The translations under genes and the position numbers were made by a program. Shown piece by piece: positions 1 through 64,000 of a stretch of DNA of 64,000 bases. The first letter of the stretch is position 1, and every line of letters starts with the position of its first letter. The stretch is from the IMG/VR virus record IMGVR_UViG_3300028920_000022, positions 394,730-458,729 of that record; one strand, 5' to 3'. The notes beneath the pieces were generated by a model. It saw nothing but the letters and a program-made list of their open reading frames with translations. It was not told the DNA's origin and made no database searches.

Positions 1-22
1 AATTTTATATATTTGTTTTATA

Positions 23-415
23 TTGTTTGCGTTATGGACAGATAATGAAAAATTTATATTTGGTACGTTAGTTATTAGTACGATATTAATAATGATAGCG
101 TGGATATTTCACGGGGGTGGCACGGGATATGATAATGTCGCCAGATTGTTAGCGGGAGTAGTGATTTGGGTAACTGGGCTATTGTCAATTCAAAGAAAGC
201 AGGTGGAAAACCGACTAAAGATGTTAAACGAAACATTAGAGCTTAGAGTAATGGCTAGAACCGCGGCATCAGAAGAAAAGTCTCGCCGATTAGAATTGCA
301 GATTAAAGCCCTACAAGGTATTCGACATGCTGGGACAAAGAATTCATTATCTCAATTAGATGAAATTATCCACAATTTGCAGGAAATTAGCAAACTTGAG
401 GCTTTTGATGAGTAA
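23..415 (+). CDS. Membrane protein, probably 5'-partial; 2 TM helices plus sensor-kinase-like coiled coil
   Basis: Frame is open to the window edge; hydrophobic segments followed by LNETLELRVMART coil; no kinase domain. Confidence 0.6.
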   Translation: MFALWTDNEKFIFGTLVISTILIMIAWIFHGGGTGYDNVARLLAGVVIWVTGLLSIQRKQVENRLKMLNETLELRVMARTAASEEKSRRLELQIKALQGIRHAGTKNSLSQLDEIIHNLQEISKLEAFDE

Positions 416-815
416 TAGTAGTACACCACCATATAGTAATGGAATTACTTTGAGATTTCTTGCTGATCAATTTGCGCGCGGTTTTCAAGAATTACGTGAT
501 GCTGTAAATAATATACAAACCCAGGTTCAAGCTGGTGCTATAGATATGGCAGGAGTAAAAGCTGAGATATCTAACATGCAAGACAAAGTTGATGAATTAC
601 AGGTTTTAGTGCGTGGTTCTAATGATAGCTCGCTTACTTCAAAACTTCATACAATTGAAAAAGAATTGAAACTTATTAATGAATGGGTAATCAATCAGAA
701 AGCAATAAAATCTGAAAGTAGTAAAAATAAATTAGCTATCAAGGTTGCGGTAATAACTGGTAGTTTTGCTTTGTTGGCACAAATAGTAATGCAAATTATT
801 CATTGGTTTAATTGA
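408..815 (+). CDS. Coiled-coil protein with C-terminal TM helix
   Basis: ATG at 408 overlaps the end of the previous ORF; heptad-rich middle; hydrophobic C-terminus. Confidence 0.6.
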   Translation: MSNSSTPPYSNGITLRFLADQFARGFQELRDAVNNIQTQVQAGAIDMAGVKAEISNMQDKVDELQVLVRGSNDSSLTSKLHTIEKELKLINEWVINQKAIKSESSKNKLAIKVAVITGSFALLAQIVMQIIHWFN

Positions 816-874
816 TTGGTGTTGTCGAGTGGCGTAAAAATGATTAACCATTAATAGTGGATGGGCGTTTTTCC

Positions 875-903
875 TTGACATGGGAGCTTCGTTCGGCTAG
901 CGT
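875..903 (+). promoter_or_regulatory. Sigma70-like promoter upstream of ncRNA copy 1
   Basis: TTGACA(875-880)-17 nt-TAGCGT(898-903). Confidence 0.5.
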
Positions 904-910
904 AGGTGGT

Positions 911-967
911 GTAACGCGAGGTTGATCTTTCATCTGCATTTTGTGGGTCTTCCGATTATTTCGTTAC
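911..967 (+). ncRNA. Structured ncRNA motif, copy 1 (unknown family)
   Basis: GTAACG/CGTTAC outer stem, GGTTGATC/GGTCTTCC inner stem, conserved GATCTTTCATC. Confidence 0.6.
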
Positions 968-977
968 ATTTTCTTTT

Positions 978-1055
978 TGTGCATGGTGAGACTTGAACTT
1001 ACAAATCCTCGGAAGATAGCGGTTTTTTAGACCGCCGTGTTTTCGCCATGTACAC
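978..1055 (-). pseudogene. Degenerate tRNA-Leu(TAA)
   Basis: GCGGT-CTAAAAA-ACCGC anticodon arm, long variable arm, GTTCAAGT T-loop; D-loop largely deleted, acceptor and T stems mismatched. Confidence 0.6.
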
Positions 1056-1067
1056 ATTTCCAAACAC

Positions 1068-1241
1068 ATGATTTCTCAACACATGATTTCTCAACTAAAA
1101 CACTGGGGTTATTTTTCACTAGGAACAACGTTATTTTTGATACCATTTATTTTAATGCTAAGACCACCGTGGTATCTTAATGCGATGATGATGGTTGGTT
1201 TGGTAATGGTAATCCAAAGTACTAAGGTTGGAGAGAAGTAA
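1068..1241 (+). CDS. Small membrane protein (57 aa; not in ORF track)
   Basis: MISQHMISQLKHWGYFSLGTTLFLIPFILML...; two hydrophobic stretches; 15-bp tandem duplication at the start. Confidence 0.5.
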   Translation: MISQHMISQLKHWGYFSLGTTLFLIPFILMLRPPWYLNAMMMVGLVMVIQSTKVGEK

Positions 1242-1270
1242 TTTCTACGCATATTTAGGATTCAGATTTG

Positions 1271-1331
1271 GGACGCGAGATTAGATCTTTCATCATTCAT
1301 AGATATTTCGGGTCTAGTCGTTTTTTCGTCC
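1271..1331 (+). ncRNA. Structured ncRNA motif, copy 2
   Basis: GGACG/CGTCC and GATTAGATC/GGTCTAGTC stems, compensatory relative to copies 1 and 3. Confidence 0.6.
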
Positions 1332-1425
1332 ATTTTGCGTTGTTCGTCTAAGTTAAGACATCCTTGTTAGAGCTTCTAAGCTATTACACAGGAAGATAGA
1401 GTATCGAATCTCTGCGACGCGCTAG

Positions 1426-1489
1426 GTAACGCGAAGTTAGATCTTTCATCATTTTCCAAGGTAAACGGGTCTAACTGTTTTTTCGTTAC
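1426..1489 (+). ncRNA. Structured ncRNA motif, copy 3
   Basis: GTAACG/CGTTAC and AGTTAGATC/GGTCTAACT stems, conserved TTTCATC loop. Confidence 0.6.
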
Positions 1490-1560
1490 ACTAATTTGAC
1501 CCCTTTAAGACCATAAAAGGTTTGTTTTCGAAATACATTTAGACACAACATATCTTTTTA

Positions 1561-1592
1561 AAAGGCATGCCCTTTAAGGGTGTGCTTTTTTT
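1561..1592 (+). terminator. Rho-independent terminator
   Basis: AAGGCATGCCCT-TTA-AGGGTGTGCTTT hairpin followed by a T-run. Confidence 0.7.
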
Positions 1593-1596
1593 GTAT

Positions 1597-1682
1597 TGCG
1601 GGAATGTAGCAAAGGCGGCTAGCCAGTCTCATAAGCTGGCGTCCATTGATCGCGAAGGGTTCGATTCCCTCTCCCGCAACCA
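1597..1682 (+). tRNA. tRNA-Met(CAT) with enlarged variable region and encoded CCA
   Basis: TGCGGGA/TCCCGCA acceptor, CCAGT-CTCATAA-GCTGG anticodon arm, GGTTCGATTCC T-arm, ACCA end. Confidence 0.85.
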
Positions 1683-1684
1683 GC

Positions 1685-1713
1685 TTGACATCGGGCATTA
1701 TTTTTAGTATCAT
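1685..1713 (+). promoter_or_regulatory. Near-consensus sigma70 promoter for the PARP operon
   Basis: TTGACA(1685-1690)-17 nt-TATCAT(1708-1713); ATG at 1740. Confidence 0.75.
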
Positions 1714-1739
1714 GGACCATCTTCTAAGGTGGTTATTTT

Positions 1740-3146
1740 ATGGGAAAATTGAAGGTGTGGAAAGTTGGCGCAGCTGGAGAACCCAGTTTTCCTGCCAATT
1801 TTGAGGTGGCTAAAAAAGCCGTTCTCCAAGTTACAGATATTAAAACAAATCGTAATAAGTATTATGCCATAGAACTACACTCTGCTGGCAATAAATATAG
1901 AGTGTTTACTCATTATGGTCGAACAGATGATCTGGACACGAATCCTAATGCTGGGGTGCGCGAGGTTCGTTACGGCAACTTGTCTGAATGTGAAGCAACC
2001 TATCATCAGATATATAGTCAAAAAACTAGCGCAAGAAAAGGATATAAGGAACTTAGCTTAGCATCTTCGCGTATTGGTTCGTCTCAATCGGTTGGTAAAT
2101 CTAGCGGACATGTTGATGACAAAACGCTTGAAAAACTAAACAACGGTAACAAGAAAGTGATAAAAAACAAAGTTTCTACACTTTCTCCCGTTGTACAAGA
2201 TTTTGTTTCTTATATTTATGCTGAAGCCACTAATGCCCTAACTAGCACAATTAATGCCAGCATTACCGCTAATGGTATCGAAACGCCTCTTGGTGTTTTG
2301 ACACTGGGTCAGATTGATAAGGGGCAAAAGATTTTGGATGAGCTTTATGATTTATTCAATTCAAAAAAGAGCCAATCAATACGTGACCATATGGTAGAAC
2401 TGAGTGGTGAGTTTTATACAGTAATTCCTCACAGAATAGGCAGAACTAGGGCTGCTGTAGAAGCTGCTGTTATTGATAGTTTAGTAGATTTTAATGCTAA
2501 GCAAGACACATTACAACTTATGCGAGACATGTTAAGTGTTTCGGGTAAAGACTCCCAGGTACTTATTAACCCTGAAATTGATAAGAAATATAATGCTTTG
2601 GGTTGCGAAATTAAAACTGTAGATAATAAAAAGTATCAAGAATTGAAGGATTATGTAGAGAAATCACAAATAAAAACCAGAAATATTAAAGTAAAGAATA
2701 TATATTCATTATGCAGACCAGAAGAACAAAAGGTTTTTGCTGATAATATTTCAAATAAACGATTACTTTTTCACGGTTCTAGGGCAAAAAACTGGGTAGG
2801 TATTCTTTCCCGTGGTTTGTTGCTTCCTAAGATTGTGGTTAGCTTGGGTGTAAACCGAACTGACGCAGGTTGGCTTGGAAATGGTATTTATTTCGGAGAT
2901 GCTGTTTGCACTACATTATACTACACGTCTCCTGGAAGGCAGAGAAACACCCGGATGATGGCGATAGCGAATGTAGCATTAGGAAAGATGAAGGATTTTA
3001 ATAGAATTACGTATGGATTAAAAGGACCACCCGCTGGATATCATAGTTGTCATGGTGTACGTGGAACCTCATTTGCAGATGATGAATATGTAATTTATGA
3101 CCAGAAACAGCAGAAACTTGAGTATTTAGTGGAGTATGTGTCATGA
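1740..3146 (+). CDS. Poly(ADP-ribose) polymerase-family protein (WGR + regulatory + catalytic domains)
   Basis: WGR-like NKYY.IELH...HYGR; helical regulatory domain (FYTVIPH); catalytic LLFHGS, GNGIYF, DEYVIYD (H-Y-E). Confidence 0.9.
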   Translation: MGKLKVWKVGAAGEPSFPANFEVAKKAVLQVTDIKTNRNKYYAIELHSAGNKYRVFTHYGRTDDLDTNPNAGVREVRYGNLSECEATYHQIYSQKTSARKGYKELSLASSRIGSSQSVGKSSGHVDDKTLEKLNNGNKKVIKNKVSTLSPVVQDFVSYIYAEATNALTSTINASITANGIETPLGVLTLGQIDKGQKILDELYDLFNSKKSQSIRDHMVELSGEFYTVIPHRIGRTRAAVEAAVIDSLVDFNAKQDTLQLMRDMLSVSGKDSQVLINPEIDKKYNALGCEIKTVDNKKYQELKDYVEKSQIKTRNIKVKNIYSLCRPEEQKVFADNISNKRLLFHGSRAKNWVGILSRGLLLPKIVVSLGVNRTDAGWLGNGIYFGDAVCTTLYYTSPGRQRNTRMMAIANVALGKMKDFNRITYGLKGPPAGYHSCHGVRGTSFADDEYVIYDQKQQKLEYLVEYVS

Positions 3147-3373
3147 GAACATCAGAACGTTTTAAAAATGCCCTTGTTGATTTTCCGGATATAGACGGTA
3201 TTCCCATCACATTTACACGTGACGAGCTGCGCATAATGCTGATGTTATGCCAGTCTGTAGAACAATTGTGTAACGAGGCGGAATCGTACATAGACATTGG
3301 GTTTGATACGGACAATGAATCGGTTCGTTTACGGGAAGCTGTGCGTATTGTTCGAGAAACATTGTATGAATAA
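3143..3373 (+). CDS. Hypothetical protein
   Basis: ATGA overlap with the PARP stop. Confidence 0.6.
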   Translation: MRTSERFKNALVDFPDIDGIPITFTRDELRIMLMLCQSVEQLCNEAESYIDIGFDTDNESVRLREAVRIVRETLYE

Positions 3374-3397
3374 TTGATTCAAAGGGGAAGAGCTGCT

Positions 3398-3670
3398 ATG
3401 ATTAAGTTCACACAATATTTGCGACCGAACGGAATTAAACAAGCGGTAGAAATCAAAAGACCCAAAGCTGTTGAAGAAATGGCGGATAAGATTATAGAAG
3501 CCGGAGGAGAGTTTGAGGTAGAGGTTTTAAGCACCGGTACAATTTCGTTGGAGGTGGTGCGGGAAAAAGATGGAGATATGGAAACGTTGTCTGCAGAAAT
3601 TTGTGACAATGGTCCTGCTGTTTTGATTGCCGTAGACAAACTGGTAAAAGCGGCTTTTGATGCTTGTTAA
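3398..3670 (+). CDS. Hypothetical phage protein
   Basis: GGGG SD-like site before ATG 3398; operon context. Confidence 0.6.
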   Translation: MIKFTQYLRPNGIKQAVEIKRPKAVEEMADKIIEAGGEFEVEVLSTGTISLEVVREKDGDMETLSAEICDNGPAVLIAVDKLVKAAFDAC

Positions 3671-3682
3671 GTTAGACGGGTT

Positions 3683-4309
3683 GTGGAGGAGTACATCATG
3701 AGTGCTGATTTTTCAAAATGCTGGTTCAATACTTGGGAAATAGAAGGATACATTAAATCACGCCCATGGCGTGATTGTTGGGGAAACCACCAACCAAACT
3801 TCAATTGTTTCTTTAGAAATAGTTGTGGCAAATTATTTCCAATGAACGATGCTGTTAAAGATGTCATGTCGTCCCACGCTCGTGAAATATTGAGCAGGCA
3901 TCCACAGGTTCAGTTGTCAGAGTTTTTGGCAAGATTAGAAGATTCAAACAATTACATCTCTTTGCGGGATGGAATACTAGAATGGAAACGTCAATGTTTT
4001 GAGGAATATAAAAAATCTTTGGAACAAGAAGAATGTTACATCAAACATGCCCTGAAATATGGATATGATAAAGTTTTAGAATTGCCCATAGAAGATCAGG
4101 AATCGATAGATTTTACAGAAGGATCTGTGTTGTTGGAAGATGGCAAATTCTCTACCACCTTTCGCGATCATAATGGTGATATTTTTATCATAAGTGGCGA
4201 CACTGAGTTACCTCTTTCGATTAAAGAAGAATTTTTGAGCACCTATAATGGGCTAGGATCTGCCCAATATTCAGAAAACAGCGAGAAGCCCGAAGATGAT
4301 CAAAGATGA
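3683..4309 (+). CDS. Hypothetical protein
   Basis: Long ORF; GGAGGAG SD before ATG 3698. Confidence 0.65.
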   Translation: MEEYIMSADFSKCWFNTWEIEGYIKSRPWRDCWGNHQPNFNCFFRNSCGKLFPMNDAVKDVMSSHAREILSRHPQVQLSEFLARLEDSNNYISLRDGILEWKRQCFEEYKKSLEQEECYIKHALKYGYDKVLELPIEDQESIDFTEGSVLLEDGKFSTTFRDHNGDIFIISGDTELPLSIKEEFLSTYNGLGSAQYSENSEKPEDDQR

Positions 4310-4331
4310 TCAAAGCAGCTTTTGATGCGAT

Positions 4332-4574
4332 ATGAGAAATCACAGTTTCATTCGGGTGGAAACACCACAAAGTTACTCCGCTCACAAAACAGCACAGTAT
4401 TATAGATGTCAAAGATGTAATTTATTAATGTATGACACTGGCATTTCTCGTTACGTTTCTTGTCTGCATGATACTGGCATTATGCCAACGCCGCTTATGT
4501 CGCCAGACACAATAGACTGTGAAATGCAAGAAATAATATGGAAAGAAGAAATTATTAAGGACATAATAGAATGA
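4332..4574 (+). CDS. Small Cys protein, IKDIIE C-terminal tag family
   Basis: YYRCQRC motif; ends IIKDIIE; paralog of the next ORF. Confidence 0.65.
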   Translation: MRNHSFIRVETPQSYSAHKTAQYYRCQRCNLLMYDTGISRYVSCLHDTGIMPTPLMSPDTIDCEMQEIIWKEEIIKDIIE

Positions 4575-4819
4575 AACTTGGCACCCACGATTTTGTTGAA
4601 ATATGCGAACCTATAAATAGTCCAATTTTTAACGCAGAATGTCAATATTATCGATGTATACGATGTAATCTTTTGATTTATAAAAGTAAGCTTTATCATC
4701 CGGGAGAGTGTGTTACATCATTGGTAGAGAGTAGTAGAACAGTCTCACCAGATAGTATCAACTGTGCCGAACAAGAGAAAAAGTTTCGGTTACAATCGAT
4801 TAAGGACATAATAGAATGA
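4571..4819 (+). CDS. Small Cys protein, IKDIIE family
   Basis: YYRCIRC motif; ends SIKDIIE; ATGA coupling. Confidence 0.65.
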   Translation: MKLGTHDFVEICEPINSPIFNAECQYYRCIRCNLLIYKSKLYHPGECVTSLVESSRTVSPDSINCAEQEKKFRLQSIKDIIE

Positions 4820-5013
4820 ATCGAATGCACACCTGTGCTGAATGTGGAAATCTGTTATTAATTAGCAAAGGCCCAGACAGAACAAGAACAAACCGAGGAA
4901 AAACCATAATTTTACCTAACGATTTTGAATACGAATATTGCCCCAACTGCAAGGCTGAATGGATGACAGCAACACAAATTAACGATCTAAGCGATTTGTT
5001 TGATGGTAAATAA
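4816..5013 (+). CDS. YgiT/MqsA-type zinc-finger protein (orphan)
   Basis: CAEC...IILPNDFEYEYCPNCKAEWMT pattern; no HTH. Confidence 0.55.
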   Translation: MNRMHTCAECGNLLLISKGPDRTRTNRGKTIILPNDFEYEYCPNCKAEWMTATQINDLSDLFDGK

Positions 5014-5470
5014 TAATACAACCCGCGAGTTCGGAACCATTGTTGGGACTTTGTTTGGTAAGGAACCAGAACGTGGGTTTCTGGTGTGTTCAATAGATAT
5101 TGAATTCGACAGCGGAGGAAGACAAACATTTTGTTTTGGCGTGCCAGATCTGAAATTTATTCCTATTCTGCGTAGAGAAATATGTGGTATGTTTGGGGTT
5201 ACGAAAGAGAAAGCGCTGCTAAATCAAAAATGTTATGCTTTGAGATGTTTCCCTGGTAGAACTGAAATAATAGAAGGTATCGCCACAGAATCTGGCGCAA
5301 AGTTTACACGTGTAGGTTGGGCTAAGAGAATGGGGCTGGAACAGGAAACAGTAATACAAGAAAAGTATACTGAGTACCAAAAATTAAAACAGTACCATCG
5401 TAAATGCCTAGATGAAATTGAAGACAAGATGACCAAAATAATGTTTGAATACGTAGATTGGGAAAAATAA
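5000..5470 (+). CDS. Hypothetical protein
   Basis: ORF in operon. Confidence 0.6.
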   Translation: MMVNNNTTREFGTIVGTLFGKEPERGFLVCSIDIEFDSGGRQTFCFGVPDLKFIPILRREICGMFGVTKEKALLNQKCYALRCFPGRTEIIEGIATESGAKFTRVGWAKRMGLEQETVIQEKYTEYQKLKQYHRKCLDEIEDKMTKIMFEYVDWEK

Positions 5471-6132
5471 TGGGCGGAGAACTGTTTTTAGGAATCAAAC
5501 GCGCAGACGGCAGAGAACAATGTTCTTTGCGTTGGACGAATATTATTCCTTATTTTTTTGCACATCCCGAAATGTATGAGGAAGGAGCTATGTTTGAGGA
5601 GTTGTGGGATAGACCTAGCCCCAATAATAGTTGGCCACAATCTGTTTTAGTTACAAAAATAGTGCCGTCTGAATATGGTGCAATTTTCTATGATGGTGTC
5701 AACAAAAAGATTTTATCACTACAAGATTATTGCTCGATTGGATTATATTCGGTATCATTGCTGACGGAAGATAGTTACGATTTGTTTGGTGTTCTACTAA
5801 AAGAAGGTAGAATTAATGGCTCAAAAGTTTTGGGAAACCATAGTTTCGAAGATGTTGACAAGAATACCACCATTTCTGAGGTTCAACGGTGGATTAAGGA
5901 ACGTCTTGATTATCCTGTTCAGTATTGCCAATTGGAAATTGACACCAGACCGTTTGATGTGGTACATAGGGGAGTATCTGCAGCACACAAATGGGGATAT
6001 GTTCTAAACTGGCTGAAAGAAAATAATTGGAAAAGTTCGGCTTTGTCTCTAGACGAAGTGTGGGATCAGAAAGATATGCTTGAACATTATGACGACAAAC
6101 AGTCATATACAAAACAATCTATGGAGTTGTAA
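5470..6132 (+). CDS. Hypothetical protein
   Basis: TAATG coupling with the previous ORF. Confidence 0.6.
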   Translation: MGGELFLGIKRADGREQCSLRWTNIIPYFFAHPEMYEEGAMFEELWDRPSPNNSWPQSVLVTKIVPSEYGAIFYDGVNKKILSLQDYCSIGLYSVSLLTEDSYDLFGVLLKEGRINGSKVLGNHSFEDVDKNTTISEVQRWIKERLDYPVQYCQLEIDTRPFDVVHRGVSAAHKWGYVLNWLKENNWKSSALSLDEVWDQKDMLEHYDDKQSYTKQSMEL

Positions 6133-6134
6133 AA

Positions 6135-7277
6135 ATGATTAAATCTATGTTTGATGATGATCTTTACAAGTTCACAATGCAACAGATTATTTTGCATTTC
6201 TATGGAGACAAGAAAGCCGAATATAGATTTAAAAATCGTGGGAACACCAAGTTTAATGACAAGTTTGCTGATAGACTTCAGGATGAGATAGAGAACCTTT
6301 CTCTGTTGGTTCCCGACAAATATGAACTAGAAGAGTTTGCGAAGATTCCGTTTATTAGAGGAGATTATGTAGAGTACTTATCAAGGTATCGTTATGATCC
6401 ACGGCAGGTACAGTTTTCTTTGCGAGATGGAGATTTAGATCTTCGTATAAAGGGTCCATGGCATTCCGCTATATTGTGGGAAGTCAAACTGATGGCGCTA
6501 ATTAGTGAGATTTATTTTGCCCAACATAAAGCTACCTGGACAATGGATGGTCAAAAAGAAAAGCTTGATCGAAAAGCTCTTCTTTTAGAGGCGGTAGATG
6601 CTAAGTATGCCGATTTTGGTACTCGTCGCAGGCGTAGTTTTGAGGTTCAAGATTTGGTGGTAAGAAACCTTGTCAACAAACATGGGTTCCTGGGTACATC
6701 AAATGTACATTTAGCCATTAAACATGGTGTTTCCGCCGTGGGCACTATGGCTCACGAATGGGTTCAGGGTGTATCGGTAGCTGAGGATTTATTGCATGCT
6801 AATGGTATTATGATGGACAGATGGAATTCTTTTTATCAGGGACAGTTGGGTGTTGCTTTAACTGATACATTTACCACTCCGCACTTTTTATACAACAGTT
6901 TTGATGCCAAGCGCGCTGCTGCATTTTCTGGAGTTAGACAAGATTCGGGCGATCCGTTTTGGTTTGCGAATCAGGTGATAAATCGATACCTACAACTAGG
7001 AATTAACCCCAAAACCAAAACCATTATTTTTAGCGATAGTTTAGATGCCAAAACTGCCGCCAAACTACAGATCCATTGTGATGGAAAGATTAACTGTGCT
7101 TTTGGCATTGGCACCAATCTAACTAATGATTTTGACAATTTGAAACCAATTAATATGGTGATCAAGTTGTGGTCAATTGACGGAATTCCGGTAGTAAAGT
7201 TGTCAGATAATGCTGGCAAAAACAATGGCGATCTATGGATGCTTGGGGTTGCGAAGAGGGTGTTTGGGGTATCATGA
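6135..7277 (+). CDS. pncB: Nicotinate phosphoribosyltransferase
   Basis: DDDLYKFTMQQ, ADFGTRRR, GTSNV, GTMAHEW, ALTDTF, GVRQDSGDP, IIFSDSL, FGIGTNLT, VKLSD..GK motifs. Confidence 0.95.
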   Translation: MIKSMFDDDLYKFTMQQIILHFYGDKKAEYRFKNRGNTKFNDKFADRLQDEIENLSLLVPDKYELEEFAKIPFIRGDYVEYLSRYRYDPRQVQFSLRDGDLDLRIKGPWHSAILWEVKLMALISEIYFAQHKATWTMDGQKEKLDRKALLLEAVDAKYADFGTRRRRSFEVQDLVVRNLVNKHGFLGTSNVHLAIKHGVSAVGTMAHEWVQGVSVAEDLLHANGIMMDRWNSFYQGQLGVALTDTFTTPHFLYNSFDAKRAAAFSGVRQDSGDPFWFANQVINRYLQLGINPKTKTIIFSDSLDAKTAAKLQIHCDGKINCAFGIGTNLTNDFDNLKPINMVIKLWSIDGIPVVKLSDNAGKNNGDLWMLGVAKRVFGVS

Positions 7278-7525
7278 GTACAGAAAAAAAGATACGTAAG
7301 GTGCTCCGAAAAATCAAAACTGCTGATAATGTTTTGCAATCTGAAACCGATTGGGAGTTCAAATATAACATAATTTTTGGAATGGGCATCGTTGATGATT
7401 TGAACAATATAGGAATTCAACTTAATTATTACGATCCTGACACAACCTACGAGGAAGATGTGAGAGCATTTGTAGAAGCGTTGAATTGCATTAGTGGCGA
7501 TCTTGAAAAAGCGTTAATGTTATGA
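7274..7525 (+). CDS. Hypothetical protein
   Basis: ATGA overlap with the pncB stop. Confidence 0.6.
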   Translation: MSTEKKIRKVLRKIKTADNVLQSETDWEFKYNIIFGMGIVDDLNNIGIQLNYYDPDTTYEEDVRAFVEALNCISGDLEKALML

Positions 7526-7779
7526 TTACCATATTTGAAGCAATCATGTTATTAATAATGTTCCTGATTATTATAGGGGTGTATTTCGAAAAAAATATTC
7601 CTCGTTTAACGCAAGGTTCTACAATATTGATTGCGTTTAGTGTTTATGGCATTCTATGTGTTTTGGATTGGGTCGTATATGGTAGGAGTTCTTTAGTTTC
7701 ATATGTTGCTGTTTGTATTGGAATAATAATTTCCATAAAGCGAATGAGGTTTGAAAAGAAATGGCAAAAAACGAAATAG
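7522..7779 (+). CDS. Small membrane protein
   Basis: Three hydrophobic segments. Confidence 0.6.
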   Translation: MITIFEAIMLLIMFLIIIGVYFEKNIPRLTQGSTILIAFSVYGILCVLDWVVYGRSSLVSYVAVCIGIIISIKRMRFEKKWQKTK

Positions 7780-8291
7780 ACAATATGACCTCCGCCCAGC
7801 TATATGAGTTGGCAGAAAAAAAGAAAAAGGAAGAAGAATCCAGTTTTCTAATTGAACTGATGCGTAGTGAATCAAAATTCAAGAAAAGCATAGAAGACAA
7901 GGTTCCAGCAAACACCTTATCATCGTTAGTCAAAACGTATAATACTGTTGTGGAAGGAGTTTCGTGGGATCAAGACGTTGTACTTAGAGTTACCGTTTCT
8001 ACTAGTTTCTGGGCGGCTGTTAATGTTTCGTTAGAAAATAATTTATATTTTGAGTGGGAATGGTACAACTTAGAAGAAGTTGTCAATAAACAGTTAAATG
8101 AATGCGGAAAAAATAACAAAAAATTTCGTGATCTTACTAAGCGCATAGATGGTTTGAAAACAAAAATAAAAGAATGTGCCAAAAAGTACAAAGTGAAAGA
8201 AAAAGATTTGAAAAAATATTTAGAAAACTGTCGCAAAAAACCGCCTCCAACTTTCGAGTTAAATCAGCTTCCTCCAGGTACAACACTTTAG
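7761..8291 (+). CDS. Hypothetical Lys-rich coiled-coil protein
   Basis: ORF in operon. Confidence 0.6.
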   Translation: MAKNEIDNMTSAQLYELAEKKKKEEESSFLIELMRSESKFKKSIEDKVPANTLSSLVKTYNTVVEGVSWDQDVVLRVTVSTSFWAAVNVSLENNLYFEWEWYNLEEVVNKQLNECGKNNKKFRDLTKRIDGLKTKIKECAKKYKVKEKDLKKYLENCRKKPPPTFELNQLPPGTTL

Positions 8292-8304
8292 GAAAAAAAA
8301 TACT

Positions 8305-9321
8305 ATGTCAAAGCGAAATCTGGTTAAGTCTCGTGTTCGTGGAGCTATTTTGGGAACCGCAATTGGAGACGCCCTAGGTGCTCCATTTGAAATGATGGAA
8401 AAAGAACAAATACATAACCTATTGCCGGTTCCGTGGACATGGGGACAACAGCAGAAGGGTATAGTGTTTTCCGAAAACTTTGCTCATCCAAATCTAGGAA
8501 TCGGTCAATGGACCGATGATACTCAATTAATGCGCACTATTTTGTGGTCGATTATTGACGATCATGCCATTGATCCATATGGTATTGCTAAATATACCAG
8601 TGAGGTTTTTGAGAAAGAACAGCTTCGAGGATGGAGCAAATCCGTAATTTCTGCAGCAAAACGACTTTCTCGTGGGGTTCCGTGGTACGATTCTGCCAAC
8701 GAATCCATCGGTATTGGCAACGGTATCGCCATGAAAGCTGCTCCTTTGGGTATTTACCTGGCTAAATACCTGAAAAACGATTACAACTATTCTACCCATG
8801 AGTTTGGCGCCAACCTTAGACATGCCATTGTGTCTATTGTTGGTGTAGGACAAATTACCCACCATGAGCTGGGAATCATGGGTGGCGTAATGCAAAGTGT
8901 CTTAGTTGGTCTTTCGTTCAATAATGTCAAGAACAAGAAGTTGATTCTTAAGGTTCTGGGCAATATTGAAAAGGAATTTTCTGGTGCCACACGGTTTACA
9001 GATAAGCTAAGAATTGCGCTAAAATACAATAGTATTGCGGATGTGGCTGATAATATTGGAACAGACAGCAAGGCAGACAAATCCTGGGTAACTGCAGCTG
9101 CTGTTTTTCTCAACACCAAGAGGCGCAGTGATGCTGCAAAACGCATGATGGAGCTAATCTGCCAGGGCGGCGATTGTGATACTACCGGAGCAATGTTCGG
9201 AGCCTTAGCTGGAGCCCGTTGGGGAATTTCTGCTTTTCCCACGAATCTCAGGAAAGAAGTCGAGGCAAGCAAGGAACTGTTAAAGTTAGCAGATGGTTTG
9301 TATGGAGTGGTTTCTACTTGA
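8305..9321 (+). CDS. ADP-ribosylglycohydrolase (DraG/ARH family)
   Basis: GAILGTAIGDALG, GQWTDDT, GNGIAM, GGDCDTTGAMFGALAGA motifs. Confidence 0.93.
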   Translation: MSKRNLVKSRVRGAILGTAIGDALGAPFEMMEKEQIHNLLPVPWTWGQQQKGIVFSENFAHPNLGIGQWTDDTQLMRTILWSIIDDHAIDPYGIAKYTSEVFEKEQLRGWSKSVISAAKRLSRGVPWYDSANESIGIGNGIAMKAAPLGIYLAKYLKNDYNYSTHEFGANLRHAIVSIVGVGQITHHELGIMGGVMQSVLVGLSFNNVKNKKLILKVLGNIEKEFSGATRFTDKLRIALKYNSIADVADNIGTDSKADKSWVTAAAVFLNTKRRSDAAKRMMELICQGGDCDTTGAMFGALAGARWGISAFPTNLRKEVEASKELLKLADGLYGVVST

Positions 9322-9497
9322 AAACCGGTGATTTTGTTGTTGTGGGGAAGGGGAATGAGGTCGAATTGCTGCGAATTTCGGGTGGAAAAATATACGTTTT
9401 AGGCAAACTGGTTAATACCCAAAAACAACAAACTGAGGCATTGGCATTTATGTTGGCGTCGCCTATGTTTCAACCCAACGAATATGAACCAAGTTGA
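9318..9497 (+). CDS. Hypothetical protein
   Basis: TTG start overlapping the ARH stop. Confidence 0.5.
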   Translation: MKTGDFVVVGKGNEVELLRISGGKIYVLGKLVNTQKQQTEALAFMLASPMFQPNEYEPS

Positions 9498-10191
9498 GAC
9501 CCTTAAAAGAATTCACCAAAGCAGGGGAGCCAATGGGTTTCTGGTAGATCTATATGGCGATTCTACGCCGGTTCCGTATGGGTGTGAAGCAAAACACCCA
9601 TTAAATGCCACTTTGGCAGTTCACATGTTGGCACAAACAAGAATACCCGTATATGTGGTTTCTTATGAAGGACAATTGCCCCACAAGAAAAAGAATTTTC
9701 TTGTACGATACGGGTCTTCGAGGATTAACGGATCTTTATCGCCAGAATCCTGGGAATCATTAATAACGTGCGCTAATTCGTATAATCTAGTTGTTGCAGG
9801 AGTATTGGACAAATGTGAGCTTGAACTTTTAAGGAACTGGGATCATTTTACCTTGATTGCCGATGCGTTTCTATTTCAGGACTATATGAAGTCAGAAATA
9901 GAGGCTATGTATCAGGAAAACATGGACCTTACCCAATCTTATGAAAAAGAGGTATGGGAAGGTCGTCCTAAACAGGATGACACAATAAAAGACTTAGATA
10001 TTACTTACAAAGAATTGGAGTGGGCATATACCAACAACCAGCGCACGCATATTTTAGACGGTGGTGATCCTGCAAAAAATGACAAGTGGTTTAAGTACAC
10101 TGGAAGGCAGAAAAAGGTGCTGTCTAAGGTGTACAATATAGAAAGATCTACACGTTATAAAAAGCCATATTTGTATGACCAAAAAGTATGA
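9484..10191 (+). CDS. Hypothetical protein
   Basis: Long ORF in operon. Confidence 0.6.
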   Translation: MNQVETLKRIHQSRGANGFLVDLYGDSTPVPYGCEAKHPLNATLAVHMLAQTRIPVYVVSYEGQLPHKKKNFLVRYGSSRINGSLSPESWESLITCANSYNLVVAGVLDKCELELLRNWDHFTLIADAFLFQDYMKSEIEAMYQENMDLTQSYEKEVWEGRPKQDDTIKDLDITYKELEWAYTNNQRTHILDGGDPAKNDKWFKYTGRQKKVLSKVYNIERSTRYKKPYLYDQKV

Positions 10192-12169
10192 AAAACGCCG
10201 TTATCAAGAGAGAACGGTTGAAGCGTTTAAACAGTGGTTTCCCAGTGATGAGAAGCTGGCTACTATTATATTACCCACAGGCGCAGGAAAAAGTTTTGTT
10301 ACAGCGTTGTGTTTGTCCAACGTCCCAGATAAAAAAATTCTTTGGGTAGCACACAGAGAAGAATTAATCAGTCAAGCACAGGACACGTTAGAAGAGGTTA
10401 TTGAAAATCGTATTATAGACCGGGAAATGGCGGAGTATAAAGCTTCGTATCAAGCGGATATTATTGTAGGTTCTGTACAAACGCTTGCCAGAAAGCGTAA
10501 ACATTTGGATAAATTTATTCCAGACATTATCGTTGTAGATGAATACCATCATCGTTCGGAAAAAAACGTTACATACCAGGGTTTATTAGAAAGATTCCCG
10601 GAAGCTAAAGTTGTAGGACTTACAGCCACCCCATGGAGATTTTCTGGGGACCCACTTCCTTTAGGTGAAGTCCTATTTGATATGGACATTGGTACCGCCG
10701 TTGCTCATGGCTATTTAGTACCACCAAAACCAGAAGTTCTTAAATCAAACACTAGCCTAGCAAACGTTAAAACTAGAATGGGCGATTTTGCTATTAAGGA
10801 TTTATCTAACGCTGTAAATAATGAGAAAAGAAACCTTTTAATTGCTAAAAAAGTTTTAGAATACATTAAAGATGATAAAAGGCAAGGTATATTGTTTGGC
10901 GTTGATGTTGCCCACGCCCATACGATGTATGAGCTTTTAAAGAATGATTGTAGGGCAATTGAAATATACGGAGACACTGATAAAGATGAACGTCGTTACA
11001 ACATGGAAAAGTTACGTAATGGTGATGTTGACATCCTGATCAATAATCTTTGCGGGACCGAGGGGTTTGATGTTCCTCATCTTTCCTTTGCTGCAATTGC
11101 AAGACCAACCAGATCTCTAGGTTTATATATTCAAATGGCTGGTCGTGTATTAAGAACCTCTCCAAACAAAACTGATGCTATAATACTAGACATCTTTGAT
11201 AAAATTAAGGTAAAACAGTCGCGAGCAACGTTTGTTGATATGGCAGCAGAGGGAGATTTATATGGGGAAAGAAAACGTGCCACTAGCTTGCTAGATGCAG
11301 AACTGGATGTTAAAAAGGTATCAAAAGGTTCTAGACCCGGCAAAGATGATGGCAAATATGCTAAAACGCTTGAACACTTTCCCGTGTTTATGCTTAAAAA
11401 TGAAAACGATCGTTGGACGGCAGATGATGATTTTTTGCCCGTGACTTCTTGGGCTATTGCTACAGATCAGAGAATTGTTACTTGGACCGAAGAAGAGTTT
11501 GACCAAGATCTCCTAACCAAAGAAAAATATTCAGCATTCCTACGAAAACCCACACCATCCCAATGTAGGGAAAGAACGATAATAGTAAAACATGATAGGT
11601 TCGGAAAAGGTACAATTATAGACGACGGTATTGGAATTGAAGTAAGAGTTGAATTTCCTGCCACCGGTTGGAGACCAGAAAGACGCCTTTACATTCCTAT
11701 TCATGACCTAAAACAACACGGTATAGTAAAGGAAATCAATCCTAATCCTAAAAAACGAAAAGTAGATAAGCTGTTCTATTTCTGTTTTCCTTCCGGAGCA
11801 GCACAGGGAAGAGTTATCGAAATGACCCGGGATAAATGGGAACTTATTGTTGACTCGGATCAAAAAATGACCCTGGATGAAGCAAAATTCTTTATTGTCA
11901 AAAAAGCCAAAGACGCCGGAGTATTACCGCTGGTACGTTCTGATGCTTATTGGAAAAAAGCTACCGCCAGCGATAAACAAAAGGATTTATTAAAGAATTG
12001 GATAAAAGGCGGCAAGGTTGGTTTTGACCTTGATACCTCTGATGTAAGTAAAGGTGAGGCATCTGCAGTAATTGATCAGTTAAAGTGGCAAACATTGATT
12101 AATAGAAAGTTTGGAACCAAATCTAAAGAGAAACTGTTAGGTTACGACAGATCTGCTGAAGATGTATAG
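10175..12169 (+). CDS. Superfamily 2 DEXH helicase (ResIII/Irc3-like) with C-terminal extension
   Basis: LPTGAGKS, VDEYHH, GLTATP, GFDVP, RPTRS.GLYIQMAGR. Confidence 0.92.
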   Translation: MTKKYEKRRYQERTVEAFKQWFPSDEKLATIILPTGAGKSFVTALCLSNVPDKKILWVAHREELISQAQDTLEEVIENRIIDREMAEYKASYQADIIVGSVQTLARKRKHLDKFIPDIIVVDEYHHRSEKNVTYQGLLERFPEAKVVGLTATPWRFSGDPLPLGEVLFDMDIGTAVAHGYLVPPKPEVLKSNTSLANVKTRMGDFAIKDLSNAVNNEKRNLLIAKKVLEYIKDDKRQGILFGVDVAHAHTMYELLKNDCRAIEIYGDTDKDERRYNMEKLRNGDVDILINNLCGTEGFDVPHLSFAAIARPTRSLGLYIQMAGRVLRTSPNKTDAIILDIFDKIKVKQSRATFVDMAAEGDLYGERKRATSLLDAELDVKKVSKGSRPGKDDGKYAKTLEHFPVFMLKNENDRWTADDDFLPVTSWAIATDQRIVTWTEEEFDQDLLTKEKYSAFLRKPTPSQCRERTIIVKHDRFGKGTIIDDGIGIEVRVEFPATGWRPERRLYIPIHDLKQHGIVKEINPNPKKRKVDKLFYFCFPSGAAQGRVIEMTRDKWELIVDSDQKMTLDEAKFFIVKKAKDAGVLPLVRSDAYWKKATASDKQKDLLKNWIKGGKVGFDLDTSDVSKGEASAVIDQLKWQTLINRKFGTKSKEKLLGYDRSAEDV

Positions 12170-12189
12170 TATTATCTTCCCATATTAAT

Positions 12190-12771
12190 ATGGGACTAAA
12201 AAATCTGTTTTTGTTAGCAGGTTTGCTTGTATGTTGTTCCTCAAAACCATCTTTACCGGTAAAAGATACTACATCGCCGGTAGTTGTAGAAAAAACTTCT
12301 TTTGCCAAAACTGATACTCTTGAGGAATCGGTTACTGGTGCAGTTTCTTCTATAAACTCAGCACAGTCGGTAATAGATTCATTATCTGCACAGTCAGCGG
12401 GGATAAACTGGAATGCGTTCGATTTAAACGAAGTAATGGATGTTATACATTCTGGCGGAATGGTGTTTGCATATTTCTATATGAAAGACTGTCAGGCATG
12501 TAATAAAACAGAGAAAGAGATTTTTTCCGATGAAGAAATAATTTCTCTGATAAACGATCATACTTATCCAGTAAAAGCCGATGTTATTGAACGAACGGAT
12601 TTGATACCGATTTATTCTGAAAAAGGAAGAGTTGTAACTCCAACTTTTATTATCATTCTTCCTAACGGAGTAGCAGTTAAAATAATGGGTTATGTCGAGC
12701 CAGAAAAGTTCAAATACCTTCTTCAGAAAATCATCAGCGTGAAAGAAGGATGGATCGTAGTAAAGCGCTAA
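12190..12771 (+). CDS. Exported thioredoxin-fold protein
   Basis: Signal/lipobox-like N-terminus; YMKDCQAC CxxC; TPTFIII. Confidence 0.75.
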   Translation: MGLKNLFLLAGLLVCCSSKPSLPVKDTTSPVVVEKTSFAKTDTLEESVTGAVSSINSAQSVIDSLSAQSAGINWNAFDLNEVMDVIHSGGMVFAYFYMKDCQACNKTEKEIFSDEEIISLINDHTYPVKADVIERTDLIPIYSEKGRVVTPTFIIILPNGVAVKIMGYVEPEKFKYLLQKIISVKEGWIVVKR

Positions 12772-13370
12772 CCAACGTTCAAGCATATCTGCCTAATGAC
12801 TCCGAAATCAATGACATAATAGAATTGTGTGATTTGGAGCCGGTTGGAGATTCTTGGCGTTTGTGGACCGATAATGGCGGCTATACGCTTATTATTAAAA
12901 ACGACAAAAATGTTATTGCTAAAAAAGATAACCCTACAGATAGACAGAATATTAAAATAAAAGATATTCACTTCAAGTCTACCGCAAAACAAATTTCAAA
13001 TAATAGCAAATGGGCAATGCTGTCTGTTGCTAAAAATACAGAAGATCCCAATGTAAATATGTGTTATATTTGGTTTTTGGGAAAAGATAACAAGTTGAGA
13101 TTATTATGTTTTTTAAGAAATGAATGGGTCGAGAATCAAATGCCACTCAGTTCAGGTATTGGTTCTTTGAGAACTGTGGTACAAAATATCGAAATTGACG
13201 ATTATAAAGTAATTTCAGGATCTCGATATATAAAAGGTACGTACTCAGGAAATGTGCTAAAATCCTGGGCAACTAGGTGGCCACCCTCAAACCGTGTGAC
13301 GTTAGATATGCTGTTGACAAATAGGACGCTTTTGCATAGAATCCTGACTGACTGTGGGGTACTCTCCTAA
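12750..13370 (+). CDS. Hypothetical protein
   Basis: ORF in operon. Confidence 0.6.
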   Translation: MDRSKALTNVQAYLPNDSEINDIIELCDLEPVGDSWRLWTDNGGYTLIIKNDKNVIAKKDNPTDRQNIKIKDIHFKSTAKQISNNSKWAMLSVAKNTEDPNVNMCYIWFLGKDNKLRLLCFLRNEWVENQMPLSSGIGSLRTVVQNIEIDDYKVISGSRYIKGTYSGNVLKSWATRWPPSNRVTLDMLLTNRTLLHRILTDCGVLS

Positions 13371-13597
13371 TGGCTGGCGACAAGATGGAATTCGTAGGGG
13401 TGGTAGAAAAAGCCCTGGGAAATGGCAACTTTCGGGTCAATGCCGAAGGTGTGTCCGTACCATTAAAATGTACGCTATCTGGTAAAATTCGTAAAAATAC
13501 AATTCGAATTATCGAAGGTGATAGCGTTAGAATAGAAGTTTCTCCATATGATATTTCTCGTGGAGTAATAGTTTACCGACTGAAATCGAAAGGTTGA
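13370..13597 (+). CDS. infA: Translation initiation factor IF-1
   Basis: GVVEKALGNGNFRV...SGKIRKNTIRIIEGDSVRIEVSPYDISRGVIVYR. Confidence 0.95.
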   Translation: MAGDKMEFVGVVEKALGNGNFRVNAEGVSVPLKCTLSGKIRKNTIRIIEGDSVRIEVSPYDISRGVIVYRLKSKG

Positions 13598-14079
13598 TCA
13601 TGGAATATAATAATCCATTCATGTTAGGCAAAATTAAAGAGGTAAAAGGTTGTGCATCTTTACCTCACACTTCAGATAGCCGCACTATTATAACAATAAA
13701 CAATATGTCCGGCGAATATGAAAGTGTCGCTGGAAACGTTCCTATAGCAAAAGTATATCCCAGAGCCAAGGATGAATATCGTAAATGGTGGAGAAACCAA
13801 CAGGGATTTAAGTTGGGAGAAATTTTAACCACCCAGGTTCAAAGTGATACAGAAATTGCAAACGTCTTAATTTGTGTCACAGATGAAGACGGTGACGATA
13901 GCTTAGAAGAAACAGCAGTAAAAGCTGCATTAAATAAATTAGGACAACATTGTTCTTATAATAAGCTAAACGCACATATCAACAAGTTGCCAAACGATGA
14001 TGCATGGAAAATTGTTGAAGACGGACTCAAAGAATACTTGGTAAAACGTGGAGTAAATGTAACCGTATATTCGGAGTGA
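13594..14079 (+). CDS. Degenerate macrodomain (Poa1p/TARG1-like), probably catalytically dead
   Basis: IKEVKG..., YRKWW...FKLG...QV..D..IAN, VNVTVY match the fold; G-x-G and IGxGLAGG loops absent. Confidence 0.6.
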   Translation: MIMEYNNPFMLGKIKEVKGCASLPHTSDSRTIITINNMSGEYESVAGNVPIAKVYPRAKDEYRKWWRNQQGFKLGEILTTQVQSDTEIANVLICVTDEDGDDSLEETAVKAALNKLGQHCSYNKLNAHINKLPNDDAWKIVEDGLKEYLVKRGVNVTVYSE

Positions 14080-14084
14080 TTTAG

Positions 14085-14453
14085 ATGCTATCTGAAATTC
14101 GTACCATGACCGGTGTTTATTCCGGTTCAATTAAGCCGCAATCTGGAATGGCGGTTTCTGTTGGTGTTGTTAGCCACAAGATGCACTTTATACCGAAAGA
14201 CAAAGCGCATCCTTTGGTGGGATACGTTGACAGAACGTGGTCAAATGGTAAGGAAATTTGGATAGTGGTGGTGTTAGCTTATCATACGTTTGTAACCACC
14301 GCTTATGATAAAAAAGCAAAATACCCACTAAACGCTAATTTGTTTATCAACGATGAGTGTTTGTTGACAACCGCTCGTCCAAGTGAAGATTCTGAGCCAT
14401 ATGGTGTGGTTATTAATTACGACAGTGGCGATCTAACATTTGTGCAAACATGA
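14085..14453 (+). CDS. Hypothetical beta-rich protein
   Basis: ORF in operon. Confidence 0.6.
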   Translation: MLSEIRTMTGVYSGSIKPQSGMAVSVGVVSHKMHFIPKDKAHPLVGYVDRTWSNGKEIWIVVVLAYHTFVTTAYDKKAKYPLNANLFINDECLLTTARPSEDSEPYGVVINYDSGDLTFVQT

Positions 14454-14481
14454 CTCAATTAAGAAGTTTTAGTGAGGATCC

Positions 14482-14991
14482 GTGATCTATTGCATTCTCA
14501 CTACTGGCGGATATGTTGAGTCTGCCCAGATAGCCACAATTATGTGGTGTACGGATCCTAGTTTGGTTATTCCGGCTCAGGCTGAAACAGCCGAAGATGC
14601 CTTAAAAAGCCTTGCAAACGATCTTCTAATGGAATATTTGGAAGAATGGATGAGAGATCATTTTGAGCCGGAAGAGTTTAGTGCCTGGGTTTATGACTTG
14701 GTTAAGATGGATTCTTGTAACGATGGTTTTCGTAGGTATGGAAAAGCAGCTGCTCCGGGACCGGACCATTGGTGGCCATATGTAAATTTGTCGACTTTTA
14801 GATCTTTTGATGTTGACCAAATATTGAATATACCTGAGAATTTTGAGATACTAGCAACGATGGCAATAGACCCATTACTTATCAAGGACAAAGAGGGAAG
14901 AAAACATCTTATTCAATATCAAAAAGAATATGACGTAACCTATAAACAGGACGAGGACGGATATTGGGTGGCGGAGTTGGAGTATAAATAA
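14482..14991 (+). CDS. Hypothetical protein
   Basis: GAGGA SD before GTG. Confidence 0.6.
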   Translation: MIYCILTTGGYVESAQIATIMWCTDPSLVIPAQAETAEDALKSLANDLLMEYLEEWMRDHFEPEEFSAWVYDLVKMDSCNDGFRRYGKAAAPGPDHWWPYVNLSTFRSFDVDQILNIPENFEILATMAIDPLLIKDKEGRKHLIQYQKEYDVTYKQDEDGYWVAELEYK

Positions 14992-15305
14992 TGTCAGGCA
15001 ACAAATTTGTACGCAAAATTTATGTGGATATTTGCAGAAATGATCCGGTAGATATCAGGTGTGGTGGTGCTCCGGTTTTGGGTTTTGACTATACTGTAGA
15101 CGCAGCATTACACAAAGAAGCGCTGAAAACCATTAAAGAAGAATTAGAACGCCAAGGTGTTAAGCCTATGGGAATACACTCTACTGGTAGGTATAAAGTT
15201 TTGGCTAGCAAAAAAACTTGGACTTTGTTGGGAATTAAACGCAATATAAGAAAAGAGTTCAAAGATTGGCTTTTAAGCGAATATAAAAGAGGCTCTTATG
15301 TTTGA
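14991..15305 (+). CDS. Hypothetical protein
   Basis: TAATG coupling. Confidence 0.6.
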   Translation: MSGNKFVRKIYVDICRNDPVDIRCGGAPVLGFDYTVDAALHKEALKTIKEELERQGVKPMGIHSTGRYKVLASKKTWTLLGIKRNIRKEFKDWLLSEYKRGSYV

Positions 15306-15543
15306 TTGGCTAAAACGTTTGCGCCATAAACACAAATGGGTAGCCACTCATCCAGGAATTCGGTGTGAGTTTTGTGATTTAGATTTATCTAAATCTTTGT
15401 TTCCCACTGGTCCGCATGGAATGGATACGCAAATTACCAATTATCATATTGAAAAAGGTTTATTTACACACAGGGTACGGTTTGGGATTTTTATTGTAAA
15501 TTACATGTTTCCCAAATGTCCCGGAAAAAAAGAAAAACTATGA
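15298..15543 (+). CDS. Hypothetical protein with CxxC
   Basis: GAGG SD; overlap coupling. Confidence 0.55.
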   Translation: MFDWLKRLRHKHKWVATHPGIRCEFCDLDLSKSLFPTGPHGMDTQITNYHIEKGLFTHRVRFGIFIVNYMFPKCPGKKEKL

Positions 15544-15836
15544 GCACCCAGGGTATTGACGCATATACTATAGGTTGTGCTGAAAGTTATAGCCAAGGTT
15601 TGTGTCAAGAAAAAACTTTACGCAAATTGGGTAGAACTGATAATTATGATGGTGGCGCAGTTTTTAGGAGCAAAGAAAGTGCCCAGAAATTCATTGACGA
15701 CAACAACTACAAATGGTATGCTGTTTTTGGACTAACGCTTCCAAATGGTTGGGAAACAGATGTAGACGAATCTAAAGAAAAAGAAGAGGGTTTTTGTCGT
15801 CTGCTGAATAATGCTAAAATTGTGAGTTTAAAATGA
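15540..15836 (+). CDS. Hypothetical phage protein
   Basis: ATGA overlap at 15540. Confidence 0.6.
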   Translation: MSTQGIDAYTIGCAESYSQGLCQEKTLRKLGRTDNYDGGAVFRSKESAQKFIDDNNYKWYAVFGLTLPNGWETDVDESKEKEEGFCRLLNNAKIVSLK

Positions 15837-16282
15837 TAGTCAAACTAGGAATGGGACCAACCTCTATATTGCTTGATCAGTATCCGGAACAGCTAGTGGT
15901 TTCCATCTGTATCCGAGCCGACTGGGAACGTGAAGAAAAGGTCGGAGATGCTACGGACTGTGGAGAAGAGGGCATCTGGTATCGAGATCCTGACTTCTCC
16001 GAGGCGGGCAGTACAATCATTAAGCTAAAGCCTTTCCTGACAGAAGACGATCAGCATTTCTACGACATACAACTTCCGTCCTTGGCTAAGCTGCATACTC
16101 TTAGCCAACACCGTTTTTTGGTCAAGTACTGGGATATGGACGTGTACCTTCCGGCGCTTAGGACTGCGAGGTTTTCAGTAGTAGAAGGTGTTGATGAAGA
16201 TAACCAATCTTTTTGGGAACTTAGAGAGATCGGTATAACACTGACGGGATTTTCTTTGCAAACGAAGAACGCTGCGGAGTAA
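15833..16282 (+). CDS. Hypothetical protein
   Basis: ATGA overlap. Confidence 0.6.
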   Translation: MIVKLGMGPTSILLDQYPEQLVVSICIRADWEREEKVGDATDCGEEGIWYRDPDFSEAGSTIIKLKPFLTEDDQHFYDIQLPSLAKLHTLSQHRFLVKYWDMDVYLPALRTARFSVVEGVDEDNQSFWELREIGITLTGFSLQTKNAAE

Positions 16283-16394
16283 AATTGACTCAAACACTTT
16301 TGATCTGTCTTTTCTGTGGGTTGCACAACTACTGTGTGGATAACCCAGGATGTACAATAGTTGGCGAAACTGACGAATTAAGCGAGGACGAATA

Positions 16395-17072
16395 ATGACT
16401 AAAATAGAACTAGCTCAAACTATAGAACATACCATATTGAAAGCTGGCGCTACAGAAAGAGAAGTGCGCAAGGTTCTCAATGAGGTAGAAGAGTTTGGTT
16501 TTTGGGGCGCCTGTGTAAACCCTATTTATGTAAAATTAGCTAGAAAAGTACTATCAGAACATTTTCATGTTATTACTGTGGTGAATTTCCCACTCGGAGC
16601 GTCTACTCTTTTTTCAGTTTGTGAGGATATGGCAAAAGCCTTTGATCATGGGGCTGACGAAATAGATATTGTAGCGCCACTTAATTTAGCTAAAGAACAT
16701 AAATGGGATGCGCTTGGTGGATTTTTTGATTTAATACGAGATAAATTTATATTATCTAATAACTTAAAAGTTATTTTAGAAACAGGATTATTCACTCACA
16801 ACGAACTATATGATTTAGTGGATGCTGTTTCTCCCATAGGTTTTTTAAAAACTTCTACAGGTTTTGGTCCAAGAGGAGCGTCGGTCACTGACATACAGTT
16901 TTTGTCAAATGTACTGAAAAGAAGAGAAAACTACACAAATACTAAAATTAAAGCATCTGGTGGTATAAAGAACACCGAACAAGCCATTTCAATGATAGAA
17001 GCCGGAGCTTCTAGAATTGGAACATCTAGCGGAGTAGAGATTATTCGAGGTTTAGATGACAAAAATACTTAA
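16395..17072 (+). CDS. deoC: Deoxyribose-phosphate aldolase
   Basis: TVVNFPLG, GADEIDIV, LKVILET, FLKTSTGF, IKASGGI, GASRIGTS. Confidence 0.95.
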   Translation: MTKIELAQTIEHTILKAGATEREVRKVLNEVEEFGFWGACVNPIYVKLARKVLSEHFHVITVVNFPLGASTLFSVCEDMAKAFDHGADEIDIVAPLNLAKEHKWDALGGFFDLIRDKFILSNNLKVILETGLFTHNELYDLVDAVSPIGFLKTSTGFGPRGASVTDIQFLSNVLKRRENYTNTKIKASGGIKNTEQAISMIEAGASRIGTSSGVEIIRGLDDKNT

Positions 17073-17286
17073 AAACATGGCGCAATGCAAACTGTGTGGT
17101 GATATAATAGAATCTACACATGTGTACGATTTTAAGTTTTGCAAATGTGGCGCTATTTTTGTAGATGGTGGTAAAGAATATTTGCGTCGAGGTGGTAAAG
17201 ATTTGAACTTAATTATAGAATTGAGCGTTAAAGAAGGTGAAAACAATATCATAACCGTAGGAGAACACAAATGTCTGATTCAGTAG
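17056..17286 (+). CDS. Small phage zinc-binding protein
   Basis: CKLCGDIIES.HVYDFKFCKCGAIFVDGG.EYLRR. Confidence 0.65.
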   Translation: MTKILKNMAQCKLCGDIIESTHVYDFKFCKCGAIFVDGGKEYLRRGGKDLNLIIELSVKEGENNIITVGEHKCLIQ

Positions 17287-17943
17287 TAATAGAAATTAGA
17301 GCTGCCGAAGGTGGCAAAGATGCACAACTTCTAGTAGAAGATCAGCTTAGGGCTTATACCAAAGCTGCGGAGCGGGAGTGTCTTTGACGCTACTCTGTTA
17401 GAACATAGACAGGCATTTGTTTCTGTATTATTTGAGGGAAAAGGGGCAAATAATTTATTCAAAAATGAGGCGGGAGGACATCGGTTTCAACGAGTCTCTC
17501 CCACCGAAAAACGAGGGCGTGTCCATACCTCTACCATTACCGTAGCAGTATTGGACGCCGATACCAAGCCTCAGTTCGAGCTTGACGAACGTGATGTAGA
17601 AATCATTACATCACGTGGCAGCGGACCGGGCGGTCAACACAGAAATATGACAGATAGCTGTGTTGTAGCTAAACACATACCAACTGGTATATCTGCTAAG
17701 ATCGATTATAGATCTCAGTCACAAAGTAAACAGCTGGCGCTCAAAATTCTTGCCTCTCGTGTGGAGAATATACAGCAAGAACAATGGGCAAATGACCGAG
17801 ATAAAAAGAGGAAACGACAGGTGGGTCGTGGACAACGTGGAGATAAGCGGAGAACGTATCGGGAACGGGACGATCAAATTGTTGATCATGTAACCGGCAA
17901 GAAATGGAAGTTTAGTCGTTGGATGCGAGGGATTTGGTCCTAA
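17271..17943 (+). CDS. Short class-I peptide chain release factor (223 aa, lacks domain 1) made by +1 programmed frameshift
   Basis: AGGAG SD + ATG 17271; frame 0 IEIRAAEGG..A (38 codons) to CTT TGA C; +1 frame gives EAGGHRFQRVSPTEKRGRVHTS, GPGGQHRN, RTY motifs. Confidence 0.9.
17374..17388 (+). promoter_or_regulatory. RF2-type +1 frameshift cassette
   Basis: GGGAG-TGT-CTT-TGA-C matches the prfB pattern (internal SD, 3 nt, CUU UGA C). Confidence 0.88.
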
Positions 17944-18638
17944 ACCCCAGGTTGTCTAAGAAAGTTTAGCTTTCCTTCGTGGGAAACAATTTTTGCCAAA
18001 TCTTTGTCCTGCAATATGTTGGATAAATCAACCATTTCCCATGTGCCACTATCATGAAGCCTTAAAGTACATTTGGGATTGACTAACCTTAATACCTGAC
18101 TGGCGTCCCGGTGTACATCGTTATGTGCAAAACCGGGAGATTGCCAACATTTTAACCCACGGGTAACGGCATTGTATCTGGCTGTGGGATGAACCCAGCC
18201 ATAGTTACAAGCTGTGTGGATGCCGTATTTTCCTTGCCCCAAACGGTTGCTGAGAACCCAGCTTTTTCCAATAGTAGAAATTAGTTTTCCGGCACTATCT
18301 TTATCTAATTTTTTATCAATAGCAGCGCTGTAATCTTCAGAAGACGCTAATGCGGTTATTTTTCCGTTTATTTGGGTTATTGGAGAAATACTAACCTCAG
18401 CATCAATAGAAATTAGATCCTCTATTTTTGGAGTGGTCATCATTAAACCAAGAGCATCAGCTAATTCTTGGGTTTCAATTGCTGTAACCATAAATCTGAT
18501 CCCATCGATTTTGGCGGCATCAGAAAATACCTCAAAACATAACTCATCTCCATCTTCACCTACAGCCGTGATTGACGAAAATGTGTATTTTATCTTGCCG
18601 TTATCCAGAGCGTTTTTGATATAGTCTCTCATTTTCAA
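17940..18638 (-). CDS. Hypothetical protein in the cell-wall enzyme cluster
   Basis: Long ORF convergent with the RF gene. Confidence 0.65.
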   Translation of the reverse strand: MKMRDYIKNALDNGKIKYTFSSITAVGEDGDELCFEVFSDAAKIDGIRFMVTAIETQELADALGLMMTTPKIEDLISIDAEVSISPITQINGKITALASSEDYSAAIDKKLDKDSAGKLISTIGKSWVLSNRLGQGKYGIHTACNYGWVHPTARYNAVTRGLKCWQSPGFAHNDVHRDASQVLRLVNPKCTLRLHDSGTWEMVDLSNILQDKDLAKIVSHEGKLNFLRQPGV

Positions 18639-19363
18639 TACCCCAATCTGTGCATGGAATCTACGATTTCTTCGATTTCTTTCATATCGATTCCAGCTGT
18701 ATCTATTTTACCACGCTTTAAGTGGTAATGGTTAACCAATCCTGTGTATTTTTCTGGTTCACTTAACACTGTAGTTATATAATTACCGTTTTTATCTCTA
18801 GGAAATTTTGAAGGTATTTTGGGGAACAGTTCTGTATATCCCCAAATCAAAGCCTTCAGCGAATTCATTTGAGCTTTTGTAGGCAAAAATACCTTCAGTT
18901 TGGTGCCATGTATTGGGGCTGTTACTGTATCATGGTCTGGTACATCATATTTTTTGCGATTAGTTTTCGAGTATAAATTTGGGTGTGACCATTTCTGTGG
19001 CATGTAGGAAATTTCTACACCAGCACCTAAAGCATTAAATTTTCCACCTTGACTCCACCCACCGTGTTGTATGGGCAAACACTGGTAAATTGTAGCATAT
19101 CCGCTTTCATCTTTATCGTCATCGATCATGAAGTTGCAGGACAACCCTCGGGCAATTAGTCCGCTTTCCATATGTTTGGCACGATACGTTACAGACCAAT
19201 GGACAGTAAACTGGGTCAATATATTAGATAGTTGATCAAAGCTTATGTCTCTTTTTGTATAACGATTATGTGGAAGGAAATTTATTCCTTCTTTTTCATC
19301 CCACAGGATTACACGGCAGCCAATATTGAAAGTTTTGTCGCAGGCAACTATACTAGTGTTCAT
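18635..19363 (-). CDS. N-acetylmuramoyl-L-alanine amidase (Amidase_2-like endolysin)
   Basis: FTVHWS, LSCNFMID, N..GAGVEI, T.AQM.SL..LI, LVNHYH...KID. Confidence 0.8.
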   Translation of the reverse strand: MNTSIVACDKTFNIGCRVILWDEKEGINFLPHNRYTKRDISFDQLSNILTQFTVHWSVTYRAKHMESGLIARGLSCNFMIDDDKDESGYATIYQCLPIQHGGWSQGGKFNALGAGVEISYMPQKWSHPNLYSKTNRKKYDVPDHDTVTAPIHGTKLKVFLPTKAQMNSLKALIWGYTELFPKIPSKFPRDKNGNYITTVLSEPEKYTGLVNHYHLKRGKIDTAGIDMKEIEEIVDSMHRLGY

Positions 19364-19695
19364 TGCGCTTTCCTCATCACTATGGACTTAAATTCTGGCG
19401 GACCACCAATCACAACAACATCTTCAGCATTATACTGGCATGGAACTTTTTCAAACCATAAGTTATCAAAAACTGTATCTGTACTTGGGCTTCCTATAAT
19501 ATATGAGTTGAATACACGTATCGTTATTGGGTTAATTTGTGAGTAAGGAAACGCAAAGTTAGCCTTAAAGACATGTTTAAGTCTGCATATATCAAAACGA
19601 ATAATATCGCTAAAGAACAGATTATTGTCTCTCCACAGATTTCTGGCGGTACCGACAATCACCCCTTCACATTCAATTAGAATGTTTGTTGACAT
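19360..19695 (-). CDS. Hypothetical protein, possible shortened tail-tube-like paralog
   Basis: STNILI..EG..VG, IRFD, SQINPITI, TVFDNLWF pattern recalled from myovirus tube proteins. Confidence 0.45.
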   Translation of the reverse strand: MSTNILIECEGVIVGTARNLWRDNNLFFSDIIRFDICRLKHVFKANFAFPYSQINPITIRVFNSYIIGSPSTDTVFDNLWFEKVPCQYNAEDVVVIGGPPEFKSIVMRKAQ

Positions 19696-19961
19696 TATTG
19701 TATTATGTTTTTTATAACGTATTCGTCACAAGAATACAAATCACCAACACAAGAATATAAATCACCAACATATATAATGTTATTTTCTGTTTTTAAACTG
19801 CACGCGAAAAACCCACACTTTTTACATTGATATTGTATAGCAACCTCAAACACATTATTATCTATAACCTCAAAATCATGTGTGCTTAATTTTTCATTAT
19901 TTATGGGATAATGATTCCACCGTCTTTTTATGATTTCGGAAATATTAATTTTGTGCATCAC
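19695..19961 (-). CDS. Small Cys protein, IKDIIE family
   Basis: YQCKKC; duplicated GDLYSC; ends VIKNIIQ. Confidence 0.6.
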   Translation of the reverse strand: MMHKINISEIIKRRWNHYPINNEKLSTHDFEVIDNNVFEVAIQYQCKKCGFFACSLKTENNIIYVGDLYSCVGDLYSCDEYVIKNIIQ

Positions 19962-20782
19962 CAGCAGCCTTCAAATAGCGTAGATAACCAAGCCAAAATT
20001 CCACCAAAGAGTAGAATAACTGCTGCTGTGGATCCTTTATGTGATTTTGGGTCATCGTAGTAGTCTGATTCTTCGTCATTTTCCACCGTGCGGTCTGCGT
20101 TTACAAAGTATTCGTATATTGAATTTAACTGTAGTTCGGCTGCTTGTACTCTAACTTCCTTCAACTCTTCTTCAGTAAAGGTTTCTTCTGATTCTATTTC
20201 TACTGGCTTTGTTGGCTTCCAGGATAATAGTTTTTTGGCTTTTTTGTTAAATTCATTAGTTAGTCTTACTACACCCTTTGTGTATAGAGACACCGAAGCA
20301 GTGTAATATCCGGCCAGGCTTAGCTCTTTTGAATATGCTTCTGGATTCCCCTTTATTACTTCTTGCCACGCTTTAGCGTAACGGCTTTTTTTAGATACAA
20401 AACGTATGTAATCTTCTGCTCCGTCAGTTGAGGTTTTGTACGCCCTAAAATGGGTTTGAATGTGGGGCGGATCAAACATTACCTGCTTTTTATTTATAAT
20501 TTCTCCACACCTGAACATTGTAAATAATTGTCCGTCATCAGTAATTTTATATTTAGGATTTGCATGACGCTTTTTTATATTACCAAAATTATAATTTCTA
20601 ATTATTGACCATCTTCCTGTTTCCAATGCACTCTGAGCCCACAACAAAGCAAGGGATTTATTACTAGGATAAGACTTATATATACGTTTCCAGGCATTTC
20701 TGAGAGCAACAGCTGCCTCTCCTTCGCTGAGTTCTGTAATCTGTAACGGAATGTATTGTTTATCTTTGTAATAATTAACCAT
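19958..20782 (-). CDS. GH73/FlgJ-like glucosaminidase with C-terminal TM helix
   Basis: AQSALETG, NYNFGNIK, FRAY, GYYTAS..Y; hydrophobic C-terminus. Confidence 0.75.
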   Translation of the reverse strand: MVNYYKDKQYIPLQITELSEGEAAVALRNAWKRIYKSYPSNKSLALLWAQSALETGRWSIIRNYNFGNIKKRHANPKYKITDDGQLFTMFRCGEIINKKQVMFDPPHIQTHFRAYKTSTDGAEDYIRFVSKKSRYAKAWQEVIKGNPEAYSKELSLAGYYTASVSLYTKGVVRLTNEFNKKAKKLLSWKPTKPVEIESEETFTEEELKEVRVQAAELQLNSIYEYFVNADRTVENDEESDYYDDPKSHKGSTAAVILLFGGILAWLSTLFEGCW

Positions 20783-20819
20783 TGTATTCTCCTTACTTTA
20801 GAAGAATACTGTACTATTG

Positions 20820-21275
20820 CTACACAATTATATCCTCAATAACCACATCATCGTCGGTGTACGAACAAGGAATTGTCCACCACTCTAGTGCTTCATTTAG
20901 AACTGCATTTCCGCTGGGATGATAACAAGAACCACCAGCAATACTTTTCAAATATGGAACTACTATTTGCTCACCTTGGATGGCGCTAGCATGCAAATGT
21001 TTACCGGGGTTAGTTGAAGCCAATATTCTACATTTTTTGCATATACAACTATATTCTCCAAAATTCCATATTGTTGTTGCACTAACCGACCTGCCTTTTA
21101 CAATAATCTGTGCCAAATCGTGTTTTTCGTCAAACTCACCGTAACGCAAACTTGTTACACATCCTTTTGAATCACGTGCATACCAACGAACCCCACACTT
21201 CACACAGAAATCATAAGTCATTCCGTTATAACTAAATTGATGCGGTTTCATTATTTTAGGAATTCGTAATCCCAA
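20820..21275 (-). CDS. Cys-rich protein, IKDIIE-like end
   Basis: CVKC, CKKC; ends VIEDIIV. Confidence 0.55.
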   Translation of the reverse strand: MGLRIPKIMKPHQFSYNGMTYDFCVKCGVRWYARDSKGCVTSLRYGEFDEKHDLAQIIVKGRSVSATTIWNFGEYSCICKKCRILASTNPGKHLHASAIQGEQIVVPYLKSIAGGSCYHPSGNAVLNEALEWWTIPCSYTDDDVVIEDIIV

Positions 21276-21910
21276 TTTTCCGTATCATCGTATAGTTTTT
21301 CGTATAATCCACGCAATTCCATTTTTATATTTCTTTCCGCTTTGTTATAATACTTTTCTTGAAAATACATCGTATAGAAAATTGGTCCTTTCAATATGCG
21401 CTCCAACAACGCCGCTCTTCCTAAAGCAAAATCCCGTGGCGATACATTGGTTCTGGAATACTCTTTGATAATTCCTTTGCGGTACTGTTCATATTCCTCT
21501 TCCCCCGCCCCTAAAATTGACATATCTACATCGGCAACAATCTTTGCTTCTGCCCTTTCTGGCTCTAAATCGTGCTTTGTTGCAATAATGAATTCGGCAG
21601 TGTCGTTTATTAATTTCTGATCAGATTTTCCTGCCATCAAACACACTCTAGCGATTGCTGCACTTTTCTCTTCGTTTTCCGTACCAAGAGGATCCAAAAT
21701 GATATCGTGGAACCAAATAGCCATCAGTGTGTTTTTTAAATCTAGTTTTTCCGCAATACCACTTAATTCCTGTCGGCATCGTAATATATGGTTTAGGTTG
21801 TGATAAGCTCTTCCTTCGTACATCAGTTCAATCGAACGCCATATACTTAAAACACAATTAACGTCAAGTCCCAGCGTATTCCAATCTTCTTTGAAAATAT
21901 CCTCTTCCAT
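21251..21910 (-). CDS. HD-superfamily metal-dependent hydrolase
   Basis: RAYHNLNHI, AIWFHDII, ENEEKSA, IIATKH, DVDMSILG. Confidence 0.88.
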   Translation of the reverse strand: MEEDIFKEDWNTLGLDVNCVLSIWRSIELMYEGRAYHNLNHILRCRQELSGIAEKLDLKNTLMAIWFHDIILDPLGTENEEKSAAIARVCLMAGKSDQKLINDTAEFIIATKHDLEPERAEAKIVADVDMSILGAGEEEYEQYRKGIIKEYSRTNVSPRDFALGRAALLERILKGPIFYTMYFQEKYYNKAERNIKMELRGLYEKLYDDTENWDYEFLK

Positions 21911-22464
21911 TACAGCTCCAAATAACAGGTAATCAGACCCCAGTGCAATATTATGTTGTCCTCACCAAATCGTTTATTCAAATCATTAATAAGTTGGCTA
22001 TATTTTTGTTTGGCTTCGTTTATTTCTTGCTGGATATCTTCTGGTGCCCAGTTTGTTGCCATCGAATTACGATCTATAGAAAACGTCCTATACATTAGCG
22101 GCAAATAGTAAGCTACTTGTTCATCTTCTTCTTCGGGGAAATTGTCGCCGAAATGTAATGGTTCTATATGGTGTTTTTCGCATATATCATCTACTTTAAT
22201 AGGTGGTAATAGTTTTGGGTCGGATTGTTCAATGTTAGCCTTAATTTTACCACCGCAACATGAACAAAACTTCTCTACCGGTTCACCATCTATGGAAAAC
22301 CATTTAGGATAAAATTGGCGATTGCATTTGTTGCATTTATAGATAGTTATTGGCTCCGTTAATAGTTGTAATTTGCCATAAACACACTCCAAATATGGAC
22401 CAATATAAAACCCTGTAGTTGGAGCGTAATGTAAGTTTGACTTAATTGGTTGGCTTTTAAACAT
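21910..22464 (-). CDS. Hypothetical Zn-ribbon protein
   Basis: CNKC, CSCC. Confidence 0.6.
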   Translation of the reverse strand: MFKSQPIKSNLHYAPTTGFYIGPYLECVYGKLQLLTEPITIYKCNKCNRQFYPKWFSIDGEPVEKFCSCCGGKIKANIEQSDPKLLPPIKVDDICEKHHIEPLHFGDNFPEEEDEQVAYYLPLMYRTFSIDRNSMATNWAPEDIQQEINEAKQKYSQLINDLNKRFGEDNIILHWGLITCYLEL

Positions 22465-22714
22465 CTGTTTCCTTTCTAGGATCGCGAAATGGTCTCAACC
22501 ACTTATCATCTTCAGGATCGTTTGCTCCATGCCGGCACGAATGACAAAACCCCTCTTTTGCTACTATTCCACCACACCCAGGACAGTTTAAATCCCTAGC
22601 CCTTCTCCTTGGATATGGAGACCACGCTTTTTCGGCTCTTAATTGGCGTAGCTCCTTGAGCCACTCAATCAACTGCTCGTCTTTATAATGATCTATTGCT
22701 TCGTCTAATGTCAT
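22457..22714 (-). CDS. Hypothetical protein
   Basis: MTLDEAI.H...WLKEL; CPGC. Confidence 0.6.
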   Translation of the reverse strand: MTLDEAIDHYKDEQLIEWLKELRQLRAEKAWSPYPRRRARDLNCPGCGGIVAKEGFCHSCRHGANDPEDDKWLRPFRDPRKETDV

Positions 22715-23118
22715 TTGTTTTCCAAATATTCCGGAGGAAACGTTCCCTTGACCGCCATCTTATATGCTTCACTCTTATTCCTTGGAGGTTTTTTACCTCG
22801 CTTCCAGGGAATCGATACAACAAATAAATGATTTGGCCAAATCCTGCCAATGGGCTCGGCACTAACTAAATTAGGCTCTCCGACCAGTATTTGATACCCA
22901 CATCCCCAACCCCGCTCAGCAAACCCACAATCCGCACAAATCCTATACGGAGGAGTATGATTGTATCCGTATGGGTCGTGTTTGTACTCTATTTCTGTAG
23001 TGTTCTTATGCTCACAGTTAAGCTGCATTTCAATGCGAGCTTCTTCAAGTGTCGCCGAAGCTACCTGAAGTGCTTGTTTTGCGCGATTGTACTTATTCCT
23101 CAGATTTAGCTTCTTCAT
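22711..23118 (-). CDS. Hypothetical protein
   Basis: ATGA coupling; CxH/CxxC. Confidence 0.6.
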   Translation of the reverse strand: MKKLNLRNKYNRAKQALQVASATLEEARIEMQLNCEHKNTTEIEYKHDPYGYNHTPPYRICADCGFAERGWGCGYQILVGEPNLVSAEPIGRIWPNHLFVVSIPWKRGKKPPRNKSEAYKMAVKGTFPPEYLENK

Positions 23119-23144
23119 ATCAAGATTCGAAATTGTTTATGGTT

Positions 23145-23642
23145 TTAATACCAACTTTTTTCAGGAGTTTCCCAATCGAAAAATACCGTGTCGCAAATTA
23201 ATGAAAAGATTCTATCCTGTGGAGGAAGGGTGTCGACTTCATATTTTACGTCTAATCGTGCACATTTATTTTCCAATCGTTTAATATCACGATTGAAAAC
23301 GTTTAGCTTCGTTTGCGTTTTCTTTGCAACCGCCTTTAGAACTTCAGAACCGATGTGAACATCCGCATCTTCCTGATCCATATCCAACCTAGCAGTCATT
23401 CCATCATCCCAAACCAGATAAGTCGTTATATCGACACTAGTTTTAACGTTTACTTGACAAGATATTTTTTGCGGTTCAGATAAACGTAAACATTCCCGAA
23501 TAAGCGGATATAACTCGGTTTTCGTTGGCGCCTTTAAATCTTCTTTTTCTAGTTTTTCTATTACTGCATCATAAACAGCTCTAGGTCTCTGGTTTTTGTT
23601 TAGGTATTTGATTCCTTTGCCAAACGAAAAATCCATGCTCAT
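23145..23642 (-). CDS. Hypothetical protein
   Basis: ATGA coupling with the ATPase. Confidence 0.6.
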   Translation of the reverse strand: MSMDFSFGKGIKYLNKNQRPRAVYDAVIEKLEKEDLKAPTKTELYPLIRECLRLSEPQKISCQVNVKTSVDITTYLVWDDGMTARLDMDQEDADVHIGSEVLKAVAKKTQTKLNVFNRDIKRLENKCARLDVKYEVDTLPPQDRIFSLICDTVFFDWETPEKSWY

Positions 23643-24460
23643 TCCTCTCCCTCAATCTCATCACCCATGTTCTGTAACCGTACTATCGCTTCCCGATAGT
23701 CCGTATCAAAAAACGCCACAGATATGAATAACTCCTTCAAATGAGCTAAACTTAATCCCTCGGAATCTTTTGACCACACATCAATGGGAAGTTGACTAAA
23801 ATCCTCAGATTGATTTATTAAATGCTGTAAATAAGCAAATCTCACCTTTTCACTAGGATACCCAATCTCTACACACCGATCAAATCTGCTCGGTCTGTCC
23901 TTTATTCGCCCAGCTAATGCCCCAATGTTGTTCGTTGTAGCTAAAAACACTACCTTGTCATATCCACCAATTCCATCCAACATGTTGAGAATGTCAGATT
24001 CGTCATAATACTCCAGCAAATGATCTATATCTTCCATCACTACTACTATGGGAGTCTCCGGTTGAACATTCCTAAATGACCCCATGTTGGCGGTAAAAAC
24101 ATTATAATTTTTGCAAAGAACCCCTATTCCTCCAGCCGCCACTACATCATTTAATATCATCTTGATCGCACAGCTTTTGCCAGTCCCGTGCGGTCCATAA
24201 AATAAAATCCCCCGCCTAAATGTAAAATTGTTTCGCCTGAATAATTCTTCTTTTTTCCAAAATGACGATATTTCTTTTACTATTTCATCGATTATTGAAT
24301 CTTCAAATTTAACTAAATCTGTGTTTTCTTCAATTTTAGATAGATAAGCCTCTCCCATCCCGTTGGCAGACGGTAAGTATATCCCAGATGGCAGATTCTC
24401 AAATTTAGTGTGCTCTTGCCTGGGAAAAAAATCTATGTTGTTCTTGGTCTGCCAGTGCAT
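23639..24460 (-). CDS. AAA+ ATPase
   Basis: GILFYGPHGTGKS, VVMEDID, LNMLDG, ATTN, DRPSRFDR. Confidence 0.92.
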   Translation of the reverse strand: MHWQTKNNIDFFPRQEHTKFENLPSGIYLPSANGMGEAYLSKIEENTDLVKFEDSIIDEIVKEISSFWKKEELFRRNNFTFRRGILFYGPHGTGKSCAIKMILNDVVAAGGIGVLCKNYNVFTANMGSFRNVQPETPIVVVMEDIDHLLEYYDESDILNMLDGIGGYDKVVFLATTNNIGALAGRIKDRPSRFDRCVEIGYPSEKVRFAYLQHLINQSEDFSQLPIDVWSKDSEGLSLAHLKELFISVAFFDTDYREAIVRLQNMGDEIEGEE

Positions 24461-24481
24461 CCTAGTCCCAGCCGAAACGCA

Positions 24482-24511
24482 ATCCTACCACCCACTTCGC
24501 CTTAAAGTCAA
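24482..24511 (-). promoter_or_regulatory. Sigma70-like promoter for the AAA ATPase
   Basis: TTGACT-18 nt-TAGGAT on the minus strand. Confidence 0.45.
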
Positions 24512-24626
24512 GCACAAATTAATACTCTTTTTCTTAGCTTCCATTTCCATAATACATTAGATGTGTCAACCGTTTTTATATGGGATGTGTCAATCGTTCC
24601 TATTACTTTCCCATTAACTATAATGT

Positions 24627-25331
24627 CTACTTTGTCGGAGATTTCCATGTTCTGCAACTCCAATTTTCCGGAACTATAAATTCAGGATCCTGCTCCGCTA
24701 TCTTCTTTACAAAATTGTCCACATGCCGACATCGACGAATTGCTTTCTTGCCTACCCAATATTTGCCGTTCCGCCGTGGTGAACATTTTCCCCTGCCATA
24801 AGAATCTATCCATACCGCAGGAGGTCCCCCACAATCCCTCTTGTATTTCTCCAATAAAGCATAAGCAAATGCTACATTCGTTGCTGGATCCCTTAGTTTC
24901 TTTAATGTTAAGCCCGCCCAAGGTCTCCCAATCTGTGGATCCATCTCTTCCCATGTTTTAACCCAGCTAGGAGCCATTCTACTAATCTGCATCGGTCCAA
25001 TGCTCTGCCCTACACTTTTGGGTTTTAAACTTATATTACAGGGTCCTGGACGGGTACATGATAAATATCCTCCCACTACCCTCGGATCCCCGTCCCTCCC
25101 ATGCCGACGATACCTCGATTCCTCAAATGACATCGCCGCCAATATCGTCGGATCTATGTACTCGTTTACTAATTTCCCACGAGATCCAGTCTCACTGAAA
25201 TATTCCCCCAACGCTTGAACATCTTCTCGGTGTTGGATATGAATCTTTTTCTGAGAATGTTCAATTGTGGGAGCTTCTTTGTACAATAAAGAAAACATGC
25301 ATAAAATTAATAGTTTAGTGTAGGTTATCAT
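24627..25331 (-). CDS. Exported lytic transglycosylase (SLT-like)
   Basis: LAAMSFEESRY, GPMQI, LRDPATNVAFAY; signal peptide. Confidence 0.75.
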   Translation of the reverse strand: MITYTKLLILCMFSLLYKEAPTIEHSQKKIHIQHREDVQALGEYFSETGSRGKLVNEYIDPTILAAMSFEESRYRRHGRDGDPRVVGGYLSCTRPGPCNISLKPKSVGQSIGPMQISRMAPSWVKTWEEMDPQIGRPWAGLTLKKLRDPATNVAFAYALLEKYKRDCGGPPAVWIDSYGRGKCSPRRNGKYWVGKKAIRRCRHVDNFVKKIAEQDPEFIVPENWSCRTWKSPTK

Positions 25332-26104
25332 TCGTTGTCCTCCAATAGTTGTTTTTGCTCTTCAAGACATAATCTGGTTATTACTGTCCTCGATACACCT
25401 AAGTTTTTTGCCATGTCCCGCCTGGATACTTTGGCTCGTCTCCATTCCCTAATCTTCGTTAATAACTCAGGTGTACTCTCTAAATATACATTCTGCTTTC
25501 GATTCTCTATCTTGGCATGCTTTATCCCAGTAACAGAAGATCGGTTCCTGCCACTTAGAATTGCTTGAACCGTTGCCATCGAAATATCAAATATTCCCGC
25601 TAATTCGTCCTGAGTCTTGTCCGTTTCCTTGGACATTCTTACCAACTCTAATACCTCTTTGTCGTCTAATTGTTTGCGAGGTGGCGTTATTATGGCGGTC
25701 ACTGGGTCCCATCCATTTCTAATTCTTAAGTATAAAGCATTAGGGCTTAACCCCTTTACTTCCGCCCACTCTGGAATTGTTTTTGTTACGCTTCCAATAG
25801 TTATTTTAACCGTATCTTCGCGATTTAGGTTTTGCTCCTGATTTGTTGCCCAACGGCAATTACCGGGTTCATAGTTTCCATTATTATCTATACGTTCAAT
25901 AGATTGTTCTGATGAGCGTTCTCCCATATCTTCTTTAAATGCTTCAAAAGAATTCCTCCACCTTTCACAAATTTGAACCCCTCTACCCCCGTATCGGTGG
26001 TAACTTTTATGTTTGGGGTTTGTGCATCTTTGAATCATTGCCATCCAGGTGATGTAAGTTGGGGTTCTAAAACCGGGTGCTGCGTGTCCGTGATGTTTTG
26101 ACAT
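25328..26104 (-). CDS. Free-standing HNH homing endonuclease with C-terminal HTH repeats
   Basis: TW.AM.QRC.NP...Y.RYGGRG..ICERW, SIERIDNNGNYEPGNCRWAT..EQ. Confidence 0.9.
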   Translation of the reverse strand: MSKHHGHAAPGFRTPTYITWMAMIQRCTNPKHKSYHRYGGRGVQICERWRNSFEAFKEDMGERSSEQSIERIDNNGNYEPGNCRWATNQEQNLNREDTVKITIGSVTKTIPEWAEVKGLSPNALYLRIRNGWDPVTAIITPPRKQLDDKEVLELVRMSKETDKTQDELAGIFDISMATVQAILSGRNRSSVTGIKHAKIENRKQNVYLESTPELLTKIREWRRAKVSRRDMAKNLGVSRTVITRLCLEEQKQLLEDNE

Positions 26105-26178
26105 TTTTTATTCCTTATGTTAGGGGGAACGGAACTGTTCCCTACTCTAACATATATCACGGCAACGTCAAGGCTGCA

Positions 26179-26859
26179 TCATAATTTTTTTTCGTTTTTT
26201 TCGGTAAAGCAACATCTTCCCGATGTGTCATAGTAATGCCAATATGGGGAATGAGAAGTAATCAAAGCAGCGCAACTTCTCGGTTCAGCCCAAAATCTAG
26301 AAGCCAAGCACCAACCTTCTTGCCCCTGGTTACACCGCACCCACTCTTCGGCATTTCCCATCATATCCCAAGCGCCACTTTGGGAAACGCAGGATTTACG
26401 ATTACCAGCAGGTTCGCTTTGATCCAGGTATTCCATTTCTTTTTCATCGCGAATAAAGACTTTATATTCATCAGCTCCGCGATATCTTTTATCATAATTG
26501 CACAAACCGGTATTATCGCCAGGAACGAATTTAGGCAATTCATCGCCGAAGGGATATTTTTTACCTTGAGGACCTTCGCAGGCAGCGATCCATTCTTCTG
26601 CGGTACAGGGTCTTTTTCCTACGGATTTACAAAGTTCATCAATATTCATTATTTTATCGTCATCGTAAGGTTCTGGCAGGGCACTCAGACCTAGGAGAGG
26701 TTTATGACCTTTAATATTTGGCCATTCGTATTTATCTATACAGGCGGTTGGGGTAGCTGGGACCATACCTTCTGGGCAAGGATTTTTAGGAGTAAAAGTG
26801 CCACCTAAACTACTAAATAGTAAAACGGCGGTCAGAGTTGTGTAAGCAATTCGTTTCAT
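26179..26859 (-). CDS. Exported FGE-sulfatase/SUMF1-family domain protein
   Basis: CPEGMV, IDKYEW, GKRPCTAEEWIAACEG, YPFG, WDMMGNAEEWV. Confidence 0.85.
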   Translation of the reverse strand: MKRIAYTTLTAVLLFSSLGGTFTPKNPCPEGMVPATPTACIDKYEWPNIKGHKPLLGLSALPEPYDDDKIMNIDELCKSVGKRPCTAEEWIAACEGPQGKKYPFGDELPKFVPGDNTGLCNYDKRYRGADEYKVFIRDEKEMEYLDQSEPAGNRKSCVSQSGAWDMMGNAEEWVRCNQGQEGWCLASRFWAEPRSCAALITSHSPYWHYYDTSGRCCFTEKNEKKL

Positions 26860-27013
26860 GGTCTCCTTTTGAGGTGTAAAACGGACCGTACTTCTCTTTC
26901 GAAAAGGTCTCTCCTGGACAGTCGCACCGGCAGAATTCCTCGCCTAAGCGGACCTAGTGCTTTCTATGTTATTTATGATTAATAATTAGCATATTTGAGG
27001 TAGGGAAATGTAA

Positions 27014-27259
27014 TTATTTGTAGTTTTTCCAATCTGCGGTAGATTTGAAGATTGGTGGATTTTGTTTTTCTTTTTTGACTCTTTGTTCGCTTTCTTGTTT
27101 AAGGCGGGCGATTTCTTTTGCTGCGATTTGATCCAGATATCCGCACATATCGCATGCATACCCTGGAGTATATATTCCCAGATATTGTCCTTTAGTTGGG
27201 TAGCCACATTTGGGACAATCTTCGTTACTAGCGGTGTGATATTTTTTGAACCAAGACAT
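27014..27259 (-). CDS. Small zinc-ribbon protein
   Basis: CPKC...CDMC. Confidence 0.6.
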   Translation of the reverse strand: MSWFKKYHTASNEDCPKCGYPTKGQYLGIYTPGYACDMCGYLDQIAAKEIARLKQESEQRVKKEKQNPPIFKSTADWKNYK

Positions 27260-27270
27260 TTTGACCTTTG

Positions 27271-27525
27271 TTATGTAATTATGTTCTGAATTATAAAATC
27301 ATTACAATTTATTTGTTCAGGATTCAATGCCGTAGCAATACTTATCTGAGAAATATAAAAATTTATTTCATTTTGAAATATTCCTTTAAATATTATTAAT
27401 CCGCAATTCTGGCATTGCCAATATTTTGGACGAATATCGTTAATCAAATTAATACCATCATTAAGTTTTGCAACCTCTTCTGCTGTTAACTCCTTCAGTT
27501 CGTGTGTACCTATTTTGAGACTCAT
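27271..27525 (-). CDS. Small Cys protein, IKDIIE family
   Basis: YWQCQNC; PEQINC; ends IIQNIIT. Confidence 0.6.
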   Translation of the reverse strand: MSLKIGTHELKELTAEEVAKLNDGINLINDIRPKYWQCQNCGLIIFKGIFQNEINFYISQISIATALNPEQINCNDFIIQNIIT

Positions 27526-27929
27526 TCTATTATATCTTTGATTATTTTTTCATTTTCGGTTAAAAATTCTTCTCTATACACGTTATCTGCTACCCACGAT
27601 ACTCTTAAAGAATTGCTATGAGAATATCCAGTTAAGATAGCGTTACAAACATGGGTAATATATTTTTTATGATTTTCTTTCCAACCGAACATAAAATGAA
27701 ATTTATTATCCACACTGGTTCCACGAAAACGTTCTTTTACAAAATGTTCGATATCAAAGTTTTCGTCAAATAAAATCAAACCTTCTAATTCACCATGAAC
27801 ATCTTCATATCTTCCGCAATATTCGACGGTCATGGTGAGGCTATAAGCCCAACCGATAATTTCTTCGTTGTACAGTACTTGAACACTATTCGATAATGTA
27901 GCGAATGTCGATATTAGTTCTACAGGCAT
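27522..27929 (-). CDS. Hypothetical protein (possible tail-tube-like), IKDIIE family
   Basis: Ends KIIKDIIE; ATGA coupling. Confidence 0.6.
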   Translation of the reverse strand: MPVELISTFATLSNSVQVLYNEEIIGWAYSLTMTVEYCGRYEDVHGELEGLILFDENFDIEHFVKERFRGTSVDNKFHFMFGWKENHKKYITHVCNAILTGYSHSNSLRVSWVADNVYREEFLTENEKIIKDIIE

Positions 27930-28272
27930 CGCACAGAGTACGATGCCAGCTTAATTCGTCTCGAAGTTTTCCTGGTTTACCACAATCTTCGCAAACGTGG
28001 TCGCTTTTATTTTCGGCTTCCATAACCAAATCTTGAACTATTTTAATTTCTTGTTCCGTTACATTTGGGTAACTTAAATATCTATAACCAAATCTCAAAC
28101 CTCCCAACTTTTCTTTAATGTAGGTAGCTTCAATTTTAATATCTGTTTTTTGAATTTCTATACATAATTCACGCAGGAGTTCGTACCAACCATCTCCGCA
28201 CCCTATGTAGACGTGGGATACAAAGATTTTGGGGAATTCTTGACGCAATTTGTCGGTTAATTCTGGGCTCAT
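27886..28272 (-). CDS. Conserved phage protein, IKDIIE-like end
   Basis: GDGWYELL, IKEKLGGLRF, CEDCGKPG, TLC..C; ends DIRYIIE. Confidence 0.7.
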   Translation of the reverse strand: MSPELTDKLRQEFPKIFVSHVYIGCGDGWYELLRELCIEIQKTDIKIEATYIKEKLGGLRFGYRYLSYPNVTEQEIKIVQDLVMEAENKSDHVCEDCGKPGKLRDELSWHRTLCDACRTNIDIRYIIE

Positions 28273-28703
28273 TCTATTATATCCTTAATGATACGTTCGT
28301 TTTCGTTTTTTTCTACGTCTTGTGGAAGGAACTTGTAAATTATAAACATGCATGGTTCGGTCAAAATATTCTTTGCATTACACTTTTCTAAAATGTCAAA
28401 AATAATAATTATAATAATAGGCAGTAAAACTATTGGATATGCCCACAAAAGTAAAAACAGAATTATCGGCGGGTATTCTTTGAAAAAACCATTAATACCA
28501 GCCTGGACATCTGTTTTGTATATTTTGTCGCCTGCGTGTAATTCTATTTTGTATATCATTTCTGTAAGTATAAATGCCAAACAAAAAGGGAATCCCATAA
28601 GATACATAGTCAGCAATCCCCACGGCATAGGGGACAATTTAGCAACTCCCATGCCGGCGAGGAAGAAAATGATGCTACCTATTAGAAAGTTTCTTATTTT
28701 CAT
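28269..28703 (-). CDS. Membrane protein, IKDIIE family
   Basis: Three TM segments; ends RIIKDIIE. Confidence 0.65.
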   Translation of the reverse strand: MKIRNFLIGSIIFFLAGMGVAKLSPMPWGLLTMYLMGFPFCLAFILTEMIYKIELHAGDKIYKTDVQAGINGFFKEYPPIILFLLLWAYPIVLLPIIIIIIFDILEKCNAKNILTEPCMFIIYKFLPQDVEKNENERIIKDIIE

Positions 28704-28887
28704 TTCTAGCTTTTTCGCTAATGCCCGTCCCCAAACAGCCTGGACATGTCTTCATTTTTCCTGTAAAAACGCATTCTATAAACTCTGAGCCAAATGTAGA
28801 GCGGTATATTACTTCGCATACCGTTTTGTTCCCCTCACAAATTCCGCAATAAATCATTCCACATAAGGCGCCGCTATTTTCAAACAT
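28675..28887 (-). CDS. Small DnaJ-like zinc-finger protein
   Basis: CGICEG...CPGCLGTG. Confidence 0.5.
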   Translation of the reverse strand: MFENSGALCGMIYCGICEGNKTVCEVIYRSTFGSEFIECVFTGKMKTCPGCLGTGISEKARNENKKLSNR

Positions 28888-29600
28888 GCCTCAACCTTTT
28901 CTAAATCAAATTGGAGATCGTTATCACTTCTGACATTGGTTTCCATATCGATCCATATAGGATGATCACCTACCAATGCCGATATTTTCTCCAATTGTTG
29001 CTGTAAGTTGTTTGGTCCAAGCCCACCAGCGTATCCGCACATTACGTTTGGAAAAGGTTTTGGCCAATCTTCTGGCAAAACACCACCCCCATGAGATAAA
29101 TCAAAGAGAGGTACAGCATCAACATTTCTTCGGAGCATCCCCCAGAATAGGGTTTCGTTTACTCCATCTGCTTGGAAGATGTATTGTTTCCCAGAGTTCT
29201 TTAGCTGAGTTGGCAGATCTTGGTAGAATTCTGGTGTTGGGGTTTGAGGAATTCCGTGGAAATTGATTTGGATCCTTTGGAACATATCAAAAATCCATGG
29301 TTCCATTTCCGACTCATCAGGCAGTTTTCCTCTCACAAAATTGCTTACAAGTTTACCACAGAAATGTCCGGAAAGTTCCAGTTTAGTGGAGAGAGGTGGC
29401 GGGATTCTAGAGGGTGGATATTTAATTATTGAGTTTAGATCGTGTAGCCAACCACCAGAGGGGAATCTTGGAAAACCTTGAGATTTTGAGGACAGCAACA
29501 GAGCCCATTCAACGAATGGGTATTTTTGTTTTAGAACGAAGAGTTCTACGGGTTGGATACTATCATCTGCACCAGTAATGGTTACTTTACGGAGTCTCAT
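28854..29600 (-). CDS. Phage PRAI-like (phosphoribosylanthranilate isomerase-like) TIM barrel
   Basis: VTITGADD, YPFVEW, LFDLSHGGG, CGYAGGLGP.N, WIDMETNVR. Confidence 0.7.
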   Translation of the reverse strand: MRLRKVTITGADDSIQPVELFVLKQKYPFVEWALLLSSKSQGFPRFPSGGWLHDLNSIIKYPPSRIPPPLSTKLELSGHFCGKLVSNFVRGKLPDESEMEPWIFDMFQRIQINFHGIPQTPTPEFYQDLPTQLKNSGKQYIFQADGVNETLFWGMLRRNVDAVPLFDLSHGGGVLPEDWPKPFPNVMCGYAGGLGPNNLQQQLEKISALVGDHPIWIDMETNVRSDNDLQFDLEKVEACLKIAAPYVE

Positions 29601-29988
29601 TTATACCTTTTAGTTTCTTTTCTGCCGTTACAACAATGGGCTTAGATTCTAGTGACTCAACACATTTGCCGCATTCTGCGCATTCAATAATTTCTTTTTC
29701 ATTCAAACTATCAAGCGTTTTAGTTGTGCCAGAAATGGTAACATCCTTTTTTGATTTGTCACATACATCTCGCACAAATCGGAGTGCCATAGCGGCTACT
29801 TGAATAGCTTCCTCTCGCATGCGTTTATTGCGGTTTTCACATTCTTGCATGCGAACAGCTTCCCACAGCTCATCAACTTCTTCTAGAAGAACAGCATATC
29901 CTTCATGCCCATTATGAAAAGAGCCGAATTTCTTTTCAGCTCTTTGTAATTCTGCGGCAATTTCTTTTAGTTGAGGTATTTTTCTCAT
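29587..29988 (-). CDS. MazG-like nucleotide pyrophosphohydrolase
   Basis: HEGYAVLLEEVDELWEAV...EEAIQVAAMA. Confidence 0.75.
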   Translation of the reverse strand: MRKIPQLKEIAAELQRAEKKFGSFHNGHEGYAVLLEEVDELWEAVRMQECENRNKRMREEAIQVAAMALRFVRDVCDKSKKDVTISGTTKTLDSLNEKEIIECAECGKCVESLESKPIVVTAEKKLKGINETP

Positions 29989-30341
29989 TTGATATTTCCT
30001 CTGCGGCGCGATCGTTCTACAACGAGTCTGTCTCTATATTTGCGCCATTCGTCTTCTTTTACTCTTTGCAAAGCAGGACGCCAAGGCTCGATTTCTTCTC
30101 CTCCAATATAATCTCTTACCTCAACTGGTATTTGGAATTTTTCAAATAACCAGTCTAGGCAAAATTCGCATAAAGAAAACCTATATTCAACGGTATCATC
30201 TAAGGCGCCATATCCGTTTCCGGCGGTAGAATCATAACCGCCACACACATATGCGTCTATGAGACCCATATCATTGTTGAGAGAGGATTCTTCCGGCGGA
30301 GAACAAGGAAAACCGCACAAATTACAGATATGCTTACCCAT
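29985..30341 (-). CDS. Hypothetical protein
   Basis: CNLC, CEFC. Confidence 0.6.
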   Translation of the reverse strand: MGKHICNLCGFPCSPPEESSLNNDMGLIDAYVCGGYDSTAGNGYGALDDTVEYRFSLCEFCLDWLFEKFQIPVEVRDYIGGEEIEPWRPALQRVKEDEWRKYRDRLVVERSRRRGNIK

Positions 30342-30345
30342 CAGG

Positions 30346-30420
30346 TCCCCCAGATAGGATTCGAACCTATATTATTCACAGATTAGAAATCTGGTGCCAT
30401 GTCCATTAGGCGACTGGGGG
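30346..30420 (-). tRNA. tRNA-Arg(TCT)
   Basis: CCCCCAG/CTGGGGG acceptor, CAGA-TTTCTAA-TCTG anticodon arm, ATAGG-TTCGAAT-CCTAT T-arm. Confidence 0.92.
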
Positions 30421-30927
30421 CTACGTTATATACTGTCGGAAACTCTTATAGTCCCCAAACTCTTGCCTAATTTCTTTCAAAACTTTTTCTTGGTTGCCGC
30501 CAACATATTTCTTTAACAAATAGGCAACCAAATCATCCTGAGCAATTTCTTTTAGTTGACACAGTGGACACCGTTCGCTGGGAAGATCATATCCACTACT
30601 TTCTGGCTCATACAGATCATTAATAGCATCTTCGTGATCTTTATATAGCTCTTCGATTACATCGTCTCCTGCTGATTCGAGCATTTTTAATTTGACGTCA
30701 TCGTGGCGAAATATTTGATTTAGATCTGCACGTTTTCCCTCAAGTGACAGATCTCTTTCTATTTCCTCGCCGGGGAGCAAATATTCTGCCAAAAACTCAT
30801 GTCCGCAAACACATTCGGCAGTAGGTTCCTCATATTCTCCATCCCAGCCCGCAAGTGTAATTCCGCTTACTTGGCATGTGAAGCTGCTAGAACTGCTGTT
30901 AGAAACGAATCCTGTTCTTATTTTCAC
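30421..30927 (-). CDS. FVSNSSSSSF-leader family protein (copy 4 of tandem array)
   Basis: KIRTGFVSNSSSSSF; C..CGHEF and CPLC. Confidence 0.75.
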   Translation of the reverse strand: MKIRTGFVSNSSSSSFTCQVSGITLAGWDGEYEEPTAECVCGHEFLAEYLLPGEEIERDLSLEGKRADLNQIFRHDDVKLKMLESAGDDVIEELYKDHEDAINDLYEPESSGYDLPSERCPLCQLKEIAQDDLVAYLLKKYVGGNQEKVLKEIRQEFGDYKSFRQYIT

Positions 30928-30928
30928 G

Positions 30929-31297
30929 CTAATATCCTCCTTCGTGTTCCATTATGAAATCTTCGGTACGTATGTTCAAATCGGTATTACACAGTAACGA
31001 TTCTACTTCTTCTCCACCATTACCACAATCATCAAAACTTCCGATATAAACGAATTTGCCCTTTTTCTTTAATTCTTCTTGGTATTCTGGCTCGTAATAA
31101 TTCCAGTCTTCAGAATCTTGACACAATTTTGCTTTAGTAAAAATGGTATCAATTATTTCTGAAATCACCTCACGTAGTGGGTGTCGTTTAGTGACACCGA
31201 AAGATTTGATTAGCATCTGTTTTGTAAGTTTTCGTTTTGTAACAATAACGAAAGATGAGGAAGATGAATTAGAAACGAATCCTGTACGTATTTTCAC
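30929..31297 (-). CDS. FVSNSSSSSF-leader family protein (copy 3)
   Basis: KIRTGFVSNSSSSSFVI. Confidence 0.75.
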   Translation of the reverse strand: MKIRTGFVSNSSSSSFVIVTKRKLTKQMLIKSFGVTKRHPLREVISEIIDTIFTKAKLCQDSEDWNYYEPEYQEELKKKGKFVYIGSFDDCGNGGEEVESLLCNTDLNIRTEDFIMEHEGGY

Positions 31298-31818
31298 AGC
31301 TCTACCTTTTCCACATATTTTGCAAACTCTTTATACGAAGAAAAACGGGAGAATATTTCCTTATCAACAGCTTCTAAAGTGCCCTTGTCTCCCAGTAATT
31401 CTTTTACTAGAAAGCGTATTCTGTCATTTATAGCGATTTTTTCAAAATGACAAATGGGACAACAAGTAGACGGCAGCTCATAAAATCTATATTCTCCCCA
31501 GGAATCACTTAATGCGTCGTTTAGCGAACCGATAGAATTATCGAAAATTCTATTTATAGCAGCATCATCAAGTTCGTCGCCATAATCGCAAAAATACCGA
31601 CTCAACTCTTCAGAGGTTAGAAATTCTTTCTTTTCATCGGTGGTTAGATTTTTATCCAGCTTTCTCACAAAGTTGGGAGCAAAGGCGTGACCACAAAGAC
31701 ATTCCATTGGATAAAAGTCTTCATATTCGCCGTCACGTCCGGAAGTAACATCCCCACTTATCTGACATACGAAACTACTGGAACTACTATTTGAAACAAA
31801 ACTGGTACGTATTTTCAT
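31294..31818 (-). CDS. FVSNSSSSSF-leader family protein (copy 2)
   Basis: MKIRTSFVSNSSSSSF; CLCGH, CPIC. Confidence 0.75.
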   Translation of the reverse strand: MKIRTSFVSNSSSSSFVCQISGDVTSGRDGEYEDFYPMECLCGHAFAPNFVRKLDKNLTTDEKKEFLTSEELSRYFCDYGDELDDAAINRIFDNSIGSLNDALSDSWGEYRFYELPSTCCPICHFEKIAINDRIRFLVKELLGDKGTLEAVDKEIFSRFSSYKEFAKYVEKVEL

Positions 31819-32384
31819 TTTTTATTGTCCATTGCTTTTTTGAAGGCACTATACGTGCCGAATTTATTTCGTAGTTCTTTTATGACAGTTTTTCTGGCAC
31901 GTCTTCCCAACAGGTATTTCAGCAACTCATCATCTGGCACATCATCAAAAGCACAAACTGGGCACATGAACCCAGGAAGTTCGCCAATGTATGAATCGTA
32001 CTTATCTTTTTGAGCATTTATGTGGCTCAAGAAAGATTTTGTATTTAGGTGCGTAAATGCCTCATCTATTTTAGCATCGGCTCGTTTTTTGTTATATCCC
32101 CACATTTTGTTTACGAGGTTATGTCCGTCTTCTGACAGTATTTCGGTATCGAAATCGCCGTCAACTTCAAAAGCCAAGGAAATCATCTGCCACTTATCTT
32201 CCGAGGACATATTACGTGGTATTTCACACTTAATATATTCGTAAAGAAAGTTGTGTCCATTACAGCAACTTGCCATCGGTGGACCATCCCAACATCCATG
32301 GGAATTCACGCTAGTGGTACCGCTAATATCGCAAGTGTAACTTGAGGAGCTAGAATTTGAAACAAAACCCAATCTAATCTTCAT
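31815..32384 (-). CDS. FVSNSSSSS-leader family protein (copy 1)
   Basis: MKIRLGFVSNSSSSSY; CCNGH, CPVC. Confidence 0.75.
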   Translation of the reverse strand: MKIRLGFVSNSSSSSYTCDISGTTSVNSHGCWDGPPMASCCNGHNFLYEYIKCEIPRNMSSEDKWQMISLAFEVDGDFDTEILSEDGHNLVNKMWGYNKKRADAKIDEAFTHLNTKSFLSHINAQKDKYDSYIGELPGFMCPVCAFDDVPDDELLKYLLGRRARKTVIKELRNKFGTYSAFKKAMDNKK

Positions 32385-32550
32385 TCTTTTGATCTCCGCA
32401 CTTTTTGATCATTTTCCAAAACGATTTTTTGCTGAGAATTAAAACAGCATCGGCAAGATAGGGAGCTTCTAGATCCTCAATGTGAACTGAGTCAGAATAT
32501 TGAGTAATTTTAATGTGTTTGTCTTCAAATAGTGTTTTAAATTTTGGCAT
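32374..32550 (-). CDS. Small hypothetical protein (58 aa; not in ORF track)
   Basis: MPKFKTLFEDKHIKITQY...; fills the operon gap. Confidence 0.5.
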   Translation of the reverse strand: MPKFKTLFEDKHIKITQYSDSVHIEDLEAPYLADAVLILSKKSFWKMIKKCGDQKNED

Positions 32551-32574
32551 ACTTATTGCCCTTCAAAAGATTTT

Positions 32575-32847
32575 CTACCGTTTCACGTCAATTACATGAA
32601 AGGCGTATGCATTATTTAATACAAGTTCAGCTACGCTTTCAATTTTACGACATTTGGCAATATCGTCCCAAACTCCATTTTCAGACATGTTGCGGCAGCA
32701 TGCGTATACACCATCAGGCAACTTTGGAACGGCAACTTCCGCAATTGACTCATATCCGCCAGAAGCATCCATTTCCACAAGACGTTTTCTGTTTTTAAAC
32801 AACCATTTGGTTATTTGCTTTACCCAAGGCTGTACCACAAATCTCAT
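32575..32847 (-). CDS. Hypothetical protein
   Basis: ATG adjacent to the reconstructed upstream stop in the IS empty site. Confidence 0.6.
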   Translation of the reverse strand: MRFVVQPWVKQITKWLFKNRKRLVEMDASGGYESIAEVAVPKLPDGVYACCRNMSENGVWDDIAKCRKIESVAELVLNNAYAFHVIDVKR

Positions 32848-32857
32848 TTAACCTAAT

Positions 32858-34081
32858 CAAAAAAGAAGTCCTCTACTTTTAAGTGGAGGATGAATTTTTT
32901 CTTCCGTATCTACGCATAATTATTCATATTTTTGAAGATATGTTGGTTTACAAATACAGACTCTATCCCAGTAAAAAGCAGCAAGAAAAACTGTGGATAC
33001 ATGCGAATAAATTGAATTGGATCTATAACCAGTTTCTAGATCAGAAAATTAACACATATAAGAATACAAAAAAGAATCTCTCCAGATACGATCTACAAGC
33101 GCAATTACCGAAACTTAAACAACGAGATCCAGTAATTAAAGAAATACATTCGCAAGTTTTGCAACAGGTGCCCAAGCGTTTAAACCAAGCATTTAAAGAT
33201 TTTTACAAAAGAGGAAACAAAGGATTTCCAAACTTCAGATCTAGTTTGAACTTCTTCGGTATTTGTTATCCTCAGAGCGGATACTCTATATCAGGAAATG
33301 TCTTTAGAACGAAAATATACGGTAAAATGTCGTTTCTCAAATATCGCCCTATTCGTGGGAATATTCGACAAGTGTATATTACTAGTGAGAAAAATGGCTG
33401 GTTCATTTGTATAACAACTGACTATGAAAAAGATATTCCGAAAGCAACGGATAAGATCGGTATTGATGTAGGATTAAAGGATTTGGTTGTAACATCCGAA
33501 GGAAAACATATTAAAAACTGTAGTCATGCGAAATATTTTGACAAACAGATAGCGAAGATATCGTCAAGAATAGATAAGAAAAAGAATAAGAAATCCAGAT
33601 CTCGAAAGTTTCTGTGTAAAGTTCGGCGCAGATTGTATGATGTGAAAAAACGTAAGATTAACGATTTTCAACATAAAGTCTCGAAGAGACTTAGTTCCGA
33701 ATGCGATACAATATTTGCTGAGAATTTGAGTGTAAAGAAGATGAGTGAAGGAGAATTGCGGAACTTAAACAAGAGCATTCGAAATGCCAAATTAGCTAAT
33801 TTCATTTCGTATCTATCATACAAGACCAACACATTGGTGTTGGTCAATCCGAAGAACACAAGCAAGACATGTAATCATTGTGGGAATATTCGAGAGAATT
33901 TGAAGTTATCCGAGAGGACGATTACATGTGACAAATGTGGTGAAGTATATGATAGGGACGAAAATGCCGCTAAGAACGTTTATTGCCTGGGACAGGCTAT
34001 TCAGGATCTACAGTTAGAACCTGAGTATGCTGAATTATTTACGATTCAGGAAGCTCTTGCCTTAAGGCAAGAGTAGTTCAC
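32858..34081 (+). mobile_element. IS200/IS605-family (IS1341-like, tnpB-only) element, 1224 bp
   Basis: LE CAAAAAAG + hairpin TCCTCTAC-TTTTAA-GTGGAGGA; RE hairpin CTCTTGCCT-TA-AGGCAAGAG then TAGTTCAC; removing it restores the flanking reading frame. Confidence 0.85.
32940..34076 (+). CDS. tnpB: TnpB RNA-guided endonuclease
   Basis: YKYRLYP HTH; RuvC IGIDVG / AENL / DRDENAAKN (D-E-D intact); CxxC..CxxC ribbon. Confidence 0.95.
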   Translation: MLVYKYRLYPSKKQQEKLWIHANKLNWIYNQFLDQKINTYKNTKKNLSRYDLQAQLPKLKQRDPVIKEIHSQVLQQVPKRLNQAFKDFYKRGNKGFPNFRSSLNFFGICYPQSGYSISGNVFRTKIYGKMSFLKYRPIRGNIRQVYITSEKNGWFICITTDYEKDIPKATDKIGIDVGLKDLVVTSEGKHIKNCSHAKYFDKQIAKISSRIDKKKNKKSRSRKFLCKVRRRLYDVKKRKINDFQHKVSKRLSSECDTIFAENLSVKKMSEGELRNLNKSIRNAKLANFISYLSYKTNTLVLVNPKNTSKTCNHCGNIRENLKLSERTITCDKCGEVYDRDENAAKNVYCLGQAIQDLQLEPEYAELFTIQEALALRQE

Positions 34082-34431
34082 TCCTCCGCCAGGGTTTGGA
34101 TTACTTTAGGTTCAGTTACTACGCCATTTTTTATGCGTAAACCGCTAGCAGATCCGTCTTCCCAGGTTAAGATTACTTCTAAATGCCCCTGAATTTTTGG
34201 CGCAATGTTCTTAACAAAATTATCCCAAAAGTGTCCAGAACATGTACCACCCCACATAAAGTCTTTTAGAACAAACTTGCCTTCTTGTGCTATTTTGAAC
34301 GGCTTTGCTTCGTACAAGAAGTGTGTTTCTGGCAAAAGGTCTTCTTCGTTATCTAAAATCCACTCCACGTCCGTGGCTGAAATCCAGGCATCACACTTTA
34401 GTGTGTGGCAATGATTTATGTTACAACTCAT
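34078..34431 (-). CDS. Hypothetical protein; stop codon now supplied by the IS right end
   Basis: TGA lies within the TCAC end of the element. Confidence 0.65.
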   Translation of the reverse strand: MSCNINHCHTLKCDAWISATDVEWILDNEEDLLPETHFLYEAKPFKIAQEGKFVLKDFMWGGTCSGHFWDNFVKNIAPKIQGHLEVILTWEDGSASGLRIKNGVVTEPKVIQTLAEE

Positions 34432-34433
34432 TT

Positions 34434-35483
34434 TTATACCTCAAACAACGGACATGTTCTACAAGAAAACGAATTGCTTTCCCTGGTTTTTAATAAACTA
34501 TTACGGAATGCAACCATTCTTTCGTGGTTCCACACATCTTCAATAAATGAATTGCAGGAGACTACGTCCATTCCCCGCGCCCACTCTACACAACCCTCGG
34601 CAAAAGAGCAAGGAAAAGCTTCACCCTTCCAGTTGATAAATATGGAAAACAATGAACTCTCGCAAGGCTCCACATACTCAGCTATCTTGTCAAAATCTTT
34701 ATGGTTTTTAATTGTGTTCAAGAATTTGAAAGCGGAACAACTATCGAAACCAAGCCCAACATTATTTGAAGTAGCTTGGTAAACCAAGTAAGCAAACTTG
34801 TTTTGTGACAGTTTGTGATAATGTTTCCCTCGCCCCTTTTGCTTTAAAGATAGCATAACAATAGCTTTTACAGGATCCAAACGAGAATCTTTTACCTTGT
34901 CTCTAATGGTTTCCCGAGTAAGATTAAATGTTTCCTCACTGATCATACAATGAATGTTAATTTGTTGCAACCCATGTTTGTGCAATTTTTGAATAGAATC
35001 GTAGCAAATATTTTTATTTTCGTAACGGCTGACAGCAACAGCCCCACAAACTTCTGCTAGTTTTGCTGCAGTTTCGTCTGAAATATCGGCAACGGTGATG
35101 TTTGGTATAACCCCATTGTTTCGACAATACCACATCATATCGAAAAGTTCGGGGTTTGATGTGGCATTACTATCCGCACCAAAAGCAATTTGCGTTAGTA
35201 TTCGGTTTTCTGTAATTTTGTCGAAAACTTTTTTAAAGGTATCCAGGGACATGTTGTTGCCAACCGGAGTATTAGATTTGTAGCAATGTTTACAAACCTT
35301 TCCACCTACACCTTTACATATGGTGGTTACTTCGATGTCAGCAATCTCGGGAGACGGCGACATCTCCGGGTCTTCTTTTTTAGAGCTGCCCCAACGAATA
35401 AAATATCCAGAACCTTTATGGAACCGGTAATTATAATTAGGAGAGCGAACTGTTTTATGGTGTTTGCTTTCAGTAATTTTCAT
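34434..35483 (-). CDS. Radical SAM enzyme with SPASM/twitch-like C-terminus
   Basis: CKGVGGKVCKHCY (CX7CX2C), PCESSLFS.FINWKGEAFPCSF, CRTC. Confidence 0.85.
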   Translation of the reverse strand: MKITESKHHKTVRSPNYNYRFHKGSGYFIRWGSSKKEDPEMSPSPEIADIEVTTICKGVGGKVCKHCYKSNTPVGNNMSLDTFKKVFDKITENRILTQIAFGADSNATSNPELFDMMWYCRNNGVIPNITVADISDETAAKLAEVCGAVAVSRYENKNICYDSIQKLHKHGLQQINIHCMISEETFNLTRETIRDKVKDSRLDPVKAIVMLSLKQKGRGKHYHKLSQNKFAYLVYQATSNNVGLGFDSCSAFKFLNTIKNHKDFDKIAEYVEPCESSLFSIFINWKGEAFPCSFAEGCVEWARGMDVVSCNSFIEDVWNHERMVAFRNSLLKTRESNSFSCRTCPLFEV

Positions 35484-38400
35484 CCATTGCGTACCCTTCG
35501 GAGATATTGCGCCAAGTTTTCATTAGGTTTCGGCGCGTAATCTCCAAGGTACTCTAGCTTTTCTTCCATGTCAACACCAATAATTTTTCCAAAATTTTCC
35601 AGCTCTTTCTTTGCGTTTCCCCACAAAGCATTCTTATTTTTGAGGAACCAAACCAGCGCTATTTCTTCAATATTTTTACCATTAAATCTGGCATCCGGAT
35701 TCAGAATATAGGTAGAAAAGAATATTTCCATAGCCTCAGCAAATTCGTTTTCTCGTTCTTGGTAAGCTATATTGCGTGCCATTCCTTTTGGAATATTGGC
35801 AACCATTTCTTTATATTCTTCTGGCAATTGGTATACATTTTTTGCAATCAGTCGTAAAGCGGTTCCTATAGGCATCCATTTTGTTTTATCTTGTTCGAAA
35901 AGTCCGCTCATTTCTGCTGGGTTAATTTGTCCTATTTCTTTTCCTTGCAGCTGAATTCCCTTAATATTTTTGATATTAATTGGTCTGTGAACAACGCCCT
36001 GATTTTCTCCCAAATCGTTCATTTCGCCTTTTTCGTTATGTCTGGTGTCGTCTGGGTCAATCTCTATCCAATTGAGCGGAATTGCCATTTCCAGTACCAC
36101 TGGATCTCCGCCATCTTCTTTCGCGGTGTGATTAGCATAGAGCCAGGCGCCTGTAAAGCCTTCCAGCTGACGGGTGACGTAGATACCTGGGCTTACTGAT
36201 TCCCAATTAACGTAATTTTCGGCAATAGAGGGGTCCAGGGAGCCATGTTGAACAATAAGTGCCAATTTCTTAGACGAGGTACCGTGGTAAACAATTACCT
36301 TGTGTTTTCCAGCAGCCTCTCTAAATTCGGGATCGTGTAAACTTCGGACTCTACCCAGCTCTAGTGGCAAAGCCCTCTTAGAAAAAGCCAGGGACTGTTT
36401 CAATAAATTATGTCGTATAAATGCCTTTATTGTTGTATCAGTTTCTTTTTTCAACATTTCTTTAAGGTTATTATTATCAAGCTTTGTGGCAATTTTAATT
36501 CTTTCTTTTTTGTCTTTTTTAGATATTAATTTAACCAAAGGGTCTTTGGTGTCATTGGTATCTTCCTCGTCTTCATCTTCTCCGCAGCCACATTCTTCAC
36601 AATGTTCAGTTTCGCATGGGCAATCTTCACAATGACATCCACAGTTTAGACAATCATCGAAGCCACATCCACAATTTGGACATTCTTCAGTTTCGCAAGT
36701 GCAGTCTTCACAATGGCAGCCACAATTTTCACAGTTATCATAGCCACATCCACAATCTGGACACTGTTCTGTTTCGCAAGTACAATCTGGACAATGACAT
36801 CCACAGTTAGGACATGGGTCTAATCCACAACCACACTCTTCACATTGCTCTTCATCGCAATTACAATCCTCACAATGACATCCACAATTTTCACAGTTAT
36901 CAAACCCACATCCACAATTTGGACATTCTTCAGTCTCGCAAGTGCAGTCTTCACAGTCACACTCGCAATGTGGACAAATGGCTTCAGGTTTTATTCTCAT
37001 ACGAACGGCTCTAAACTTAGCATAAAGCTTGGCATATTCATTGCCTACCATCTTGTCTTTTATGATATTTAATACTGAATATTGAGCTTTATGGTTTAGA
37101 ATTTCATTACCCAGCATTTTACGTAGATATTGGTAATCAATTCTTTTTGCAACAGCTCCGCGAACATCTACTGAAGGATCATCCATGAGTAATGTTAAAT
37201 ATTTTTTATCTACTCTTTGGGCCACAGCATAACGCACCAGTTGGGTATCCCATATGGGGCTATCAATGAGAAGGTGTAAACTTTTCTCTGGCAAGCGTTG
37301 AGCCAGCTTTCCTAAAGCATCCAAGTTTTTAATATTTTTTGTCAAGATTTGTGGGAGATATTTTTCCAGCAGCTCGGGTTTTGTTTTCATAAACAACTGC
37401 CCCATTGCCATATATTCAATTGGTCCCAAGTCTTGCCTATTCAATAATTCTTCAAATACATTAGAAGTATCTTTCATTTTATGTAATGCAGCAGACACTG
37501 TGTCTAAATTATCACTTTTGACCATTGCTTCCAAATCTGATTCGTCAGCAACCTGTTGAACAAAAAGCTGTTGCACTCTAAAATTATTGTCATGCATCAT
37601 AAAAGACTTAAGTACTTTATGATATTTTTTAGCTATATTTTTGTCGTAAACCAGTTTACTATATGCTGATAAACGTACATTTTCATCTTCCGATCTCACA
37701 AAATGGAAAGCTTCAAGTATTGGTAGGCGATTAATGGCTGCTTGTTGTGCGTTTGGTGTTGTGTTTTTTAATAAATCTATATGATCTTGCAGATCCTGGT
37801 AGTTCATTGACGTAGCTGCATAATATTGATTTGACGGATCGTCAGAAGACAGATGTTCAACTCGCCTCATACGCTCTCGTAACACCTCTAATACTCGTGG
37901 GTTTTTTTCCGTCTTCATCATTAAAGATATTTGGTTGTAAGGTATTCGTTGTGCTACGGAATCTCGTACAGTTTCGGACTGGTCTTTCACCATTAATATC
38001 AAACGATCTCTGGGTATTTTTTGTGCTACTATGTTGCGAACACCAACGCTGGGATCTTTCATCATTTCAGGTAGATATTTTTCATCTATAGTGTTAGCTA
38101 TTTGAACTCGTATAGGCTCAAATTCATCATGAATAAATTTAGGCAAATATTTTTTATCCACTTGTTTGATGGCAGCGTATCTTGCGTTATCATTAGTGCT
38201 TTCAAGTAGTCTTACCCAAGGAATTTTACTATATATAACCTGTGTTACAGCAAGATCTATATCTCCATTTTTGCGATCAAGAATTTTGTTTAAATACTCT
38301 TCAGAATATTCCTCATAACGATGGTTATCTATATAAGCAACAACCACATCATCATCCGGGTCGTTTTTTAATGTTGTTAGTTTTTCTTTCAACTCTTGTG

Positions 38401-40663
38401 TTTGAGCAGGAACGTTTTGTGCTATCCACATGCGGATTTTAGTGATTGGACTTGTGGATAGCTTTACTAATATATCTACGGTTTCTTCATTGTATCCATA
38501 TACATTCGTAAGAGTTTTTAGGGCGTATATCCTGGTATCAACATTCATGTTTTCATCAGTGGATATTTGGTGTAGCTCTTCTTCTGAAGCATGAGAGAGA
38601 GCCTCTCCTTTAATATACAGATAACCTTCTGACAAACTATCATCGTGTAGTATTAATTTTAGAATTTCTGAATCTATATCGCTACGCAACGCAATTGCTG
38701 CTTTTATTTTATCGGTACCATTTAGATACATTTCTTTAAGGTACTTTGCGTCTATTCTTTTTGCTACAATTCTTCGAACATCTTCATCTGGATGATCTTT
38801 GAAAGGAACCACCTTATCTTCTGGAACATATACCAAAGCCGTTAAAACCACAGAAACGCTTGGGTCATTAAGCAGTTTTACACATATTTCTGGAGGAGCC
38901 ACACTTGCCAACTCTGCCCTTACACTTGGGTTTGGATCATTCAACATTCCTGCTAGAACTGCCACATCCCCGTTAGCAGCCAAAACTTTTACAGCTTCCT
39001 TGCGCACACGAGTGCTTTTCATAAATTTAGCTAATTGGTGAGGATATTTTCTTACAACATCACTTAAAAACACTTCAGATGAATAATTTTCTTCGTTAAT
39101 ATTTGTTTTATTATAAAGAGCCTCCATGTACGCTAGTATAGTGTTTTCATTGGCGTTTGCGTTCAAAAACTCTCTGAAGGGTATCAGGTTATAGGTGCGT
39201 GCAGCCGTCCACACTTCTTCCGGTACTGATTGTGATATTATTTTTTTACTTTGTTCTAATAGCGTATTTCTATATGATTCATTTATATGTGGATTTTGGG
39301 CGGCAGCGATAACTACTGGATAATCTCTAATGTGTCGTTTTAAAACCCTATAAAACAAATCCCCATCATATCGCTTGATAAGTTCGGCAAGAACAGATAT
39401 ACTGGAATCATTATACATGGTTTCGATAATGTCCATATCAGCTCGCTGTGCCACCTCTAGGCGTACTTTTTCCGATGGATCATCTACCAACAACCCCAGA
39501 TCTCTGGATAAAAGACGTTTTGCTATAAATAACCGTTCAGCTGGAGTGGCTTCTTCTGTAATTAAATGAATTAAATGTTCTTTTTTAGTTTTTTTATATT
39601 TACCTAAGTCTATAGGTCCAGTGGATTCTGTTAATAATTCTTTTAATTCATTTTCAACTTTATATACGGGTTTTTTTGTTTTAGGATTAATTCCTTCCCA
39701 TTTTGGTTTTTCTCTATAAGGGTTTTTGATAATATCGATCACATCTATGGCATTTGTTCCAAAGTAGGCGCCCTGATAAGGTTCGTTGGTATGTATTGTT
39801 CCGGTTCCTGGATCATGTACCCCAGAATAGCCCAAACTGGTAAGAATACGTCTAAACAAAAACTTATTCTCAATATTCAATCCCAGCTTTCCAACCGAAT
39901 TATGAACAAACCTTACAATATAAAATAATTGTGACGCAACCGTGGCTACATTTCTAGAACCTTCGCTTTTATTATACAACTTGTCAACAATTTTATTTAT
40001 TTGGTTGGGGACCTTAGAGGTATCATCTCCCAGATATTTTTGTTTTAATTGATGTAATTCGTTTTGAAGTTTGTATTCTGATTGATTAGCTTTTACTAAC
40101 TCCAAAGACGCTTGGGACATACCTTCTTTATCGTCTTTTTCTTCAAAACTTCTGTAACGTTCAGCAAAACCAGCCTTCTCTTCTTGTATTTTTTGTAATC
40201 TAATTTCTGCTTCTTCTATTTCTTTCTTTCGTTTTTGTTGAGTGCCTAAAACATAAGGCACAAGTATGTTTTTTATTTTTTCTACATCTCTTTCTAGATC
40301 GCCCTCGTTATACTTGCCAACGTCTAAAACAGTTTCGGGATTTCTGGCTTTAAATATAATAACACCAGGGCTATCAGCTTTAAAACGAATAATTTTTCTA
40401 GTACCATTAATAAAGTCTTCAACGGTTTTTTCTATAATAGGAAAACCATAAATTCCTACAGGAGTATCATAATGAGATTGTAGATATAATCCCCAAATGA
40501 GTTTTTTATCTTGATTTCGGTTTGCCCAAGGATTTACGGTTTCAGAAAAATGCAAATAATGATAGGGTTTAACATAATTCTTGATAATTCCCACCGCAGG
40601 AGGAATGTGGATATCCTCTTTTATATGCCTACGTTTCGCTTGTTTATAACTCATTTGTCCCAT
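35480..40663 (-). CDS. 1727-aa mosaic protein: ART-like N domain, HEAT/LRV repeats, Cys-rich repeats, ART-like C domain
   Basis: YLHF..PVGIYG..GYSG..D.G.G.IH..EP.Q; many D....VR..VA.R repeats; CxCxxC array; VYHGTS...GIYVT...VVLE. Confidence 0.8.
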   Translation of the reverse strand: MGQMSYKQAKRRHIKEDIHIPPAVGIIKNYVKPYHYLHFSETVNPWANRNQDKKLIWGLYLQSHYDTPVGIYGFPIIEKTVEDFINGTRKIIRFKADSPGVIIFKARNPETVLDVGKYNEGDLERDVEKIKNILVPYVLGTQQKRKKEIEEAEIRLQKIQEEKAGFAERYRSFEEKDDKEGMSQASLELVKANQSEYKLQNELHQLKQKYLGDDTSKVPNQINKIVDKLYNKSEGSRNVATVASQLFYIVRFVHNSVGKLGLNIENKFLFRRILTSLGYSGVHDPGTGTIHTNEPYQGAYFGTNAIDVIDIIKNPYREKPKWEGINPKTKKPVYKVENELKELLTESTGPIDLGKYKKTKKEHLIHLITEEATPAERLFIAKRLLSRDLGLLVDDPSEKVRLEVAQRADMDIIETMYNDSSISVLAELIKRYDGDLFYRVLKRHIRDYPVVIAAAQNPHINESYRNTLLEQSKKIISQSVPEEVWTAARTYNLIPFREFLNANANENTILAYMEALYNKTNINEENYSSEVFLSDVVRKYPHQLAKFMKSTRVRKEAVKVLAANGDVAVLAGMLNDPNPSVRAELASVAPPEICVKLLNDPSVSVVLTALVYVPEDKVVPFKDHPDEDVRRIVAKRIDAKYLKEMYLNGTDKIKAAIALRSDIDSEILKLILHDDSLSEGYLYIKGEALSHASEEELHQISTDENMNVDTRIYALKTLTNVYGYNEETVDILVKLSTSPITKIRMWIAQNVPAQTQELKEKLTTLKNDPDDDVVVAYIDNHRYEEYSEEYLNKILDRKNGDIDLAVTQVIYSKIPWVRLLESTNDNARYAAIKQVDKKYLPKFIHDEFEPIRVQIANTIDEKYLPEMMKDPSVGVRNIVAQKIPRDRLILMVKDQSETVRDSVAQRIPYNQISLMMKTEKNPRVLEVLRERMRRVEHLSSDDPSNQYYAATSMNYQDLQDHIDLLKNTTPNAQQAAINRLPILEAFHFVRSEDENVRLSAYSKLVYDKNIAKKYHKVLKSFMMHDNNFRVQQLFVQQVADESDLEAMVKSDNLDTVSAALHKMKDTSNVFEELLNRQDLGPIEYMAMGQLFMKTKPELLEKYLPQILTKNIKNLDALGKLAQRLPEKSLHLLIDSPIWDTQLVRYAVAQRVDKKYLTLLMDDPSVDVRGAVAKRIDYQYLRKMLGNEILNHKAQYSVLNIIKDKMVGNEYAKLYAKFRAVRMRIKPEAICPHCECDCEDCTCETEECPNCGCGFDNCENCGCHCEDCNCDEEQCEECGCGLDPCPNCGCHCPDCTCETEQCPDCGCGYDNCENCGCHCEDCTCETEECPNCGCGFDDCLNCGCHCEDCPCETEHCEECGCGEDEDEEDTNDTKDPLVKLISKKDKKERIKIATKLDNNNLKEMLKKETDTTIKAFIRHNLLKQSLAFSKRALPLELGRVRSLHDPEFREAAGKHKVIVYHGTSSKKLALIVQHGSLDPSIAENYVNWESVSPGIYVTRQLEGFTGAWLYANHTAKEDGGDPVVLEMAIPLNWIEIDPDDTRHNEKGEMNDLGENQGVVHRPINIKNIKGIQLQGKEIGQINPAEMSGLFEQDKTKWMPIGTALRLIAKNVYQLPEEYKEMVANIPKGMARNIAYQERENEFAEAMEIFFSTYILNPDARFNGKNIEEIALVWFLKNKNALWGNAKKELENFGKIIGVDMEEKLEYLGDYAPKPNENLAQYLRRVRNG
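36585..36980 (-). repeat. About five ~81-bp Cys-rich units inside the giant ORF
   Basis: CHCEDCTCETEECPNCGCGFDNCENCG-type unit repeated with variation. Confidence 0.8.
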
Positions 40664-41496
40664 AAATCTGGATTGAATTCTGTAACCGTGATTTCTCCAC
40701 CATATCTTCCACGCAACATTTTACCCACATATTTAGCATTCTGAGACGCTTCTTCGATTGTTGGATAGCCCGTTACACCTGCTAAAACCGGAACACTACC
40801 AATCAGTATCTTCTTAGCCGTAGCTCCGGCACGATGCACCTTTTTCTCATATATAACCCCATTATCGGTTATATGGATCCTTCGCCGTGGTAATACTCTA
40901 GCTGCTACCCAGGCAGGGTAAATATACATCGAGACGCCGTCAGGATGGTTTTTTTTATATAGTGCATACATCTTCTGCGCCTTTTCAAAAAGATCCAGAG
41001 AAAACTCCATATAGTTTTTGCCTGAAAATAATCTTTCTATTTGTTGGTCTACCGCTTGTTTTGCAGCTTTAACCTGAGATAGCTTCATACCCTCCATAGG
41101 CTTTAGAGCAAACATCTGTACCCGGTTGTTGTTGTGTCCTTGTTTAATCCCAGAAATAGCCAAAACTGTATCCGTATCTCGGTCAATCGTAATTACTACT
41201 TGGCTAATCTTACCCAACAGTTTGTGAAATAATTCGTCCGGAATAAACTTAAGAGCACCTAAAAATGGGATGATTTGCATCCCCAATTCTTGTCCATAAC
41301 GCTTTTGTATAATTTTGAAGATTTGGTCTTTATACTTCATTAACAGCGGGTCATGTGCATCAACGGTAATGGTTTCCACATTAGATGCTAGTTTTTTAAT
41401 GAACGAATTCGCAAGTTTGGCTACATTTTGGTGCACATTGTCTCCAGAGCGTATTAGAGCGTACAGTTTTATGCAAAACCATGCATACTTCGCCAT
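40651..41496 (-). CDS. Hypothetical protein
   Basis: Long ORF coupled to the giant gene; KLA motifs near the N-terminus. Confidence 0.65.
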   Translation of the reverse strand: MAKYAWFCIKLYALIRSGDNVHQNVAKLANSFIKKLASNVETITVDAHDPLLMKYKDQIFKIIQKRYGQELGMQIIPFLGALKFIPDELFHKLLGKISQVVITIDRDTDTVLAISGIKQGHNNNRVQMFALKPMEGMKLSQVKAAKQAVDQQIERLFSGKNYMEFSLDLFEKAQKMYALYKKNHPDGVSMYIYPAWVAARVLPRRRIHITDNGVIYEKKVHRAGATAKKILIGSVPVLAGVTGYPTIEEASQNAKYVGKMLRGRYGGEITVTEFNPDLWDK

Positions 41497-41502
41497 TTTC
41501 GC

Positions 41503-41835
41503 ATGAAAAGCTATATTATGTTGATTTCGTTGGTACTGTTAGCATGTGGAGGAATAAGTGTATTTTCTTCAGATACGAACGATGCCCCAGATCCGGAAGT
41601 GCTAAAACATTACCTGGAACTATGCCAGGCTGGTTGCCAGCAATTAGAAAAATTAACCGAAGAGGTGGATGGAAAATCACCATGCCTTCAGGCACGTGAC
41701 CACGAAGGTATGGATTGTGTAGAATACTGTGTTCACAAAATGCAGGTCGATTCAAACACCGATCCTGAGTGCTGGAAAGAACTAAAAGCCTGTGATGACT
41801 TTGAGGAACAGTGTCACTTTGGCGAACTGTACTAG
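41503..41835 (+). CDS. Cys-rich lipoprotein
   Basis: Lipobox LLAC; CxxxC pairs. Confidence 0.65.
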   Translation: MKSYIMLISLVLLACGGISVFSSDTNDAPDPEVLKHYLELCQAGCQQLEKLTEEVDGKSPCLQARDHEGMDCVEYCVHKMQVDSNTDPECWKELKACDDFEEQCHFGELY

Positions 41836-42167
41836 CCCCGCCAAGATTTTGAAAACGGCAGTTTTTCTTCCGCTCTTTTGTTGTGTTTCACATCTTCTGT
41901 GGTGGAGTGATAATAACGATAACAATTGTTGCACTTTGTTACACCTTTGTATAGTCGATAATCACAACTAACAAGATCTTCAACTGTATCAAATAGTTTT
42001 CTTGGGATTACTGTGCGTATAAATCCTAGACGTGTTCTTGTTAAACCGGCGCGGTATGCATAATAATGCAGCTTTTCACTAAGTATTTTGTGTCGTCGAA
42101 ACTTAAACACATATTCAGTTTTTACAGTTTCACTAACATCTTTGGAGCCACAATATTTGCAGAACAT
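41832..42167 (-). CDS. Zinc-ribbon hypothetical protein
   Basis: MFCKYC...CNNC; ATG overlaps the upstream stop. Confidence 0.55.
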   Translation of the reverse strand: MFCKYCGSKDVSETVKTEYVFKFRRHKILSEKLHYYAYRAGLTRTRLGFIRTVIPRKLFDTVEDLVSCDYRLYKGVTKCNNCYRYYHSTTEDVKHNKRAEEKLPFSKSWRG

Positions 42168-42478
42168 CAGTCTTCTTCGTTTGCGATCCAGGCTAGCACA
42201 TGACCGTGGCATAATTTAGGACTACAAAAACAACCGAGAACTTTGCCTTTTAGTTCGCGTTTGATATTCGCAACCATTTCCGGCTGACTACGAACCCACT
42301 CCTCATATTTTGCTACCGCCTCTTCTCTAGTATTCGTTTTGAATTTAGCTAAAGTGCCTTCTTTGTGTGAGTACATGTTTCCCCATTTCGAAGGTCTTCC
42401 TATATAGACATCATACGGTTTTTTGCTTTTATTAACGACCAAATGCCATATCTTAATGAATTCTATATCGGAAATCAT
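42167..42478 (-). CDS. DUF4326-family phage protein
   Basis: DVYIGRPSKWGN, LKGKVLGCFCSP..CHGHVL. Confidence 0.85.
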   Translation of the reverse strand: MISDIEFIKIWHLVVNKSKKPYDVYIGRPSKWGNMYSHKEGTLAKFKTNTREEAVAKYEEWVRSQPEMVANIKRELKGKVLGCFCSPKLCHGHVLAWIANEED

Positions 42479-43137
42479 TCACAACTCCGATTATATACAT
42501 CCACAATACTCGCGATGAATTCTTCATACTTCACGGCATCATTTTCGTATTCAAATTCCACCAACTTCTCTCCACAAGAAGAATAAGCTTGCATTTCGTC
42601 TTCTACTACAAGCGAAGGGTATCCTTTTTTATGTAGGGCGTCTTTTACCCTGGTAAATACGTTATATGGTAATTTTCCAATAAGATTTTTGGTATTCATT
42701 TGATAGGTGGAATTAGTATAAAACAATCCGTGTGCTATTTCGTGCCTGAGGTACCGATCATAATCTTGTCCTTCAAAAGTGCCAATTAGATAAGCATCTT
42801 CGGCACCATCGTCTTTAATCATACCCAACAATCCGCGCATTAGATAGTCGTAATGATTTGGGTCAGAAATACCTTTATCCCACACTTCTTGTATTATTTT
42901 TGCAGGAAAATTAAACCCACCCCAATCTTCAGGATAAGAAAAATATCCCTTATTTCTATCTTTAGAATACCAGGACATGTATTCGGTTAGTGTAAACGAA
43001 TTATTGCGAAACCTTGGGTTGGGTGATTCGTAATATTCTTGATATCTGAGAAACAACATTGTGGTGTCGTAGTGGCTACCACAAGTAACTAGATATATTC
43101 GATCTTTAATATTCTGCAATTGAAATAGGCTCATCAA
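42475..43137 (-). CDS. Conserved phage protein with HExxH motif
   Basis: RYQEYYESP, YPEDWGGFN, HEIAHG. Confidence 0.65.
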   Translation of the reverse strand: MMSLFQLQNIKDRIYLVTCGSHYDTTMLFLRYQEYYESPNPRFRNNSFTLTEYMSWYSKDRNKGYFSYPEDWGGFNFPAKIIQEVWDKGISDPNHYDYLMRGLLGMIKDDGAEDAYLIGTFEGQDYDRYLRHEIAHGLFYTNSTYQMNTKNLIGKLPYNVFTRVKDALHKKGYPSLVVEDEMQAYSSCGEKLVEFEYENDAVKYEEFIASIVDVYNRSCE

Positions 43138-43474
43138 GATATCGTCTTTCTTTTATCGAAGCATGAGTATCTACAAATTTATAACCACAATTATAACAAT
43201 TATATCCGGGCTCCAACAACACACTTAATTTCTTTTCATGTGTCCGAACACACATTTTTCTGCGAATCTTTTTTCTATTTTTAGTTTTCATATAAATAGA
43301 AAAAATAGATTGGCATGGTATAACCATATCTGGTGGTTTGATTTCTGTAGGATCTGCAATTATTGTCATACATTCGTTTGATACAGGGCTGCCACACATT
43401 TTACACCTTCTGGCGTGTGGAAAATTAATGTTATCAAATATACGATCAAAACTAATGTGTTTATGTTTTACCAT
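43106..43474 (-). CDS. Hypothetical Cys protein
   Basis: ATG 43474 just after tRNA-Gly; CKMC, CYNC. Confidence 0.55.
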   Translation of the reverse strand: MVKHKHISFDRIFDNINFPHARRCKMCGSPVSNECMTIIADPTEIKPPDMVIPCQSIFSIYMKTKNRKKIRRKMCVRTHEKKLSVLLEPGYNCYNCGYKFVDTHASIKERRYLDEPISIAEY

Positions 43475-43476
43475 TG

Positions 43477-43549
43477 AGCACCTGGAGGGAATCGAACCCT
43501 CAGCTGGACCTTGGAAGGGTCCCATGTTAGTCCATTACACCACAGATGC
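43477..43549 (-). tRNA. tRNA-Gly(TCC)
   Basis: GCATCTG/CAGGTGC acceptor, GGACC-CTTCCAA-GGTCC, GAGGG-TTCGATT-CCCTC. Confidence 0.95.
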
Positions 43550-43612
43550 AACTACCAGAAGCGGCGCCATGGCGCTTGATCATTGCACCCAAGTAGCTTG
43601 TGTTGTATATAT

Positions 43613-43696
43613 TTATGCACATATCAGAGTTCTTTTGAGGATAATAGAAACCTGTAATGTTTGTTGATAATAATCATAGTAAGGGAATGGGGGCAT
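43613..43696 (-). CDS. Mini-protein, ICA C-terminal family (27 aa; not in track)
   Basis: MPPFPYYDYYQQTLQVSIILKRTLICA*. Confidence 0.45.
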   Translation of the reverse strand: MPPFPYYDYYQQTLQVSIILKRTLICA

Positions 43697-43755
43697 AAAT
43701 ACGTACACAACCAATAATAATTGGTGGGTTTAGGTTTCTCGACAAAACCGTACTA

Positions 43756-43944
43756 TTATACCTGTAGATCTTCCGTTTTTTCTTCTTGAGCAGAGGCTAT
43801 TTTGATTATGCTTTTAGATTTTGCTAAATTGATTATTTTTTCATGGCTACGCTTTAGAACGTCAGTTACGTTATCACAATGAGAATAATCATTAATCAAA
43901 TTATTAACTTTTTCTGCTGCTTCAAAATATTCTTCGGAACTCAT
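43756..43944 (-). CDS. Small hypothetical protein
   Basis: IKIAS motif. Confidence 0.55.
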   Translation of the reverse strand: MSSEEYFEAAEKVNNLINDYSHCDNVTDVLKRSHEKIINLAKSKSIIKIASAQEEKTEDLQV

Positions 43945-43954
43945 AATATGCCCT

Positions 43955-44146
43955 TTATTTCTTTTCTTCCAATTCCCTAGCTTTTACATGTAGTTGTGCC
44001 GCAAGCTCTTTTAGAACTTCTTCAAGGTCTTTTAATCCGCCTTTGGCTTCATATTCTTTAGCTAAATCCCAAACGCGGTCTGCTGCCTCGCGGAAACATT
44101 CGTGTTCGTTTTTATGTCGCATATCATAATGATTTTTTATGCACAA
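43955..44146 (-). CDS. Small hypothetical protein
   Basis: Helical acidic ORF. Confidence 0.55.
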   Translation of the reverse strand: MCIKNHYDMRHKNEHECFREAADRVWDLAKEYEAKGGLKDLEEVLKELAAQLHVKARELEEKK

Positions 44147-44183
44147 ATTATGGTCGTTCTATATAATTTTAGAATTAATTGGG

Positions 44184-44342
44184 TCATGCGCAAATCAAAA
44201 CACGTCGGGGTGGAGTGGCGTTTTTTATAAGACGAAAAATATTAGCGTCTTCCTCTTGCTCTATTTCCCATTTGCAACGCTGAACTAATGTGTCCAATAA
44301 GTTCTTAGGCGCAGATGTGTATGGTACGAGAGAATCTGACAT
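44184..44342 (-). CDS. Mini-protein (52 aa), capsid-helix-like, ICA family (not in track)
   Basis: MSDSLVP...QRCKWEIEQEEDANIFRLIKNATPPRRVLICA*. Confidence 0.6.
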   Translation of the reverse strand: MSDSLVPYTSAPKNLLDTLVQRCKWEIEQEEDANIFRLIKNATPPRRVLICA

Positions 44343-44366
44343 ATTTAATTAGAATCGGTAACGAGG

Positions 44367-44513
44367 TTAAGCACATATATTTGTTGTTCTTTTGTTTCGG
44401 TCGATAATATTGAATCTTCTTCTTTTGACATCTGATATACGAATTGTGGGATTTTGAATTATTTCAAACGATGGAATTTGAACCCGCTTGCCATAAATTT
44501 TGTTTTTACTCAT
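44367..44513 (-). CDS. Mini-protein (48 aa), capsid-fragment-like, ICA family (not in track)
   Basis: MSKNKIYGKRVQIPSFEIIQNPTIRISDVKRRRFNIIDRNKRTTNICA*. Confidence 0.65.
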   Translation of the reverse strand: MSKNKIYGKRVQIPSFEIIQNPTIRISDVKRRRFNIIDRNKRTTNICA

Positions 44514-44533
44514 CCATAATTAGCGGACTGTAA

Positions 44534-44947
44534 CTATTTTTTGCTCGACTTCTTTTTCTTGAGTTTGCTGCTGTTTCTCCAAGTCTTTTTGCCCTCGAAT
44601 TTATCGCGAACTGAGGCGCAGAAAGCTTCTGGGCTATCCATATGCTTTTTCATTTTTTCTACGCACTCGGTAAAAGGATGTTCTTCACCCTTCATCATAG
44701 TACGCGAGTACTGTTTGACGGACTTTTCTTTCCATCCTGGAGGTTTCTTGCTCCAGGGTTTTCTTTTGGCTATTTTAAGGAAATAATCGGCTAAGGCTAA
44801 TATTGCCTTACTCTTTTTTGATGGAAAATGCTTTGTACAATAAAATCCACCAAATTCGTCACATAATGGATCCCCGGATTCACAGGGGTCATACCAATAA
44901 TTAGTTTCTGCTCCACAAATTGTACATTTACCCACAGTTGCCGCCAT
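44534..44947 (-). CDS. Basic hypothetical protein
   Basis: CTIC; YFLKIA motif; HPFTECVEKM...FCA. Confidence 0.6.
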   Translation of the reverse strand: MAATVGKCTICGAETNYWYDPCESGDPLCDEFGGFYCTKHFPSKKSKAILALADYFLKIAKRKPWSKKPPGWKEKSVKQYSRTMMKGEEHPFTECVEKMKKHMDSPEAFCASVRDKFEGKKTWRNSSKLKKKKSSKK

Positions 44948-44977
44948 AAAGAATTAAGAATACACTGAAATGCGGCG

Positions 44978-45247
44978 TTATGCACAAATGGTAGTTTTTC
45001 TCTTCGATCCACAAAAGAAACCGGTAGGAAAATATACCGGTTCCACAACTATAGGCATGTAGTCTCGAAAAATATTCGTTTTTTGTTCTACAAATTCTCC
45101 AAACGGAGTTTTTGTAAGAGTTTCGTTAGAAATTAATATTGGAGCTTTTTCGTAATAATACAACTTCCCATAGTGTTTTTCTTTAGGTTTTAGAAGCAAA
45201 CTAGTTGGCGAAACTACTAGGAGTTGTTGCGGAGGAGTTATAATCAC
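44978..45247 (-). CDS. Hypothetical protein, ICA family
   Basis: Ends KRKTTICA*. Confidence 0.6.
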   Translation of the reverse strand: MIITPPQQLLVVSPTSLLLKPKEKHYGKLYYYEKAPILISNETLTKTPFGEFVEQKTNIFRDYMPIVVEPVYFPTGFFCGSKRKTTICA

Positions 45248-45828
45248 TTTTTGAATAATTCCATGGCATGTTCATTACAGGCTTCCCAAAACTCCTTAGA
45301 CACACAACAACTTTTTTCAATACCATTGATACAAAGTTTGATTTCAAGTTCTCCGGTAGAATCTAACTCTTTTCCTATACCAAAACCTATTTCGCTAGCA
45401 TCGTCACAAAACTGATCCGCCAATCTGTTTGCCCAAGATTCTATACTTTCGTCGTTTTGTTCAGCACATTTTCGTATAACTTCTCCGGCAAGCTTTTCCA
45501 TTTCTGTGGAAACCGGAGCTGTTATATCAAAGTTTTTAATATACTCTTCTAACTCGGTTAGTTTTTGCTCGATTTGAAGTTGTTCCCAATATTCAGCTGG
45601 CGCCGGTTTTCTGTCATAAAAGTCTAAACCCTTTTTTTCGTCATCGTCCATACACATTTGTATAGCTTCACCAAGGGCTTTTACTGATTGCTGAATCCCT
45701 TTTCCTTGGGAAACTATGTCAGTAGTTAGGCAGTGTCCTACCCAAGTGTCAGGAATATCTTCGCTGGGTGTGAAAACACAAACCAAAGACGGTTTGCTGC
45801 GTACGATCGGGCGCTTTTTCATTGTCAA
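45244..45828 (-). CDS. HicB-like N-terminal domain protein
   Basis: WVGHCLTTDIVSQG..I..S...L.EAI..C pattern. Confidence 0.55.
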   Translation of the reverse strand: MTMKKRPIVRSKPSLVCVFTPSEDIPDTWVGHCLTTDIVSQGKGIQQSVKALGEAIQMCMDDDEKKGLDFYDRKPAPAEYWEQLQIEQKLTELEEYIKNFDITAPVSTEMEKLAGEVIRKCAEQNDESIESWANRLADQFCDDASEIGFGIGKELDSTGELEIKLCINGIEKSCCVSKEFWEACNEHAMELFKK

Positions 45829-46421
45829 ATTTTTGTTTGTTCTTTGTAGTTTATGCTACATTTTTCTTGTGTTAAAATCTGATTAAATTCGCTGTTAAGA
45901 GCATTTTCCACAAGATCCAAGTCTTTTCTAGGAAAATACACAGAGATATTTAGCTCATATTGTATTGGCCAAGTTATGTTGCCAGAACCATCTAAGATAA
46001 TGTCTGGATAACCGCTAAAATGCCAAGCGCCAAATGGATTGTTTAAGCTGGCGTATTTTTGTACTATGGTTAGGAACTTGTCTATCGAGGTTTTGTCAAA
46101 TTCAACCCATACCATGTTTACTGGCACCATATTATGGTGTTGGCAACTATTCAAAGTTTTGATTCCCAATTTCCAACACAGCAAAATTATATTTGCAATT
46201 TCTTTATCTATTTCGGCTGACATTTTGTCGTATTGAACGAGAACTGTTTTGTGTGGTTTAAGTTTTTGAGCCCTAATTTTCGTTTGTTCTACCCGCTCCA
46301 TCCACACTTTTCCACGTAAATCTGGAGGATCGCGTTTGATAATGATTTTGGTACCATCGCTCAAATAAATACATGTTGGCGATTGACGAGTAATGTATGC
46401 CTTAGGATTTTGTTTGCTCAT
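45825..46421 (-). CDS. Hypothetical protein
   Basis: IDKEIA.II...WKLGI.T..SCQ phage motif. Confidence 0.6.
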   Translation of the reverse strand: MSKQNPKAYITRQSPTCIYLSDGTKIIIKRDPPDLRGKVWMERVEQTKIRAQKLKPHKTVLVQYDKMSAEIDKEIANIILLCWKLGIKTLNSCQHHNMVPVNMVWVEFDKTSIDKFLTIVQKYASLNNPFGAWHFSGYPDIILDGSGNITWPIQYELNISVYFPRKDLDLVENALNSEFNQILTQEKCSINYKEQTKI

Positions 46422-46433
46422 TTTTTTTGTTTG

Positions 46434-46510
46434 TCGGGACGGCTGGAGTTGAACCAGCGTGCAACCAACTACTCTTTCAACCGCTTATCAGGCGGAGGAG
46501 ATACGTCCCG
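46434..46510 (-). tRNA. Atypical tRNA-Ile(GAT) lacking a D-arm
   Basis: CGGGACG/CGTCCCG acceptor, CCGC-CTGATAA-GCGG, GCTGG-TTCAACT-CCAGC; 8 nt replace the D-arm; 22-nt variable region. Confidence 0.75.
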
Positions 46511-46512
46511 CT

Positions 46513-46734
46513 TTATTTCACTTTTTTCAAACTCAATTCAAACTCAGCAGTTGTAGGCTGCCAAGCATCACGGGTAGTCTTGTCCCATACCAATATCCGA
46601 ATAACACCAGGAATAGTAGGATCAAGCCTGTGACTTTCTAAACCTATTGAATACCCTTGCCAATTGATACCATCTCCTAAATAATCTATTGCGGCTCGCA
46701 CAAAAGATTCTACTGAATCGTCTATTTTAGACAT
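46513..46734 (-). CDS. Small hypothetical protein
   Basis: ORF between coaC and the tRNA. Confidence 0.5.
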   Translation of the reverse strand: MSKIDDSVESFVRAAIDYLGDGINWQGYSIGLESHRLDPTIPGVIRILVWDKTTRDAWQPTTAEFELSLKKVK

Positions 46735-47378
46735 GCCTTAACCATTTCTGCTATATCTTTTACACCAGCCATAGCACCCATACCAACTGTTCCGCAAGCT
46801 AGTTTCTTAGATACAGGATATACTATGGTAAAATTATGTCTACGTACTTCGTTGTAGTTATATGCTTTATCGTAGTGTCGGTAGAAATGCCTTTCCCAAA
46901 GCACATTTAACTGTTCGGTTGTAATCGGATGCTCCCACATGTCTGTGTTCATAGCGGGAGCTACAATAATAGGTTTCGTAATAGGATAAGCTCTATAAAT
47001 ACAAGTTAATAGGTTGTCACATATTCCGTTTGCCATTTTTGCCAGCGTATTTGCTGTTAATGGCGCAATAACAAATACATTCGCCCAATCTTTTAACTCA
47101 ATGTGTAAAACTGGATCCCCTATATCCATCCATAACCATTCTTGTTCGTCAGTTAGAATATCAATACCGCCTCCCCAAAAAGTAAGCTTCTTACCTTGTG
47201 ATATCGGCAGGTTATCGATCAGCTGGCAACGAGTATCTTGGTCTCTGATTTGTTCAACAATATTAAGAGCAGACTTGGTAGCAACAACTTTAACGTCACC
47301 AAGCTTACTGAGTTCCGAATGCAGCTCTATTGTTTTTATTGCAGCAACTGATCCGGTTATTCCAAGTAGAATGTTCAT
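46722..47378 (-). CDS. coaC: Phosphopantothenoylcysteine decarboxylase (HFCD flavoprotein)
   Basis: ILLGITGSVAA, PVLHIEL..WA..FVIAPLTANTLAKMANGICDNLLT, APAMNTDMWEHP, K.LACG..GMGAMA. Confidence 0.88.
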   Translation of the reverse strand: MNILLGITGSVAAIKTIELHSELSKLGDVKVVATKSALNIVEQIRDQDTRCQLIDNLPISQGKKLTFWGGGIDILTDEQEWLWMDIGDPVLHIELKDWANVFVIAPLTANTLAKMANGICDNLLTCIYRAYPITKPIIVAPAMNTDMWEHPITTEQLNVLWERHFYRHYDKAYNYNEVRRHNFTIVYPVSKKLACGTVGMGAMAGVKDIAEMVKACLK

Positions 47379-47647
47379 TCTCGCTCCGAGAATGAAAGGG
47401 CTTTTTCTGGTATTCCCGCTTGTATGAATTTTTCCCGAAGATCCATGTTGTCCATAGAGGTATAGAATTCGAATTCATCTTTATTTTCAGAAAGTTCCCA
47501 GCCACGATCATAATCCTCCTTCAATATTGCTGAAAAGATTTTATCATAACCACGAACAATGGTTTTTTGAATGTCAGTAAGCCACTTCTTTTTTACAACA
47601 AAAGAAGAGCTAGAAGAGTTTGATACGAATCCGGTTCTAATTTTCAC
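47375..47647 (-). CDS. FVSNSSSSSF-leader family protein (copy 5)
   Basis: GTG start; KIRTGFVSNSSSSSFVV. Confidence 0.7.
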   Translation of the reverse strand: MKIRTGFVSNSSSSSFVVKKKWLTDIQKTIVRGYDKIFSAILKEDYDRGWELSENKDEFEFYTSMDNMDLREKFIQAGIPEKALSFSERE

Positions 47648-47877
47648 GTTATCACCTCTTTGATAGCACATTCACTACAAGACATTATTTCATTAACTTT
47701 TTTGATTTCTATGTTATTATACACTCCATAATTTGTTTTGTAGGTTATCGTTTGAGATGCATGGGTCGGCTCATTTTTGTCCAACAAATTAAACGCCTCT
47801 GTGCCACAGCATTCGCATATCCATTTGTAGACATGGGCATATAAACGTTCTTTTCTAATCCACACGTGGTCTTGCAT
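47644..47877 (-). CDS. Small Cys protein, IKDIIE-like end
   Basis: WICECC; ends SCSECAIKEVIT. Confidence 0.6.
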   Translation of the reverse strand: MQDHVWIRKERLYAHVYKWICECCGTEAFNLLDKNEPTHASQTITYKTNYGVYNNIEIKKVNEIMSCSECAIKEVIT

Positions 47878-48551
47878 TAGTATGTCTCCAACAGATCAAT
47901 TAGTCGTTTATACAGGTTTTTTCTGTCCACCTCGTAACAATAATTGCCGGTTATTACATAGGCTCTTTCCCGTGACCATTCTAAACAGTTGGCAATCATA
48001 ATGTTAGCATTCGAGGCTTCTCGGCTCTTTTTAGCTATCTCTATTAATTCCTCATCTTTCATTCCAACTTGTAACTTAAATTTTACCAATATTCCCTTGA
48101 AACCCCAAGGGTCACGAATCTTATCTATTATTTTTTCTGTTGGTTTTAGTTTTAAAAACAAATCTGAATGGTTGGATTTAATTTTGGCGCTATTATCCAC
48201 AGATTTCATTGAAAAAGTACGATCTCCATATCTATAAGTCTCTTCTCCAACCAACACTTCGGATACTTGATAATCGCTTATTGCCGCAGAATGAATTATT
48301 ACATCATATTTCTTTTTAGTAATTTCTTTTTCCATAGCAGAATATAATTCGTCGTATGTTTTGAATGCTATAAATTTTACGTCAGGATCTGTTTCAGATT
48401 GCATTGGGGAGTTGTTTAACAGAGTTACTTTATGTTTTTTGATCGCTTCGTTTGCTATATTAACAGCTGTTCTGCCGCGAAATATGTTGGTTATCCCACG
48501 AACCTTATCTATAGGCACAAGGGTGCTTCCGCCGGTAATTAAAATTTTCAT
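47877..48551 (-). CDS. coaB: Phosphopantothenate-cysteine ligase
   Basis: ILITGG.T..PIDKVR.ITN...G, IHSAAISDY, L.LKPTEKII, LVKFKL, .N..IAN. Confidence 0.85.
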   Translation of the reverse strand: MKILITGGSTLVPIDKVRGITNIFRGRTAVNIANEAIKKHKVTLLNNSPMQSETDPDVKFIAFKTYDELYSAMEKEITKKKYDVIIHSAAISDYQVSEVLVGEETYRYGDRTFSMKSVDNSAKIKSNHSDLFLKLKPTEKIIDKIRDPWGFKGILVKFKLQVGMKDEELIEIAKKSREASNANIMIANCLEWSRERAYVITGNYCYEVDRKNLYKRLIDLLETY

Positions 48552-48653
48552 GTGGCTCTCAGTTCTAATTTGTTCCAAGTTTCAGTTTGACAAGGAGCCT
48601 TGGTGGTGTGTAAAATAGAAAATCTATATCCCCAATCTATTTTAATAATACAA

Positions 48654-48782
48654 CTAGAAACTGTCCCAAAATCTTGTAAGTGTACGCATAGCGAAGTCTT
48701 CTGAATATCTATTATATTTTTCGTCTCTATTAGCTCCGACAATTAATCCGTCGTAACTCCAGGAGGTAATTAACGTACACAT
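48654..48782 (-). pseudogene. Truncated NRDE/TANGO2-family N-terminus (42 aa; not in track)
   Basis: MCTLITSWSYDGLIVGANRDEKYNR matches the MC...ANRDE signature; TAG after 42 codons. Confidence 0.55.
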
Positions 48783-48810
48783 ATTTGGCAAACTATTCTG
48801 GTTGGAAACT

Positions 48811-50898
48811 CTATACTAGTTGTGCCAATTTGTAGTAGGAATACGCGCCTTTGTCAAGAGATTTCGCTACCCTGCGTAATTGATACGTTTTTTTCGTCAA
48901 ATCTTCAGGCTTTACTTCTGCTGACTCTGTAGGAAACTGCATTATTTCTGGAATCCTGTCGTATACGTCTTTATTTCTGTCGGGTATGGAATGCCATTTC
49001 TTCTGTTGCATCTCAAAACTGGTTAGATATACTTTTCTTTCTATTTCTTTTCCAAACTTGTTCATGGCATCTAACAATAATGGAACCCAGAACTTCTTTA
49101 TTGCTGATACCCACCACTTTAAGGCATTTAATTCTTTTTTGTTGTTTTGTATCTCTAAATTATGGAATGAGCTTTTAAATGTTTGCGCATCAATGTCTGT
49201 TTGTAAGTTGTCAATAATTATGTTGCCATCACTCATGGAAAAGCGAGCATACGCCAAAGATCCCGGATGATGCCCCTTTAGTTTTATATACTCTCCGTAG
49301 ACTTCTCGGGCTCCCGGTTGTGTTAGTTCAGCGTAATCTAAAAATTCTTTGCTTGGGTATATAGCAAAAACCTTGCCAGCATGATGCCACGCAGAATTCT
49401 CAATTCTAATGTCAACCGGCAAAGGTTTGAAACCCTTGAGTTTTGGGTATTTTTCTTGGAAATTGTTTAATTGCTTTTTGTGATCTTCGAAATAATTATA
49501 TAGGTCATGTAGGGAATCCAGACTTCTACTTTTAACCAGTACAGCGTTTTGTGCTTCCTTTTTCTGTATTCTCTTGATAACGAATTCAATCTGTTTATCA
49601 AATGGCATAGTGGGATTGGCGTTTACCTTTTTTATTCCAGCTTTTATTGCCGGAATAATAGACCCATCTATCATCTTTTCGTCTATGGGAAACATTTTGG
49701 GAAGACTATCTATTATCTCTGCTGCCTCTTCCAAATCTCTGTCTTCTATGTCAGATTCAACCCCTTCTTCCCGATCTTCTTCGTAACAGTTAGCACAAAC
49801 TAAATCTCCACGCTCTTCGTCATAATACATATCTTCTGCGTAGTGATATTCGTTACACCCCTCACAATAACGGTAAACCTCATTAAAACATTCTTGGTGG
49901 TAATAGTCGCCCTCATATTCTATTGTTTCATCATCGTCTTTTAAGACACCTTTATTACACGCTTCACATAAAGCAGCATGCTCCTCGCAATAGGTTTCTG
50001 TGACTTTTAGGTTCCAATGATAATTGTGCTGTGCATCGGGCTCTTTGCGTATGACACGCTCCACCTCAATTATGTCATCGTCATCAGTAGTATAAAAGTC
50101 ACAATCTTCGTGTTGACAATAATATCTATGATCCTCGGCACATGTTTCGCATAATGGGAGTAAAACTTTACTCTTAACCACCTCTATTGCTGCAAGCCCT
50201 TCCAGCGGTTTTAGAGTGTTTATTATTTTTTGACACTCTATGAAAAACGGTTTGTATAATTGTATTATTTTTTCTTCTAGTTGTGGTTTGGCATTATTAG
50301 GGTTTATAGCAGGATTAAGTTCCCTAGCCATTCTGTCGTTATATGTGTGGGGCAAACGGGGAATTTCTATTTTAATGTTATTGACAAACAAAGCAGCATA
50401 CAACTGACTTAGCACACCTTCTATTAGCTGAGCAAGATTGGACATTTTATTACGCATACATTGCAAAACAGTAAAATCAAAAATATAATCATCAGCCCTG
50501 GCTTTGCCCAAACAATCCTCTATGGCTGCTGGAAAATCAGCAATTGTTTTGTTTAGCGTGTTTTGCATCAAACCCAACATAGCATTATCCAACACCGGTC
50601 CCGTTCTTTTTTCTTCATTAATGTAATCTTCGTCAAACTCTTCTATATTTCTGGCGTCCCAGATGGGGTTTCCGGCTTTGTCTAAAATTGGGTTTCGACA
50701 ATCGTGACATAACCAATATGGTGTCCCATTCATCCTGCCATGATAGGGAGCAACCTCATCAGTTAATGTGGCACCTTCTCGGCGCTCACGGTTCCAAGAG
50801 CCGCTACTAATGTCTTTGAATGGAAACGTTAGTTGGTGTTCCCATTTAGCGCGCAAAATTAGCTTGTAGCCATTTGAAGCCGAATATACAAAACGCAT
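48811..50898 (-). CDS. 695-aa multidomain protein with tandem CxxC zinc fingers
   Basis: Six or more CxxC pairs; C-terminal GHH..LAYARF...IIDNLQTD domain; ends YKLAQLV. Confidence 0.7.
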   Translation of the reverse strand: MRFVYSASNGYKLILRAKWEHQLTFPFKDISSGSWNRERREGATLTDEVAPYHGRMNGTPYWLCHDCRNPILDKAGNPIWDARNIEEFDEDYINEEKRTGPVLDNAMLGLMQNTLNKTIADFPAAIEDCLGKARADDYIFDFTVLQCMRNKMSNLAQLIEGVLSQLYAALFVNNIKIEIPRLPHTYNDRMARELNPAINPNNAKPQLEEKIIQLYKPFFIECQKIINTLKPLEGLAAIEVVKSKVLLPLCETCAEDHRYYCQHEDCDFYTTDDDDIIEVERVIRKEPDAQHNYHWNLKVTETYCEEHAALCEACNKGVLKDDDETIEYEGDYYHQECFNEVYRYCEGCNEYHYAEDMYYDEERGDLVCANCYEEDREEGVESDIEDRDLEEAAEIIDSLPKMFPIDEKMIDGSIIPAIKAGIKKVNANPTMPFDKQIEFVIKRIQKKEAQNAVLVKSRSLDSLHDLYNYFEDHKKQLNNFQEKYPKLKGFKPLPVDIRIENSAWHHAGKVFAIYPSKEFLDYAELTQPGAREVYGEYIKLKGHHPGSLAYARFSMSDGNIIIDNLQTDIDAQTFKSSFHNLEIQNNKKELNALKWWVSAIKKFWVPLLLDAMNKFGKEIERKVYLTSFEMQQKKWHSIPDRNKDVYDRIPEIMQFPTESAEVKPEDLTKKTYQLRRVAKSLDKGAYSYYKLAQLV

Positions 50899-50912
50899 AT
50901 ACGAATGCGGAA

Positions 50913-51215
50913 TTATTCAGTTTCCTGCGTTATAACCCTTTTTAGGTCTTCTACGCTTACTATACAGGGCTCTTCGTCTGTATTTTGCTCATCATTATCA
51001 TCCACATATTTCTGCGCAAACATGGATATTTTGGTTTCTTGTTCTTGTGGCAACCTACCGCCCCAATTGTTAGCTACGTTAACCCTGTAACAATCTTGAT
51101 TATAGATTACGCACACCCACAGATGGGAAAATTCTCGAACCAATTCGTGTCTTAGGCTGTTGGCTAACTCACGATTAGTAGTTGTGGCTACAAAAAAATC
51201 TTTGCTATTTTCCAT
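50913..51215 (-). CDS. Hypothetical protein
   Basis: ORF in operon. Confidence 0.6.
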   Translation of the reverse strand: MENSKDFFVATTTNRELANSLRHELVREFSHLWVCVIYNQDCYRVNVANNWGGRLPQEQETKISMFAQKYVDDNDEQNTDEEPCIVSVEDLKRVITQETE

Positions 51216-51304
51216 TAAATCACCACTAGTATTACCAATATAGTAAAAAACGCTCCTACCAAAAAATCAAACCTATTCCCATATAACCAACCTGTTTTTT
51301 TCAT
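51215..51304 (-). CDS. Small membrane peptide (29 aa; not in track)
   Basis: MKKTGWLYGNRFDFLVGAFFTILVILVVI*; ATGA and TAATG coupling at both ends. Confidence 0.5.
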   Translation of the reverse strand: MKKTGWLYGNRFDFLVGAFFTILVILVVI

Positions 51305-51672
51305 GATTTTAATACTCCAACTAAATTCAGTAATGCCATTCCTGGCCAAAACAAAAATGTAACCAAAAAATTCAAAATAAGAGTTAATACAAATACAATA
51401 ACGAAAGCCGCTGATTTATTAATAGTTTCCGTTTCTACGCCAACAAAATAGGTTTCAAATGTTTCTCGCAGAATTAAACGATCTTCTTTAAATAATAATA
51501 ACCTGGCGGGAAACCATGTTAACCCTAAAAATAAACCTATCAAAAGATAGATTTTCGTTGAAATGAAAAGCGCTACTAAAATAGACGTTAACAGCAACAA
51601 TACGTAATTACTTACTTTAACCATATCTACAAAGGATACTAATTTATGCTGTAGTTCTCGACGGTTAACCAA
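51301..51672 (-). CDS. Membrane protein
   Basis: Multiple TM segments. Confidence 0.6.
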   Translation of the reverse strand: MVNRRELQHKLVSFVDMVKVSNYVLLLLTSILVALFISTKIYLLIGLFLGLTWFPARLLLFKEDRLILRETFETYFVGVETETINKSAAFVIVFVLTLILNFLVTFLFWPGMALLNLVGVLKS

Positions 51673-51862
51673 CGTTTAAAATTTCTGTTACTTCATTGTT
51701 GGTTACTTTTACATTGATTCTGGTAGGAGAATTTTCGTTTTGTGTCACAAATTTCAAACCATCTTTCTCTACAATACGAAAAGAAAAACCAAGTTCTCGA
51801 ACCAGTTTTGATGCCTCTGTAGGTGTAAGACCGATAATATCTTCTAGAATTTCGTGTTCCAT
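51665..51862 (-). CDS. Small phage protein
   Basis: IIGLT..EA...V...G..FRIV..DG....T......RINV.V pattern. Confidence 0.6.
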   Translation of the reverse strand: MEHEILEDIIGLTPTEASKLVRELGFSFRIVEKDGLKFVTQNENSPTRINVKVTNNEVTEILNVG

Positions 51863-51944
51863 TTTATCTTTCCTATGTGTTGAAATGTGGTTGTGACGCG
51901 CTAGTAATGTTCTACTAAAACGTGGTATAAATGCTCATATTAAT

Positions 51945-53336
51945 ATGCGCATATTTTTCTATCTAACGTTAATTTTTGTAATTTTGTTTTCTGTCAATTG
52001 TGGCAGCAGTTCAGAAAGTTCTCCAAATAAGGAAAACCATGCAACAGGTGGTAGCCAAATAAACGCTGCTGGTAGTGGTGGAGAAGGGGCAATAATGTCT
52101 GGAGCCAGCGGTATATACTCAAATATTAGTAATGGCGGGCAAAGCGGAAGTCAAATTATAGCTTCTGGTGGGGCTGCAGGAATTATTGAAATTACTGGCG
52201 GAAGTTCTACTAGTGATGGTCCCGGTTTAGGAGGGGGAACAACTAGTGATCCTGGTCCTAGCGTTGGTGGGGGCAGCACTCAGGATCCTGGTGGGGTAGG
52301 TGGCGGAACTACCGAAGATCCTGGTTCAGGCGGAGGAAACACTGATGATCCTGGCTCAGGTGGAGGATCTACGGTTGATCCTGGAGTTGGCGGAGGAAAT
52401 ACTGATGACCCAGGAACAGGTGGGGCTACCGCAGATCCCGGCTCAGGTGGAACAACAAGCCCAGGTTTGGGCGGAGCTACAGAAGACCCAGGTACTGGCG
52501 GAACCAATGACCCAGGTACCGGCGGAGCTACAGCAGATGGTGGTACTGGCGGGTACTCTCCTCCTGATGAAGATTGTCCATGGGTGTGTGTTCCTGCGGC
52601 AATTGAAGGTACAAATCTTATTGTTCTCAACGATGCGGCTCCAAGTGGTGCTGACGTAGAAGGTAGAATGTATGTCGGTAATAATGCTGTTTTACCTAGT
52701 GGCTATGCGGTAAATGCAGTAGAAACTATTGTGGGAGCTAATGAATATGCTTTAGTGGTTGGCAATGACCTTACTGTCAATGGCGGTACAGTTCATGGTG
52801 CTATCGCTTTTGGTGGCGAAATGAGCGGATCTATAACCGCAACAGGTGGAATTGTAAATGCTAGCCCAGTAGATTTTGAACAGCTTAGCAATGATATGTT
52901 GTACTGGAGCGATACTCTTGCCGAAACACCAGATAACGGAACGGTAAGCGGATCTTTGGTTTTGACTGGTACCGATTTAGAGGTCAATGTATTTACTGTA
53001 GATGCGTCAGCGTTGGCGGCAGCTAGTGGCTTATCAATTACAGTTCCAGATGATTCTACAGTACTCATTAACGTAACAGGTGCAGAGGTGTCTATCACCA
53101 ACATGGGCTTTAATTATATTGGCACAGATAGCCAACATGTTATGTTTAATATGCCTCAGGCTGAGACTGTCTTTATGAGCGGAATTAGTTTGCAGGGGAC
53201 TTTATTAGCGCCTCGTGCAGATTTGACCTTCGAAAACGGTAACGCTGAGGGACAAGTGATAGTGTATAATCTTGTTACCGGAGGCGGCGAATATCACCCA
53301 TACTACTTCACTGGTTGTCCCTGGGAATGTATATAG
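51945..53336 (+). CDS. Choice-of-anchor A family lipoprotein with Gly-rich repeat stalk
   Basis: Lipobox SVNC; DPGxGGG repeats; NLIVLND...DVEGRMYVG, NVF, TVLINVTG, VMFN, GTLLAPRA, GGEYH. Confidence 0.8.
   Translation: MRIFFYLTLIFVILFSVNCGSSSESSPNKENHATGGSQINAAGSGGEGAIMSGASGIYSNISNGGQSGSQIIASGGAAGIIEITGGSSTSDGPGLGGGTTSDPGPSVGGGSTQDPGGVGGGTTEDPGSGGGNTDDPGSGGGSTVDPGVGGGNTDDPGTGGATADPGSGGTTSPGLGGATEDPGTGGTNDPGTGGATADGGTGGYSPPDEDCPWVCVPAAIEGTNLIVLNDAAPSGADVEGRMYVGNNAVLPSGYAVNAVETIVGANEYALVVGNDLTVNGGTVHGAIAFGGEMSGSITATGGIVNASPVDFEQLSNDMLYWSDTLAETPDNGTVSGSLVLTGTDLEVNVFTVDASALAAASGLSITVPDDSTVLINVTGAEVSITNMGFNYIGTDSQHVMFNMPQAETVFMSGISLQGTLLAPRADLTFENGNAEGQVIVYNLVTGGGEYHPYYFTGCPWECI
52213..52545 (+). 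repeat. About ten Gly-rich D(P)GxGGxT repeat units
   Basis: GATCCTGGT/GACCCAGG-type units spaced ~27-36 bp. Confidence 0.75.
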
Positions 53337-54159
53337 CCGATACCAACTCTTTAACAGCCTTTTGCCATTTAAGTAAATTATACTGTTTTAGTTTTCTAAA
53401 GAACTTGCTAGCAATGAAATCTTCGCTAGGAGCACCTAAACCGACAAACACTTTTATTGCCTTATTTTTATCATAATCAGGATCGAATAGTGATTTGAAT
53501 AGTAGGAACCTATTTAGTTTTTTAGTTTCCTGTAACAGTAACGGATAAAATTCTATGTCTCTTAATGAGTGTGATTGCTGCTCAAAATTAAGGCGCTGTC
53601 CAGTATTGGGGCTTCGTTTATATCCGTATGGGTCCCGAGTTGAGCGCATTTCTCTAGCGGGTAAACCGAAGTTTTTATTTGATAAAAACGTTTGAGTCAT
53701 ATGTACCAACTCATGCTCAACGACCAAACGAATAGTTTGTAACACATTAGGTATAAAGGCAGAATTATTTAAATCTTTTTCGGTTGGTGCTGGAGTTTTT
53801 ATCACCATAGTGTTAGCGATCCCAGACCAAGCACCTCCCCCGGCAGAAGGGGCAATTATAACATTTATGTCTGGAATGTATTCTTTGTTCTCAAACAACG
53901 GGGCATAGCGCCAACCTTCTAGTTTTAGTGGAAAACTGGCATCAGGCATTTCTTCAATTAAATCAATTGGTGTATCTGCTACAACATGGCTTGTTTTTAA
54001 TTGGGATATGTCTTTCCCAGATTGTTGCATCAACCATAAAACATGAGATAGGTACATTTTCTGTACCCATTCGGTAATCTCTTTTTGTGTGGTAGGAGGC
54101 GCTTCTATCATACCTGCGGTAGAGTATAGACGGGCAGTTTTATAAAGAACCTCATACAT
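53308..54159 (-). CDS. Zincin-like metallopeptidase-motif protein
   Basis: VVEHELVHMTQ (HExxH), downstream DIEFY. Confidence 0.6.
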   Translation of the reverse strand: MYEVLYKTARLYSTAGMIEAPPTTQKEITEWVQKMYLSHVLWLMQQSGKDISQLKTSHVVADTPIDLIEEMPDASFPLKLEGWRYAPLFENKEYIPDINVIIAPSAGGGAWSGIANTMVIKTPAPTEKDLNNSAFIPNVLQTIRLVVEHELVHMTQTFLSNKNFGLPAREMRSTRDPYGYKRSPNTGQRLNFEQQSHSLRDIEFYPLLLQETKKLNRFLLFKSLFDPDYDKNKAIKVFVGLGAPSEDFIASKFFRKLKQYNLLKWQKAVKELVSAIYIPRDNQ

Positions 54160-54163
54160 CTCT

Positions 54164-54658
54164 CTAAATTGCGGAATTATTGCTATTTAAGTCTGGTTGA
54201 GGAGAAATGCGGTAGATCATCTTGTTTTGTTGATGAGCATATCTCATGCAATTTGCCGTTCCTCCGGGGCTACCATTCCAAACCCCAATAACCGCATCTG
54301 CGTTATCTACCATCCATTCGTTTCTTTTCTGCATTTTCCATGGTTCATACCCGCCCTCCGAAACAATTACTATTTCTGCAGCCAAGGATAATAATTGATA
54401 ATATTTGGACTGAGATTCCTGTGGCCAAATATACTCTTGCCCTTTAAAAGGAATGGCGGCAACCCATGGTATATTCAATTCATTACATATCTCTGCACTC
54501 CAGGTATCGATACCAAGAGCCATGCCCGAAATAGCTTTTTGAGGCTTTACTTCTTTTAAAACCCTTTTAATTTCCTTACAAATATGATCGTAAGTAGGAT
54601 TCGGAATAGTAAAACCACCCACCGATTGAGGACGATGTCCAGTAAAACAGACTATCAT
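54164..54658 (-). CDS. SLOG-family (YspA/DUF1273-like) protein
   Basis: FTGHRP, ISGMALGID, AAIPFKGQ, MQKRNEWMVD, GGTANC. Confidence 0.85.
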   Translation of the reverse strand: MIVCFTGHRPQSVGGFTIPNPTYDHICKEIKRVLKEVKPQKAISGMALGIDTWSAEICNELNIPWVAAIPFKGQEYIWPQESQSKYYQLLSLAAEIVIVSEGGYEPWKMQKRNEWMVDNADAVIGVWNGSPGGTANCMRYAHQQNKMIYRISPQPDLNSNNSAI

Positions 54659-54666
54659 TGTTATCC

Positions 54667-56148
54667 TTAACTAAGAAGATATCGAATTATTCGCTCGATA
54701 ATTCCTTCTTCCTCGACAGGTTTTTCTTCGACAGGTTTTTTGAATTCGTTTGTAGGAGCTTGGGCTACCGGTATCGGTTTTCCTCGCTTGGCTGCATTAT
54801 ACCTGCCCTGTATTGTAGCGGCAATATCGCCCACAGTATAGTAGCCTTTTTTGTTTCTGTCAAATGTCTTATTCCAACCGTACGCTATTGAACCCTCGCG
54901 AGCAGCAACATAATTTGATGGGCGACCCATCAAATTCGGCATAAATACCGCCAAATAAGCATCTTTTACATTATGTATCTTGCCCTTATGAGGCATATAC
55001 CAGCGTTTTACCATATCTAACTGTTTTAATGCACTTTGTGACTTCATCCATTCCGAAGCCATCTTTTTTCCTTGCAAATCTAGTTTGGTTCCCCGTGGTG
55101 GTACTCCATAGTATTTTTGTATATTAGACGGCATCCATTGAATTAAACCGGTAGCATAAGAATATTTATTTACTGCCTTTGGATTAAACCCAGATTCAAG
55201 ACTAATTACTGTAGCTAACATATTAGGATCTATATCTACGTCATTTGCTACTTGAATTAACTTTTGTTTAAACTCAGGAGTGGTTCTCTCTAACCCTCTT
55301 ACAGGAATTAATCCATCAGATCTGTAATTATTGGTTTGGCGTTCTTCTCCGGTAGGATAATGTAAATCTACACCTTTATGCCATTTAGGATTTCTACTGG
55401 TTGGAGGGTGCCAGCTAATTTTTGCTATATATTTTTCACCGCCCAATGTAAAAGCAATCAAAGTTCCTAATGGGCGATCACCAAACCTTTTTAGTATTGC
55501 TACTGCCGCTTTAGAGAGAGCTGGAGTTACCTCGCTGTCCTTCATAGCCCTCATGTTAACATTTGGCGCAGAAGGGCTCTGTTTACCAGTGGTAGCCCAG
55601 CTCCAAATTTCATCTGCCCATTGAGAATATCCCTTGCCGGTTGGGTGAATTTTGTCTACTTTGCTGTGAGGTAAATTAACTTCTCTGCTATCAAAAAAGT
55701 GTTTGGTATTACTCTGTATTGTCCCTAAAATATTTCTTTTGATAGGTACCCCGGCAGATTTATCTGGCAGTGTTGGTGCCCCTATCCATAGAGGAGTGGC
55801 TCCGGATGATTTGATGGTATTTGTTAATTCTTGGGTTAATGAGGCTATTTGTTTGGTGGACATGCCTCCGTAAGCATCATTAGTACCTAGACAAATAAAT
55901 ACGTGGGTTGGTTGAAAGGTTTTTAACTGATGGTTTAACCATTGTCTGCCTTCGCCTTTGGTCCAATACCATACAGTTTTGCTACCTACGCCTTTCCCTT
56001 TATATGGAATGCCTGCGTTTTCTATGCGCTGTTTTAATGGGGCATTTAAGCCCACAGCCAAGGAGTCACCGATCAGTAGGACTTTTTGCTGGGCGGCGAT
56101 TTTGTGGAAGTTGGAACAGGCTTTTTCCAGGGAAGAATAGCGTAACAT
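54667..56148 (-). CDS. SGNH/GDSL hydrolase fused to a lysozyme-like transglycosylase
   Basis: IGDSLA, LGTND, D.IHPTGKGY; VISLESGFNP.AVN, TGLIQWM, Y.AVFMP. Confidence 0.8.
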   Translation of the reverse strand: MLRYSSLEKACSNFHKIAAQQKVLLIGDSLAVGLNAPLKQRIENAGIPYKGKGVGSKTVWYWTKGEGRQWLNHQLKTFQPTHVFICLGTNDAYGGMSTKQIASLTQELTNTIKSSGATPLWIGAPTLPDKSAGVPIKRNILGTIQSNTKHFFDSREVNLPHSKVDKIHPTGKGYSQWADEIWSWATTGKQSPSAPNVNMRAMKDSEVTPALSKAAVAILKRFGDRPLGTLIAFTLGGEKYIAKISWHPPTSRNPKWHKGVDLHYPTGEERQTNNYRSDGLIPVRGLERTTPEFKQKLIQVANDVDIDPNMLATVISLESGFNPKAVNKYSYATGLIQWMPSNIQKYYGVPPRGTKLDLQGKKMASEWMKSQSALKQLDMVKRWYMPHKGKIHNVKDAYLAVFMPNLMGRPSNYVAAREGSIAYGWNKTFDRNKKGYYTVGDIAATIQGRYNAAKRGKPIPVAQAPTNEFKKPVEEKPVEEEGIIERIIRYLLS

Positions 56149-56160
56149 CTCAGAATAATG

Positions 56161-56574
56161 CTATTTTATTACGTCCTCGATGATGAAGTTATTTTTCCAC
56201 CCATTGAACCACTTTTCGGCTTTTCTCATGCATAAAATCATGTCAAGTTCGACATTGGAAATGGCTTGGAGTCGGTTGAACCAGTCTAAAAACAATTCAC
56301 GAAAATCTTCGTTTATCTCTTCTGATTTTGTAACAGTGTAAGTTAATTTTCCAGGAATAATTTCATCACTTTTGCAAAACAAAGCAACCTCTAATTTATG
56401 TGCGTAGTGTTCAGGATTAGGATCATCGTAGTATCTTGTCCCTGATACCACTTCTGGAATTAATCTGTACAGGTGCATGTTTAAAACATAACCCGGGCAA
56501 TATATGGAAAACTCTGACCGATCAGCTTTTTGACCGCCTCTGTTTATGTTGATGGTAGTTATATATGGTTTCAC
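56161..56574 (-). CDS. Hypothetical protein, IKDIIE-like end
   Basis: Ends FIIEDVIK. Confidence 0.55.
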   Translation of the reverse strand: MKPYITTININRGGQKADRSEFSIYCPGYVLNMHLYRLIPEVVSGTRYYDDPNPEHYAHKLEVALFCKSDEIIPGKLTYTVTKSEEINEDFRELFLDWFNRLQAISNVELDMILCMRKAEKWFNGWKNNFIIEDVIK

Positions 56575-56833
56575 TTTTCCTCGGAAAATGTTTGTACCAA
56601 GCGATTACAGCTACAATGGAAAAATTCATCACATAATTAACCATCAGCACAAAGTCAGAAGAATAATTAGCTAGAGTATAGCAAATATAGCAGAACTCTC
56701 CAATCAGCCAAAGCCAAATTGTGAGGGTCGCCATCCCATTAGCATGTCCTTCTTTTATGGCTTTCAGCATCTGCGGAAGCCCAGAGAAGGAAAAGCATAC
56801 CATACCGATAAGCCCAACTACCACTAAATTCAT
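56522..56833 (-). CDS. PQ-loop/SemiSWEET-like membrane protein
   Basis: GLIG..CF....LPQM.K..K.G.A.G; three TM helices. Confidence 0.75.
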   Translation of the reverse strand: MNLVVVGLIGMVCFSFSGLPQMLKAIKEGHANGMATLTIWLWLIGEFCYICYTLANYSSDFVLMVNYVMNFSIVAVIAWYKHFPRKSETIYNYHQHKQRRSKS

Positions 56834-56860
56834 AACGATAAATGGACAAAAATTAGTAGG

Positions 56861-56933
56861 CGGGTCCTGCGAGATTTGAACTCGCGTCTAAAAGCTTTAA
56901 AGGCTTTCGCTCTCGCCGCTGAGCTAAGGACCC
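56861..56933 (-). tRNA. Ochre suppressor tRNA (anticodon TTA), Lys-like body
   Basis: GGGTCCT/AGGACCC acceptor, GCTC/GAGC D-stem, AAAGC-CTTTAAA-GCTTT anticodon arm, GCGAG-TTCAAAT-CTCGC T-arm, G73. Confidence 0.92.
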
Positions 56934-57253
56934 AGAGCCAAATTAAGTTTGCTACATAGCTTCTTAGATTTCCTACCGGGCTCTAAAGCAATTGCTGTAA
57001 TCTCATCATCGAAATCTGGTTCTCTAAATATAGAAAACTTGATTTCCTTTTCTTTCGCCAATCCCATCAATTCCTTTAAACTATTCTCGTTTTCTGTTTC
57101 TAATATAACTAAGTAGTTTGAGGAATTGAACCACAACAAATCTTCCTGCGGATGATCGTTTACGAAAGCTCTCAGTGCATGACAGGATTGTGCTGCCCTA
57201 GCTCCTGGGGAAAGGTCTGTTCTAGTGACAATATACAGTTTGTTTTAAGCCAT
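56924..57253 (-). CDS. Peptidyl-tRNA hydrolase II-like protein with in-frame TAA at codon 3
   Basis: GAGGA SD; ATG GCT TAA AAC AAA CTG TAT ATT...; KLYIVTRTDL.PG..AAQSCHA, YLVIL, FREPD, TAIAL motifs. Confidence 0.82.
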
Positions 57254-57254
57254 G

Positions 57255-57788
57255 TCAATCCTCGTCATCGTAGTCTGATTCTTCCGCAATTTCTTTCCGT
57301 TCTTGAGCACACGCCCTGAAATAACTGGATATCCTTTCTACTATAGTTTCTGGAATGTCTTGTTTACGAAACTTTTCTTTCCACCCTTCGTATGGTGTGT
57401 CGCCAGAAATCCAATGTCTTTCTCCAACAGTAAAACAGGGAGGGTCGCTATATATCCGACCTAAATCTGTTTCAATATATGGCCAAATCTCAAGTGGTGA
57501 GTCATTACAGCAGCCGCAGTTGTGTCTAATTTCGCAATCATTGACTCGGTTATTGAGTGAAGCAGAACAAAACCTTTCAGTTTTCCACCTATTTATATGA
57601 CGGCGCAAATCCGGGTATTTTTCGCTTCTTTTTATAAGCAAGTCTAGTTCTTGTTGTTTTTTCTGGACCTCTTTTTCTAATTCGTCTATTATACCCGGAA
57701 TACTGTCTTTCCAATTTTGGTATTCCCGTTGTTCTTCGGGGGTCATTTTAAAGTAGTCTTTGTCGGTATATTTGCTGTAGTCTTTCAT
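57255..57788 (-). CDS. Hypothetical protein
   Basis: RHNCGCC.DSPLE..PY motif; ATGA-coupled to the upstream gene. Confidence 0.7.
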   Translation of the reverse strand: MKDYSKYTDKDYFKMTPEEQREYQNWKDSIPGIIDELEKEVQKKQQELDLLIKRSEKYPDLRRHINRWKTERFCSASLNNRVNDCEIRHNCGCCNDSPLEIWPYIETDLGRIYSDPPCFTVGERHWISGDTPYEGWKEKFRKQDIPETIVERISSYFRACAQERKEIAEESDYDDED

Positions 57789-58108
57789 GCTGCCTCCTGA
57801 GATATTCTGTTAATTCGTACAAAGAGCCAATCACGAACTTCCTTCCACTCAGGTCCTGAAACAGAAAACTCAATATCAGAGGCTCTGCAAATATATTTTG
57901 CAATATCTAGAGCCAATCCGGTATAAAACGTAGTCCTTCCAGTTGAGCAATGTTTGTCTTCGTTCGTGGTTCGTTCCATAACCTCATAAGGCAAACCACG
58001 CAAAAAACCATATGCCAACAATCTACAGCGTTGTTTCCAACCGCCAGCTTTAGCACCTTCAATCACCCAAAGTCTAAGTTGAGCAATAGCATTTTTTCTT
58101 GTATTCAT
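57785..58108 (-). CDS. Hypothetical phage protein (first gene of the pth operon)
   Basis: AGGAG SD; RCRLLAYGFLRG.PYE..E motif. Confidence 0.7.
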   Translation of the reverse strand: MNTRKNAIAQLRLWVIEGAKAGGWKQRCRLLAYGFLRGLPYEVMERTTNEDKHCSTGRTTFYTGLALDIAKYICRASDIEFSVSGPEWKEVRDWLFVRINRISQEAA

Positions 58109-58124
58109 GTCAATCTCCTAAAAA

Positions 58125-58202
58125 TCAAAAAGTTACAAACAGTTTTTCTGGAAACTTTTGTTTAGGAGGTCCACGAATTTGATTAATTTACGAGTCGTGC
58201 AT
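58125..58202 (-). promoter_or_regulatory. Leader uORF MHDS*INQIRGPPKQKFPEKLFVTF* (ochre + RGPP arrest-like motif) with attenuator-like hairpin
   Basis: Translation of 58202-58125; TAA at 58190-58188; CAAAAGTT...AACTTTTTG pairing followed by a T-rich run and the SD. Confidence 0.65.
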
Positions 58203-58242
58203 GTTGTATTTATTCTTGTTTATTAGTTGACAGCTCGACAAA

Positions 58243-58731
58243 TCATCTATGGACCCTATTAATTGCCACATCTGGCTTATCTGGCTTATCTGGCTTATCT
58301 GGCTTATCAGGTTTATCAGGTTTGTCTGGCAAAACAGGTGCAGGTTTATCTACGGAAGCCGTTCCAATAGCTTTAATTTTCTTATCTTTATTATTTTGAA
58401 ATGTTGTCAAACGAGTATCTATTTTTTCTTGAAACAAATTTATAATATCAAGAACATCTTGTTGTCTAGGTCTTTCTGGTAGTGGAATTTGCCGCATTTC
58501 TAGGTAACTATTGTTTAGCTCCTGTTTAATATTATTACAACAGCCAGACTGTATTTGGTTGTATAAAAGCATTAAATCTACTAATGCAGCTTTTGCGTCT
58601 TTATCTAAATTATCTTGTTTTACACCGTATATTCTTCTTCCAATGATTTTGCGCAAACTTTTGTATCCGGCAAGTAGCCTATTTCCGCTTCTTATCGTAT
58701 TTAGAATAATTATTTTATTTTTGGTGTTCAT
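58243..58731 (-). CDS. Hypothetical protein with PDK repeats
   Basis: ATGA-coupled. Confidence 0.6.
   Translation of the reverse strand: MNTKNKIIILNTIRSGNRLLAGYKSLRKIIGRRIYGVKQDNLDKDAKAALVDLMLLYNQIQSGCCNNIKQELNNSYLEMRQIPLPERPRQQDVLDIINLFQEKIDTRLTTFQNNKDKKIKAIGTASVDKPAPVLPDKPDKPDKPDKPDKPDKPDVAINRVHR
58271..58330. repeat. 9-bp tandem repeat (TCTGGCTTA)n encoding PDK
   Basis: About 6.7 units. Confidence 0.9.
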
Positions 58732-58916
58732 TCTATTATGTTTTTGATATCGAAATCCCTATCAGAAATGGTACAAGGTCTTAGCCTTTTGTGCGGAATA
58801 TAGAAATTTCCTTTATAGACAGTAGTTCGTAGTTGTCTTTTTGTTTTTCCACATTTTAAGCAACGTTTTTGATTCCAGCCATTGTCGGTTTTCCATTTGT
58901 GCTTATAGTTCGCCAT
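58728..58916 (-). CDS. Small Cys protein, IKDIIE family
   Basis: CLKC; ends DIKNIIE. Confidence 0.6.
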   Translation of the reverse strand: MANYKHKWKTDNGWNQKRCLKCGKTKRQLRTTVYKGNFYIPHKRLRPCTISDRDFDIKNIIE

Positions 58917-59526
58917 TTTTAGTTGCCTGCATGTAGTGGTTTGCAACCCAAGGAAGATATTTCCTCCACTCTTGGCTCTGTTCATAACGCTTTTTATCAA
59001 AAATAGGATTACGCAACTTATCCAACACGATAAGTTTTGTTGGGTCTAAAACACAAACTTCGTCACGATCACCTGAAGTAATAAACCCCTTTAATGCAGA
59101 ATACCCTTGGGATCGCAAAATTATATTTGTAGCCAAATGTTTGTTTTGAATTTCGCTTTTATCAATTTTATCGATTAATGGTCGTTTTTCGAAAAAACCC
59201 CAGCCTCTAACATCTAAAGCTTTTCCAATAAAATCAAAAATAAACATGTTTTGGTATAAACTTACCGATTGCATATTGCTTTCAAATGAACCTATGTCAT
59301 TATTTCTTAATCTTTCTATGACCCTGTCACTAATTTCATAACCGTAGATACCAACGGGATTAAGTCCAGGATATCTTGGACGTGTATTTATGCCCAATTT
59401 ATCGGCAGAAGTGAAGTGTAAATATTTTCCAACATACTTTTCCAGTGTATAAAATACATCTTCCAGCTCCACACCCTCACGTTCATATCGGGTTTTTCCC
59501 ATTTTCTCCATACCTTTATGTGTCAA
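58903..59526 (-). CDS. Stand-alone paralog of the giant protein's N-terminal ART-like domain
   Basis: YLHFT..KLGIN...PVGIYGY...GYSAL...DEVCVLD. Confidence 0.6.
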   Translation of the reverse strand: MTHKGMEKMGKTRYEREGVELEDVFYTLEKYVGKYLHFTSADKLGINTRPRYPGLNPVGIYGYEISDRVIERLRNNDIGSFESNMQSVSLYQNMFIFDFIGKALDVRGWGFFEKRPLIDKIDKSEIQNKHLATNIILRSQGYSALKGFITSGDRDEVCVLDPTKLIVLDKLRNPIFDKKRYEQSQEWRKYLPWVANHYMQATKNGEL

Positions 59527-59756
59527 TATTGGATGGAAGGTTGTGTATCTATATCGTCCAGATTTTCTCTTATAAAATATAGATATCGCTCAAATTTCTT
59601 GGGGTTTTCTAGAAGTATTGTATATTCGGCGGGAGAAATTCCTAAGTATTCGTGTAGTGTCAAATTAGATTTGGACAAATTCCAATCTGTGATTTCGTCG
59701 TGGATATCCTCAAACTCAACCTCCCCTCTTAGGTAGCGTGTAAGAAAGTTTTCCAA
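59523..59756 (-). CDS. Small phage protein
   Basis: DIHDEI..W......LHEYLGIS..EY. Confidence 0.65.
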   Translation of the reverse strand: MENFLTRYLRGEVEFEDIHDEITDWNLSKSNLTLHEYLGISPAEYTILLENPKKFERYLYFIRENLDDIDTQPSIQY

Positions 59757-59766
59757 ACAGTCCTTT

Positions 59767-60279
59767 TTAGAGTATCGTTTTAATTTCCGGCAAATTGCGG
59801 CAGGTTTGTTTATAATCTAAACCATAACCAATCACAAATTTATCTTCAATCGTAAAACCAAGATAATCTATTTTTACTTCTTTCACTGTTTTTGCCGGTT
59901 TATGCAGTAATGAACATAACTTTACGGACTTTGGTTTTCTAGCTGATAGCATATCCAAAAGATATCTGGATGTCAAGCCTGTATCTACTACATCTTCCAC
60001 AATTAACACATGTTCATTTTCTATGGAGAAATTTAGATCGTGTGTAATTTGTACGAGACCACTAGATTTATTATCATCACCATAGCTTTGAACACCCATA
60101 AATCCTATTTTCATCGGTGTTTTTATTTGTCGTGATAAATCAGCCGTAAATATAAAACTACCCTTCAAAATACAAATCAATACTATTGATTTCCCGTCGT
60201 AATCCTTGGTAATCTGTTTGCCTAACTGTTTGATTTTATTACGTATTTTACGTTCTGAAATTAAAGTTTTCATGCGCAA
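59767..60279 (-). CDS. hpt: Hypoxanthine phosphoribosyltransferase
   Basis: ICILKGS.IF.ADL, VLIVEDVVDTGLT, LLHKP, FVIGYGLDY...RNLP. Confidence 0.95.
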   Translation of the reverse strand: MRMKTLISERKIRNKIKQLGKQITKDYDGKSIVLICILKGSFIFTADLSRQIKTPMKIGFMGVQSYGDDNKSSGLVQITHDLNFSIENEHVLIVEDVVDTGLTSRYLLDMLSARKPKSVKLCSLLHKPAKTVKEVKIDYLGFTIEDKFVIGYGLDYKQTCRNLPEIKTIL

Positions 60280-60360
60280 ATTGTAATCCTTCGTGGTCTG
60301 TTCGTTTGTAGCTCATTCAGATAGGCGTATTTGAAAAACATTTCGAAGATATTTTTTGAG

Positions 60361-60489
60361 TCAAGCACAGATTATGGTCCTTCGTGGGTGGTAATATCTA
60401 ATTGTTTGCCAATCATATTGACTCATCCAAATTTTGGAAGATATTAGGGACCAACTATTGATTTCTTTAAATACTTCTTTCTTGTCCAT
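60361..60489 (-). CDS. Mini-protein, ICA family
   Basis: Ends HPRRTIICA*; start uncertain (track start overlaps the MTase). Confidence 0.5.
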   Translation of the reverse strand: MDKKEVFKEINSWSLISSKIWMSQYDWQTIRYYHPRRTIICA

Positions 60490-60532
60490 AACGAATCTTT
60501 TGTGTGAACTTAATGTGACGGTTTTATTTTTG

Positions 60533-61630
60533 TTAGCATAAAACCTTTTTAAAATAGTAAAAGAAACGAGGAAAATCAGATCCGGGTTGTTGTAATGACT
60601 TTTTAATTTTAATGATTTCCAGTTTACCTGCGGTTTTTTCTTCAATCCAGCGTTTGTTAGGATAAGCTAATTTTCTATTACCACTTCCTTTTTGGGGATG
60701 ATCGTTGTTATTATACGTTTCTATCTCAATAATAACAATACCATCAATTTTAACAAGATTACTAACTAATGTAAAAAACTTTTCTTGACTATCTCCAAAA
60801 TAGTGAAACGTGGATGCGCAAAAAACAACATCAAAATTTTCGGAGCTATCAAAATTTAAAGCGTTGCAACATATAAATTTAACATTTTGTTTTCTAAATA
60901 CTCGATTATTTAATCTATTAGCAATACACAAAACATCTGGATTCACATCTATACCTACAATACTGCCCGAAGTCTGCTTGGCAATTTCAAAACAAAAAAA
61001 GCCATTATTACAGCCCACGTCTAAAAATGACTGTCCATCAGTTATTTCTATTTCTGCCAACTGTAATTTCGTTGGTGACATTGAATCACCGCGGTGATTA
61101 AAATCTGTAAATGATTGGTAGTTAATGCCCTTTTTTAATTTAGAAAAATCTATTCGTTTTAAGTCATCATGAGATTTAATACAAGCTTCTGGTATTGTTT
61201 TTTCGTCGTCAGTATGAAAATTAATTAGATTACGTTTATAAACAAGGGTATGTTGTTTTTGGAACTGTAATCTGCATATTTCATTGCACCCTAGTTCTTT
61301 AAGAATTTCAATCAATTCTTTTTCTATAGAAGATATAACGTATCCCTCTATCAAAACATCTACTATGCCTTCGGCTTTCTCGATTCCCTTTTGCAAGATT
61401 TTTTTCGTCACATGCAGATATCTAGTTTTATTCCATCTAAGGCTAGAACAGTGTAGCTGAATGTTTCTAACGAAACCCACCACTTTTTCATATTGAGGAT
61501 CTCTAAAAAAAGTATCCAAACAATATCGTTGTACGTTAGGGTTGTGTTCTTTGTAATAATGAGTCCAAGTTGTTTTCCCAGAATTGGGCATTCCTGCACA
61601 TAAAAACACCCGTAAATATTGAGCTGTCAC
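60533..61630 (-). CDS. P-loop kinase-like domain fused to class I SAM methyltransferase
   Basis: AGMPNSGKTT; FLDVGCNNGFF, GIDVN, FDVVFC.STFHY. Confidence 0.8.
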   Translation of the reverse strand: MTAQYLRVFLCAGMPNSGKTTWTHYYKEHNPNVQRYCLDTFFRDPQYEKVVGFVRNIQLHCSSLRWNKTRYLHVTKKILQKGIEKAEGIVDVLIEGYVISSIEKELIEILKELGCNEICRLQFQKQHTLVYKRNLINFHTDDEKTIPEACIKSHDDLKRIDFSKLKKGINYQSFTDFNHRGDSMSPTKLQLAEIEITDGQSFLDVGCNNGFFCFEIAKQTSGSIVGIDVNPDVLCIANRLNNRVFRKQNVKFICCNALNFDSSENFDVVFCASTFHYFGDSQEKFFTLVSNLVKIDGIVIIEIETYNNNDHPQKGSGNRKLAYPNKRWIEEKTAGKLEIIKIKKSLQQPGSDFPRFFYYFKKVLC

Positions 61631-61761
61631 TGGTATGCCCTATCGCCATATTTCCTAAACAATCTAATCGATAACATTAGTGCTAATGCCTCTGTTTGTT
61701 TACTGGGCTCTAATACTCTTAAAATAATTTAGAATGCAGCAGACGAGAGTAAATTCGTTTT

Positions 61762-61920
61762 TTAGGCACAGATTGTTGTGGTCCTTCTCTTGCCCCAATG
61801 TACATTAGAAAAAGCGGAACCCAGCATTAACATGGCTTTTTGCATCTTAATCAAGTTCTGTATATGGACATTGAGAATCTTTTCTGTGAATTTGTGGTGA
61901 CAAGTTGTTTTTGTTAGCAT
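61762..61920 (-). CDS. Mini-protein, ICA family
   Basis: Ends GKRRTTTICA*; start uncertain. Confidence 0.5.
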   Translation of the reverse strand: MLTKTTCHHKFTEKILNVHIQNLIKMQKAMLMLGSAFSNVHWGKRRTTTICA

Positions 61921-61936
61921 AATGTACAATTTGTGT

Positions 61937-62188
61937 ATGAGAATTTTTGTTACATTTCCTGAGGAAGATTTTGGTAGTGCTACGCTAGAAATACATGCAT
62001 CAACATCTTCTAATGTATTAGAACGATTACCTATAGCTTTGCGGAATATTGGTGTCAAATCTTTCTACGATTATATTTTTCAAAACGGAGATAAACTAAT
62101 TATTCAAGCTAAAATCGTAGACTATGACAAAAATAAACTTTCCTCTACAAAAGCTATAAACATACTAAAATCATTAAGCACAGATTAG
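61937..62188 (+). CDS. Hypothetical protein (opposite strand)
   Basis: Protein-like composition; no clear SD. Confidence 0.4.
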   Translation: MRIFVTFPEEDFGSATLEIHASTSSNVLERLPIALRNIGVKSFYDYIFQNGDKLIIQAKIVDYDKNKLSSTKAINILKSLSTD

Positions 62189-62296
62189 AACTCTATTTGG
62201 AGCGATTTCTATTAGCCCATAATCAACAAGACAATCTAAGAGATTACTAAGAACATCTGTGCAATTCTTTTGGACTATTACATTTCTTACGCACAT
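62174..62296 (-). CDS. Mini-protein (40 aa), ICA family (not in track)
   Basis: MCVRNVIVQKNCTDVLSNLLDCLVDYGLIEIAPNRVLICA*. Confidence 0.55.
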   Translation of the reverse strand: MCVRNVIVQKNCTDVLSNLLDCLVDYGLIEIAPNRVLICA

Positions 62297-62373
62297 ATTA
62301 AAACCCTTTTGGCGGGAACAATGCTAATTTCTATTATTTGAAAATCGTTGGGTATATAATTCCATCCATTCAT
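62287..62373 (-). CDS. Mini-protein (28 aa), ICA family (not in track)
   Basis: MNGWNYIPNDFQIIEISIVPAKRVLICA*; ATGA-coupled to the upstream gene with AAGGA SD. Confidence 0.6.
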   Translation of the reverse strand: MNGWNYIPNDFQIIEISIVPAKRVLICA

Positions 62374-62840
62374 TCTATTATATCCTTAATTAACAATTCA
62401 TTATATTTCTGAACGTTTATAAGAAAAACTTTCCAACTATTTCTTGCCCAAATAAATTTACCGCTTAATCTACCACCTTTTTCTAAACCTTCCCTAAAGG
62501 AACTAAAAACAAATTCATCAAATCTAAAATCAAATACAAAACCATCATCGGTTAGTATCTTAAATACAATCCGATCTCTACGATCCTCTAGATCAATAAC
62601 TGTTAGTCCCGAAAATTCGTTGTTTTTAATAATCTTTTTGCCGACTTTATGTTCGGTTTTAGTACCCCAACCGGTTCGCCATGTTTTTGCCCAATTTATT
62701 GCCGTATCATATGACTTCTTGCCTTTTTGAGCAATATCTAAAGGAAAAGCCGGAGTTCCTTCATAAGAATATCCGTAAAGATCTCCCGTTTGTTTCACGC
62801 CTTTAGGAAAAATATAGATAACTTCTTTTGGAATAATCAC
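62370..62840 (-). CDS. Hypothetical protein, IKDIIE family
   Basis: Ends LLIKDIIE. Confidence 0.65.
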   Translation of the reverse strand: MIIPKEVIYIFPKGVKQTGDLYGYSYEGTPAFPLDIAQKGKKSYDTAINWAKTWRTGWGTKTEHKVGKKIIKNNEFSGLTVIDLEDRRDRIVFKILTDDGFVFDFRFDEFVFSSFREGLEKGGRLSGKFIWARNSWKVFLINVQKYNELLIKDIIE

Positions 62841-63334
62841 GAATCCTCAGGTCTTTTGACAATGAAAACCTGAGTTTTGTACTTCGCCTCGACATGATCT
62901 GAAAATTTTTCGATAATTCTCTTATATACAGACCAATCTCCACCAGCTAAACCGCATCCTATTTTGTAAGGAAAAGCAATAGATTTAAGATTTTCTATGC
63001 CAGCAACCTTCAATAAACATTTATAGAAAAACTGTTTCCTGTCTTTAACAGAATCTTGCCAATGCAAAAACCGATTATTACTTGGTCTTCCGGGAAATAT
63101 TTGCGCAGTGGCATTAATTACATACCTATTATCTGCGTCACCTCTGATATAAATTTCTTCTGGTAAGTGCACATATTTGCCGTCTTTTCTTTCAGCATAA
63201 ATGTTGGCATAAGGGTATTTTTGAAACAAATACTGCGCCAACCCAGAGTATGTTTTAGAAACACAATTACACTGGTGTATTATATATTGGGCGTCAGATT
63301 CTAACAGGTCTCCGGATATTGTTTCAACCGGCAT
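62837..63334 (-). CDS. Macrodomain ADP-ribose hydrolase (Poa1p/TARG1-like)
   Basis: GDLL, IIHQCNC, GLA..LF.KYP, SIAFPYKIGCGLAGGDW. Confidence 0.9.
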   Translation of the reverse strand: MPVETISGDLLESDAQYIIHQCNCVSKTYSGLAQYLFQKYPYANIYAERKDGKYVHLPEEIYIRGDADNRYVINATAQIFPGRPSNNRFLHWQDSVKDRKQFFYKCLLKVAGIENLKSIAFPYKIGCGLAGGDWSVYKRIIEKFSDHVEAKYKTQVFIVKRPEDS

Positions 63335-63947
63335 TTTGTTGTTCCAGGAAAAGAGACATACCATCTAACATTTTTTTATTCGAATCAGAAGACTGTTCCC
63401 ATAACCAGCCATGGTCTATTTTCTCAATAAAGTATTTATCTATTTTGGAGTTGTTGGATAAGATACTTTTTACATAATCGGGATCTAATGTATACAAAAA
63501 CTCATTTGCCGCTAATACCGAAGGATATTCTCGCCAAACTTCTGTTGGTACTCTTTCTAATATTACTTTTGCGGTTTCTGGCGAATCTGTTTCAGAAGTA
63601 ATGTTTTCTAGAATACTTCTTACAGATTCTGATCCATATTTTCCGTAGTGTTCTTGATATACGGGGTTCTCAATAATTTTCTTTAGATATTCTGTTCTTG
63701 GAGTTCCGTCTAAATCTCTTTGCCGTAACCAAAACACAACAGCATCCTTGTAAGCGCCCAGACCATATTTACCACCATGCATTATTTCGTTCATGTAATC
63801 GTCATTTGTTTGTAGATAGGCGTTGGCGAATTCGTGTTTTAATGGATATATTTGTCTCTTTAATTCTTCTAATAGAGGAACGATATCACTGAACGCAGTA
63901 TGATTTAATCTTTCAATATCATGTGTGGCATTCTGCAAATCCGACAC
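63324..63947 (-). CDS. Hypothetical protein
   Basis: Long ORF. Confidence 0.6.
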   Translation of the reverse strand: MSDLQNATHDIERLNHTAFSDIVPLLEELKRQIYPLKHEFANAYLQTNDDYMNEIMHGGKYGLGAYKDAVVFWLRQRDLDGTPRTEYLKKIIENPVYQEHYGKYGSESVRSILENITSETDSPETAKVILERVPTEVWREYPSVLAANEFLYTLDPDYVKSILSNNSKIDKYFIEKIDHGWLWEQSSDSNKKMLDGMSLFLEQQNAG

Positions 63948-64000
63948 CCAACTATTTAAATCATGTTTTCCCCACCAGACGGAATTTCCCGCATGTGCTG

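Follow-up and report, generated by a model that had tools for sequence, protein, structure and literature searches.

We show that a Pth2-like gene (a small tRNA-recycling-type enzyme gene) of a huge phage carries an in-frame TAA after only one sense codon and overlaps at its 3' end, on the same strand, a tRNA gene whose anticodon UUA reads exactly that stop codon, suggesting that the enzyme is probably made only when this tRNA is active. The window, i.e., the whole 64,000-nt stretch of DNA that was analyzed, is the last 64 kb of a 458,729-bp phage contig (IMGVR_UViG_3300028920_000022). The arrangement appears to be a rare ochre (UAA/UUA) version of a conserved module of large phages that is otherwise amber (UAG/CUA), and full-text searches, within the literature that could be searched, found no paper linking a Pth2-like gene to suppressor tRNAs or to an early in-frame stop. 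The locus is composed of the following features, all on the minus strand:

57255..57788 (-), upstream 177-aa gene of unknown function, whose TGA (57257-57255) lies between the Shine-Dalgarno sequence and the ATG.
57259..57263 (-), Shine-Dalgarno sequence GAGGA, 5 nt upstream of the ATG, inside the last codons of the upstream gene.
57251..57253 (-), ATG initiation codon of the gated Pth2-like gene.
57245..57247 (-), gate codon, an in-frame TAA at codon 3, followed by A.
56927..57244 (-), body of the Pth2-like protein (106 codons), of which the stretch 57244-57140 has no canonical start codon and encodes the predicted strand 1 and helix 1.
56924..56926 (-), TAG terminator of the gene, which is also nucleotides 8-10 of the tRNA.
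56859..56933 (-), tRNA with anticodon UUA (56900-56898), by its anticodon an ochre suppressor, overlapping the last 10 nt of the open reading frame (ORF).

The original prediction, that this gene has a proper Shine-Dalgarno sequence and ATG but a TAA at codon 3, that it is not a pseudogene, and that the protein starts at ATG 57253 and passes the TAA, was confirmed as an observation and supported as an interpretation, although the tRNA gene had been missed. After ATG, GCT, and TAA, the sequence AAC AAA CTG TAT ATT GTC ACT AGA remains open to the TAG terminator, and the first ATG, GTG, or TTG after the TAA is the TTG at 57139, 35 codons downstream, which is why a mechanical ORF list shows only a 71-aa ORF. 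The TAA is not an assembly slip, since the contigs of the probable source run cover 56000-58299 at a depth of 24.7 without a difference and a 151-nt contig from a different study (salt marsh) is identical over 57122-57272, including ATG GCT TAA. A scan of the whole window found no other gene combining a Shine-Dalgarno sequence, an ATG, and an early stop. The upstream gene had no Pfam, PHROG, or PADLOC assignment, and megablast of the region against GenBank phages found no match. A sigma-70-like site (TTGACA, 17 nt, TATATT; 11 of 12 matches) overlaps the start of the gene at 57258-57230 (-), but it is not conserved in two of the homologous loci that we retrieved (designated L followed by a number), L002 and L086, and arises from the Tyr-Ile codons, and was thus treated as chance.

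The 106-codon piece after the TAA matches Pfam PTH2 (PF01981) with 42.1 bits against a cutoff of 23 (E 1.2e-10), over residues 2-94 and profile positions 2-104 of 115, so that the domain begins directly after the stop. A profile of 30 homologues hit PDB Pth2 chains at E 2e-9 to 9e-4 (2zv3 at E 2e-9, also 1q7s, 1wn2, and 1xty), aligned from residue 2. The AlphaFold2 model has a pLDDT of 96.7, with strand 1 at residues 2-8 (KLYIVTR) and helix 1 at residues 13-30, and the 15 best Foldseek hits of this model are Pth2 or Pth2-like structures, with TM of 0.71-0.80 by query length in ranks 1-14 and 0.61 for the NMR model 1rzw. The 35 codons devoid of a start codon of their own therefore encode essential parts of the predicted fold. 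Nevertheless, the family is divergent, as the protein scores far below the NCBIfam equivalog cutoffs (26.7 bits against 126 for NF003314 and 21.4 against 82 for TIGR00283); we thus call it Pth2-like and not an orthologue. Its PHROG family (1866) is listed as function unknown.

Against the two closest relatives (L086, 76% identity; L007, 68%), synonymous sites are saturated while dN is 0.20-0.29, and this also holds in the 35 codons between the TAA and the first TTG, where 17 of the 25 residues shared with L086 use different codons. The region after the stop is therefore translated and under purifying selection. Regarding the tRNA, ARAGORN called anticodon TTA at position 34, the Rfam tRNA model (RF00005) gave 71.5 bits over the full length (E 5.8e-15), and the minimum-free-energy fold is a cloverleaf with a 7-nt anticodon loop CUUUAAA.

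We then retrieved homologous loci from viral contigs, metagenome contigs, assemblies, and GenBank phages. Among 140 distinct genes with a usable 5' flank, 107 were classed as a start, 0-5 sense codons, and an in-frame stop, followed by a few codons and K-L-Y-x-x-T-R, and at least five more of those classed as having no stop carry the TAG 7-13 codons after the ATG. The gate codon is TAG in 104 genes, TAA in 2 (the window and L134), and TGA in 1 (L141), the last looking doubtful and not being relied on; the start codon is ATG in 105 of the 107, and the base after the stop is A in 83, G in 23, and C in 1. The closest relatives carry sequences equivalent to the Shine-Dalgarno sequence of the window before the upstream ATG (GAGGA in L002, GGAGA in L086, GGAG in L003, and AAGGA in L004), and the upstream gene is syntenic in them, with a 176-aa gene at the same place in L086-L088. 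The gate is position specific, since the bodies of the gated genes hold 631 Gln codons but only two genes have any further in-frame TAG. These two, L011/L012 and L093 (LR756501, 735 kb), have it at codons 25 and 32 after the K anchor, suggesting that these genomes use TAG as a sense codon more widely. The real terminators avoid the gate codon in 101 of 102 full-length gated genes: amber-gated genes end in TAA (66), TGA (33), or TAG (1), and the ochre-gated genes end in TAG (window) and TGA (L134). In these low-GC loci, TAG ends only about 9-11% of genes, and a neutral stop would therefore not stay TAG across lineages whose synonymous sites are saturated. The truly ungated genes are mainly one high-GC clade starting with M-A-[ST]-I-K-M-G-D-K-L-Y, in which the gene is followed by tRNAs with unusual anticodon loops (for example, the 8-nt loop UUUUCAAC) at L018:5424-5497, L028:5744-5820, L035:5160-5232, L053:5743-5896, and others; ARAGORN called them "ttca," "tc," or Glu(ttc), and they could be opal-reading or four-base-reading tRNAs. 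Protein databases hide the gate, because entries are truncated to V or L starts or, as in the database protein P0002, show a Q where the DNA (L089:854-870) has TAG, the gene caller having used a TAG=Gln model. For this reason, the inserted residue, proposed as K or Q in the original prediction, could not be inferred from such homologues; ungated homologues have S, T, A, Q, or K there, and the best matches of the tRNA itself are other suppressor-like tRNAs (up to 77%), with no clear isotype.

The gate is linked to a cognate tRNA. Of the gated TAG genes with at least 2.5 kb on both sides, 47 of 54 have a tRNA(CUA) in the locus, and all 93 suppressor tRNAs found near gated genes are on the strand of the gene. 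The nearest one lies within 100 nt in 25 of 73 genes and within 1 kb in 55 of 73, either just downstream (8-40 nt) or about 35-80 nt upstream. However, 33 gated genes have no suppressor tRNA in the available sequence, most being on short contigs but five having at least 2.5 kb on both sides. The closest relatives of the window show the arrangement plainly: L086 has GGAGAAACCC ATG ACA TAG AAA CTA TAC with a CUA tRNA 8 nt after the gene, L002 has GAGGACTAAT ATG ACG TAG AAT AAA CTA with a CUA tRNA 26 nt after it, and both share the gene order of the window. In one subclade, clusters of two to four tRNA-Thr genes, plus a tmRNA in L003, lie 1-3 kb upstream of the gated gene (L003:814-1711, L010:1630-1942, and L049:1327-1772).

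Moreover, the gate codon and the anticodon covary. Both TAA genes, the window and L134 (ATG ACA TAA ATT TCT GAA AAA TTG), have a UUA tRNA, which in L134 lies 395 nt upstream and scores 63 bits in Rfam, and no TAA gene has only a CUA tRNA (Fisher p = 0.0011). Two tRNA-like T-arm remnants (GGTTCGATTCC motifs), which may be decayed tRNA genes, lie between the UUA tRNA and the gated gene in L134 (L134:1330-1500), whereas a 95-nt "tRNA(tta)" in L009 looks doubtful and was not relied on. In a maximum-likelihood tree, the window is sister to L086 (TAG; support 100/85) and then to L002 (TAG; 100/95), while L134 sits in a different 99/98 clade among TAG genes, indicating two independent amber-to-ochre switches, each with a matching anticodon. 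The tRNA of the window is only 42 of 73 identical to the CUA tRNAs of L086 and L007 and 40 of 74 identical to the UUA tRNA of L134; it was therefore replaced or has diverged strongly, and the switch was not a simple anticodon mutation. As a UUA tRNA may also read UAG by wobble, a tRNA swap followed by a TAG-to-TAA change may be an easy path.

Cultured phages also carry the module. Tenacibaculum phage pT24 has ATG AAA TAG ATA ACC and a tRNA-Sup(CUA) 2.5 kb upstream; its gene (BPT24_235, L095:2963-3915) is annotated from 3097, 32 codons too late and inside the Pth2-like domain, the gated start lying at about 2963 and the domain continuing into a longer protein (to 3915). Mycobacteriophages Bxz1 (gp154, L090:2470-2480) and Myrna (gp84, L091:2474-2484), both of cluster C and growing on M. 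smegmatis, have ATG/GTG TAG GTG ACA at the head of the annotated "peptidyl tRNA hydrolase," directly after a TTGACA...TAC(T/A)GT promoter-like site and GAAGG/GGAGG, with a CUA tRNA about 130-300 nt downstream, annotated "tRNA-OTHER" in Bxz1. In these two phages, the GTG after the TAG is the annotated start and is well spaced from the Shine-Dalgarno sequence, so that initiation after the stop is a live alternative there, as could be a leaderless mRNA beginning at the codon before the TAG, 6-7 nt after a TANNNT box. The huge phages LR756500 and LR756501 also have the gate and CUA tRNAs. In contrast, XacN1 and RAS14 do not carry the module, their Pth2-like domain being the C-terminal part of a longer ORF with no gate.

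Altogether, these findings led us to favor, with good though not full confidence, a model of translation gated by the phage's own suppressor tRNA. Ribosomes would start at ATG 57253 and, after one sense codon, meet UAA, where release factor would end translation with only a dipeptide unless tRNA(UUA) decodes the stop, in which case the full 109-residue protein with a predicted Pth2 fold would be made; the enzyme would thus appear only when the suppressor tRNA is expressed, processed, and charged. Several parts of this model are inferred: (i) the tRNA and the mRNA may be cut from one transcript, and RNase P cleavage at the tRNA 5' end would remove the mRNA's own terminator, so that maturation of the tRNA and translation of that same transcript copy would exclude each other; (ii) the stop may sit at codons 2-6 because an abort there costs almost nothing and because very short peptidyl-tRNAs terminate poorly and tend to drop off (PMC2490762), giving the suppressor time to compete; and (iii) the enzyme may hydrolyze peptidyl-tRNA, or a related acyl-tRNA, accumulating when stop codons are suppressed in the infected cell, which would tie its dose to suppressor activity. 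A more speculative and rather unlikely hypothesis, although of great interest, could be a self-contained control loop in which the enzyme acts back on the suppressor's acylated or peptidyl form, or on the products of suppression, the pair setting how strongly stop codons are read through; such feedback is possible but unsupported. If so, the ochre version would be the first natural case of UAA being decoded in a bacterial virus, and the "orphan" suppressor tRNAs of standard-code phages, such as Bxz1-type mycobacteriophages and pT24, would have their first identified target.

The main alternative, which we consider unlikely, is that ATG-GCT-TAA is a separate two-codon minigene whose stop is never decoded, the Pth2-like protein being made by reinitiation or direct initiation at a noncanonical codon such as CTG 57238, the fallback of the original prediction, or ATT 57232. 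Indeed, the codon after the stop is ATT, ATC, or ATA in 67 of 107 gated genes and GTN in 19 of 107, the GTG of Bxz1 and Myrna lies 7 nt after GAAGG/GGAGG, and two-codon minigenes are known to be translated and to release peptidyl-tRNA, the substrate of Pth (PMC2490762); in some lineages, initiation just after the stop therefore cannot be excluded. However, this reading does not explain the near-exclusive use of TAG in genomes where TAA is the common terminator, the cognate suppressor tRNA next to the gene, the two TAA/UUA pairs, or the terminator differing from the gate codon. In the clade of the window, the codons after the stop are AAC, AAA, and AAT, initiation at the CTG is not supported because this codon is CTA in both closest relatives, no Shine-Dalgarno sequence precedes the ATT, and in ungated homologues (MA[ST]IKMGDKLY) the Ile is an internal residue. 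A recently inactivated pseudogene or a sequencing error with a coincidental tRNA, although a stop at codon 3 would normally inactivate a gene, is refuted as far as sequence data can refute it by the identical sequence in an independent metagenome, the purifying selection, including upstream of the first canonical start, and the same feature in more than 100 diverged homologues.

Reassignment of TAA throughout the genome is very doubtful, at least within the 64 kb examined of the 459-kb genome. The tRNA(UUA) is present, and TAA is underused as a terminator in the window (38% GC) compared with amber-gated loci of matched GC (31% against 56%; TAA 130, TGA 77, and TAG 25 in the latter; chi-square 18.8, p = 8e-5) while TGA is overused, which fits selection by an active ochre suppressor but rests on crude gene calls and on related, nonindependent loci. 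Nevertheless, under the standard code, a greedy set of 98 nonoverlapping ORFs covers 91% of the window, of which 47 end in TGA, 30 in TAA, and 21 in TAG; the genes ending in TAA show no extra backup stops, so that an efficient ochre suppressor would extend many phage proteins, an argument that weighs against the gate model. Treating TAA as sense added spurious ORFs and lowered the mean ORF length, and in-frame ORF pairs split by TAA (3143-4309 on the plus strand and 26986-27549 on the minus strand) look like separate genes and have no shared Pfam domain. A homology test for in-frame stops in neighboring genes of all loci was uninformative, because antisense frames of conserved genes align equally well for all three stop codons. 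A survey of 10,754 jumbo phage genomes found none that recode TAA (PMC13037316). Elsewhere in the window, a 137-aa ORF (56574-56161) and a 493-aa ORF with homology to the transglycosylase and baseplate-hub families (56148-54667), both on the minus strand, are in the same frame and separated only by a TAG and four codons, which could be chance or a read-through fusion; a 162-aa ORF (58243-58731, minus strand) ends in a run of P-D-K repeats (PDKPDKPDKPDKPDKPD), and a tRNA-Met call (1597-1682, plus strand) is 86 nt long, unusual for a Met tRNA, and may hold an insertion or an intron.

Suppressor tRNAs occur in many phages that otherwise use the standard code, and their targets have been unclear; the XacN1 authors, for example, searched downstream of that phage's amber stops and found no target of its CUA suppressor tRNAs (PMC5852040). 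The gene next door to these tRNAs would provide a specific, conserved target, suggesting a simple circuit coupling a tRNA-recycling-type enzyme to suppressor activity. Under this reading, the window and L134 imply that UAA, the one stop codon never reported as reassigned in bacteria or phages in the literature searched, is decoded at least at this site.

As in phages with stop codon recoding (code 15, TAG to Gln; code 4, TGA to Trp), where phage-encoded suppressor tRNAs decode in-frame stops and recoding was proposed as a way to control when certain genes are translated (Borges et al., 10.1101/2021.08.26.457843; PMC9523058), a phage-encoded tRNA is here the likely decoder. In that work, however, many (mostly late) genes carry many recoded codons at ordinary positions and only TAG and TGA are recoded, TAA appearing only in the tally of suppressor-tRNA anticodons, whereas the evidence here is for a single codon at a fixed place (codons 2-6) in one gene physically linked to the tRNA, also in phages annotated with the standard code (Bxz1, Myrna, and pT24). 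The autoregulation of prfB (RF2) through an in-frame UGA at codon 26 likewise involves a translation-factor gene whose early stop reports on the state of the termination machinery and sets the gene's own output, but RF2 passes the stop by a +1 frameshift and is itself the factor that reads it, while here the frame is unchanged. A Shine-Dalgarno sequence, AUG, one sense codon, and UAA is exactly the form of a two-codon minigene, such as the lambda bar minigenes, which release peptidyl-tRNA recycled by peptidyl-tRNA hydrolase, more of it accumulating the shorter the minigene (PMC2490762); bar minigenes are nevertheless free-standing and not followed in frame by a protein, whereas here the "minigene" is the unsuppressed head of the hydrolase-like gene itself. 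Finally, the phage protein shares with archaeal and eukaryotic Pth2 (PF01981; PDB 2zv3, 1q7s, and 1xty) the predicted fold (TM 0.76-0.80) and the motifs K-x-V/I-x-V-x-R-x-D-L, A-Q-x-x-H-A, and the C-terminal T-A-I-A-x-x-P, but the phage family lacks the two-residue G-K-G-K insertion preceding the AQ..HA motif in the solved proteins, the window having P-G-A-R, and has R-E-P-D, with E75, P76, and D77 invariant, where they have R-D-A-G.

Follow-up and report, generated by a model that had tools for sequence, protein, structure and literature searches.

Can a ribosome-arrest motif that lies behind an in-frame stop codon serve any purpose, and, if so, what would carry ribosomes across the stop? The question is raised by a short leader within a 64-kb stretch of DNA (the window) that forms part of a 458,729-bp IMG/VR phage contig, and hence of a huge phage. 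The leader was originally predicted to encode a peptide whose RGPP arrest motif is reachable only by stop read-through, overlapping an attenuator hairpin and T-run, and to act as a sensor of termination fidelity. The observation itself was confirmed. The interpretation is partly supported: the core idea holds on comparative evidence, but what is sensed is most likely the phage's own suppressor tRNA, and control is most likely translational rather than transcriptional.

The leader and its surroundings

The leader lies on the minus strand and reads ATG (58202-58200) CAC GAC TCG TAA (58190-58188), followed in frame by ATT AAT CAA ATT (58187-58176) and CGT GGA CCT CCT (58175-58164). The mini-ORF M-H-D-S-stop thus occupies 58188-58202 and the continuation I-N-Q-I-R-G-P-P 58164-58187, and the frame runs on to TGA at 58127-58125. 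An AGGAG Shine-Dalgarno (SD) sequence follows at 58119-58115 and the ATG of a 107-aa ORF, gene A (57785-58108, minus strand), at 58108-58106. The mini-ORF in the window has no SD, so its translation is inferred from relatives that do have one. No clear sigma-70-like promoter was found directly upstream of it. Several relatives carry AGG-type SDs 4-8 nt upstream of the ATG, as well as TTGACA-N16-17-TAnnnT boxes 6-9 nt upstream of the ATG or farther, as read by eye.

This is the only R[G/A]PP-coding 12-mer in all six frames of the window. The full pattern (ATG, 1-10 codons, stop, 0-6 codons, R[GA]PP) is expected 0.04 times per window in second-order Markov simulations. The window has 38% G+C, and all three stop codons end ORFs (TGA 49, TAA 33, TAG 21), so the standard code applies to the bulk of it.

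Gene A is followed on the same strand by gene B (177 aa, 57255-57788), whose start overlaps the stop of gene A (ATGA), so that, as read from the sequence, translation is coupled. Gene B carries a conserved HNCGCC motif. Both proteins fold confidently in predicted models (pLDDT 94.5 for the AlphaFold model of gene A, which is all-alpha, and 94.6 for gene B). Searches for their function returned nothing from Pfam, PHROGs, a PDB sequence profile (gene A only), the ESM Atlas (gene A only), or Foldseek against PDB (both; no significant match) and BFVD (gene A only; no significant match). Megablast of 2.6 kb around the site against GenBank phages gave no match.

Structure of the leader RNA

The hairpin that had been predicted, CAAAAGTT (58160-58153) with AACTTTTTG (58134-58126), is present but forms only the middle of a longer imperfect hairpin. 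In the outer stems CUCCUAAA (58168-58161) pairs with UUUAGGAG (58122-58115), and AUUCGUG (58178-58172) with CAUGAAU (58109-58103). The 5' strand of this helix (58161-58178) therefore consists of the same nucleotides as the I-R-G-P-P codons, and its 3' strand (58103-58122) is the initiation region of gene A, so that both the SD and the start codon are buried. The inner hairpin (58123-58160), which includes the end of the readthrough frame, is not conserved in sequence or length among lineages, although a hairpin is always present.

The T-run is the 3' strand of the anti-SD stem and not a terminator tail. The stem is A/U-rich, the U-run pairs with AAA after CCUCC, and a terminator scan found no terminator-like site on the minus strand in 57000-60000. 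The features of an intrinsic-terminator attenuator are thus lacking, and the original prediction of an attenuator is replaced by an SD- and AUG-sequestering helix. On thermodynamics alone the fold is only modestly unusual (z = -1.86; 10 of 200 shuffles fold as well). A search of Rfam at E up to 10 returned only noise.

Conservation of the leader among relatives

Conservation of the stop and motif in homologous leaders had been set beforehand as a test of the idea. Gene A has few close relatives, but belongs to a family of about 41 clusters in an exhaustive HMMER search; gene B has 57 clusters. Loci were retrieved through these proteins and never through the leader, giving 11 distinct lineages, a subset of the gene A clusters, including the window; the others are designated here by locus numbers. 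An alignment of 27 gene A sequences was too divergent for a scan, whereas an 8-sequence alignment found one distant megaphage locus, L158, and nothing in bacterial or archaeal genomes. DNA-pattern scans for the leader in metagenome and viral collections returned only the window type and the two nearest types, other hits being chance matches in G+C-rich coding DNA.

In 11 of 11 lineages the same layout precedes the gene A homologue: ATG, 3-8 sense codons, an in-frame stop, 0-5 codons, then R-[G/A]-P-P, always in frame. The leaders are MHDS-stop-INQIRGPP in the window, MKDS-stop-IKIRGPP in L003, MKDS-stop-IYKRIRGPP in L020, MTDS-stop-IYFINIRAPP in L145, MKHES-stop-IQNNIRGPP in L146, MKNYYTSFT-stop-GRHPP-stop-ARGPP in L158, MKDS-stop-ICTRIRGPP in L159, MKNA-stop-VNSIRGPP in L160, MWRFT-stop-IRGPP in L161, MKEL-stop-VKIRGPP in L163, and MENI-stop-VYRIRGPP in L164. 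The mini-ORF is ATG-x-(D/E)-S-stop or a similar ORF of 4-9 codons. The spacer to the RGPP core varies from 0 to 15 nt; measured between the stop and the I/A-R codons it is 0, 0, 3, 3, 6, 6, 6, 9, 9, 9 or 12 nt, always a multiple of three, which by chance is about (1/3)^10. The lineages share ancestry, however, so the simple probabilities given here overstate independence and are upper bounds on significance.

Ten lineages have RGPP and one has RAPP, and the Ile before Arg is kept in 10 of 11. All four third codon positions of the motif vary (CGT/CGC, GGA/GGC/GGT/GCT, CCT/CCA and CCT/CCA/CCG), while of the eight first and second positions only one does, and it gives Ala, the one other residue known to work (Fisher p about 0.01). 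L161, from a G+C-rich phage, writes Pro-Pro as CCA CCG; these are not anti-SD sequences, and its masking helix starts just downstream instead, with the motif within a ribosome footprint of it. The I-R-G-P-P nucleotides are also constrained by RNA pairing, which inflates their conservation, but the pattern is the signature of selection on a peptide on top of selection on an RNA helix.

The helix also covaries. The MFE hairpin sequesters SD and AUG in all nine lineages folded, L161 through a shifted helix, and RNAalifold on nine lineages keeps both stems. In the eight lineages that show the AUYCGYG:AUGRAU helix plus L164, the third base of the Ile codon pairs with the first base of codon 2 of gene A (RNAalifold pair 9:93) as U-A in five, C-G in three and U-G in one, with no C-A. 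Masking a ribosome footprint at the Pro codons raises the fold energy in the window from -18.9 to -4.1 kcal/mol and, in each of the nine lineages folded, removes the structure and leaves the SD free.

Suppressor tRNAs and the PTH2-like gene

ARAGORN finds a tRNA with anticodon UUA, which reads UAA, at 56859-56933 on the same strand, 1.25 kb downstream of the leader stop and as the last element of the same operon. Rfam scores it as a tRNA at 71.5 bits. This tRNA had been missed in the original prediction. A suppressor tRNA lies 0.6-1.3 kb away in every locus long enough to show it, and its anticodon matches the leader stop in 8 of 8 such loci (L003, L145 and L146 are short contigs that end too early): TAA with tRNA(UUA) in the window, TAG with tRNA(CUA) in L020/L157, L158, L159 (two copies), L160, L163 and L164, and TGA with tRNA(UCA) in L161. 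The tRNAs are not clearly orthologous. They are about 70% alike, no more than to unrelated tRNAs, so amino-acid identity is not assignable from similarity, and that of L158 is a long-arm class II tRNA. The tRNA seems replaceable, and the leader stop follows it. A selenocysteine or pyrrolysine reading of the ARAGORN labels was rejected, as the labels follow the anticodon only and Rfam scores these as ordinary tRNAs.

Between gene B and the tRNA lies a PTH2-like peptidyl-tRNA hydrolase gene (56924-57253, minus strand) that begins ATG GCT TAA AAC AAA CTG TAT ATT GTC, with an in-frame TAA at codon 3 (57247-57245). The Pfam match (PF01981, E 1.2e-10) covers profile positions 2-104 of 115 and starts right after the TAA; relatives score E about 1e-9 to 1e-10. 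The first ATG, GTG or TTG thereafter is 35 codons in. L020, L159, L160 and L164 have the same arrangement of start, one codon and stop, then N/V-(D)-K-L-Y-I-V, but with TAG, so that the matched stop occurs in five lineages. In L161 and L163 the gene has no stop, and its start overlaps or directly follows the stop of gene A. In this view the hydrolase would depend on suppression either directly or through the leader. All 17 gated stops, including the leader TAA of the window (followed by A), are followed by a purine, against 46 of 91 ordinary gene stops in the window. A purine after the stop is the classical context that favours suppression in E. coli.

Wider recoding is not evident within the window. 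Stop-free frames of at least 300 nt cover 89% of it, and a scan of the window, but not of the other 395 kb of the contig, for a start, a few codons, a stop and then a long ORF singled out only the PTH2-like gene, with one possible further case at 3143-4309. Treating each stop in turn as sense across the whole window was uninformative, as any freed stop raises ORF coverage in A+T-rich DNA.

Proposed mechanism

The leader is most likely a switch that reports whether the phage's own suppressor tRNA is active. Without the suppressor, ribosomes starting at the mini-ORF would terminate at the fifth codon, the leader RNA would stay folded, and gene A and the coupled genes would stay off. With charged suppressor tRNA, some ribosomes would read through the stop, translate I-N-Q-I-R-G-P and arrest on the anti-SD/anti-AUG strand, freeing the initiation region about 45 nt downstream. 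Gene A would then be translated, gene B by coupling, and the PTH2-like hydrolase after a second suppression at its codon 3. One long-lived stall could allow many downstream initiations, converting weak suppression into a clear ON signal. In published work RGPP and RAPP are the most robust arrest cores, resist EF-P and are avoided in proteomes (PMC12992588).

The sequence anatomy, the conserved frame, the peptide-level conservation of the motif, the covarying helix and the match between stop and anticodon are shown here. Translation of the mini-ORF, readthrough by this tRNA, the stall itself, its ON direction, its release and the amplifying effect are inferred, and a role of PTH2 in clearing the arrested short peptidyl-tRNA after drop-off is a guess based on gene linkage. 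Some points weigh against the model. TAA is the tightest stop and ends about a third of the ORFs in the window, so an efficient ochre suppressor would be costly; this argues for weak suppression, and for a sensor that amplifies it. Residues upstream of the core affect stalling in the known RAPP/RGPP arrest peptides, which are much longer (PMC10951233), whereas the nascent chain here would be only 9-20 residues. Taken together, the proposed mechanism is held with fairly good, though not full, confidence.

Alternative explanations

Of the alternatives, all of which appear unlikely, readthrough without arrest survives best. A ribosome passing the stop would simply unwind the hairpin and terminate near, or run into, gene A, giving ordinary coupling or an N-terminally extended product, with RGPP only a slow patch. 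In the window the readthrough frame ends 5 nt before the SD, in L145, L158 and L161 it runs on in phase into gene A with no stop, and the dependence on the suppressor tRNA would be the same. However, R-[G/A]-P-P is kept as a peptide in all 11 lineages while nothing after it is conserved in sequence, length or end point, the pattern expected if translation stops there, and in most lineages the frame ends in mid-hairpin, far from the SD. RGPP is moreover reported as the strongest arrest core (PMC12992588).

Nearly as well placed, but still unlikely, is an RNA-only switch, in which the conserved bases merely keep gene A off until a protein, temperature, an sRNA or coupling from upstream opens the helix, the mini-ORF, stop and frame being incidental. 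The helix is real and covaries, CCUCC is the exact complement of the SD and AUUCGUG of CAUGAAU, so nucleotide conservation is expected without any peptide, and the mini-ORF in the window lacks an SD. This model does not predict spacers that keep the frame in 11 of 11 lineages, variation confined to third codon positions plus the single Gly-to-Ala change, P-P kept as CCA CCG in L161 where the anti-SD lies elsewhere, a conserved ATG and stop, or a stop-anticodon match across three stop codons.

Sensing of basal termination fidelity of the host (near-cognate readthrough, release-factor activity), as originally predicted, shares the anatomy and needs no extra component, but is doubtful. The stop changes identity together with the anticodon of the neighbouring suppressor tRNA in 8 of 8 loci, the same matched stop sits in the PTH2-like gene, and UAA, the least leaky stop, is a poor choice for such a sensor. 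Less likely again is a minigene element, in which M-H-D-S-stop and M-A-stop, ORFs of 2-5 codons with genuine stops, provoke peptidyl-tRNA drop-off beside a hydrolase gene; drop-off and Pth dependence are established for lambda bar minigenes, but this explains neither the in-frame R[GA]PP nor the stop-anticodon match, nor why the PTH2 domain starts directly after the stop with no other usable start codon nearby. T-box-like pairing of the stop triplet with the anticodon, suggested only by their complementarity, is very improbable, as no T-box or other Rfam match was found at E up to 10, the leader of about 90 nt shows no counterpart of Stem I or of the T-box sequence, and the conserved frame with an upstream ATG and a downstream arrest motif is unexplained.

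Implications

Arrest peptides known so far report secretion force, small molecules or drugs; this one would report whether a stop codon is being read as sense, the coding state of the cell. Phages are thought to use suppressor tRNAs to time late gene expression, but no sensing or control device has been described, and the leader offers a compact candidate of about 100 nt plus one tRNA. It would show that phages coded mostly in the standard code can use a suppressor tRNA for targeted regulation of a few genes, in one lineage with UAA, and it ties two protein families and a PTH2-type hydrolase to stop-codon suppression. As a natural counterpart of engineered amber-gated leader switches, it could serve as a portable reporter of suppression efficiency.

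A more speculative and, on present evidence, unlikely reading is that the operon is a self-reinforcing genetic-code switch. Genes A and B would be new factors that boost suppression, by antagonising release factors or by protecting or charging the suppressor tRNA. The stop-gated leader would then give positive feedback, a little suppression making more A and B until the infected cell flips into a suppressing state, while the PTH2-like enzyme, gated by the same stop, would clear the arrested short peptidyl-tRNA and reset the leader. If so, the family would be the control device by which huge phages commit to reading a stop codon as sense, including UAA.

Comparison with known systems

Lambda bar minigenes are likewise two- to five-codon ORFs functionally linked to peptidyl-tRNA hydrolase, but they are toxic by-products in Pth-deficient hosts, with no in-frame arrest motif and no matched suppressor tRNA. 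In the amino-acid operon attenuation leaders (trpL, hisL, pheL) and the drug-dependent ermC and cat leaders, the position of a ribosome on a short leader ORF also decides between alternative RNA structures; the trp- and his-type leaders read out the supply of a particular charged tRNA, and the ermC and cat leaders unmask an SD through a stalled ribosome. Those leaders stall when a tRNA is scarce or a drug is bound, whereas here the ribosome would have to receive a tRNA for a stop codon in order to reach a built-in stall site, and no terminator is involved.

Phages with stop-codon recoding and code-change modules (suppressor tRNA, sometimes with a release factor and aminoacyl-tRNA synthetase; bioRxiv 10.1101/2021.08.26.457843; PMC9523058) also combine a phage-encoded suppressor tRNA with in-frame cognate stops, proposed to gate expression after the tRNA appears. 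They carry recoded TAG or TGA in many structural and lysis genes and show low coding density in the standard code, while in the window the only clear gated sites are a leader and codon 3 of one gene. One lineage here uses TAA; the recoded phages of that study reportedly used TAG or TGA, although it counted TAA suppressor tRNAs, and no arrest-peptide leader is mentioned there. The proposed logic is the same as that of a synthetic switch in which TAG was placed in the tna leader so that suppression is needed for induction (Liu, Qi, Yanofsky and Arkin 2011, as described in PMC6412442): translation of a regulatory leader beyond an inserted stop, allowed only by a suppressor tRNA, turns on the downstream gene. 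That switch is engineered, its output is transcriptional through masking of a Rho site, and its input is an unnatural amino acid with an orthogonal tRNA pair; the element here is natural, would act on translation and would use an RGPP arrest. Full-text literature searches found no natural example and no published description of this leader.

At its output end the leader would work like the RAPP-like arrest peptides ApdA, ApdP, ApcA, SecM and the Streptomyces RAPP/RGPP uORFs (PMC7897499, PMC10951233, PMC10987492, PMC12992588). It shares with them an R-[A/G]-P-P core near the end of an upstream ORF, here interrupted by a stop, an Ile before Arg as in ApdP (C-I-R-A-P-P) and SecM (G-I-R-A-G-P), and an arrest site on the strand that sequesters the SD of the next gene, so that stalling should switch that gene on. 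Those peptides are tens to hundreds of residues long, carry a signal or membrane segment, are released by the pulling force of the Sec/YidC machinery and sit in cellular genomes. Here the peptide is phage-encoded, and only 8-17 residues, counting the one inserted at each stop, precede the motif in every lineage, leaving no room for a targeting signal, which with force-dependent release is the defining input of that family. The element is therefore placed with the arrest-peptide leaders, as one in which control is proposed to lie at entry rather than at release, the gate being a stop codon opened by a co-encoded suppressor tRNA.

Genes and tRNAs flanking the leader

The PTH2-like peptidyl-tRNA hydrolase gene (56924-57253, minus strand) starts ATG GCT TAA, with the TAA at 57245-57247, and the domain begins right after the stop. 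The same layout with TAG occurs in four relatives, and the gene is missed or truncated by ordinary gene calling. The ochre suppressor tRNA (anticodon UUA) lies at 56859-56933 on the minus strand. The last three codons of the PTH2-like ORF, including its stop, overlap the tRNA 5' end, so RNase P processing would leave that mRNA without a stop codon. The best sigma-70-like site in the region (TTGACA-17-TATATT, 11 of 12), at 57230-57258 on the minus strand, lies across the end of gene B and the start of the PTH2-like gene and could give the tRNA its own transcript. Elsewhere in the window, at 3143-4309 on the plus strand, three open segments in one frame are separated only by single TAA codons at 3371 and 3668. 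This region may be one gene read through by the same tRNA, although Pfam searches gave no support either way.

Genes for tRNA-Pro(UGG) lie close to the suppressor tRNA in two lineages, at 2816-2891 in the L159 locus and at 3102-3178 in the L160 locus. This could matter for a switch that ties up Pro-tRNA, or it could be chance in tRNA-rich phages. The order of elements differs at 3020-3800 of locus L158, from a G+C-rich 436-kb phage, where a class II tRNA(CUA) is followed by a Sigma70_r4-containing ORF and then by a leader with two in-frame TAGs before A-R-G-P-P. Gene A there has a long N-terminal extension.

Sequence elements and surrounding regions

Just upstream of the mini-ORF, near-identical leaders in the related loci L005 and L006/L003 differ by a roughly 50-nt insertion carrying a CCCCTAGG...CCTAGGGG hairpin between the promoter-like box and the ATG. 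Homology between contexts begins at the ATG. Within the window, the 17-mer AAGGAYATAATAGAATG occurs 7 times with up to 3 mismatches, against 0.8 expected, at 4557, 4802, and 12810 on the plus strand and at 27539, 28286, 58745, and 62387 on the minus strand. In at least five copies (4557, 4802, 27539, 28286, and 58745) it ends in the ATG start codon of a gene, and it may be a phage-specific initiation or promoter box. A 9-nt tandem repeat of 6.8 copies at 58270-58330 encodes a (P-D-K)n tail on the upstream ORF 58243-58731. Also present are a 493-aa protein combining GDSL lipase/acylhydrolase and SLT transglycosylase domains (PHROG baseplate hub; 54667-56148, minus strand) and a PQ-loop membrane protein (56522-56833, minus strand), both of which recur next to the module in relatives.
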